Source: Octopus bimaculoides
Taxonomy: Eukaryota
DNA: 47,940 nt
Assembly (NCBI RefSeq): GCF_001194135.2
Contig: NC_068982.1
Location: 77,633,427 to 77,681,366 of the forward strand
Direction of reading: 5' to 3'
Made by a program: the position numbers and the translations under genes. Position 1 is the stretch's first letter. Each line of letters starts with the position of its first letter. The notes below the pieces were generated by a model. The model had not been told where the DNA came from and did not search any database. It saw only the letters and a program-made list of their open reading frames with translations. Positions 1 to 47,940 of this stretch are shown in pieces.

Positions 1-205
1 TGTGGAGGGATATTGGCATTGTAATAGTGTTTTTTTGAGGTCTTGTAAGCGTATTTCTCGAGTGGTTGGGTCAGAGACAATGGTGCAAATTCTTTTAGCT
101 AAATTGAAAGGGATATTTATCTTGGTGTGTTTTGGGTGGCATGAGCTGAAAAGGAGGTATTGTTGTGAGTCTGTAGGTTTGTGGTAGATGTTGGTTGTGA
201 TTTGC
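1..205 (-). mobile_element. Penelope-like element fragment (RT thumb/linker region)
   Basis: Minus strand reads ITTNIYHKPTDSQQYLLFSSCHPKHTKINIPFNLAKRICTIVSDPTTREIRLQDLKK, the typical YxKPT...YL...SxHP...IP region of PLE reverse transcriptases. Confidence 0.8.
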
Positions 206-1230
206 TTTCATTACCTAGGTGACCAAGTCAGTAGCGGGGGTGGATGCTCTGAAAGTGTAGCTGCTAGAGTAAGGATAGCCTGGGCAAAATTCAGAGAGCT
301 CCTACCCCTGCTGGTGACAAATGACCTCTCACTAGAGTAAAAGGTAGACTGTATGACACTTGTGTGAACAGCTATGCTACATGGCAGTGAAATATGGGCC
401 GTGACTGCTGAGGACATGTGTAAGCTTGCAAGGAATGAAGCCAGTATGCTCCACTGGATGTGTAATGTCAGTGTGCATTCATGAGTTTCAGCGCTCTGAG
501 AGAAAAGTTGGACTAAAGAAATATCAGATGTGGTGTGCAAGGGAGACGACTGTGCTGGTGTGGGCCTGTGCTGCGAATGGATGAGGACAGCTGTGTGAAA
601 AAATATCACATCCTAACAGTTGAGGGAACCTGCAGAAGAGGTAGACCCAGGAAGACCTGGGATGAGGAGGTGAAGCATGACCTTCAAACATTGGGCCTCA
701 CCGAGGCAATGACAAGTGTCTGAGACCTTTGGAGATATGCTGTACTTGAGAAGACCTGGCAAGCCAACTGTGGCCTGTGCCTGTGCTATATAACCACCCC
801 ATTTAAGAGTACCCTTCAATCATTGGACAATAAACTATGCTTGCAAAGACCTGTTGAGGCAAGTGAAACCGCTGTCATGCCTAATGACAGTACTGCCTGA
901 GTAGCACTTGTGCTAGTGGAACATTAAAAGCACCATTCGAGCGTAATCGCTGCCAGGGCCGTTGACTGGCTCTCATGCCAGTGGCACATGGAAATAGCAC
1001 CATTGAAGCATGGCCAATGCCAGTACCACTTGACAGGCCCTCGTGCTGGTGGAACGTAAAAGCACCCACTACATTCTCAGAGTGATTGGCATTAGGAGGG
1101 GCATCCAGGTGTAGAAACCTTGCTAGATCATATTGGAGACTGGTGCGACCTTCTGCCTCACCAGCCCTCAGTCAAACCATCCAACCCATACCAGCATGGA
1201 AAGTGGACGTTAAATGATGATGATGATGAT
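206..1230 (+). mobile_element. 5'-truncated RTE-clade LINE (RT C-terminus plus 3' UTR, (GAT)n tail)
   Basis: Reads FHYLGDQVSSGGGCSESVAARVRIAWAKFRELLPLLV...MDEDSCVKK...VEGTCRRGRPRKTWDE with stops and frameshifts; ends in gatgatgatgat; the same 3' end recurs at 2432-3650, 27568-28900, 38455-39042 and 42130-42975. Confidence 0.9.
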
Positions 1231-1617
1231 ATATATATATACACGAGGGGCGTCTTTCAGTTTCCGTCTACCAAATCCACTCACAAGGCTTTGGTCGGCC
1301 TAAGGCTATAGTAGAAGACATANNNNNNNNNNNNNNNNNNNNNNNNNNNNNNNNNNNNNNNNNNNNNNNNNNNNNNNNNNNNNNNNNNNNNNNNNNNNNN
1401 NNNNNNNNNNNNNNNNNNNNNNNNNNNNNNNNNNNNNNNNNNNNNNNNNNNNNNNNNNNNNNNNNNNNNNNNNNNNNNNNNNNNNNNNNNNNNNNNNNNN
1501 NNNNNNNNNNNNNNNNNNNNNNNNNNNNNNNNNNNNNNNNNNNNNNNNNNNNNNNNNNNNNNNNNNNNNNNNNNNNNNNNNNNNNNNNNNNNNNNNNNNN
1601 NNNNNTATGTATATATA

Positions 1618-1648
<31 letters not shown>

Positions 1649-1649
1649 A

Positions 1650-1852
1650 CATTCTTTTATTTGTTTCAGTCATTTGACTGCGGCCATGCTGGAGCACCAC
1701 CTTTAGTTGAGCAAATTGACCTCAGGACTTATTCTTTGTAAGCCTAGTACTTATTCTATCAGTCTCTCTTGCCGAACCACTAAGTGACATGGACATAAAC
1801 ACACTAGCATCGGTTGTCAAGTAATGTTGGGGGGACAAACTCAGACATACAA

Positions 1853-1892
<40 letters not shown>

Positions 1893-1970
1893 GAGGGGCG
1901 TCTTTCAGTTTCCGTCTACCAAATCCACTCACAAGGCTTTGGTCGGCCTAAGGCTATAGTAGAAGACATA
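1650..1970 (-). mobile_element. tRNA-derived SINE family 1 (5' head truncated)
   Basis: Matches the recurring body tttcagtcatttgactgcggccatgctggagcacc...tttcagtttccgtctaccaaatccactcacaaggc found in at least 8 places in the window. Confidence 0.85.
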
Positions 1971-2019
1971 CAATATATATGCATATATTTATATATATAT
2001 ATGTATACCTATCATTGAC

Positions 2020-2331
2020 CTTATCGCATCACCGACTCCTCCACCTGCACTTCTACCAACATCATCTATTGCATCTCCTGCTCTCTCTGCCATTCTCTGT
2101 ACATCGGACAAACGGGGCGCCGCCTGGCCAACTGATTTGCAGAACACCTCCGAGACATCCACCTTTGCAATGACACCCCGGTGTCACACCATTTCCGCTC
2201 CACTGGTCACTTCTTGCAGCAGCAACACCTGTCCATGTTTGGATTGTCCTTGCACAGGGGCCATCCGGATTCCCGTTTGCACCGTGAACAGGGATTAATC
2301 TTCTCTCTTCGCTCTTTTGCGCCACATGGGC
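2020..2331 (+). mobile_element. Penelope-like element GIY-YIG endonuclease fragment
   Basis: Reads CTSTNIIYCISCSLCHSLYIGQTGRRLAN*FAEHLRDI...PVSHHF...RLHREQGLIFSLRSFAPHG (IY...CxxC...YIGQT motif); cut by the gap at 2332. Confidence 0.85.
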
Positions 2332-2431
2332 NNNNNNNNNNNNNNNNNNNNNNNNNNNNNNNNNNNNNNNNNNNNNNNNNNNNNNNNNNNNNNNNNNNNN
2401 NNNNNNNNNNNNNNNNNNNNNNNNNNNNNNN

Positions 2432-5400
2432 TGGCAACGGCCACACTCAAATGGTGTTTTTTTACGTGCCACCTGCACAGGTGTGAGTCCAATGTTTTGT
2501 TCACATGCTACCGCCACAAGTTCCAGTAAGGTGAAGCTGGAAACGATCGTGCTCAAATGGTGATTTTTACGTGCCACCGGCACGGAAGTGAGACTGTTGC
2601 TCTGGCAGTTATCCCGCTCAGATGGTGCTGTTAGTGCTCCACTACCACAGGTGCCAGTCATCGAATTTGGTTCAGTTTCGATCTCACTTGCCCCAACAGG
2701 TCTTTGCAAGCTGAGTTTAGTGTCCAATGAAGGAAGGTTGGCATGGGTTCCAGTCATCGAATTTAGTTCAATTTCGATTTCACTTGCCTCAACAGGTCTT
2801 CGCAAGCAGGGTTTTGTGTCCAAAGAAGGAAAGGTACACATAAATCGGCTGGCTACACCCTTGGTAAAGACCACGGATTATGGTCTCACTTGTCTTGCCG
2901 GGTGTTCTCACGCACAGCATATTTCCAAAGGTCTCGGTCACTAGTCATTGACTCAGTGAGGCCTAATTTTTGAAGGTCGTACTTCACCACCTCATCCCAG
3001 GTCTTCCTGAGTCTACCTCTTTCACAGGTTCTCTCAACCACTAAGCTGTGGTACTTTTTTACACAGGTATCTTCATCCATTATCGCCAAATGGTCATACC
3101 AGCACAATCGTCTCTCTTACACACCACAACTGATGCTTCTCAAGTCCAACTTTTCTCTCAAGGTACTTACACTCTGTCAAGTATGCACACTGGCATTACA
3201 CATCCATCAGAGCATACTGGCTTCATTCCTTGTGAGCTTACGCATGTCCTCAGCAGTCACGAACCATGTTTCACTACCATGTAGCATGGCTGTTCATACA
3301 CATGCGTCATACAGTCTGTCTTTTAATGCTAATGCGAGAGGCCCTTTGTCACCAGCAGAGGTAAGAGCTCTCTGAACTTGGCCCAGGCTATTCTTATTCT
3401 AGCAGCTACACTTTCAGTGCACCCACCCCCACTACTAACTTGGTCACCCAGAAAGCGGAAGCTATCAACTACGTCTAGTTTTTCTCCCTGGAATGAGATA
3501 GAAGTTGTTTCCTGTTTGTTTGCAGTCTTTATTGCACCTGAGCATCTGCCACATACAAAAACTATCTTGTTGATTAGCCTGCCTTTGATATTGCTGCACC
3601 TCTTATGTGTCCTTAGCTTACACTGGGTATATTGTATAGAGTTTCTACCTACGCCTTTTCTACAGTTCGAGCAGGGCCATCTACTGAAGGGGTTTGGGGT
3701 TTGTCTACCTTTCTACTTATTAGGATTTTGGTTTTAGCTAGGTTGACTCGAAGGCCCTTCGATTCTAATCCTTGTTTCCACACCTGAAACTTCTCTAGTT
3801 CTGATAGTGACTCAGTAATTAGAGCAAGGTCATCAGTATAGAGGAGCTCCCAGGGACAACCTGTCTTGAATTCCTGTGCTCTTGCCTGGAGGACTATAAT
3901 AAATAGGAGGGGGCTGAGGACTGAACCTTGGTGGACCCCTACCTCTACCTGGAATTCTTCACTGTACTCATTGCCAACCCTCACCTTACTGACAGCGTCC
4001 CTGTACATGGCTTGCACAGCTCTCACTAACCATTCATCTATCACTAGTTTCCTCATTAACCACCAGATAAGGGATTGGGTGACCGTATCAAAGGCTTTCT
4101 CCATGTCAACGAAAGCCAGGTACAGAGGTCTATCTTTGGCTAGGTATTTCTCCTGCAGCTGTCTTACCAGAAATATAGCATCAGTGGAGCTTTTTCGTGG
4201 CACGAATCCCAACTGCATCTCATCTAAGCTGATTCTCTCCCTAATTAGTTGGGCTATGACCCTCTCCGTGACCTTCATTACTTTGTCCAACAACTTGATA
4301 CCTCTGTAATTGTTTGTGTCTAAAGCATCACCTTTACCTTTGTAGCATTTGACTATGGTGCTGCTACACCAGTCATTGGGTATGACTCCTTCGTGTATCA
4401 CCTGGTTAACTATACGAGTGACTAGGCTATAGCCAACATTGCCAGATATTTTGAGCATCTCCGTAGTCCTGATGGGCCGGGGGCTTTCCCTGTCTTCATA
4501 CTCTTGATTGCTTTATCTACCAAGATACTGTCAATTAGGATAGCTGGTCCCTCTGTTGGGTCAACATTCGGCAGACTCTCTTTCTCCCATTCATTCTTTC
4601 TATTAAGCAATCTTTCATAGTGGAGTCTCCAAACCTCTCACTTTGCAGCCTCATTTAGTGCAAGTGAACCATCATCCATGCGGACAAATTTCTCTCCAAC
4701 AACATCACGATTCTCTCTCCTACACTGTCTTGCAACATGAAATACTTAAAGTCTTTCATCCTAATGGCGCAGAATATCGGCAAATGTTTTCTTATCTGCT
4801 TTATTTAGGAGACAGGCTAAATAAACCTGTCTCCTAGCTTCCCTTCTGGCAGTCTGATACAATTCCCTGCTACTTCTGTTCTTCCAGTCCTTCCAAGCCT
4901 GTTTCTTTTGTCTAATAGCCCTGTCAACTACATTGTTCCACCACCACGTTACTTTGGGTCGAGAGGGGACTTTGCACCATCCACAGATCTGGTCAGTGGC
5001 TCTCAGCAGGTTGTCCTGTAGAAACATCCAGTTGTTTTCCACATCATGTGATGCTATATCCCTTTCTATTTCGTCGAAGGCTTCGAGTGTTGTTGGCACT
5101 CCGTCGCTTACAACGTTGAGGGTTCCAGTTGATCCAATCAACGGAACACCCTCCTCGTGAAATTAACGTGCAAGTGACTGAGCACTCCACAGACACATGC
5201 ACCCTTAACGTAGTTCTCAGGGATATTCAGCATGACACAGTGTGACAAGGCTGGTCCTTTGAATTACAGGCACAATAGAAACAGGAAGTAAGAGTGAGAG
5301 AAAGTTGTGGTGAAAGAGTACAGCAGGGTTTGCCATCATCCCCTGCCGGAGTCTCATGGAGCTTTAGGTGTTTTCGCTCAATAAACACTCACAACATCTG

Positions 5401-6207
5401 GTCTGGGAATCGAAACTGTGAGTCTGCTGCCCTAACCACTGGGCCATTGCGCCTCCACTTGAAGGCTTCGAGTAACACATCTCTAAATCTCTGTCTATTT
5501 GCAGGATCTTTAAGCTTCCAGACCCTTCTCCTCCAAGCTGGTCTACTTCTGGACATCCATTCAGCCCTTATCCCGAAGTCACTAACTACTAATCTGTGTT
5601 GAGGGGTACATTCTTTGCCTGGGAAGGTTTTGGTATTTATAAGCAGTCCTCTTTCCCTTTTTCTGGTGAGGATGTAGTCAATTTGGCTAGTGTGTCTGCC
5701 AGAACAGTAGGTGACTAGGTGACAGGCAGGTTTCCTGAAGTTGGTATTGCAAACCATAAGATCATTTGCATCACAGAACTCCAGTAGTCTGGTTCCCTCC
5801 TCGTTGCGGGAACCAAAGCCATAGCCTCCATGTACGCCATGGAAGCCCCCTGTATGTTGTCCAACATGTCCATTGAAATCACCAGCCACAAAGAGAAAGT
5901 CCCTGTCATTCGTCAACAAGGTAGTCTGCAATAGGGTGTCATAAAATTGGTCTTTCTGCCCGCCCCGGTTGAGGGGTATAGGCTGAGATAACAGTAGCCA
6001 ACCTATGGTGAAGCACTAATCTAATCTTAAGTACTCTGTCACATACTCTAACTACCTTGATTACCTTATCAACCCATTTCTCTGCAAGAAGTATACCCAC
6101 AGCCCTGACCCCATCAGTGTTCCCTGCCCAGAAAATCTTGTACTTGTGTTCTTTGCCTGTGAGGAACCTAGTAGAACCTCCTCTCCACCTTACTTCTTGG
6201 AGGCAGC
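2432..6207 (-). mobile_element. Near-full-length decayed RTE LINE (APE endonuclease + RT + 3' UTR)
   Basis: APE motifs in ORF 5389-5931 (VAGDFNGHVG, SQIDYIL, PQHRLVV); RT motifs in ORF 3649-4458 (NYRGIKLL, LAFVDMEKAFD, GVHQGSVLSPLLF, LLYTDDL); several stops and frameshifts; interrupted by a SINE at 5089-5460. Confidence 0.95.
5089..5460 (-). mobile_element. tRNA-derived SINE family 2 inserted in the RTE, with 13-bp TSD
   Basis: Minus-strand head ggaggcgcaatggcccagtggttagggcagcagactc...gtttcgattccc (A/B-box-like); exact flanking direct repeat GAAGGCTTCGAGT at 5076-5088 and 5461-5473. Confidence 0.9.
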
Positions 6208-6790
6208 ATATATATATATATATATATATANNNNNNNNNNNNNNNNNNNNNNNNNNNNNNNNNNNNNNNNNNNNNNNNNNNNNNNNNNNNNNNNNNNNNN
6301 NNNNNNNNNNNNNNNNNNNNNNNNNNNNNNNNNNNNNNNNNNNNNNNNNNNNNNNNNNNNNNNNNNNNNNNNNNNNNNNNNNNNNNNNNNNNNNNNNNNN
6401 NNNNNNNNNNNNNNNNNNNNNNNNNNNNNNNNNNNNNNNNNNNNNNNNNNNNNNNNNNNNNNNNNNNNNNNNNNNNNNNNNNNNNNNNNNNNNNNNNNNN
6501 NNNNNNNNNNNNNNNNNNNNNNNNNNNNNNNNNNNNNNNNNNNNNNNNNNNNNNNNNNNNNNNNNNNNNNNNNNNNNNNNNNNNNNNNNNNNNNNNNNNN
6601 NNNNNNNNNNNNNNNNNNNNNNNNNNNNNNNNNNNNNNNNNNNNNNNNNNNNNNNNNNNNNNNNNNNNNNNNNNNNNNNNNNNNNNNNNNNNNNNNNNNN
6701 NNNNNNNNNNNNNNNNNNNNNNNNNNNNNNNNNNNNNNNNNNNNNNNNNNNNNNNNNNNNNNNNNNNNNNNNNNNNNNNNNNNNNNNNNN

Positions 6791-6823
<33 letters not shown>

Positions 6824-6859
6824 TAGATAGATCGATCCTCAGAAAGAAATTGTATTTTG

Positions 6860-7075
6860 TGCAGGTAGGGTATGAGGTAGAGAAGCTCACTTCCTATCCA
6901 TGTGATCTTAGGTTCAGTCCCACTGCACAGCATCTTGGGCAAGTGTCTTCTGCTATAACCCTAGGCCAACAATACCTTGTGAGTAGATTTGCCAGACAGA
7001 AACTGAAAGAAACATGTCCTGTGTGTGTGTACCTTTATCTTGACCTCACATAATAGTTGTGAATGATCATCACCA
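6860..7075 (+). mobile_element. tRNA-derived SINE family 1
   Basis: ggttcagtcccactg...ttgggcaagtgtcttctgctata...ccttgtgagtagatttg...agacagaaactgaaaga, the reverse complement of the family 1 body. Confidence 0.75.
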
Positions 7076-7534
7076 TTATACGAGTGATGTCATTCATTAG
7101 TAAATCTGCCTCAACAAACATAAAAACTGGACATTAAGTGGTCATATAATGATTAGTAAATAAATTCTTAGCATAAAAAATTGCATTACCTATTCCAGAC
7201 AAGGGCTGTAGTAAAAAGGAAATCTATCATCTCAATAGAAATTACAATATTTCAACAGACTTGCTATAAATATATATATTTCTTGAGGAATTTATTTTCT
7301 GCCACTTATGAACATTTAATTTTCATTTTAACTTCAAGGACTTTGTTTTCTGCTAACTAAAAACAACTAAACAAAAGTAAAATATTAGGTAATTGTTTCT
7401 TGAATTAGTCATATTTGAATATTTTGTTAATTTAATTAGTTTATAAAGATTGCTTCCGTAAAGCTCTAGAAAGAAATTTTAAGTTCCAAATGTCAGCTTT
7501 AAAATGACATAAATTCAAATATAAATATACTTAC

Positions 7535-7746
7535 ATAACCGAATATAGATGATATACTGCATGCACCATCGTGGTTCAGTGTTTATAATACTTCCTCGCA
7601 TACTAACCCAAGCCATAGTTATTTCAACTAAAAGGCAGACGGAAAGAATGACAAGATATCCAAATATATGACCTTTTAAGTCTCTCATGCAGACCAAATC
7701 GGAAGTAAAGTCGACCATAACAAGTGTTGAGGCCAAGACAATGATC
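7535..7746 (-). CDS. DAGLA: Internal coding exon (212 bp) of diacylglycerol lipase alpha, TM1-TM2/TM3 region
   Basis: Translates (W)IIVLASTLVMVDFTSDLVCMRDLKGHIFGYLVILSVCLLVEITMAWVSMRGSIINTEPRWCMQYIIYIRL, matching the recalled DAGLA segment GYLGILLSCMIAEMAIIWLSMRGGILYTEPRDSMQYVLYVRL better than DAGLB; polypyrimidine acceptor tttttatttcag (AG at 7748-7747, phase 2) and donor GTAAGT starting at 7534 (phase 1). Confidence 0.92.
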
Positions 7747-8439
7747 CTGAAATAAAAATAAAAAGAGTGTTATATACTGTATTTGCTTGCAAGGTGGTTA
7801 TTGTTAGAAATAAAACTATGAGATTTTTTTGTTCAACTAAACATAGAAGTTAAATGCTAGCAACTGAAATCAGTATAACACCAAAAGCAAGTCTATGGAA
7901 ACAATAATTGAAAAAAAAGGTGGGGGACAAAAAACTGCAAACACTCCAATAATACAAATATTGATTTTTCTTTTTATTTATTTATTTTTGCATTTTCTGG
8001 AAAGAGTACAATAGCAACAGTTTTGAAAGAACAATGAACATTGAACAAAACAACTCACATATCTTTAAAAATACACACAACCAAATAACTAGAAAAGCAG
8101 ACTTACGAGATGTCTCGTACAAGATATAGTAAAAGATTAGAGGAAGTTATAGAAGTGTTCCAGCAAGGCCAGAACAACTAGAAGAACAGCAGATGAAATT
8201 AACAAAACAACTAAAGACTATAAAGAAATTTTTTTTGTTTTCTTTTACAAAATAACTCACCACGATTGGAATACAAGCATATTTTGAGACAGCATGGAAT
8301 ATAATAAAGCCCACCTTTCCTCTTCCAAATTGGTAATCACCATTGACCACGCCTCTACTCATGTTCACCATTCCCTTCATTCACCTCTATCTCCATCTCT
8401 GTCCATCTGCCACTCTCCTTTCACACCTACCACCATCTG

Positions 8440-8590
8440 TGAAGTAATTGGCATCAGGAAGGGCATCCAGCCATAGAAACACTACCAAAGCAGACATTAG
8501 AGCTTGGCGCAGTCTTCTGGTTTGTCAGATCCTGTCAAACCATCCAATCTATGCCAGCATGGAAAACAGATGTTAAACAATGAAGATGGT
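8440..8590 (+). mobile_element. RTE-type 3' tail fragment
   Basis: ttggcatcaggaagggcatccagccatagaaac...gtcaaaccatcc...ccagcatggaaaacagatgttaa, same as the 3' end of the RTE copies. Confidence 0.7.
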
Positions 8591-9229
8591 GTTTATAATA
8601 ATTTTTAGCAGAGGTACAAGGTCAGAAAGTTTAAGTTAAAGAAACAGCTAATTAAATGGTCAACCTCTGTATTCTACAAACATCATATGGCAAAGTTAAT
8701 GCCAAAAGATTTCGATTTAGAATGTAAGTTTGTCAATTTATTGATTTTGGTGTCTATCATGATAATAGAAAGATCACACAGTCTAGATTTTGAATAGAGA
8801 AATATAAACAAAGAGCAAAAATCTTTCAAGAAAACTTTTTGCAGAACAACAGTATTAAAGATATCGCAATGATTTTAATTATTCTTATTAAATAATCAAA
8901 GATCATGAAATATAAGAAAAAAAAACAAAACAAAAGAGAAATTATAGCTAAATAATGTAGACAATTCTAATGAATTAGATAACACAAAATAATTAGTGAA
9001 ACTTTATCTAAAATTATAGTTATTTGATAAATTATAACTCAAGCAAACTACTAGGGGGAGTCAAAAATTATCTACACTTTTGACAAAAGTTACTTTATGT
9101 TGACTGCACTGACTTCAGTGCTCACATGCTAAAAGTAGTACTCTTGAGGTTATGTAACTAAAGTTTAACCTTGATTATTCCAGTTTTCTTTCTTGTGCTA
9201 CAAACATGGCCATTTTACTGGCATCAAGG

Positions 9230-10080
9230 AAGAACAAAAGATCAGTGATCTGATTTCTCTAGTCTGAAGGTGTGTCAGAGGCTGAAATTCATAGCAAGGA
9301 CAATACAGGGACAGCACTCTATTGCATAGAAGTATGTATGAGAGGATCAAGTAGTTTAAAAGTGGATGGACAAGAGTGAAGCATGAAGAGGGACCATGAT
9401 GCCTATCAATCTTCACCACTGGCATGAAAATTCAACAAGCTTAAGTGATGATTCTGGCAAACCAACAAGTGACCATCAATGAAGTGGCATGTTCTCTGCA
9501 AATAAGTCATGGTTTTGCATAAAAAATAATCCATTTCAAGCTTTGCCTCTTAAAGTCTGTGTGAGATGGGTGCCAAGAGAGCTTACCGAAGTTCATAAGT
9601 GCAATCATGTGGATATATGTCAAAGCTTACTCAACTACTCAATGAAGGTGAAGCTTTTAGGGAAACAATAGTTACAGGACATGAGATCTGGGCCCATCAC
9701 ATTGAATCCAAATCCAAAAGGCTGAGTATAGAGTGGAAACCTGGAATCACCAGCAAAAGAGAAATTCGAGACTCAACATTCTACAGAAAAAGTGATGACA
9801 ACCATTTTTTGGGTCACAAAACAGCCTATACTGGAATATTCTCTGATAAAGAGGTCTACAGTCATGAGTGTAGGCTATAGTGAAATATTGGCTAACAAAC
9901 TGAAACCAGCAATGTGCACCAAACCCTCAGGTATGTAGTCAAAGTAAGTTTTATCGTTGCAATCAGTCAAAGCAAGAGTTATTGTTGCATACAGTCTGGA
10001 TCTCACTCCTTCCAACTACAACTTCTTTGAATTGCTCAGACAATCTTTGAGGTATAAGCAAGCTTGTGGATTGCTGGAAG
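9230..10080 (+). mobile_element. Decayed mariner (Tc1/mariner) transposase
   Basis: Frames give EEQRSVI*FL*SEGVSEAEIH (HTH start), VCVRWVPRELT (WVPHEL motif), IVTGHEIWAHH (VTGDETW) and YSLDLTPSNY (YSPDLAPSD); many lesions. Confidence 0.85.
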
Positions 10081-10789
10081 AAGTGCATCAAAAAGCAAGG
10101 AGACTGTGTTGTAAAAGGATGTAATAGTTCAACCTCTGCTTTTGTTTTAATAAATTACAGAAACAAGAGCATGTACAATTTTTACTTACCCTCACAGAAA
10201 TAAACCCAAAAGGCCTTCTGAAGAGCACTAAAAAAATATTCATGATAAAAATGTGTGTGTGTGTGTGTTCATTCTTGTTTATGCCCATTTCATCATTAGA
10301 TTAATATATCCCTGAGGTGTTGTTTTACAGCTGGATGTCCTTCCTTATGCTAAAGATGACCGCATGGCTTCAAAGGCACAAAGTCAGTGGTCAAGTTATT
10401 TATAAGTGATGTACCAACAACAACAGTATGTCATGACTAAGTGAGAGCAGACATAAACAAACACAAGCACGTTCATGTGCACGCCTACACATATGCACAA
10501 TTGCTTCTTTTCAGTTTCATCTACCAAATCCACTCACAGGTGCCATGCCATGAAAATTAAACCTCAAACATGACTGAGAAGTGAATTTCTAAGGCATACT
10601 TGCACGCAGGCACACGCACATACACATAAGAGAAATAAAGATGAGCAGAAAAGGTGCAATTCCCTTTGTAACATTATTACAAAGAAAATGTTTTAAAACA
10701 CATTATTACATACAGGTTTCACTACTCATAGAAGATAGTCAGTGTAATGTCTGACTGTTAGCCTTCAGTTAAGACATAATATTGTATGT

Positions 10790-10860
10790 GTAATGTCAGT
10801 GTGCATGAACAATAGAGTACAAATAAGCTGAGAATTGGATAACAGATGGATCAGATACAT

Positions 10861-10891
<31 letters not shown>

Positions 10892-11100
10892 ATAATTATA
10901 GTGGTAAAGGTATGTGAAGTATATAGAAAATGTCAGTTGTGTATAGAAGTTTTTAATGTTGAAAGTGGAAAGAACTGGTGGAAAAGGATGCTCAAGGGTG
11001 ACATGGGATGATGAGGTGAAGATAGATCTCATGAGTTGTGACAAGTGGTAACACATGGTTCTGGGAGAAGATCCACCCATTAGTGCAAGTATAGCAAAAT
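10790..11100 (+). mobile_element. Old RTE 3' fragment
   Basis: tgtaatgtcagtgtgcatgaac...gaactggtggaaaaggatgctcaagggtgacatgggatgatgaggtgaag aligns by eye with the RTE end (GTCRRGRPRKTWDE). Confidence 0.55.
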
Positions 11101-13078
11101 GGTTGTTAAAATACTGGTGGTGATGATGTTTGGGAGACATAACATATCTATATTAGTCTCTTGCCTATTATATTCTTGTTAAGTCTGCTTCCACAGCTCT
11201 CTTCATTAACATATCACCTACCTGTGTAATGAAAGATAACTTTTGATCTGTTTGTTTCCAATCCTCTTTGCCATCACCCGCTCTCTCTTTTGCTGTCTTA
11301 CCTTCTGTCATCTTTATTGCTATACCATCATGTCACCCGTGTTATTTTTCTTTTCAATTCCCTTACTAACAAGCAACAAGCAACTATTTCTGTTTCCCTT
11401 TCAATATTCCCTTCCTACCCATTTAAAATTTTTTATCAGTCTGCTTTACCCATCTCACTCACACTCTCTCTTCTTGTCACTCTCTTAGTCACATTTATCT
11501 TAGACAAAAAACATGACAACCTCTCTAGTGCTAGTGTCATGACAAAATGGACTCAGTACACTGTATAAAATAGATAACAGATGAATGGAAACATCACAGG
11601 TTAGAGAGAATGCTCTTGTTTCTTTGAGAACATGGCAACTTCACTGCTGGTGCTATGATAAATTACCCCCAGTATACCTTGTAAATTAGTTTGAGTTAGG
11701 AGGGCATCCTGCTGTAAAACCATGCCAAAATAAACAGGTAGGTAAGGAGTGGTTCCATGATGTGCAGGAGGAAAGTAACTCCAAATACAAACTTCAATTG
11801 TAAAGGCCCATCCAACCTGTGTTGTTATAGAAAACATACATAAAATGAGGATAATGATATTAAAAATGACTGTTTAATATGCACAAAAACTAAAATTGCA
11901 ATGGTTTAATGAGTTTTTTCCTATTTACTATGCTTTATACTTACATACACATACATGCATTTATGTCATCTTTTAGCTGTCACTCAAAAGTGAGTATGAC
12001 TTGGTAGCTTGTACCACACTTTTGTTGATTGTTTTAGGATCTATGTAGTCAAAAGCAGACATAGAGACCTTCTTGTTAAGTGTTTATTTACACAAAAGAA
12101 ATTCCTTTCAATTAAAATATTGTCACATCTTTATTTATCTGAAATTTCACTGTCTTAAACAAGGAACTACTATTTAAATACACAAACATGTTATTGATTA
12201 TATTTTCATAAGCAGCTGATGTGCATCTGTTGTAGTTTTATTAAAGTATTGTTTCGGTATGTTCACCCATCTAGACTAGCCAGGTTTGTTTTTAGCTACT
12301 TATAAATGTTTGCCTTGTCTAGTTAAATAAACACAATCTTTGGAAAGAACAGTTGAAATAAGAGTAAAAGCTGATTCTGGATTAGAAATTGGCTTATGGT
12401 ACTATTTGAGTTGGCACAATTTCTTAGTGTCCAGATGGCAATCAATAAAATCAAAAATTAATCTGTAACTGATAGCTGCTCTGGCTCACAAGTTTTCTGT
12501 AAAGAATACAACCACAATCAATTTGGTGTGACTATGTCTGGTGCTACATTCTTATAGATATTTGCCTTTTCTACTGAATAAAATAGTTTCCTTCTATTCC
12601 TCTATTTTCCAACATGTTCATTTCTCTTCTCTTTAATTTATAGCCTTTTCTCTGTGACTGTTTTTATTTTAAAACATTTTTTCAATATTACAGTATGTTT
12701 GGTTTAAGCCAAACAATGTATTAACTTTATTCTTACAACAAGCAGCAAGTTGTCTCATACACAAACAGCTAAGTTAGTAGCAGTGTTTTAAACCTCTTGC
12801 TGCATATCAATATCCTCACAGAATTCACCATGTCATATTTGTGTATTTTCTTTTTTTTTTTTCATCTTTATGTAATTTATATGGTAAATTGGTGAAAAAT
12901 AGCAGTTGGTTACATTAGAAATGCTGGTTCAGAGCATTTCTAATGGAAAGATGACAAGATATTGTATGTCCAATTCACTGCTAAACACATACCACTGATT
13001 GTTTAGTTTTCTTGTCAGTGCTTACAGTGTTTGTTGATGACATCATCAAAAGATATTCACATGCATGTAAACATACAT

Positions 13079-13157
<79 letters not shown>

Positions 13158-13172
13158 TCTCTCTCTCTCTCT
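13079..13172. repeat. (GT)n(CT)n microsatellite
   Basis: About 38 GT units followed by a short CT run. Confidence 0.98.
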
Positions 13173-13344
13173 CTATCATCATTGCCATTTTCACAGTTGC
13201 TTTCCATGCTTTCATAGAAGACAAACTATGCATTGCAATACTAATCTAAACAATATGTTGCATGTATTAAACTAGTGACCAGTGACATTAGGTTAAAAAC
13301 TTGATTGACTCAGAAACACAACACACTTCGGTGAAAGAAGAAAT

Positions 13345-13700
13345 GGAAGCTGAAGACCCCAAGGCCAGACATAGGTCCAGAGATGCACTAATTGATGCAT
13401 TTGATGGGAAGGAGAAGGGGACAGCATCATGCAACCTATAGTACTGAGAGTTTCTAGACAACAACCTATTGCAAGCAGCAGAGAATATCCATGGCTGAGG
13501 CAAGGTTTTGGTAAGATGTAAGGTGACTATAGAGGTAATATAGTGTGATAGATAGAACCATGAAAACCAAGAGACAAGCCTAGAAAGACAGTGGGAAGTA
13601 AAGATATATATTAACTACCTAGAAGAGAAGCTAAATATCAGGTGTATTTAGTAAAGGGAGAAGCTAAAAGTACAAGGTTTGTTCAGGTTAGATGTTCCAG
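13345..13700 (+). mobile_element. Old RTE inter-domain fragment
   Basis: tttctagacaacaacctattgcaagcagcagag (FLDNNLLQAAE) resembles FLQDNLLRATD in the RTE at 4761-5141; heavily decayed. Confidence 0.45.
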
Positions 13701-13739
13701 ATTGCAAAGAAGTGGAAAAGAGTAAAGACACAGGGGAAA

Positions 13740-14086
13740 AGTGATTCTTTTACCTTTTACTTGTTTCAGTCATTGGACTGTGGTCATGTTGGAGCACTCC
13801 TTAAAGAGTTCTCATTGAATACTTATTTTTTAAGTCTGGTACTTATTGTATTGGTCTCTTTAACTGAACCCCAAAGTTACAGGGAGGTAAACAAATCAAT
13901 ACTGGTTATCAAGCAGTGGGGTGGGAGACAAACACAAATACACACACACACACAGAAGGGCATCAGTCAATCAGTCATAGAAACTATGCCAAAGCTGACA
14001 GGAGAGCTTGGTGCAGTCCTCTGGCTTGCCTGCTCCTGTCAAACCACCCAACCCCCATGTCTGCATGGAAAACAGACATTAAATGA

Positions 14087-14150
<64 letters not shown>

Positions 14151-14225
14151 TCGACCAAATTCACCTACTGGGAGTGAACCTCATGGCTGCAAAGTGAACT
14201 TGTTAACAATACAGCCATTCTTGTG
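13740..14225 (-). mobile_element. SINE family 1 with embedded RTE-type tail and microsatellite
   Basis: tttacttgtttcagtcattggactgtgg...ggtacttatt...cctactgggagtgaacctcatgg...acagcc. Confidence 0.65.
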
Positions 14226-14359
14226 CTTTCACATCTATGAAATATCAGCATACTTGTTTCAAAGATGCCAGAAAATAAAAATAAAGGCAATGAAATACCT
14301 TAGCAGTCCCATTTTACAGTTAACTTCATTTACCACTAATATTTTCTGCTATTTATAAG

Positions 14360-14490
14360 GAAGTGAGCTGGCAGAATTGTTAGTACACCAGGCAAAATGC
14401 TTAGCAGCATTTTATCTGTCTTTACAATCTGAGTTCAAATTCTGCTGAGGTCGACTTTGCCATTCATTCTTTCAAGATCAATAAAAACTC
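14360..14490 (+). mobile_element. tRNA-derived SINE family 3 (Meta-domain-like core)
   Basis: gagctggcagaattgttag...aaatgcttagc...gagttcaaattctgctgaggtcgactttgcc; repeated at about 26683 and 29815. Confidence 0.75.
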
Positions 14491-14655
14491 ATTTTACAAT
14501 AAATATAATGAAGCTTTCTATCTTTTTTACTTTTATAAAATTCAGAAAGAAAACTGTTCTTCATTGGTTGAATACGCTGTCAGGTGAAACAAAGTTCCAC
14601 ATAAACAGTTCTTTTGTCATTTGAAACCTTTTGTTCCAATGAACATACACTTCAT

Positions 14656-14687
<32 letters not shown>

Positions 14688-14874
14688 TTGTGCGTGTATG
14701 TGTGTGAATGTGTGTGTATGTATATATGTGTGCATGTGTACATGAATGTATGAGTATACATACATACACTAACAAAGTACCTGTCAAATATAATGGCATT
14801 TAATTTCACAGATAACTATGACCAAGACATTGGGTTATATATGTGTGTATGTGTGTGTGTGTGTGTATATAGAC

Positions 14875-14907
<33 letters not shown>

Positions 14908-15164
14908 AGTTGATAATCGAAGTAAGACTAATTAAGTGAAGGAGGGAGGGAAGGAAACAATTGTTAATGTAAAGGTGCAAAATCAATTAGTATCACAAAT
15001 TCTCTGTTTATCTATGATCTAATGATTTGTTGTGATGGTATGAGTAACTTTTAAATGATATCAATATGAATCAGAAACAGCTGACCAAGATGGTACCTGC
15101 TGTGATATATGATTGGTTGCATACAATATGGAGATATAGATTTGTCATCCTGTTCGACAAACTC

Positions 15165-15345
15165 AACGTTGTCATCACTATCGTTATTCAACGTTCTCCT
15201 TCTATGCTGGCAATGGGCTGGATGATTCAATAGGAACTGGCAATTTCTTTACAGAATGTAGTGGGTACTTTTTATATGGCACCAGCAGTAGAAGTCACCA
15301 AATAACTAGCAAGACAAGACCCCTCAACTGAGGAAGGTGTAGTAT
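15165..15345 (-). mobile_element. RTE-type 3' tail fragment
   Basis: gttattcaacgttctccttctatgctggcaatgggctggatg...tgtagtgggtactttt...agcaagacaagacccctcaactgagg. Confidence 0.55.
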
Positions 15346-15614
15346 TCAGCGACAGAAAAAGGTGTCTTGTAGTAGAGAAAAAAACATGGCTGCCTCAGGT
15401 GGAGAGAGGATAGAGAGAAAAAATGGTGAAAATGTGGTGGTGGTAGTAGTAATGATGGTGGGTGGGTGGGTGAGGCAGTTAAGCAGATCAGGGATTAAAG
15501 AGAATGAGTGGGCAGGTAAGTTTGTAAAATTGTGAAAGTAGAGTGAGAGATGGAGGACACAAACATGCATGCACATGCATGCGCATGCACACACACACAC
15601 ATACACACACACAG

Positions 15615-15905
15615 AAGCATGGCTGTGTGGTAAGAAGTTTGCTTCTTAACTACATGATTCTGGATTCAGCCCCACTGCATGACACTTTTGGCAAATGTAT
15701 TCTATTATAGCCTTGGGCCAGCCAAAGCCTTGTGAGTAGATAGAAACTGAAAGAAGCCTGTTGTATATATGTGTGGTCCAAATATATTTGGCTGACAGAA
15801 CAAGTACCAGGCTTAAAAAATAAGTACTGGAGTTGATTTGTTTGACTAAACCCATCAAGGCTGGGCCTCAGCATGACCACAGTCCAGTTGCTGAAACAAG
15901 TAAAA
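15615..15905 (+). mobile_element. tRNA-derived SINE family 1 (head present)
   Basis: gcatggctgtgtggtaagaagtttgct...ggattcagcccactg...aaagccttgtgagtagatagaaactgaaagaagcc...ccagcatgaccacagtcc. Confidence 0.85.
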
Positions 15906-16020
15906 CATATATATATATATATATATATGTACATACACACTACCACTTGCGCATACACATACTGACCATTTTCGCACTCTCCTGTTCCAGAAAGCATTTT
16001 CTCTTCATTCCCACTTCCAG

Positions 16021-16150
16021 TCACTTACTTCAAAAATGTAACCGCATGTGATTGTTGGTGATTTTTTTCCTCCTTTGTCCTGGACTTTCCTGTTTCTGAA
16101 GAAGAGCTATGCTCAAAATGTAAAACTTCTACTCTTTTCCTTCTGTGAGC
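16021..16150 (+). mobile_element. Penelope-like terminal repeat fragment with degenerate hammerhead-type motif
   Basis: gtttCTGAAGAAGAGCTATGCTCAAAATGTAaaac at 16092-16126; an inverted homolog lies at about 16430-16560. Confidence 0.55.
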
Positions 16151-16429
16151 NNNNNNNNNNNNNNNNNNNNNNNNNNNNNNNNNNNNNNNNNNNNNNNNNN
16201 NNNNNNNNNNNNNNNNNNNNNNNNNNNNNNNNNNNNNNNNNNNNNNNNNNNNNNNNNNNNNNNNNNNNNNNNNNNNNNNNNNNNNNNNNNNNNNNNNNNN
16301 NNNNNNNNNNNNNNNNNNNNNNNNNATATATATATATATAGTCAATTCAACGAACAATTAAAAAACAGAGAAAAAAGAAAAAAAAAACGAAAGCAAGGAT
16401 GTGCACAAGCAATATATTAATTTCATGTT

Positions 16430-16562
16430 TGGTGAAAGGAGAGAGTTGTTAACATTTCGAGCATAGTTCTTCATTGGAAAGAGGAAAATCCAAAGAAAAA
16501 GAAGGGAAAATAAGGAAAAATCGCCAATAATCTATGTGGAGTTACATTTCTGAAGTGAAGCA
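16430..16562 (-). mobile_element. Second copy of the same Penelope-like terminal fragment, inverted
   Basis: Minus strand cttcacttcagaaatgtaactccacatagattattggcgattttt...ccaatgaagaactatgctcgaaatgttaac is colinear with 16021-16130. Confidence 0.55.
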
Positions 16563-16811
16563 CACACACAAGAATATAGATGCACATGCACACATAAAAC
16601 AAACAAGAATTAGGCATAATAACAGAGAGTGGCAGGGGTTTTGCTAAGTGTGTGTCAAAGGGTCACAAAAGATTTGTCCAACATATACCAGCATGGAAAA
16701 CAAACATGAAGTGATGATGACAATAACAATGACAACAGCAACAATGACAATAATGGGGAATAAACAGAAATTAAGGTAGTTCCAAGACATTTTCTTTTTA
16801 GTTGTCAAATT

Positions 16812-19007
16812 CACTGTGCCACACTCAAAAAACTACAAGAGATCTGTGGCCATTTTTATATGCAAAATGACATGGGAAATCCATTTCTGGCCTTCTTTTT
16901 GTTGAATTAGGCATGGTTTCTACAGAATTATCACTGTACACCCTTTTTGTCATTATTATTGAATAAAATTCTCTACTGCATTGTAAAATGGGTTTCAAAC
17001 CAGGGCTAGAGACCAATCTTAGTAATACCTACAATGTGATTCAAAGCTTGTGTTTAATGTTATTTTTTTATCTTTCAGATCTTATTTGTTTTCAACAATG
17101 AGTACAAGACAGTGCAAAAATGATCCAAACAGATTCTGTTATATCTGTGGTGAATTGACTTTGCTAAAGAAAAGCGCAGTATTACACACCATATCAAGAA
17201 AATACACAAGGCATACTTTGATTGTAAGGAGACCAGGACAAGTCATGGGCTCCTCATGTGTGAAGACATTGAGTGCCTGGTATGCAGAAAAAAATGTTCA
17301 CATGAAGTTTGGTGGGCCAATGATTTGGCGTGAGCAGAAAGATCACTCTAATGATTACTATTTCTGTCACCATGACTTTACAGGCTGTACTACAGCAAAG
17401 AAAAAGAAACGCATTGTTTACCCAAATTTGCAATCAGCAATGTGCTCAGTAGAACACTCAGAAAATTTGCCTGTGCCCAAACCTCCAGATCAAGAAATGC
17501 AGAGTTCCAGCAGTGCTGATGAACATTCCCGTGGTGAATGTGTGGAGCCCAATGATCCAGAAAGCGAGAATAAACCAATACCATTTTCTCAAGAGGCTCT
17601 AAATGACTTGTGCAGGGATCTCTATTTAACCAAAGAGAAAAGTTAGTTTCTGGCATCAAGGCTTCAAGAACGTAATCTTCTTGAGAAAGAAGTGAAGATA
17701 ACACTGTACAGAAAACGTACAGAGGATCTGCTTGCATTATTCACCATGGCGAATGACTTATACTTTTGTAATGACATCACTGAACTTTTTGAGCAACTGG
17801 AAAATACAATATGATAAAACCAACTGGCAACTTTTCATAGATGCATCTAAGGACAGCATCAAAGCTGGTCTGCTACACAATGGTAACATTCTGCCTTCTG
17901 TTCCCATAGCTTATGGCATAACCATGAAAAAATCATATGAAAATCTGAAAGCAATTCCAACAAGCATACAGTATGATGACCATACCTGGCATATTTGTGC
18001 AGATTTTAAGGTTGTGGCCATGCTTACTGGCCTTCAGCTTGGCTATACCAAATTTTGCTGCTTCCTGTGCTTATGGAATTCCAGAGCAAGAGCTGAACAT
18101 TATGTATGCAAGGATTGGCTGATCTGAGATGAAATTGGGCAAGGAAAACACATGCACAAACCACTTGTGAAAAGTGATAGAATTTTTTTTACCACCTTTG
18201 CATATTAAACTTGGTTTGTTTAAGCAATTTGTGAAATCCTTGGACAAGGAATACTCTGCATTTGCATATCTTGCAGAAAAGTTCCCTTCCCTGAGTCAAA
18301 CTAAAATTAATGAAGATTTCTTCATAGGTCTCCAAATTTGAAAAATTGTACTTGATGAAACCTTCATCACACATCTCAAGAGTAAAGAGAAGCTTGCTTT
18401 TGAGTCATTCAAGAAAGTTTGCAATAACTTCCTGGGCAACCATCGTTCAGAAGACTATGTGCAAGTTGTGAATAATCTGCTGAGCCATTATCATGATATG
18501 GGATGTGACATGTCTCTAAAAGTTCATGTGCTTCACTCTCATTTGGATTTTTTGGGGGAAAATCTTGGTGATGTGAATGATGAGCATGGCGAAAGATTCC
18601 ATCAGAATATTTCAGTGATGGAGTAACAATTCAAAGGAAAATGGAACTCTGGCATGTTGGCAGACTACTGCTGGGATATAAAAAAAGAAGATCACACTCC
18701 GCACAAGAGGCTTAGAAGGACAAAAGTTGTTTAAACTGACAGGTGTGTTTTTAATTCATAACCAATGTATGTCTTGTTATACCAACTAAATTTTTGTTTT
18801 GTTTTTTGTAACTTTCAGTATTTGCAATGTTGTGTTCAATACGCAATATTATGCAGTATATTATAAAACATATGGTTCACGGTACAGGAAAACGGTGCCT
18901 AATCTGGAGAAATAAAGGTCAGAACCAGAATCAGGACAATTTTTTGACCCAGAAACAAGTCTTACTTAACTTGTACTTTTTTTGAACCTGAAATTTGTTG
19001 CACAGTG
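16812..19007 (+). mobile_element. Full-length decayed Chapaev3-like (CMC) DDE DNA transposon, 2196 bp
   Basis: Ends CACTGTGC (16812) and GCACAGTG (to 19007); shared subterminal block TCAAAAAA(A)(C/G)TACAAG; flanking direct repeat AAATT at 16807-16811 and 19008-19012; transposase pseudogene inside. Confidence 0.88.
17098..18734 (+). pseudogene. Chapaev3-like transposase pseudogene (about 540 codons, with stops and frameshifts)
   Basis: MSTRQCKNDPNRFCYICGE...WREQKDHSNDYYFC...YPNLQSA...LNDLCRDLYLTKEK...WQLFIDAS...ICADFKVV...YTKFCCFLCLWNSR...LPPLHIKLGL...MSLKVHVLHSHLDF...DEHGERFHQ...MLADYCW; putative D/D/E at 17840, 18002, 18591; acceptor-like ttttatctttcag 20 nt upstream of the ATG. Confidence 0.88.
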
Positions 19008-19599
19008 AAATTTCAGCTGCCACCTGTTTAGGAAACTGTTTATACAAACATTATTTAAATATGAAATGATCGTTTTTGAATGCAAAAATCAAATATTTGA
19101 TGCATGTATTTGGCATTTTAAGGTTGCCAAATAATTTTCCATTTTAAGGAGACATCTATTGAACTGCAGAATTGATACAATATTTTGATAAAAACATGGT
19201 TAACTTTTTATTTTTCAATACTTTAATTCTTTGTATATAATGAGTTTATTGCTAGGTTTAAAAAAAAACCTTTTAAAAATATAATAATTACAACTTATCA
19301 TGGTTGTTTCATTTTGTAGTTATTTTCATTATTCAAAAATGTAAGTTATTTGTTTTTTTAATTTTATCAAATGACCATGTTTTATGATAATTAGTCACAT
19401 GAAATGAATTTTATAATGAAGCAAAATTAAAAATATTTTTGTTTTATACACCCAGGCTTATTCCCCATTTTTTTAGGAGTGTGTAGCCACAAAACACATA
19501 CCAGGCACTCCATTAATTTTCCAGCTCAAAGAGGTGAGCTCTGTTCTATGCTCGGGTCAAGGCATATAATGCAACCCCCAATATCAATAGCAGGGCCTG

Positions 19600-21790
19600 A
19601 CAACATATGCTGGTTTACCCTGCCACATCATGCTGGTTCCGTACCCCTTTGAGCAACATCAATTTCACTCATCCATCCACAAACACTCCAAGCTTTCCTA
19701 TCATCTATAAACTCTTTTGCCTCTCTCTCACTCCAACATCTCTAACTACCAAAGGTTTCCTCACTCCATCCATCCACATGAACCAAGGTCTGCCACTGGT
19801 TCTGCTGCCTACCACTTCTGCCTTCAACACCCTCCTTACCATCCTCTCCATGTGGCCAAACCACCTCAACATTCATCTATCCATTCTGGTTGTTAGTTTT
19901 TCTCTCATTCCTGCTTGCCTTCACACCACCTCATTCCTCATCCTGTCCATCCATGTCACACCAACCATAGCCCTCAAACATATCTAGTTGCCTCCTTTCT
20001 GCCTTCCTCAGCCCCCACGCCTCTGCGCCATATAATACTGTCGGCACCTCATACACACCTTTTCACTTTCATACTCAACCTTTTATCTCTCAGCATCCCT
20101 TTCACAACTCCCAGTATCTTACTCCCACCCTCACTCTACATTTCACTTCCTCAGCCAACCCTGCCATCCGGCATCACATGTGATCCCAGATACTTAAAAA
20201 CATTCACCTCCTCTAATAACTTACCATTTATACTCACATTCATCCTACCAGCCCTTCCATCTCCCGAACATCGCATCACCTTACTCTTAGCTACATTCAC
20301 TTTCAGTTTCCTCTTCTCACACACTCTTCCAAACTCTATCACCAATCTCCTCAGTTGCTCTTCCGAATCTGCCACCAGTGCTGTATCATCAGCAAGCAAC
20401 AACTGACTCACCTGCCATTTCTCTCCATTTTCTCCCACCATTTGGGCTCCCCTACAAAGGTTCTAGCATTTACCTCTCTCACCACACCATCCATATATAG
20501 ATTAAACAACCACAGAGACATCACATAACCCTGTCTTAACCTCACCCACATCAAACCACTCACTTCACCACCCACCCTAACGCATGCCCTGCTTTCTCTA
20601 TAAAAACACTGTACAGCTCTCAACAATCTACCATCTACTCCATACAATTGCAACACCTGCCACATTGCATCCCTATCCACACAGGCCCATAAAGGCCCAA
20701 TATACCTCCCTCCCTTTTGCCAAAAACTTCTCACATGTCTGCCCTACTACAAATATTTGATCTGTACACCCCCTTCCACTCCTAAAACTGCACTGCTCCT
20801 CCCCTAGTACACCCTGTATGGTTCCTTACAATCAGAATTCTCCCATGCAGCTTACCAACCACACACAACAGACTTATAACCTTAAAATTTCCACACATTT
20901 ATCCCTTTTCCCCTTCTTCAGTGGCACTATACAGGCACTGCACTAGTCCTTTGGTACTCTTCCAGCCATATAACAAATATTCATAAGCCTCACTAACCAT
21001 TCAATCACTGTCACTCCTCTTTTCTTTAGGCATTCCACTTGTACACCCAGATGGCGCCTTCTAGTTTGCCATCTTCCGCAAGGATTTCCTCACCCCATCC
21101 TTTCCAGTTGCACCGTAGTTCCATTCCTCAGCAACAGGCATTCTATTCTCTCCTCCTACAGACACTATACTTGCCTCCCTAACATTCTCCACATTTAAAA
21201 GCTCACTAAAATACTCTGCCCATCTCCTTTGTACATCCTCACTTCCTTTCAACAAATTTCCATTTACACCCTTCACTCTTTCTTCTCTTCCTCCAACCAC
21301 CATTCTAACCCTCTACCTCTTTCCAAAACATCTTTTTATTTTTTACAAAATGTTCACTCAACTTTTTCCTGAATCTTTCATTTGCTTCCCATTTCGCCAC
21401 CCTCACCACTCTCTTTACACCCCCCTCTTCCCTTCTCTGGAGTGATCATAAACCACTCCATCCCTTTTCTGCAACCACTCTTCAAAGGCCCTTCTCTTCT
21501 CTGTCACTGCATCCCTTACCTGCTCATTCCACCACTCACTACCTTTCCTCATACCTATTCCAACCACACATGTACCACATACCTCAGAGGCACATCTAAT
21601 TACTCCCTCTCTAAAAGCCTCCTATTCCTCTTCCACCTCCCGTTTCTTAACCTGTTCATATTCACCTCTCAGTTTCTCTTCATACTCCTGCGCCTCCTCT
21701 CTCCTATCTAGTTCACTTACCTTCATAACCTCTCTTCTCCCTGTCACTTGTCTAGCATTCCATTTTGAGCATACTGGGTATGACTATATC
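19600..21790 (-). mobile_element. 5'-truncated RTE LINE, second family, with internal deletions
   Basis: GMRKGSEWWNE; VRLRQGYVMSLWLFNLYMDGVVREV; QLLLADDTALVADSEEQLRRLVIEFGRVCEKRKLKVNVAKSKVM; VFKYLGS. Confidence 0.9.
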
Positions 21791-22306
21791 CTACATCTAG
21801 TAGTAGGACCCTGGGGCCATGGTTTCAGGGTTTGAAGACAGTGGAACCACCTCTTAGCCACTATTGTTCCCATTTCTACTCTGGCCCAGAATGGTAGCAC
21901 CTGTGAAGGTCCCAGCTATGGGTTAACTAGTAAACACCCCTGCGATTGGGGTGGGGACTGGTAGAATGCAGTTGCCATATTCCCTGCGTAGCGTAAGAGG
22001 TGACTAAAAGGGTGGGAGTAAGGGACTGGGAATCCACACCTCTTTGTATTTCATATTCCTAAAAAGACAAGGCAACAAAATGATATGAACATATATACAT
22101 ATACACACACACACACTCAAAAAGCACAAATACACAAACACACACACCGACTCCATGTGTGTGTGTATATAGATATATAATTATATGTACTTACACACAC
22201 ATATGTATGTATCTATATGTATGTATTTGTAATCCTGGTCAACACATAAATGTACAATTATACCATACAAACATGTAAAACAAAAAAAAGTCATACACAA
22301 TAACAG

Positions 22307-22334
<28 letters not shown>

Positions 22335-22354
<20 letters not shown>

Positions 22355-22670
22355 ATCATTTTAATGTCCACTTTTCATGCTTGCATGAGCTGGATAGAGT
22401 TTATTGAGATGGATTCTCTGTGGCTGGATGCCCTTCCTGCTGCCAACTCTCACTCATTTTCAAATAGGATAATGTTTCTCCAGGCTAGAAGTAAATTACA
22501 CTAATTGCATGACAGTGAATCCCATTTACAAATATCCTGCAATGTCAAGGCAAGGTAATGGCAACACACACACACACACACACACGATGATGAGCTCCTT
22601 TCAGCTTTCAACCACCAAATCCACTCAGAAGTGGCTGTGTTGGGAAGCAAACTTCTTACCACATGTGAAA
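22335..22670 (-). mobile_element. RTE-type tail plus SINE family 1 fragment
   Basis: tctcatcattttaatgtccac...ggctggatgcccttcctgc and tttcagctttcaaccaccaaatccactc...aacttcttaccac. Confidence 0.6.
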
Positions 22671-22729
22671 ATGGGCAGAGCAGAACAAATTTCTCACTGT
22701 AGAGGGGCTACATGACTATCAACATTTAG

Positions 22730-23110
22730 AAGAAAGTGGAGAAGTGGGGAGAGCAAGAGAATAACATCATTCCAACTAGACATGTTCCTGCTCTCCAGGA
22801 GTACAAAAACAATCATCGTGGTCAAACTCATAGTGCTCTGGGAGGACAGACTCAATATTTCTCACTAGCTAAAGAATATCAAAAATTGGTCAAGAGTTTG
22901 GCATGGGGTCTTATTACTCATTGTGGTCAGTTCCCACAGTTTTCCAACTAGATCAGTGTGCCATTTCCTATAAAAGATTGGTCTGGAACCCAAACAACTG
23001 AAGAAGGCCACCAAGAAGACCAGCATGGTAGCTGAAACCAGCTCAAGTTGGCTATGGTTGATGAGAGACCATATGTGGAATCCTTCCAATGGAAGTTCTA
23101 CAGATGACTA
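22730..23110 (+). mobile_element. 3' fragment of a non-LTR retrotransposon with restriction-like endonuclease (HERO/NeSL-like)
   Basis: One frame reads QLDMFLLSRSTKTIIVVKLIVLWEDRLNISH*LK (cf. RPDMVL...IIVELTVPWE, PD-(D/E)xK type) and later QLKKATKKTSMVAETSSSWLWLMRDHMW (cf. AERASxWLW C-terminal motif). Confidence 0.7.
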
Positions 23111-23679
23111 TTTCAGTCCTTGCTGTCTTACACAGGTGAAGCATAAAGGTTAAGAAGGGAAAAGCTTGTGATCCTGTGATACCTGCTAATGATATGAAAG
23201 AGTTTCTAACATTGCAATGGATTTAGAAAGAAAGCTTGCAAAACTTCTGAGTAGCTCCTGCACTTTCTGCATGGGGCATAGCATACTTGATGTCTATTTC
23301 CCTTACATGATACAGTAGGCAGAAGGATGAGAGAGAGATGACATGTGGTTGGGTAGGTTGCAGTTGTGTGGAGAGGAGAAGAGAGAAGCAGGCATAGTGC
23401 ATGAAGAGAGTGATAGAGGTATGGTAGTAGAGATAATTTGAAGGTTCACTGGGGTGGGATGTCAATGTAAAATGTAGATAGAGTGAATAGCATTAAAGAA
23501 TGAAGGGTAAATTAAGAAGTGAATTGGTTCTACAAAGTAAGAAAAAGAAGCAGTATCAAGGGAGAGCTGCAGTTAGGGAGATGATGGGTGGTAGTGGTGT
23601 CTTGGAGAGGAAATTGGGTAAAGGGCCCAGTTGTGCATGTGCGCACACACAGTGCATCCAGAACTCAGTTTCACTGATA

Positions 23680-24030
23680 TAAGCAGGTCTTTTCAAGGAC
23701 TGCATATTGCTAGTCAGCTTGGTTTTTTGTGATCTCTTTCACAGGTTTCAAGGTCCTGAGATCAACCTTCACCACCTCATCCCATGTCTTTCTGGGTGCC
23801 CCTCTTCTGCAAGCTCCATCCAAATTCAGTGATTAGCACTTCTTTATACAACTGTCCTCATCCATTTGCATCACATGTCCAAGCCAATGCTATTGTCTTT
23901 CTTGCACATTCCTCTTATACTTACACACACACAATATTTGTGAGTAAACATTTTTGTTGTCAAGGTATTTTTCTTTATTGTCTGACAATGACAAGGCCTG
24001 CCTTTTCTTCACAGCATATTTCCTAAATGA
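23680..24030 (-). mobile_element. Old RTE 3' fragment
   Basis: ttcaccacctcatcccatgtctttctgggt...acaactgtcctcatcc...cacagcatatttcc. Confidence 0.6.
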
Positions 24031-24074
24031 TGCCTATTGCTCAACTGTCTACTCACAGCAGAAGTCTGGTTCTT

Positions 24075-24243
24075 TTATTCTTTTATTTGTTTCAGTCATT
24101 TGACTGTGACCATGCTGGAGCACCGCCTTTAGTTGAACAAATCGACCCCAGGACTTATTCTTTGTAAGCCTAGTACTTATTCTATTGGTCTCTTTTGCCA
24201 AACCGTTAAGTTACAGACACAGACACAGGCACACAGACACAGG

Positions 24244-24275
<32 letters not shown>

Positions 24276-24420
24276 CGATGGGCTTTTCCTAATCCACCCA
24301 CAAGGCTTTAATTGGCTTGAGGCTATAATAGAAGACACTTGCCTAAGGTGCCATGGAGTGGAACTGAACCCGGAACCATGTGGTTGGTAAGCAAGCTATT
24401 TACAACACAACCACTCCTTG
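24075..24420 (-). mobile_element. tRNA-derived SINE family 1 (near complete)
   Basis: Body and head both present: ...ggactgaacccggaaccatgtggttggtaagcaagcta...acaaccactcc (with one-base variation). Confidence 0.9.
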
Positions 24421-24909
24421 AATTAAATAGTGAGAAAATATAAATGGTAACAACAATGCCTAATCGAAAGGTCTTTTAAAATGACAGGAAATATCACGGA
24501 CATGGGACGTGACAAAAATATTTTTTCCTGGGAAATAAGAACGATTAATATGACATGTTTAGCTTGTTACAAGATTTTTATTTCTTTCTTTTATATTTTG
24601 TTTCACAACACTGTATAAAGACATGACCTCTTAGTGAAATGTTGCATAAAAGAAGTTAAACTGAAAAGAAATTTCTTGATTTCTAAATTATGAAATCTAA
24701 ACAATATTTTGCAGGACACAAGGGAAAACATATTTAACATATTGCCAGAATAAGACAATTATCATCTGATATGTTGTAACATACATTAACCATCTGATAT
24801 AGAAAGGTAATGAATTACTGTTCAGTTGGGGTGAAGACATATCTCACAGTTGGCACTGCTTACTTAATTACTCTTTTCTGTTTTATTTTTCAAAAACTAG
24901 GTTTTAGAA

Positions 24910-25272
24910 TCTTTTATCCTTTCTTTTACTTATTTCAGTCATTAGACCCAAGTACTTTTTTTTGTTTAAAGCCTGGTACTTAGTCTATTGATCTCTTTTG
25001 CCAAACCGCTAACTTACAGGGACATAAACACACCAACACCGATTGTAAAGCAGTGATGGAGGGGACAGGCACAAAGACACATGCACATAGATATATACAT
25101 ACATTCAACAGACTTCTTTCAGTTTCTGTCTACTAAATCCACTCACAAGGTTTTGGTTGGCCTGAGGCTAGAGTAGAGGACACTTGCCTAAGGTGCCACA
25201 CAGTGGGACCAAACCTGGAACCATGTGGCTGAGTAGCAAGCTTCTTACCACACAGCCATGCCTGTGCCTATA
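24910..25272 (-). mobile_element. tRNA-derived SINE family 1
   Basis: gcctggtacttagtctattg...tttcagtttctgtctactaaatccactcacaagg...cttaccacacagccatgcctgtgccta. Confidence 0.88.
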
Positions 25273-25730
25273 TTGTTTAATCTATGTTTCATTATCAGAT
25301 ACAATATTTGCTAAGTTGATATACATCTACTCAAACTATTAAGGTTTAAATCAGAAATGTTTATTTCATGCAGCAATCTATAACAGCTCAGAATACTGAG
25401 CACACACAAAACACTATTTCCCTCATCCTCATGCCCATCTCAAAGCAGATAGACTTTTAAATGTGCACACACCTACTAATCCCTATCTTCCTTTTATATT
25501 TTCCTCATAGAATCACATTCCCATCAGACCCTTAATCATTTGTTTTATTTTCATTTTTTCTGTTCTCACTTTTCTCAACTACTTTTCCTCTTTCACACTC
25601 CCCCTTTACTTTTCTTCTGACTAAAGACTACCATCCAAAATGCTAAGATTCTTTCCTTTCCTTTAAAAGCATCAAAGAAATATTTATAAAAATGTGTCCT
25701 TCCAATGTTGTTTTTTTTTGTTCATTGTCT

Positions 25731-25773
<43 letters not shown>

Positions 25774-26682
25774 TCTATGCTAGTAAATCCCATGTAAAAT
25801 TCTTAGGTGATATAGTAATTACAACTGCCAGTCAGGATATTTGAAGCATTATGAAAGTGTCTTGCTAGGAAATATAACTAAACAACTGCAGTAATTTTAA
25901 ACTTATGTTCTATACCTTATTCACTCAATCACATATTCAACAATTTGTATAAATTTGATCAGATTATTTTCCTACAACTAATGTGAAACAATTCAAATTG
26001 AGCATTTGCTGCATCAACAGTCACCTCTTATCTTAATCTATGAAGTTTTAAAAAAAAGTAATTTACTGCTCACATGAGCAAGTGTAAAAGCTAATATTGC
26101 TGTAGTAAAATGGATGTAAAACTACATTAAAAAATTATTAAAATTTAAATAATTTTATGAAGATATTTATAAATTCTGAGAAAAATATAGCCAGAAGAAA
26201 TTTAAAATATTTGATCTACTAGGTTTGTTTTAAGTAGTTAAACATCTTTAGAAAGAAAACAAAAACTAAATAAGAGGAATTTGTTTTCCATTTCTCAAAA
26301 TGATTTTGTTGGCAATTGAAAACTTTTAGAAAATCTTATATAAATTTATTCAACTATTGGGTAAATATTTCAAGATATACATTCTTGATATTGCATTTTT
26401 TCTCTTTTAATGAAGTGGAGTCTGTGGTGGAGTTAGTACAAAGAACCAGGCTAGAAGATGTTAGTTTATTATCCTGCATTTCTGGATTTAAATTTTATTA
26501 GATTCAACATTTTTTTTCTACTGAACCATAGAGAAATTGATATCAATAATACTTCTCCCAACTAACAAAAATGTGTTTACAGAAGAAATCAATATCTTAT
26601 ATGAGCCAATGCAGAATAATATCTTATTTTTTTCACTTATTTTGCTTATTCTCCATTTTCACTGTCAATATTTCAGTTAGGT

Positions 26683-26925
26683 CAAAGGCAGCAAGCTGGT
26701 AGAATCATTAGTATGCTGGCCAAAATGCTTAGTGGCATTTTGGATGTCTTTACATTCTGAGTTCAAATTCTGCCATGATCAACTTTGCCTTTCATCTTTT
26801 CAGGGTCGATAAAATAAGTACCTGCCCCCTTCCCCAAATTTGCTGGCCTTGTGCCAGAATTTGAAACCAGTATTTCAGTTAGATCAACTTTGCTTTTCAT
26901 CCTTCTGATCTTGATAAAATATCAC
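26683..26925 (+). mobile_element. SINE family 3 (Meta-domain-like core, partly duplicated)
   Basis: aggcagcaagctggtagaatc...actttgcctttcatcttttcagggtcgataaaataagtacc; core repeated at 26885-26920. Confidence 0.8.
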
Positions 26926-27567
26926 CAAAACTGGTTGGTTTAATCTTTGTGGACTTCATCAAAATTTGTCGCCTTGTGCCAATATAAGAAACCAATGTTT
27001 CTGTTACCCTGTGATACAGCTCTGGTACAGTGGCTCTTAACCAAGGTGTTTGTACCAGTTGGCGATAAGGTATCAGGGTGTACTCTCAAGAAAGAATAGG
27101 GAAGAGAATGAAGGATGGCTGGGTAAAAAAAAATGATATATGACAAAGTTCATCCTTTTCTCACTAAGTGTTTGTTCTCTCAAAAGATAAAAAAATCTAC
27201 AACTTAAATTCTATATTATGTATTGTATGAAATCATGCAGTTCTCTTAACTTTTGAAGATCGACTTATAGTAACTGCTTCATGTAGCATACAGATCTTCA
27301 TGTGTCACAAACCAAAGCTAAAGGGTGGTAGTAGAGACTTGGCAATAAAGTTTAACTGGTGAAACTAGAATATAGAGATCAAATTTGAAAGAAACTAGGC
27401 TGCTAACCAAATATATTCATGCCATAAAAAAAAAATCACTTGTTTTCTTTTTCAGTCTCATGTTTAGATTAAAGAAAACTATAAATTTTATAGTATTTGC
27501 ATTACTTCAAATATCCCTTAGTTAAGCATATTTAGATTTTTTAAGAAATAATTGGTGCAAGTATTTT

Positions 27568-29240
27568 ATCATCATCATCATCATCATCATCGTTTAATAT
27601 CTGCTTTCCATGCTGGCATGGGTTGGACGGTTTGACTGAGGACTGGCAAGCCAGGAGGCTGCACCAGGCTCCAATTTGATATAGCAATTTGATATAGCTA
27701 TAGAAATAGCTGGATGTCCTTCCTAATGCCAACTGCTCCAAGAGTGTAGTGGGTGATTTCTACATGCCACAGGCACGGGGGCCAGTCAAGTGACACTAGA
27801 TTTGACCATGCTCGAATAGTGCTTTTTATGTGCCACCGGCATTGGAGCCAGTCAGGTGGCACTGGCATCAACCACACGTGAATGATGCTTTTTACGTGCA
27901 ACTCGCACGACTACGATTTCACTTGACTCAACAGGTCTTCTCAAGCACAGCATATTGCCTGACAATTGAAGGGTACTTTTAAATGGACCAGTTATTCAAC
28001 ACTGGCATTAGCCATGGCTATGATCTCACTTGGCTTGCTGGGTCTTCTCAAGCACAGCGTATTTCCAAAAGTCTCAGTCACTTGTCATTATCTTTGTGAG
28101 GCCCAATGTTCGAAGGTTGTGCTTCACCACCTCATCCCAGGTTTGCCTGGGTCTACCTCTTCCACAGGTTCCCTCCACTGTTAGGGTGTGACACTTATTC
28201 ACACAGCTGTCCTCATCCATATACAACATATGACCATACCAGCACAGCCATCTTCCTTGCACACTACATCTGATGCTTCTTATGCTCAACTTTTCTCTCA
28301 GGGAACTTACATTTTGTCATGTATGCACACTGACATTACACATCCAGTAGAGCATACTAGCTTCATCTCTTTCAAGCCTATGCATGCCCTCAGCAGTCAC
28401 TGCCCATGTTTCACTGCCATGTAGCATGGCTGTTCACATAGATGCATCATACAGTCTACCTTTCTCTCTGAGTGAGAGGCCCTTAGTTACCAGCAGAGGT
28501 AGGAGCTCTCTGAACTTTGCCCAGGCTATTCTTATTCTAGCATCTATGCTCTCAGAGCATCTACCCCGCTACTGACTTGGCCACCTAGGTAGTGGAAGCT
28601 ATCAACTAATTCTAGTTTTTCTCCCTGGCATGTGATGGAATCTGTTTTCTGTACATCTTCAGTATCTATTGCCCCTGTGCATCTGCCACATACAGTTATC
28701 CCTCCTTTGATATTGCTGCACCTCTTACATGTCCATAGCTTACACCAGGAACATCTTTATGGAGTTTCTACCTATGCCTTTTCTACAGATTGAGTAAGCC
28801 ATCTACCTGAAGGGATTTGTGAATTGTCTGCCTCCCTACTTTCTAAGACTTTGGTTTTGGCTAGATTGACTCTAAAGCCCTTCGATTCTAGATCTTACTT
28901 TCATACCTGAAGCTACTTCTCTAGTTCTCAGCTATTAGAGCACGGTCATCAGCATTGAGGAGCTCCCAACGGCAGCCTGTCTTGAATTCCTCTGTTATTG
29001 TCTGGAGGACTATCATGAATAAGAGGGGGCTGAGGACTGATCCTTGGTGAACCCCTACTTCTATCCAGAATTTTTCACTATATTCGTTGTCAACTTTCAC
29101 CTTACTGACAGCTTACTGTATATGACTTGTACAGCTCTCACCAACCACTCTATCCCTAGTTTCCACATTGACCACCAGATAAGGGATTGGAGGACCCTGT
29201 CGAAGGCTTTCTCCATGTCAATGAAAACCAAGTACAGAGG
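27568..29240 (-). mobile_element. 5'-truncated RTE LINE (same family as 2432-6207), (CAT)n tail
   Basis: FIDMEKAFDRVLQSLIWWS, GVHQGSVLSPLLF, MDEDSCVNKCHTLTVEGTCGRGRPRQTWDE; catcatcat tail at about 27568-27591. Confidence 0.92.
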
Positions 29241-29814
29241 CTTGTCTTTGGATAAGAATTTACAGAGACAGAAAAACTACCAGTACAATCACAAAGTCAA
29301 TGTGGTTATAATTTATTATTATAATTTTTAGTTTTTTGCTGAGTTGAGTGTAACAAGTTGTAACATGTTCAATTCCATGGAATGGCTTTCATGTTGCAAT
29401 GACAATACAATGAGAATCTTCAAAAGGTTCAGAGAACTGAAATGATAGTGATTCAATGGATATCAATGAGATAATATCAATAAAGTGGATAACAACAATT
29501 GATTCTAAGAAATAGAAAGGGCAATGAGTGTATTAAGTATGTGTGCACGCATGTATGCATACATACTATATATACACACATACACACATACATACATACT
29601 ATACATGCACATGTATACACACTATATATACATGCACAAACATATATATATATATATACACACACACACACGCATACACACATACACATGTACATATTCA
29701 AACACATATGCCTGCTTGTTTAATAGGTTTGTGTAGTTGAAACATGAAACATGCACTCAGTGAGGGATTCAACTGTTGTTTGCAGAATCAAAATAATATT
29801 CAATATTAATAGTG

Positions 29815-30035
29815 TTTAAGGTGGCAAGCTGGCAGAATCATTAGCATGCCAGGCAAAATACCTAGCAGCATTTCATCTGTCGTTATGTTTTGAGTTCAAA
29901 TTCAGCCAAAGTCGGCCTTACCTTCCATCCTTTCGGGGTTGATAAAATAAGTATTAGCTGAGCACTGAGGTCAATGTAATCAACTTACTCCACTCCTCTA
30001 AATTGTTGGCCTTGGGCCAAAATTTGAAACCAGTA
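29815..30035 (+). mobile_element. SINE family 3 (Meta-domain-like core)
   Basis: ggtggcaagctggcagaatc...gagttcaaattcagcc...ttccatcctttcggggttgataaaataagta. Confidence 0.85.
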
Positions 30036-30099
30036 TTAATAGTGTTTACTTTGAAATTTCGACATTAAAACCGGTTTCTCAGTTTTACAATTAAGCTCA

Positions 30100-30270
30100 A
30101 GCATAGCTGTATAGAGAGCGCCATGGTTAGGGGTTCAGTCCCATTGCATGAACACTGTCAGTTGGTGCTGTCTACTTTAGGCATGATTTGACCAATGCTT
30201 TCTGGGTGAAATTTGGTAGATGGAAACTGGAAGAAACTCATCATGTGTATGTATGTATATTATATATATA
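30100..30270 (+). mobile_element. SINE family 1 fragment
   Basis: gggttcagtcccattg...gaaatttggtagatggaaactggaagaaactcatc. Confidence 0.6.
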
Positions 30271-30328
30271 TGATGGACTCTCCTGTTGGTTTCAAAGTAT
30301 GAGGATCTCACAGCCTACACTTTCTTTG

Positions 30329-30510
30329 TCAGTCATAATGCTTATGTTGAATATGACATTTAAGTCCCACTAACAATTTGCAAAAGAACCCACAGATGTT
30401 GCAAGTGTGAGGGTTACAGGTCAATGCAGGCAGTATATTTGCAGTCACTTTTCTCCTTTGCCTTGCATCTCTTAGCCTGTTAATGCTGGTTGAAACAAAG
30501 TCACTTACAC
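30329..30510 (-). mobile_element. RTE-type ORF C-terminus with a single C2H2 finger (fragment)
   Basis: INRLRDARQRRK...HTCNICGFFCKLLVGLKCHIQHKH*. Confidence 0.6.
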
Positions 30511-30639
30511 CATCTTGACATACACACACACATATACAATTTTTTTCCAGTCTTCTGTTTTGAGGTATCTTTTATCTTTTACTTGTTTCAGTCATTAGGC
30601 TGTCAACTTGATTTCGAGTAGAGCTATTGCATGATTTCT

Positions 30640-33130
30640 TTATGCCCTAAAATATACACGAATATGGCTTTTGAGGCCTGCCAAAGACTTGCATGCTTTT
30701 TGACAATTAGTGATAGTAAAGTTCATGGAGCTGTAAACTATACAATGCCTTTTCAAGACACTTTTTCATCTGCATACTTTATGACAGAGTATGCATTTGA
30801 AATCATCTGTCCATCTATAATCAATGTGCAGTTGTGCAATGTGTGATTTCATATGGCTCCTTAGCCCAGCCTTACTAAGACAAATCTTTCCACATTCATC
30901 ACATGTAAGACCATCACATTCATTAATGCTTGTTAGAACATCATTGCAGTCACTTTTTCTCATGTTTCTTTTGATCTTTGCATACTCCATTCTCTTCCTT
31001 TCAAATTCATTTTTGCCTTCATACACAATATTTTTCCATTTTTGTCAACAATGCACTAAATCTTCCTGACTCCAGACAATCTTTGTACTTCATCTTCATC
31101 TTTGGTTTGTTGAACGGATGCTTACTTTTCACCAATTCTCCATAAAAAAGTTGTTTAGGCATTCTGTTGTACTCCATCTCAATCTGTACTGCAATAGCAA
31201 AGCTTCAATACCGAAGCATTTCCTTCTTTCATGCACCTCATCGTCAGTCACAAACATTTTCCAGCTGATCCTCAAAATCCTTCTGAGACATTGTAGATGA
31301 AAATGTTCCATAAGTTTTAAGTGCATACGATACACAGTCCAGGTTTTGCAAGCATACAATAAAGAGGTTAAGATACAATGTATTATATACCTTAGTCTTT
31401 GTCGCAGTGGAAATACCATGTCTAGATCATAAGTGGTCTTCCAGTTTGCCAAAAGCAAAACTGGCTTTCTGAATGCGCAGTGACACTTCATCATTAAGAT
31501 TCACTAATGTGTTTAGTGTGCTCCCTAAGTAAATTAACTTAGAAACCACAACAAGTTTTCTTCCATACATGAAGATACCAGGTTCTATGTATGGCATTCC
31601 TGGTGCTGGCTGAAACATGACAACAGTTTTGGTTAGATTTATGATTAAGCCAAGTGTCTCACAAGCCATTGAAATTGCATTTATAAGATTTTTCATGTCC
31701 TCAGTATGAGTGACAATATCACAATCATCTGCATAGAGGAGATCTCTAATAAGAGTTGAGGATGTCCTCGACTTAGCTGAAAGTCTTCTGATGTTAAAGA
31801 TTTTTCCTGTTGTGCGATATCTGATATATATGCCTTCATAGGAGCCTTTGAAAGCCAACTGAGAAACTATAGTAAAATAGAGAGTGAAGAGAATGGGTGC
31901 TAGTATGTCACCTTGTTTTACTCCATACATGACAGAGATAGGTTCCAAGAGCTTTCCACCAATGTTGTTCCTTACTTCCATGTCATCATGAAACTGCTTC
32001 AGAATAGTGAGAAACTTTACTGGGCATCCAAGTCTTCTCAAGATCTCCCACAAGGCAGTTCAACTGACAGAGTCAAAAGCCAATGAATACCTGATAAAGT
32101 CCTATTTGCTGTTCCACACACTTTTCCTGTAACTGCCATGCAGAGAAGATCATGTCAACAGCACCCCTACCATTTCTGAATCCATTCTGTGATTCAGGTA
32201 GGAACTCATTAGCCACATATATCTGCAGCCGGTTCAACATTATTCATGATAATACTCTGCCGGCTGTAGCAAGCAAACAAATACCATGAAAGTTATTGCA
32301 TTCATCCTTTTGTCCTTTTCCCTTGAACACAACTTCCATAGCTGCATCTTTCCAGTCTTTTGGCATAACTTTATTTTTCCATATCTTCTGTATTACTGCT
32401 GTCAGCATTTCTAGCAAGTAGTAGCCCACAAACTTAGAGAGTTCTACATTCAGACTATCAACTCCTGGTGCTTTGCCATTATTCAGCTTTAATATTGCTT
32501 TTATTGTTTCCTCCACTGATGGGGTGTCATCTAAGCACTCAATGGGTGCATTCTGTGGAATCATATCAATACTTTTTCCATCAACAACTGATAGTCAATT
32601 CAGAAGTTCATTGAAATGTTCCTCCCATCGATTTAAGATTTCTTTGGGCTCCCTCAATAAAACACCACTCCTATTCTTCACATGAGCCAAAGTAGGACAT
32701 GATGGCCCATACACCTCACAAAGGAAAGTATATAATAACTTAGTGTTCTTAACATTGGAAGCAGCCTTTATCTCTTCTGCTTTCTTCCATCACCAAGTTT
32801 CTTGCATGCTTTGAATCTTTCTTTGCACATATGCTTTTATCTCTTTGAAAAAAGCTCTATTTTGGTCGGAATCATTTGCTAGTATTTTGTATCAAAATAT
32901 TTTCGTCTCTTTGAAACCGCAACCTGTTCACTGACAAAACTTCACAGAAGTGATGCAGCATGAAGTTTTGTCAGTAAACAGCACACACAAACATTCATTG
33001 CCTTTCATTTGTGTGTCTCTATGTGTGTGCGCAAGTGTGTATTGGCATGTGTGTGTGTGTGTCACTGTTGAAGTCGCTCTTGCAGCTTGTTTGTGTATAT
33101 ATTGGCTTAGTGGTACAGAGTGTTTGAAAA
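30640..33130 (-). mobile_element. Decayed RTE LINE, third family, with C-terminal C2H2 finger array
   Basis: KLNNGKAPGVD, NFHGICLLATAG, GVKQGDILAPILF, DLLYADD, FHLQCLRRILRISW, then CDECGKICLSKAGLRSHMKSH and two further degenerate fingers before the TAA at 30642-30640. Confidence 0.9.
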
Positions 33131-33591
33131 CTGTGAATAAGGTGCAAGTTTTGAGTACTTGTCGGGAACATTTTTTTTCTCTTCGTCTTCTAATAGTAAT
33201 TACTCAATTTTCTAGGCTCTTCTCACAGCTATCCATGTTCAAAAATTATATGAGTATTTTTAAAAATTTTCATTCAATAAATAATGTTTTTACATTACAT
33301 TACATTGAAATTATAGGAAATTTCTTAGAACATGAATTTATAAAAATATTTCCAGACGGTCAACCTTTTAATAATTGCTTTCTTTTAGTACTTTTAGTAA
33401 ATGTTACATACCTAATTAATAAGCAGCTTTCTCCATTATAGTATAGATACATACATATATATAAAATAATAAATGTGAAAACTAATTTCTGTGTCACACT
33501 TTGACACCTCAATCTCACTATTCAATGACACTTCCTTGTGCTGAGGTGAGAGTAATAGTAGGCATAGAGACAGTGAGGGAGGAAGGTGAAG

Positions 33592-33597
<6 letters not shown>

Positions 33598-33650
<53 letters not shown>
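33598..33650. repeat. (GA)n microsatellite
   Basis: Uninterrupted GA run. Confidence 0.97.
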
Positions 33651-33654
<4 letters not shown>

Positions 33655-34035
33655 TGAAACAGAAATTTAGGGAGTGTTAATGATGTTTTATTAAAAGTAG
33701 TAGTGTTGATGGTGGCAATGGGAGTGACAATAAGAGAGAGAGTGTGGATAGGTGAGATAAAAATTGAGATGATGTACAACTTTCCTGGAGAGAAATTCCT
33801 GTGGCCAGCATACTGAACCAACTATTGAACACTACCATTTTTGCTTTATTTTTTGCTTTCTTTAATATGCACACTTACACATACACACATATATATATGT
33901 GGATGTCAGTGTGCCACACTTTTTCAACTCTACTCCTAGAGACCATAGCCCAACATATAATACCATTTTGGAATCAGGCTGACTCCGTGAGTAAATTAAA
34001 AATATTCTGGGCTGAATCCAGACCTGCAATCTCGA

Positions 34036-34185
34036 AATTTTTTATGTTTTCATTACTGTGACTGGTTCTGGCAATTTCTTTTACATGATTTTTAGTGATG
34101 AATCTGATCATCATTGGGATATGACTCTGGAGGAAGTAATTGCAATAAATTCTCCAAAACAAGTAAGAGATCTGTTTGCAGATCT
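34036..34185 (+). mobile_element. Short Helitron Rep/helicase-linker remnant
   Basis: Reads ESDHHWDMTLEEVIAINSPKQVRDLFA, matching the recalled Helitron motif LESDxHWDxTLxEA...P.QIRxLFA. Confidence 0.55.
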
Positions 34186-34308
34186 TCCCATTTGGGGTTA
34201 ATTGCTTAAAAGCTACATACTAATGTAAAAGCTGCCCGATAGGGTGGCTTTTAAGCTAGTATATACATACATATATGCATACATTCATACATACATACAT
34301 ACATACAT

Positions 34309-34342
<34 letters not shown>

Positions 34343-34352
34343 NNNNNNNNNN

Positions 34353-34590
34353 TCAGTTTCTGTCAACCAAATCCACTCAAGATTTTGGTGGACCCGCCAC
34401 ACAGTGGGACTGAACCAGGAACCATGTTGTTGGAAAGCAAACTTCTTACCACACAGCCACACCTGCACCTACACACATATGGGCTTCTTTCAGTTTCTGC
34501 CTACCAAATCCACTTACTCAAAGTGCTATGTACTGAGACTGAACTGGAAACCATGTGGTTGGGAAGCAAACTGCTTTATCATACAGCCAC
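34353..34590 (-). mobile_element. Two tandem partial SINE family 1 heads
   Basis: tcagtttctgtcaaccaaatccactc...cttaccacacagccac occurs twice in direct orientation. Confidence 0.8.
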
Positions 34591-34639
34591 ATGTTTCTTT
34601 CTTACTGTCTTGTGAGTGTGCAGTAAAGATGTGTAGGTG

Positions 34640-35900
34640 ATAACCAGAATTTTTTATGTATTTGTGCTGTATGTTTGTGTTGCTACACATGATGTTAGTT
34701 GTATTTGATGTTCTTTGGAGGTGCTGGTGTGAAGGGTGGTGGGAGAAATGGTGTGAGCTATTTTTAGGTTTGTTTGGAGCTAGGTTTCTAGGTGGTTGAT
34801 ATTGTGGTGCAGCTATGTCTCTAGAACAGTAGGAGGAAGTGAGCATGATGTCTTCATATGAGGCTGGGTGTTTGTTTTGTGGGGGAGTGAGAAGGCTGTG
34901 TAAATATGAGTATATAAAAATGAATGTGAAGTTGGGTCCTTGAGGTTTTATATTTGGAAAGTTACAGATTGATGTATTGTTACTGTATTCTGTACAGTCT
35001 TGCTGATCTGAGAAATAGTTGCTAACCAAATTATTTTGTTATTTTTTAAGAAAATATTTAGTATTTTCTAATGAATGAGTAACTAGGAATTGCGTCAAAC
35101 AGTTTGCTAATGTCAAGGGTAGTTAGAATGTTGCATGTAGGAAAAGGAGAAGGAGGAGGTTCTTTTAGCTCAGTTTATCAGATTTTTGTGATATGAAGTT
35201 TGTGAGTAGTGATATAATTGAATATACTAGTTGTGAGTTGTGAATAGGAATATGCATGTCGAAGGAGAAAGAGGAATGCATGGATTAGTGATGTCAACAA
35301 TGACTCATGAATGTTTGACATAGGAAGGTAATAAAGTCTGTGTAATACAACAGCAACTAGGCTCTTGTTTAGTTTTAGAACAATGATTATACCTGGTTTC
35401 TAGATACTGAGGATTTAGCAATTGGTATGACTAAATTGAAGTGAAATAATTGCTTAAGCTTTGGTCAGTTTAAATGTATGTTTTGGCTTTTGTTTAGCCA
35501 GATCTTTGAGTTTTTACATTTTTCTCTTGCTTTTCTGGTATTGATGGAAAGAAAGTGATAAGGATATGGGCTAGAAGAAATATGCTTCTGCTTTTGTCTT
35601 TTTAGTGTTGTCTTTGTTGACTGATTTTGGCCAAGTGTTTGATAAAAGTTTGGGTCAGTTACTTAAGTTATTATGAGATGGGGGTCAGTGTTGTTTGATA
35701 GAACAGTATGGATAAATTACTTGAAGCTTTTACTGTGAGATGGGGTCACTACTGTTCATGCAATCGATTACTTTGCTTTTGTTATTTTCTTTATAAGACA
35801 ATCAGATTAAGATGGCTCACTGTCCTTAAATGTTGTAGGATCTTTGAGATTAATGAGATTTTTGTGGCTGATAACAAACTTAAAAACCTGCAAGCTAATG
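34640..35900 (-). mobile_element. Highly decayed non-LTR retrotransposon RT (clade unresolved)
   Basis: Minus strand LDISKLFDAIP (cf. LDxSKAFD), QGPNFTFIF (cf. QGSxLSPxLF) and SYEDIML (cf. YADD) in the correct order. Confidence 0.55.
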
Positions 35901-36088
35901 TTTTAGGAGAAACAGAGGAGGTGCATGGATGAAACTGAGATCTAATCTGAATGCTTGCAACAGTGTAACTCTACCAAATGCTTATTCAATGACAAGGTGA
36001 TCATACTAAACTAGATGGTGTATTAGGTGTATCTCTTAAGTAAAGGTTTTTGTTTTGTGAATTCAGATATTTATCACAAATCATCATA

Positions 36089-36629
36089 TGCATTGTGAAC
36101 AATGAGAATCAAAATGATGATATACGTATTCATTCTTTATATGTTAGGGTAGATTCATATGTGAATATGCTAATAACCGTTGTATTTCATATTGGAAGAC
36201 AACTTACAGGTGTTTGTAATCCACTCAATTCTAAAATACAACAGCAATTAGCATGTACATGTTTGAATTTCCTAAAATATATTAACCCATTACCTCGCAT
36301 AATTCTATTAACTGGAATTTTATTTTATGAAACTTTGATTTCTAGCACAAAACAGCCCTAGAAACACGCTGGGATGATCAAAATAACATTTCAAAATAAC
36401 ATTTTAAATAGAAGTAAGCGAGATATTGGGTGAAAAATTAGCAAACCTCATTTGAATATCAGAGAAATATACCTAGTAGATATAGCAAAAAGGTTAGATA
36501 TGTGTAAATATTGACAGATAATTACGAAATTTGTAATTTTTAAGTGATCTCATTTGAGATCACTGGTAGGTAATGGGTTAAGAATAAATACGTATGTCAT
36601 TGTTTTGATTCTCATTGTTTCAAAATGCC
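36089..36629. mobile_element. MITE-like element with about 50-bp imperfect TIRs
   Basis: 36089-36138 vs reverse complement of 36580-36629: about 43/49 identical; TSD not resolved. Confidence 0.6.
36286..36577. mobile_element. piggyBac-type MITE (292 bp) nested in the previous element
   Basis: TTAA|CCCATTACCT ... AGGTAATGGG|TTAA: 10-bp perfect TIR starting CCC, with TTAA on both sides (36282-36285, 36578-36581). Confidence 0.8.
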
Positions 36630-38114
36630 ATTTTCTGCCATTAATAAAACTGTCAGCATTTTTGACGACTTGAGTATGCTAGTGTATTAATTAAGAAGGA
36701 ATATGTATGTCACCAAAATATTTGCCAGTTTTTTGGTTTTCTTTCTATTATTTCCTTAATTTCTTGGCAATAAGTTTACTTTTGTTGTGAGTAGCATTAA
36801 CATATATTTCAAATTGTTCTTAGTTCACATTAGTTTATTTCAGTAGGTTCATATGCCTTTATGTTGCTTTGGGGGATATGACTGTTTTTTGTTGCTTTTT
36901 TTTTTGTGGAGGGTGAGTGTTTCTGATGTATTTTGTTGAAAGAATGTACTGTCGCATCTATGTTGTGATAATGATGAACAAGTGATCAAAAGAGAAACTG
37001 GGAATTATTCACTGTATAGTTATGATAGAGAGTTGTGCGGGGAACGATTATTGGTGATAGCAGGATATGTGATTGTGTTAGCATGTACTATATAGCATAT
37101 AATGGGAGGTTAGTTATGATGTTATTGTGTCTCTTACAGTATTTGATATAGTTTTTTTTACCAAAGTGGTTTACATTGAAGTTTCCTCAATAACAATGTT
37201 AGGAAGTTCATTAAGATAATTTAATTGGGTGCAGGTATTGTGTACATTGGGTACATGATAGGAATTGAGCAGCTTAAGGTCTTAAAAAGCTTTAAATGAC
37301 TAGTTTAGCTACTTATCCATTCAGATAATTAACTTATAATTTGTTGAGCATACAAGTAAGAATTAAGATAATATAAACAAATTTTAACTATTGTAGTATC
37401 ATCATTGAAATAAAGCATTTTCATCAATTATGTCAAATAGAGCTGATCTGAATTGAACAACAGTCAAATCTCCCACAAATCAAACCACATTACCTTAAAC
37501 AAGGATTTTTATAATAGATTTGCTCAAGTAAGGTTGACATGGGTCTAAATAACAATAGCTGGCAATGTAGCATCAGATATCATTATAACTGAAATAGAAG
37601 TAATGAAATAAAAGCTTTCATTTTAATTATAGGAGGAGGGGTACCCATGATCTCTGCAGGCAGTCACAGACTGGTGCAGTCAATAAAGTTAATGTAGCAA
37701 ATAATGAAGTAAAGTATTTAGGGTGAGAGACAGCAGTGATCATGAGAATGAGAGAGGCAAGTTCAATGAATGTACTTAGGTGGGGGTGATTTGTAGCTTA
37801 AGAGTTTAGATAGAATACTTTGTAGTAGTGATAGATGAGGTGGGGAAGGGAAACAGTATCTAGAAAGGGAGTGTGTTTTGCTAATTAGCCAGATAGGCAT
37901 TTTTTATGCAATCAAAAATGTGTGTGAGTGCACATGCATGCATGTGTGAGTGTGTGCACGTGCATGTGTGTGTGTGTGTAGTAGTAGTAGTAGCATCATT
38001 ATCATCTCAGTATGAACCAAATTTGAACTTTATAGAAGATCAGTACCTGATCAGTGCTGAAATATTTTCTAGACCTGAAGAAGCCTAGTCACTTTGGGAT
38101 ACAATTTTGGGAAC

Positions 38115-38172
<58 letters not shown>

Positions 38173-38454
38173 CATAAAATTTAATAAAAGAACTCATTTA
38201 ACATATGCGTATTACTCCATTTATTAAATTTTATATTTACTCAAATATCCCAAACTAACAGGGAGTTTCTACCTCGTAAACAGGAGTTACACCACAGTCA
38301 TTTTGTGATCTTTGCTACCCTGGTATCTATTAACCAATTTGTTTTGTTGGAGTTAATTGTTAACTAAGAGAAAATAATTACATATAATCATATATATATA
38401 TAAATAAGAGGTGTTGACATGTAGGATCATAAAATATTGTGAGGTCTAATATTT

Positions 38455-39042
38455 GTAGAGATTGGATGAGGATAGCTGCGTGAAAAAGTGCCACACCCTA
38501 ACAGTTGAGGGAACCCGTGGAAGAGGTAGGCCCAGGAAGACCTGGGCTGAGGTGGTGAGGCAAGACCTTCGTACATTGGGCCTCACCGAGGCGATGACTA
38601 CTGACCGAGACCTTTGGAAATGTGCTGTGCGTGAGAAGACCCGGCAAGCCAAGTAAGATCGTTGCCAGTGCCCCTGGACTGGCTCTTGTGCGGGTGGCAC
38701 ATGAGATGCACCATTTTGAGTGTGGCCGTTGCCAGTACCGCCTGACTGGCTCCCGTAGGATTTTCGAGTGAGATCGTTGCCAGTGCCCCTGGACTGGCTT
38801 GTGTGGGTGGCACATAAAAGACACCATTTCGAGCGTGGCCGTTTTCGTGCGGGTGACACGTAAAAGCACCCACTACACTCTCTGAGTGGTTGGCGTTAGG
38901 AAGGGCATCCAGCTGTAGAAACTCTGCCAAATTAGATTGGAGCCTGGTGTTGCCATCCGGTTTCACCAGTCCTCAGTCAAATCGTCCAACCCATGCTAGC
39001 ATGGAAAGCGGACGTTAAACGATGATGATGATGATGATGATA
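38455..39042 (+). mobile_element. Young-looking 5'-truncated RTE 3' end, (GAT)n tail
   Basis: Intact MDEDSCVKKCHTLTVEGTRGRGRPRKTWAEVVRQDLRTLGLTEAMTTDRDLWKCAVREKTRQAK*; CpG-rich 3' UTR. Confidence 0.92.
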
Positions 39043-41079
39043 TGAGGTTTTAGATGTATGTTATTCACATACAAAAAGGGTGTATTACAAGACAATTTCC
39101 TTGATATATCCTATGACTCTGCCTTGGTGCTATGAAGAGGACTAGATTGTTGTGACTATTTTAAAGGATGTTTCCAAGTTCTCTGTCCATGGAATCAGTG
39201 CAAATCAGAATTGAGATATTTAAGTCATGTGTGGATAAATGTTGCACAGGAGGTTAAGAAGAATAAAAGTATCAACATTTTAGGAATTTATATGGTTAGA
39301 TATAACTACAAGTAGGTTATAAATCTACAGATGGAAGAGTATGACAGACATAACTGAATACTGATATTGAAACTACATACCTTTGGTATCATCACTTCAT
39401 TTCAGATAGTGATCAAGATCAACCATTGTCAGTAGAATTTTTATTTATTACTAAAAACTTGCCAAGATTAAAGTGTTAGCATTTAATATAGAAAGAGACT
39501 GATTTAATAATGAACCCCTTAATCTTTTATGGACAATAATCTAGTCCTCATAAGATATAAAAACTATAGCTGTCACTTACAAGTGAGTATTAAATGGTAA
39601 TACATATTGCTTTCACTAATTGTTTTAGGTCCTGATGTTGTTGAGAATAGACATTGACAACTCACAGTTCTCTTATTCTAAATGTAGTAGAACACCAACA
39701 ATGTGAGAGCTGGAAGGTGAAAAGGCTGCACCAGCACTAGGCCGGTATTAATTTTCAGTTGAGTAGACTGGAGTAATGTGAAATGAAACACATTCCTCAT
39801 GGTTACAGCATGCTCCCTGATCCAGGAATCAAATCCATGATCTTATACTCCTAAGTTAAACACTCTAACTACTAAGCCACATACCTTTTCAGATAAAATA
39901 GATAACCAATTGATTTTTCTTGCTGGTAAACTATATCCAGATCTCATTCTATTAACTTGAACAACTTTCAGGATTCTAAAGGCTTTACGAGTTCCTGCTT
40001 TTTCTTTATTTACCACTTTTTACTATTATTTTGTAATATCTTTAATTGCTTTATAGATGATAGGTCATCTTTTTTATTTGAAAAGTTTTTTTTTGTTTTT
40101 GTTCTAGTTGGAAACATCCAATCAGTACTCAGAAAAATCATTTTCATGTTACTGAAGTAGTCATGTCATAAATACTAATAAAATATTACCTTAACATCAT
40201 ATTGAGTAGCCTTTTTTTCTCAGCCTTAAACTCTTATCTGTAACAATTTGTCATTGATATTCAACAAATTTTGGAAGAAGTTCAATGTGAGAAGAGGAAT
40301 AGGAATAATAAGGAATTCAGTAAAATAATTTTGTCATTATTTAGTGGGTATTTGGAACATGAATCAACATGAAATTTTGATGGATGGTTTTAATTTAGAT
40401 CACTTTAAAACAGGAATCTGTAACAAGCTGGTTGATATCAAAAGGGTTAAATTGACTTAACAATTGATATAAAACTCACAAACAATTTATATAAAACTAC
40501 AAATTCAGAATATTATACATTCACACATTGTATACTTTAATAATTCCTTAAATAGATATGGTACCCCAGGCAACTATCTTTAACTGTTGTATCAGTGAAT
40601 CTGTTGTAATACATAATTATTGTAATATGCAAAACTCCAACCTATTGTACCTTGCATCAAATTTTAAATATTAAGCAATTTTTCAATAAAAAAAATATAA
40701 AGAGAAAAATCAATAAATTGCTAGTAACTAGCATTGATACAAGAGACATTTACTAATTCAATGGACCATTTGATTTGTTCAACTATTGAATAGGTGATAA
40801 AATGAACTTAAATGTCAACTAAAACAGCCAATGGGAAAAAACAGTAATAATTAGTTCATCTCTAAATAAGCTACTGGCCATATTATAATGTCAATAATGA
40901 GGTAGCAGTAGTGATTTAATTATTTTATAGAAATCTTAGTTTACTGGAAAGCTTTTATGTTGCACATTTTAAGTCGTTTCTACATTTTTTTTTTAAATCA
41001 ATAAAAATTAAGGTTAAAAAAAAGAATAAAGCAATTAGAATCCTTGTATATTTTTTAAATTTTAGTTATATCATCATTG

Positions 41080-41512
41080 TCATCATCATCATTGCTGTTT
41101 TATTATCGCACACTTCCATGCTTTATAGATTGTGTGAAGACTACTGATGCACATTTTCTATAGCCAATGCTCTTCCTGTCACAAACCTTCACCTGTTCGC
41201 AAGAAATGTAATATTTCCCTAATACTTTGAACTCAAACAGATCAATGGCTAGACATGTCTTACAGAAATTGCAAACAAATGTTGCCATTTATATGAGCTG
41301 TGAACTTGCTTATAATAATTACATGTCAAGACAAGGACACACACACACACACGTCTCCTTTCAGTTTCTACTTTCCAAAGTTACTTCTAAAGTTTTCATT
41401 GACTTGGGGTTGTAGTAGAAGACACTTGCTCAAGATGCTAAACAGTGGGACTAAACTTGAAATCATGTAGTTGGGAAGTGAACTTCCTAAACACATAGTC
41501 ATACCTGCACCT
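41080..41512 (-). mobile_element. RTE-type tail plus SINE family 1 head
   Basis: catcatcatcattgctgtt...cacttccatgct and tttcagtttctac...gtagtagaagacacttgctcaag...cagtgggactaaac. Confidence 0.65.
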
Positions 41513-42129
41513 GTGAAATCTAATATATTAAATGGGATTTCCTTATGCTAATGATATTTTAAAATATATCCAGTACTTTTAGCAACTACTTCAAGGAAGA
41601 ACCATTCTAGCCATTTAATACTGCACAAAACTGTTAAATTTATTTTAGATTTGTTGTTGTTTCCTGAAGTGCCAAAATTTTCATCACACAACTGTGACTT
41701 AGTCACTGCAACTCAGTGGAACTGTGTCAGTAACCTAGTTACAGACACGCAACAAAAATTTAAACACCTAATGAAATAGATTTAAAGTCTTATTAAATAA
41801 CGTGAATGGTTCATTTACAGAGTAGTTGTTCAAACCATGCCCTCAGCAAGTCACTTGCTAGATAAGTACAATTGCAAAAATCCCATATACAAAAATAATA
41901 ATTCTGAAATGAATTGTTAGTAACAATCAATATCTGAGTTTTGGACTAGTTTCACCACATTTTAGGTATTAACTTTAAATCTTATAAATTTAGTAATTCT
42001 TTATGTGATTAGTGGTGAATTAACTCTTTGAATAATATAGATAAAAAAAGAAATATATTACAAGAAATTATGAAATGACTGAATATTTTATTGATAAAGT
42101 TTTTAGAGAGGCATATTTTACAAATCTAA

Positions 42130-42975
42130 GATCATCATCATCATCGTTTAACGTCCGCTTTCCATGCTAGCATGGGTTGGACGATTTGACTGAGGACTGG
42201 TGAACCAGATTGCTGCACCAGGCTCCAATCTGATCTGCCAACCACTCTGAGAGTGTAGTGGGTGCTTTTACATGCCACTGGCACAAGGGCCAGTCACGCG
42301 GTACTGGCAATGGCCACGCTCAAAATGGTGTTTTTTACATGCCACCTGCATGGGAGCCAGTCCAGCGGCACTGGCAATGACCTCGCTCAAATGATTTTCT
42401 AACAAGCCACCAGCACAAGTGCCAGTAAGGTGATGCTGGTAACGATCACACTCAATTGGTGCTATTTATGTGCCACTAGCAAGGAAGCCAGACAGCTGCT
42501 CTGGCAATGATCATGCTCGGACGGTGCTGTTAGTGCTCCACTGGCACAGGTGCCGGTCATTGAATATGGTTCGATTTCGATTTCAATTCACTTGCCTCAA
42601 CAGGTCTTCACAAGCTGAGTTTAGTGTCCGATGAAGTAAAGATATGAATAAGTGAGCTGGCTACACTTCTGGCAGAGGCCACAGATTATGCTCTCACTTG
42701 GCTTGCCGGGTCTTCTCAGGTACTGCATATTTCCAAAGGTCCCAGTCACTAGTCATTGCCTTGGTAAGGCCTAAAGTTCGAAGGTCGTGCTTCACCACCT
42801 CATCCCAGGTCTTCCTGGGTCTACCTCTTCCACAGGTTCCTTCAACCGCTAGGATGTGGCACTTTTTCACACAGCTATCCTCATCCATTCTTGCCACATG
42901 ACCATACCAGTGCAATCGTCTCTCTTGCACACCACAACTGATGCTTCTTAGGTCTAACTTTTCTCTCAAGGTACT
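42130..42975 (-). mobile_element. 5'-truncated RTE 3' end, (CAT)n tail
   Basis: ORF 42694-42993 LREKLDLRSISCGVQERRLHWYGHVARMDEDSCVKKC...KTRQAK*. Confidence 0.92.
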
Positions 42976-44751
42976 TAGCTTTTCAGAGACCAACTACAAC
43001 AATGTAATTTTTTAATGGTTTTTCTATTAGATTTCATTGGTAAAAAATGACTGGAAATTGAGATGTTTAATAGATAATGAAGGAATTACAATTCAATAAA
43101 AAAATAAATTATTACTGTTAATGAATCGTATATAAATTAAAAACAACTTTTCTTAAAATTTTAAAAGGTTTTCGTTGTTTCTCATGTTGACATGAGTCAA
43201 AATATCATAGGAATGGTGAAGCAATTCTTTAACTATAGTATTATCTAATGCTTTCTATATTTTAAATGTATTGGTCTCCCATCCATAATTCAGCCCTGCA
43301 TCAAATGGGCTGAATTGTGGATAGGAAATTGAGTGTCCCAGGTGAGGGACCTAGATAAGCATAAGACTGCTAGGCACAATAATTGCTATTTATAATATAA
43401 TATTGAAAACAAACCAAAATATCACTGTTAGCACAAACTGACAAAAAAAAAAACAAAAAAAAAAACTGCATAAAGTAAGTTGTTAGTTATGTGGGGAGGT
43501 CACATCATCTCATTATACTGCCTTCCTCAGCATACATAACCTACATCTGTTATGTCTTCCATTATTTATGGGTTGCATTAACTTAAAGAAACATTTTTTA
43601 ATTATATAAATGAAAAATTCTCCTAGCTTGTCAACTACTTTTAATGAGTGGATAAAAACAAAAGCCAAAAATATAAGTTTTGTATTCTGTATGGCAATTC
43701 TCTTAAGCAAAGTGTAAACAGTTATACAGCTGATCTGAAAGAGTAAAGTTGAAATATAGTATTCATATACTGTAGTATATTTATGATAAATTTATGGTTT
43801 CATACTTTATTGCAGTATACTCCCAGAACATAGTATTTACATGTACAAAATCATACATCATCCTTAGAAAATCACTTTAAAATATCTTTGAATAAATGCA
43901 TGATAAAACTTACTGAATTTGTTTCTTTTTTCCACAAAACATACTTGTGTAGTGGGGTGTGTGTCTTATACACTGGAAAATATAGTACTTAATACCTTTC
44001 ATATTGCTAACCACTTATCCTTAGAGTAGAAATGATGTTGATTTTCTTCATTTTGGAAAACTGAAATAATTCTGCTTTCCATGAAGAACAACGGCAAAAA
44101 TATAAGGATTTTAGTTCATGACTTCACACACAGTAATAGATCAATTGATTGTGCATAATGTTGAGCTGGAACATTACATCTTAGTTTTATAGCCTGACAC
44201 TTATTAATTTTTATTACACATTCAACATCACATTACTTTGTATAGAAATGGTTGTTTACTGACAATGCAGCTAAGAAGATTTAGTTTACAACAGAATCAG
44301 GACCAAACTATCAGCTGTGATGGACTAAAGACAAGACAAGTTAAGCCTCTTAGTCAAAGCTAAGGCAATCAGTCTACAAGAAAACTATATATAAAAAAAC
44401 CCACATGGTTAGTATCAAGTGTTTAATAATTCCATATTATCTGATTAGAAAGATGCTGAAGAAAATATTATAACAAAGAGATGTTGGGGTAAATAACTTT
44501 GAACAAGCAGAACTGTGGTTTAGAAATAGCAATTAAATACTCAGAAGTCTTCAGTAGACATTCTACAGAGTTCAGTTATCCTTTCTTGTGTATAAAACAT
44601 CTTGAAATTTATACATGTGGTTGAAGACAGTGAGAAGATTACTCTTTAGAGGGAACTGGTTATTAAACTGAACAAGTCATATAAGAGTATAGAAGCTTTT
44701 TGCTGACTAATCACCAAAATATGTTGCTCTTTAGTCCTAGGTTAGCATGTA

Positions 44752-47205
44752 TTGCTGTGCAACGAGCCACCCAGAGCAATGAGCAGCATTCAGCACGCCG
44801 AACAAGAAATGCTTCCGCTATTGCAGATGCATGAGCTTCAGAGACTGCAGCACAATGTGCAGATCGACTTACAAGAGATGCTTCCTCAACTGCTGCTGCT
44901 GCATGAGTTGCAGAGACTGCAGCACAATGCGCAGTTTGACATACAAGAGATGCTGCAGCAACTGCTGCTGTGTGTGCTACGGAGACTACAGAGGAAAGAC
45001 AACAACAACTGGGGGCTGCACGATGTTCCTACTCAAGGCCATGTTCCTCGCATTGGTCAATGACAGCATTCAACTACGATCTTACAATTGACTACAGTAA
45101 TCACCCTGACGTTCAAATAGGATGCTTGTCAACAATCTGCCAATTTTGTGGAGCTAAAAAGTGGCCTGGAGAAACTCCCAGCATGTGCTGCACCAACAGT
45201 AAGATTACAGTACTTCTTCTACAAGGTCCTCCACCCCTTTTGACTGATCTTTTAGCAGAGGCGTCTCCTTATTCTCATGACTTTCTCAAGCAGATATGTG
45301 CCTACAATTGTGCATTCCAAATGACTTCCTTCAGCACCAACATCATATGAGATGGGCATTTCATGCCTTCCTTTAAAGTGCAGGGGCAGATTTACCATAG
45401 AATTGGTTCCCTGCAGCCGCATAATGCTGCCTCGCCTCAGTTTCTTCAGCTCTACTTCGTGGGCGACTACGTTGACCAGGCAGCCAGGAGAAAGCTGTAG
45501 CTCCTGCTACAAACATTGCTCTGATATGTTGGCTGCAGGAAATGATTCACGTGACAAACAGCTATGTCCACAGTTTCAGGTATGCTTTAGAGGCCTCCAT
45601 ATCGCCAGAGTTAACTTTAGTAGTTAACACTGATAAACGGCCTTCAGGAGAACATTCTTGCCGCTTCGATGCACCTGCATGCAATGAAGTTGCTGTACTT
45701 GTGCAGGAGGACCACCACCACAACAGAGACATCGTTCCACGACATCACAACGATGCACTCCAGTGTATTTGTGAAACCTATCAGTCTTATGACACCCTAC
45801 AGTATCCACTGCTGTACGTATATGGTGAAGACGGCTTCCATCTGGAAATTTCCCAAAACACTTCCACAAGCAAATCTGTAAATTGTATGGGATGCTATGC
45901 CTACCACTACATTATTCGAGAAAACAGCCTAAATCACTTTCACCTTTCATGCGACCTCTTTCAACAGCACACAGCTGATAATGCAGTTAAGATTGAATCT
46001 CAGCGTTTGTGGTATATACGATTCAATCAGGCTAAATTACATGCCAAGAAATATATCCATCTCAGAGACAGCATCAACAACGACATGGTACCGAGGAGTA
46101 TTGATCAACTATGCATTCTGCCTTCATCTTTCACAGGTGGTCCATGCTACAAGCATGAAAGGACACAGGATGCCATGGTTTATGTTCAACATTACAGCAG
46201 ACCAGACCTTTTATAACATTCACCTGCAACAGAGAGTGGAAAGACATCCAAATGAGCCTCCTGCCTGGATAACAGGCTCATGATAGACCTGATGTTATCG
46301 CCAGAGTTTTCAGACTCAAACTGCTCAGATTCATGGATATTCTTGCAAAAGGTGAGATATTTGGTGCTGTCTGGTGCTACATGTTTTCCATGGAGTGGCA
46401 AAAATGGGGCATGCAGATACTCTTCTGTGGCTAACTACTAAAATAAACGCTAATGACAGACAGGTTCATATCTGCAGAAATACCAGACCCAGCTATTGAC
46501 AAAGAGTTACACGACATTGTAAAGGTGACCATGGTTCATGGTCCATGTGGACTAGGCTATCCCCACAGGGATTGTATCATGGATAATGTTTGCTCAAAAA
46601 AGTTCCCAAAACGATTTGTGCATGTAACTCATACAGCTACAGATGGCTATCCATTGTACAGAAGACGAAAACCAGATGATGGAGGGTTCACTGTAAACAT
46701 TGGAAAATTTGAGGTTGACTTTAGGTAGATCGTCCCTTACTGCACACTCCTCTCAAAGACATTAACATCGAATTTTGCAACTCCATAAAGTCGATAAAAT
46801 ATGTTTGCAAATATGAACAAGGGATCTGATGCAGTCATGTTCAGCCTTCAAGGCAATATCCAAAATGATGAGGTCACCCAGTATCAGGCCACACGATACA
46901 CTAGCAGCAATTAGGCGTTCTGGCATACTTTTGGTTTTCCAATACACAAAAGACATCTTGCTGTCATGCAGCTTGGTGTATACTTGAAATATGGCCAATA
47001 AGTATACTTTACCAACATCAATGCTGCCCAATTGGCACAGGAGCCAGGAGATACAACTCTAACTGTGCGTTTTTTTAAACTTTGTCAGTTGGACCCATTC
47101 GCATGCACACTACTATACCCACAAGTGCCATCCTACTACACGTGGTACAACAAGACCTAGAGAAGAAAATCAGGCAAACCTGTTGAAGGATATGATGGCA
47201 TTAAG
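44752..47205 (+). mobile_element. Decayed Helitron RepHel gene, N-terminal and Rep (HUH) region; helicase absent
   Basis: CQFCGAKKWPGETPSMCC, AYNCAFQMTSF, FKVQGQIYHRIGSL, YDTLQYPLL, KIESQRLWYIR, ILPSSFTGGP, PDLFITFTCN (motif 1), MEWQKWG (motif 2, HUH lost), MVHGPCG, GYPLYRRR, KYVCKY (motif 3); many stops and frameshifts. Confidence 0.93.
44829..44990 (+). repeat. 72-bp (24-codon) tandem repeat in the Helitron N-terminus
   Basis: Units start at 44829 and 44901 (gcatgag..cagagactgcagcacaatg...acaagagatgct...actgctgctg), with degenerate flanking units; encode ETAAQ...RDAA repeats. Confidence 0.85.
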
Positions 47206-47460
47206 TTTTGCGGGAAGAACTGTTCCAACGAAGTCACATGTTGTCCTTGTCTTCGAAACGCGGAGTAAATGGAACAGGGACAACTGAAGGAGGGAAATAT
47301 TCTTTATGTTGCATGTCTCGTTTCTCTGTTTGTTTTTTTCGTTGTTCGAAAAAAAGTTTGTTTTCTGTCTTTGTCTTTATGTTTTCATTTCTCATTGTGT
47401 TTAACGTTTTTTGTGATGTCCTGGACCCATAAATGCATGAATGTATACATATAGATGTAG
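47206..47460 (+). mobile_element. Unclassified repeat, probably a Penelope-like terminal segment
   Basis: ctgttccaacgaag...cttcgaaacgcgg (degenerate CTGANGA...GAAAC) followed by a T-rich tract; abuts the truncated Helitron. Confidence 0.4.
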
Positions 47461-47607
47461 GTATGTACATATATTTATATATTATTTATGTTCTTATATG
47501 ATCGAATGCACGCAAAAATTTAGATTCAAAATTGAATGTGGCACTTAAGTTTAGGCACCAGAAGATTGTATGGTATTATCCAAACAATTCCAAAAACAAG
47601 GCGATCA

Positions 47608-47879
47608 AAAATCAAAAAAAGCAACACGGATTTTTGAAGGTTATTGCAGTACGCACGTTTTATGCTACTCCATTTATTTAAGTAATGCTAGCATTACATT
47701 AAATACAAAATGCAGAGCAATCCTCAGCTGCATAAGGATATAGAAAATTTTCTATATCCTTATGCAGCTGAGGATTGCTCTGCATTTAATGTAATGCTTG
47801 CATTACTTAAATAAATGGAGTAGCATGAAACGTGCGTACTGCAATAACCTTTAAAAATCCGTGTTGCTTTTTTTGATTT

Positions 47880-47880
<1 letters not shown>
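47608..47880. repeat. 273-bp spacer-less inverted repeat (palindrome)
   Basis: Arms 47608-47747 and 47748-47880, centre TAGAAAA|TTTTCTA; 3 substitutions and one 7-bp indel. Confidence 0.97.
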
Positions 47881-47910
<30 letters not shown>

Positions 47911-47940
47911 CTATCTATATATATATATTATATATGTATG

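Follow-up and report, generated by a model that had tools for sequence, protein, structure and literature searches.

Chapaev3 transposons, which include Merrow, Garfield and Conan and are listed as Chapaev3-n in Repbase and as DNA/CMC-Chapaev-3 in RepeatMasker, have been classified in the CMC group by Yuan and Wessler and by RepeatMasker; Kapitonov and Koonin (2015) placed them in the 'Transib superfamily'. Their published target rule is A-TWA-T, with AAA and ATA as minor variants (PMC4079192). How V(D)J recombination came by its 12/23 spacer rule is a question on which the ends of these elements touch. The V(D)J RSS is a bipartite signal with the heptamer CACAGTG, the nonamer ACAAAAACC and spacers of 12 or 23 bp. 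Unequal spacing is also found in piggyBac, where 13-bp terminal and 19-bp internal repeats lie 3 bp apart at one end and 31 bp apart at the other. Outside V(D)J recombination, only a few Transib elements are known to show asymmetry of the 12/23 type, and the ends of amphioxus ProtoRAG are unequal as well (27/31; both reviewed in PMC8355894).

Here we analyze a stretch of 47,940 nucleotides from Octopus bimaculoides (GCF_001194135.2, contig NC_068982.1, positions 77,633,427 to 77,681,366 of the forward strand), referred to below as the window, and compare the element that it contains with further copies in the same genome and with related families in other animals.

Results

Direct reading of the sequence places a Chapaev3 element at positions 16812-19007 of the window, between an AAATT at 16807-16811 and a second AAATT at 19008-19012, which form the left and right copies of an apparent 5-bp target-site duplication (TSD). 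On the left, gene-upstream side the element opens on the plus strand with the 12-bp terminal module CACTGTGCCACA (16812-16823), which starts with CACTGTG (16812-16818) and differs from the family consensus CACTGTGCAACA by a single substitution at 16820. The module is followed by a short linker (C) and the first inner block (together 16824-16839, plus strand), which makes this the short-spacer end; the inner block itself, TCAAAAAACTACAAG (16825-16839, plus strand), begins 6 nt past the heptamer. The right 12-bp module (18996-19007, minus strand) reads CACTGTGCAACA inward, the CACAGTG at 19001-19007 being CACTGTG in that direction. Only at this gene-downstream, long-spacer end is a 10-nt extra linker inserted, AATTTCAGGT (18986-18995, minus strand), and the inner block TCAAAAAAAGTACAAG, read inward (18970-18985, minus strand), lies 15 nt past the heptamer, in register with the left block at an offset of +10. 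The difference in spacing within the window copy amounts to 9 nt when anchored on TCAAAA and to 10 nt when anchored on (G/C)TACAAG, because the A-runs of the two ends differ by one base. The termini and the shared A-rich block given in the preliminary description were thus confirmed, and both recur beyond chance in 18 distinct left and 19 distinct right junctions of the same genome.

Between the ends lies a transposase pseudogene (17098-18733, plus strand) with 96.3% nucleotide identity to the majority consensus; the window copy is about 3.7% diverged from the consensus. Relative to the latter, the pseudogene carries seven indels (four deletions, of 1, 4, 16 and 5 nt, and three insertions, of 1, 1 and 3 nt) and several in-frame stops. 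It combines a Cys/His-rich region of the Chapa type at the N-terminus with a DDE core that has the CxxC, LH and Hx4H motifs. No family was matched in a Pfam scan of the window ORF pieces. The family transposase has about 550 amino acids, with the core order D-D-CxxC-LH-Hx4H-E, and an alignment of 36 sequences showed D254, D308, C327/C330, L375-H376, H484/H489 and E506 to be invariant. Homologues of about 550 amino acids were found across animals (n=2031), and in the tree the family protein groups with Garfield-like, Merrow-like and other homologues.

The Chapaev3 identity assigned earlier is borne out by three observations. Over its full length the majority-consensus transposase shares 47% identity (262/554, E=0) with the published Garfield_BM sequence, which was taken from PMC4079192 Fig. 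S1; the consensus protein contains CFLC, PPLHIKLG and HVLHSH, which represent the C(2)C, LH and H(4)H motifs; and the CAC...GTG termini are also present in the other copies, except where point mutations have altered the tip, as in a few of them. Judged from its sequence, 16812-19007 is therefore a decayed copy of an ordinary low-copy Chapaev3 family, with about 24 left and about 23 right ends in this genome. A minority of the copies (L005, L006 and L009) are longer by about 880 bp of non-coding DNA at a breakpoint corresponding to 17040-17041, whereas the window copy is of the short form; the possibility that this segment is coding sequence was rejected, as a long ORF is absent. The same genome contains about 5000 first-look candidates for further Chapaev3 families, with 39-55% protein identity. 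Some related elements, for example L081 and L082-L085, appear to be intact, with an ORF and complete ends.

The flanks of the window copy had led to the suggestion of a Chapaev3-related family that adopted a Transib/RAG-like 5-bp duplication together with asymmetric ends. As far as the window copy is concerned, the observation holds: the AAATT/AAATT match is perfect, and neither a 3-bp (ATT vs AAA) nor a 4-bp duplication (AATT vs AAAT) fits. It is also in line with this suggestion that the fold of a related transposase matches that of RAG1 (see below) and that the Transib lineage is variable in TSD length, with 5, 3 and 2 bp (bioRxiv 10.64898/2026.08.26.747230). However, all six other two-ended copies of the family have TSDs of 3 bp (L002 ATA, L003 TTA, L005 AAA, L006 AAA, L014 AAA and L016 ATA), and three of these share the short form of the window copy. 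The related elements are flanked by TTA (L080, L081, L089, L090 and L098) or TAA (L086, L088, L091 and L096), one or the other being found in all seven related families with readable flanks. The metagenome contigs L082, L083 and L085, with mismatched flanks (TGA/TCA, ATA/TAA and TTT/TTA, respectively), were left out of the data on TSD length because they were treated as possible assembly chimeras across the repeat. A 5-bp duplication as a family trait is accordingly refuted, and we regard the adoption of the Transib/RAG-like mode by this family as extremely improbable. Among the findings named in advance as decisive against the original proposal, 3-bp TSDs in other copies were observed.

The target profile of the octopus family is RA-WWA-TY (R at -5, A at -4, WWA, T at +4, Y at +5), with the central 3 bp duplicated, and fits the published rule for Chapaev3. 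It differs from published families, for which 85-100% TWA has been tabulated, in that the family duplicates WWA, with AAA/ATA as common as TTA/TAA in this small sample.

The 5-bp duplication of the window copy, known from this copy only, is best read as a single aberrant event and not as a trait of the family. An aberrant integration may have duplicated the 5-bp target core A-AAT-T as a whole, or a 3-bp duplication may have been accompanied by two extra junction bases; both versions predict the empty site GTCAAATTTCAG. Alternatively, AAATT/AAATT was not made at insertion and reflects a chance match after two substitutions or recombination between copies with different flanks, and a mutated 3-bp duplication predicts an empty site two bases longer, GTCAAAAATTTCAG. 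Each flank alone does fit the family profile (left flank A-ATT, right flank AAA-T), the region is AT-rich, and AAATT also follows the right ends of L005 and L006, where it agrees with WWA-TY and only AAA is duplicated. Yet mismatched left and right flanks of the family share 5 bp in only 2 of 341 pairs, and two hits in a 3-bp TSD that also yield a perfect 5-mer are unlikely because the window copy is so little diverged from the consensus. Signs of a chimera between the halves of the copy are absent, and it gives a single full-length match. An origin of the matching flanks after insertion is thus unlikely, and the aberrant integration remains the preferred explanation.

The asymmetry of the ends is a different matter. 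The preliminary description had allowed for a private deletion in one decayed copy. Linkers of 1 nt and 10 nt are, however, kept in all 13 full left and 17 right ends of the same genome, and about 14 families from a mollusc, crustaceans, a frog, a sponge and an insect, with 47-58% protein identity, have ends of the same two-part design. Both ends of these related families open with the same 12-bp module, CAC(T/A/G/C)(G/A/C)(T/G/C)N(C/T)AACA. One end has a gap of 1-3 nt between module and inner block; the gap at the other is longer by 10-11 nt, and there the extra linker, usually AATTTnnnnn(n), precedes the shared inner blocks. This linker is present at one end in all the related families examined.

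When left ends were compared with reverse-complemented right ends, the best diagonal lay at an offset of +10 in seven of eight elements and at +11 in one. An offset of -10 was obtained for the elements of sponge and shrimp and for Garfield, where its support is weak (0.50 vs 0.45 for the runner-up). Three further families, also at +10, were retrieved by the long-end motif, so that only their partner ends count as independent evidence. In L090 the offset is visible in one short block only, at +9. An 898-bp candidate (L126/L132) with near-symmetric ends (offset +2) is an unexplained exception; it lacks a target duplication and thus may not be an element. In two Merrow-like fish elements, L095 from a sturgeon and L097 from Myxocyprinus, the search recovered the right end, which is of the short type, but not the left one. 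Two protein clades (100/100 support) differ in the side of the transposase gene on which the long linker lies: it is downstream of the gene in the octopus clade and upstream in the clade of the Garfield, sponge and shrimp elements.

Taken together, comparison of the aligned ends shows that an offset of about one helical turn is conserved in every related family examined, apart from the L126/L132 candidate. The difference of roughly one turn noted earlier therefore holds both for the window copy (9-10 nt) and for its relatives (10-11 nt). A description of this conserved 10-11-nt asymmetry was not found in the accessible literature; the text of PMC4079192 contains none of the terms TIR, terminal-inverted and subterminal, and that of the RAG1 NZD preprint does not contain TIR.

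Since all the families examined are related, one ancestral 10-nt indel could have passed to all of them, and the asymmetry might be a neutral accident without a role in transposition. Against this, the linker sequences have diverged (AATTTCAGGT, AATTTGAAGT, AATTTCGAGT, AATTTTAACTT, AAAAACAACT, AATTTTTATG and others), while their length is still 10-11 nt across 47-58% protein identity and between inner blocks unrelated in sequence. Unselected non-coding transposon DNA would not hold its length to within 1 nt for so long, and the offset has persisted even though the long end lies 3' of the gene in one clade and 5' of it in the other. We therefore consider neutral inheritance rather unlikely. The linker might instead belong to a promoter, a polyadenylation signal or another one-sided signal of the gene, as it is AT-rich, has the conserved start AATTT and is always gene-downstream in the octopus clade. 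The same type of linker is, however, gene-upstream in the Garfield/sponge/shrimp clade, it is kept in elements of 1.3-2.3 kb that are too short for the transposase ORF of about 1.65 kb, and it lies only 12 nt from the tip of the element, which together make a function in gene expression very unlikely.

To compare the enzymes, we used an AlphaFold model of the related transposase P0006 (pLDDT 82). In a Foldseek search of this model against the PDB, only mouse RAG1 was matched significantly (6oep_A, E=4.7e-5; also 6oeo_C and 6oep_C, with E-values up to 2.7e-4), at low TM-scores of 0.29-0.38; the next match was Hermes (E=0.5), and no Transib structure was among the top 50 matches. A profile of the 36 homologues gave no meaningful match to PDB sequences, including those of RAG1 and Transib. 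The transposase of this Chapaev3 relative thus matches RAG1 in its predicted fold.

Discussion

Our analysis makes it very probable that the window contains a dead copy of a Chapaev3 family with a 3-bp TSD and a conserved one-turn offset between its ends, and that AAATT/AAATT goes back to one aberrant integration. The tempting idea of a Transib-like 5-bp duplication in an octopus family is thereby corrected. In itself the element is a matter of routine repeat annotation, a new, old and low-copy Chapaev3 family, and the interest lies in the ends of the whole group.

How the asymmetry might act can be pictured as follows. The transposase would recognize the terminal module at the cleavage site and contact the inner blocks through a second DNA-binding surface. 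With a difference of 10-11 bp, the inner blocks would stay on one face of the helix but at two distances, so that the two ends would be non-equivalent in the synaptic complex and could serve in end pairing or end discrimination. From its conservation we infer that the offset may be an end-pairing device, whose principle would resemble that of 12/23 RSS pairing or of the unequal spacers of piggyBac. A further step, which we put forward tentatively as a possibility worth considering, is that one-turn unequal ends are an ancient, selected feature of Chapaev3 that imposes a rule of short-plus-long pairing on a RAG1-like transposase. The proposal draws on the identical 12-bp module, the inner blocks lying 10-11 bp deeper at one end, the conservation from sponge to frog and the independence from gene orientation.

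If such a pairing rule is real, asymmetry of the 12/23 kind would either be older than the divergence of Chapaev3, Transib and RAG or have arisen repeatedly in this enzyme family. The Chapa/NZD zinc finger is common to Chapaev3 transposases and RAG1, and one of the transposases analyzed here is also RAG1-like in its predicted fold. A conserved one-turn asymmetry in Chapaev3 would add an independent and experimentally tractable case.

With the described Chapaev3 elements the octopus family shares the transposase of about 550 amino acids, its motifs and the CAC...GTG termini, and its heptamer is identical to that of Merrow_PM (CACTGTGTAACA...). To the V(D)J RSS it is similar in its bipartite signal and in a heptamer with the initial CAC and a single difference from CACAGTG; partner signals differ by 11 bp in the 12/23 RSS and by 10-11 bp, about one helical turn, in the octopus group. 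The RSS-like character proposed for the ends consequently holds for the CAC heptamer, the bipartite form and the one-turn difference, but not for a general A-rich, nonamer-like block or for 12/23 spacers, since the distance from heptamer to inner block is about 6-8 and 16-19 nt here. Of the hallmarks of the 12/23 rule, only the difference of about one turn is shared; the A-run belongs to the octopus family and not to all of its relatives. Homology of the A-rich block to the RSS nonamer was rejected, as its counterpart in other families is T-rich or unrelated.

The difference of one turn between partner ends is also seen in those Transib elements that have 12/23-like ends, namely Transib5 of D. 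melanogaster and Transib2 and N1-N3 of A. gambiae. Transib and RAG-like transposons have 5-bp TSDs, whereas the octopus family has 3-bp TSDs and the window copy alone 5 bp; a RAG2-like gene, as in RAG systems, is absent from the family. ProtoRAG and the RAG-like transposons of invertebrates resemble the octopus family in a CAC heptamer with an adjacent conserved region and, in the case of the amphioxus element, in unequal 5' and 3' ends. Unlike in Chapaev3, the offset there is 4 bp, which is not a helical turn, and these elements have 5-bp duplications and both RAG1L and RAG2L genes. The same design, with identical terminal and internal repeats and unequal spacers, is found in piggyBac; there the likeness is one of analogy, as the piggyBac transposase is unrelated in sequence, its target is TTAA and its spacers have other lengths.

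Ends of the window copy and its assignment to Chapaev3

Direct reading of the sequence bore out every feature of the window copy listed in the preliminary description. The heptamers CACTGTG (16812-16818) and CACAGTG (19001-19007) mark the left and right ends, with the inner block TCAAAAAACTACAAG located 6 nt inside the left heptamer (16825-16839), TCAAAAAAAGTACAAG 15 nt inside the right one (18985-18970, minus strand), and AAATT on both sides of the copy (16807-16811 and 19008-19012). Comparison of the two arms revealed a common 12-bp terminal repeat, CACTGTGC[C/A]ACA, and an end-to-end offset of 10 nt when the arms are anchored on (G/C)TACAAG. The CACTGTG heptamer is an already known trait of Chapaev3: the printed termini of Merrow_PM (Chapaev3-1_PM) start with CACTGTGTAACA (PMC4079192 supplement), a heptamer identical to that of the octopus family.

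No Pfam model was matched by the protein of the element. The majority consensus of the copies encodes a protein of ~551 aa, with one frameshift remaining in the consensus. Over its whole length, this protein shares 47% identity with Garfield_BM, the Chapaev3 transposase sequence taken from the PMC4079192 supplement, and it contains the group-defining motifs C(2)C, LH and H(4)H. Together with the Merrow_PM heptamer, this establishes the octopus family as a Chapaev3 member, as had been proposed from the window alone; the element itself is a newly recognised family within known Chapaev3. More than 2000 homologues of ~550 aa each occur across animals. In the octopus genome, 4968 first-look candidates for the transposase were found, those scored being 39-55% identical, and hence this genome contains many further Chapaev3 families of greater divergence. 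Among the listed matches of more than ~400 aligned residues in this genome, no stop-free copy was found.

Copies of the family in the octopus genome

A search of the 2.34-Gb assembly with the whole element yielded 48 matching pieces of 80-96% identity. When each end was searched alone and every candidate scored, 24 left-end and 25 right-end matches were obtained (two of the latter being internal fragments), so the family is small; both ends are present in seven copies. Most copies have the short form of ~2.2 kb, as in the window, while at least three (L005, L006 and L009) carry ~880 bp extra at window position 17040. Each form is found at several sites that differ in their flanks, so both were mobile. 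No long ORF was found in the extra segment (L005, 622-1500), which stops just ahead of a splice-acceptor-like tract, ttttatctttcag, located before the transposase start codon; the segment may contain a 5' UTR intron or a promoter. Since ~1.1 kb also separates the left end from the ORF in the related element L080, the long form may be ancestral. Over the coding part, the window copy shares 96.3% identity with the majority consensus; given its seven indels and several stops, it is dead.

Target-site duplication

All six other two-ended copies are flanked by 3-bp duplications: ATA (L002, L016), TTA (L003) and AAA (L005, L006, L014). None of them extends to 4 or 5 bp. Random pairing of left and right flanks of the family gives a 3-bp match in ~10% of cases, so six out of six are beyond chance. 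The Transib-like 5-bp duplication suggested for the window copy thus does not generalise to the family. The flank profile R-A-W-W-A / element / W-W-A-T-Y (18 left and 19 right junctions, each distinct) agrees with the published Chapaev3 rule, backed by empty sites, of a 3-bp TWA duplication, with minor AAA/ATA, between A and T in all families examined (Zhang et al., 2014; PMC4079192).

Since the other copies all make 3 bp and random flank pairs match over 5 bp in only 2 of 341 cases, AAATT/AAATT at the window copy is probably a real yet exceptional event. AAATT conforms to A-NNN-T, the normal 5-bp target core, and the simplest reading is that integration would have duplicated this entire core instead of only the middle 3 bp. 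If AAA alone was duplicated and two further bases were gained at the junction, the empty site would look the same, so this alternative is indistinguishable from duplication of the whole core.

The offset between the ends recurs across families

The left end of the family reads CACTGTGCAACA-C-TCAAAAAAGTACAAG, and the right end, read inward, CACTGTGCAACA-AATTTCAGGT-TCAAAAAAAGTACAAG. All full ends in the octopus genome retain this short-left/long-right layout, which excludes a private deletion in the window copy as the cause; the asymmetric two-part ends noted there also recur in related families. The offset was determined by comparing the left end with the reverse complement of the right end and taking the best diagonal (positions 13-90), in octopus copies and in elements from other assemblies that encode homologues, each oriented with its gene on the plus strand, so that positive values denote an extra 10-11 nt at the gene-downstream end and negative values at the gene-upstream end. 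It is +10 in the window copy and L005, in L080, L081 and L089 (82, 58 and 57% protein identity), in the mantis shrimp Oratosquilla (L086) and in the frog Ranitomeya (L088), +11 in L082 (56%) and about +9 in L090, where a single short block shows it. It is -10 in the sponge Oopsacas (L096), -10/-11 in the shrimp Palaemon (L098) and weakly -10 in Garfield (L091), and the printed Merrow ends are consistent with this negative orientation. The two orientations correspond to two clades of the transposase tree with 100/100 support. Because the long end swaps sides relative to gene orientation, a role of the extra linker in transposase gene expression is argued against.

A scan of metagenome contigs with the long-end motif gave 15 candidate end pairs: nine are copies of one termite-associated 1.3-2.3-kb family, three are elements of two further families and three are doubtful (L126/L132 and L150). 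As retrieval relied on the long end, only the partner ends are independent evidence. In the three families these are of the short type, with +10 in 11 elements and +11/+10 in L166; the offset of the partner end in L131 is ambiguous. An exception is a near-symmetric 898-bp candidate, seen twice (L126/L132), without duplication.

The extra 10-11 nt immediately follow the 12-bp module, usually starting with AATTT, and later blocks, among them a distal GCTGATTC near position 60-70, are in register between the ends. The main rival explanation of the asymmetry, a neutral legacy in the form of an inherited indel, is countered by the length difference, which holds at 10-11 nt although linker sequences vary from one family to the next and the inner blocks, whether A-rich, T-rich or of another composition, are unrelated. 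At the level of sequence comparison, this constancy indicates that the spacing of the ends is under selection.

Other elements in the window and in the compared contigs

Retrotransposon fragments at 3649-4512, 5389-6015 and 31427-32059 (all minus strand) look like LINE-type remnants; two of their ORFs match RVT_1 reverse transcriptase (E=7.7e-25 and 3e-8) and one matches the endonuclease Exo_endo_phos_2 (E=2.9e-5, below Pfam's cut-off). An ORF at 45476-46216 (plus strand) matches Helitron_like_N (E=1.2e-16), marking a Helitron remnant close to the window end. Runs of N at about 1330-1600, 2420-2520 and 6200-6800, seen as X in ORF translations and flanked by (TA/TATA)n-type simple repeats, may be assembly gaps.

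Six contigs, among them L082-L085 (JGI samples 3300071567, 3300071648, 3300071650 and 3300071634), share one intact 554-aa transposase ORF (P0009) together with complete ends that do not differ between them, and this family looks recently active in whichever animal DNA these samples contain. The flanks on these short-read contigs form no duplications and may be assembly chimeras. Merrow-like right ends of the sturgeon Acipenser ruthenus (L095, 4219) and the cypriniform fish Myxocyprinus asiaticus (L097, 4617) agree at every position for at least 58 nt (CACTATGTAACACAATTTTTGTTCCTGGG...), and in the tree the two proteins hardly differ, which fits the reported horizontal transfer of Merrow (PMC4079192). 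In the sponge contig L096, a piggyBac-type transposase gene (DDE_Tnp_1_7; 5034-6779, minus strand) lies ~450 bp outside the Chapaev3 element, on the side of its right end.

Relation to RAG1 and a possible role of the asymmetric ends

A profile of 36 homologues found no match among PDB sequences. The AlphaFold model of the homologous transposase P0006 (mean pLDDT 82) gave three significant Foldseek matches in the PDB, each to a chain of mouse RAG1, with 449-562 aligned columns and E-values from 4.7e-5 to 2.7e-4; Hermes followed at E=0.5. Since the TM-scores are low (0.29-0.38), support for a RAG1-like predicted fold is moderate. The order D-D-CxxC-Hx4H-E in the transposase parallels the catalytic and zinc-binding residues of RAG1.

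In the families compared, each Chapaev3 end is thus bipartite, and an offset of one helical turn is conserved between the two ends; the octopus family makes a staggered 3-bp duplication at a palindromic AT-rich site, and the enzyme belongs to the DDE transposases and resembles RAG1 in its predicted fold. The terminal module could be the substrate for cleavage at the catalytic site, while another DNA-binding part of the transposase could contact the inner blocks. A shift of 10-11 bp would leave the helical face unchanged and alter the distance, so that the two ends would be held differently within one synaptic complex, and pairing of one short with one long end could be favoured. We give this mechanism about an even chance of being correct.

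No description of a conserved end asymmetry was found in the accessible literature; as Repbase Reports 2007/2008 and Dfam entries lie outside that coverage, we regard it as a lead and not a discovery. Chapaev and Chapaev3 have been assigned to the Transib superfamily, with a Chapa domain common to the RAG1 N-terminus (Kapitonov and Koonin, 2015; PMC4411706), while other authors retain the CMC group for Chapaev. A preprint of 2026 that links the Chapa domain with the NZD structure of RAG1 is silent on transposon ends. The lead is of some value since, according to a review, some Transibs are the only known case of 12/23-type asymmetry outside V(D)J recombination (PMC8355894).
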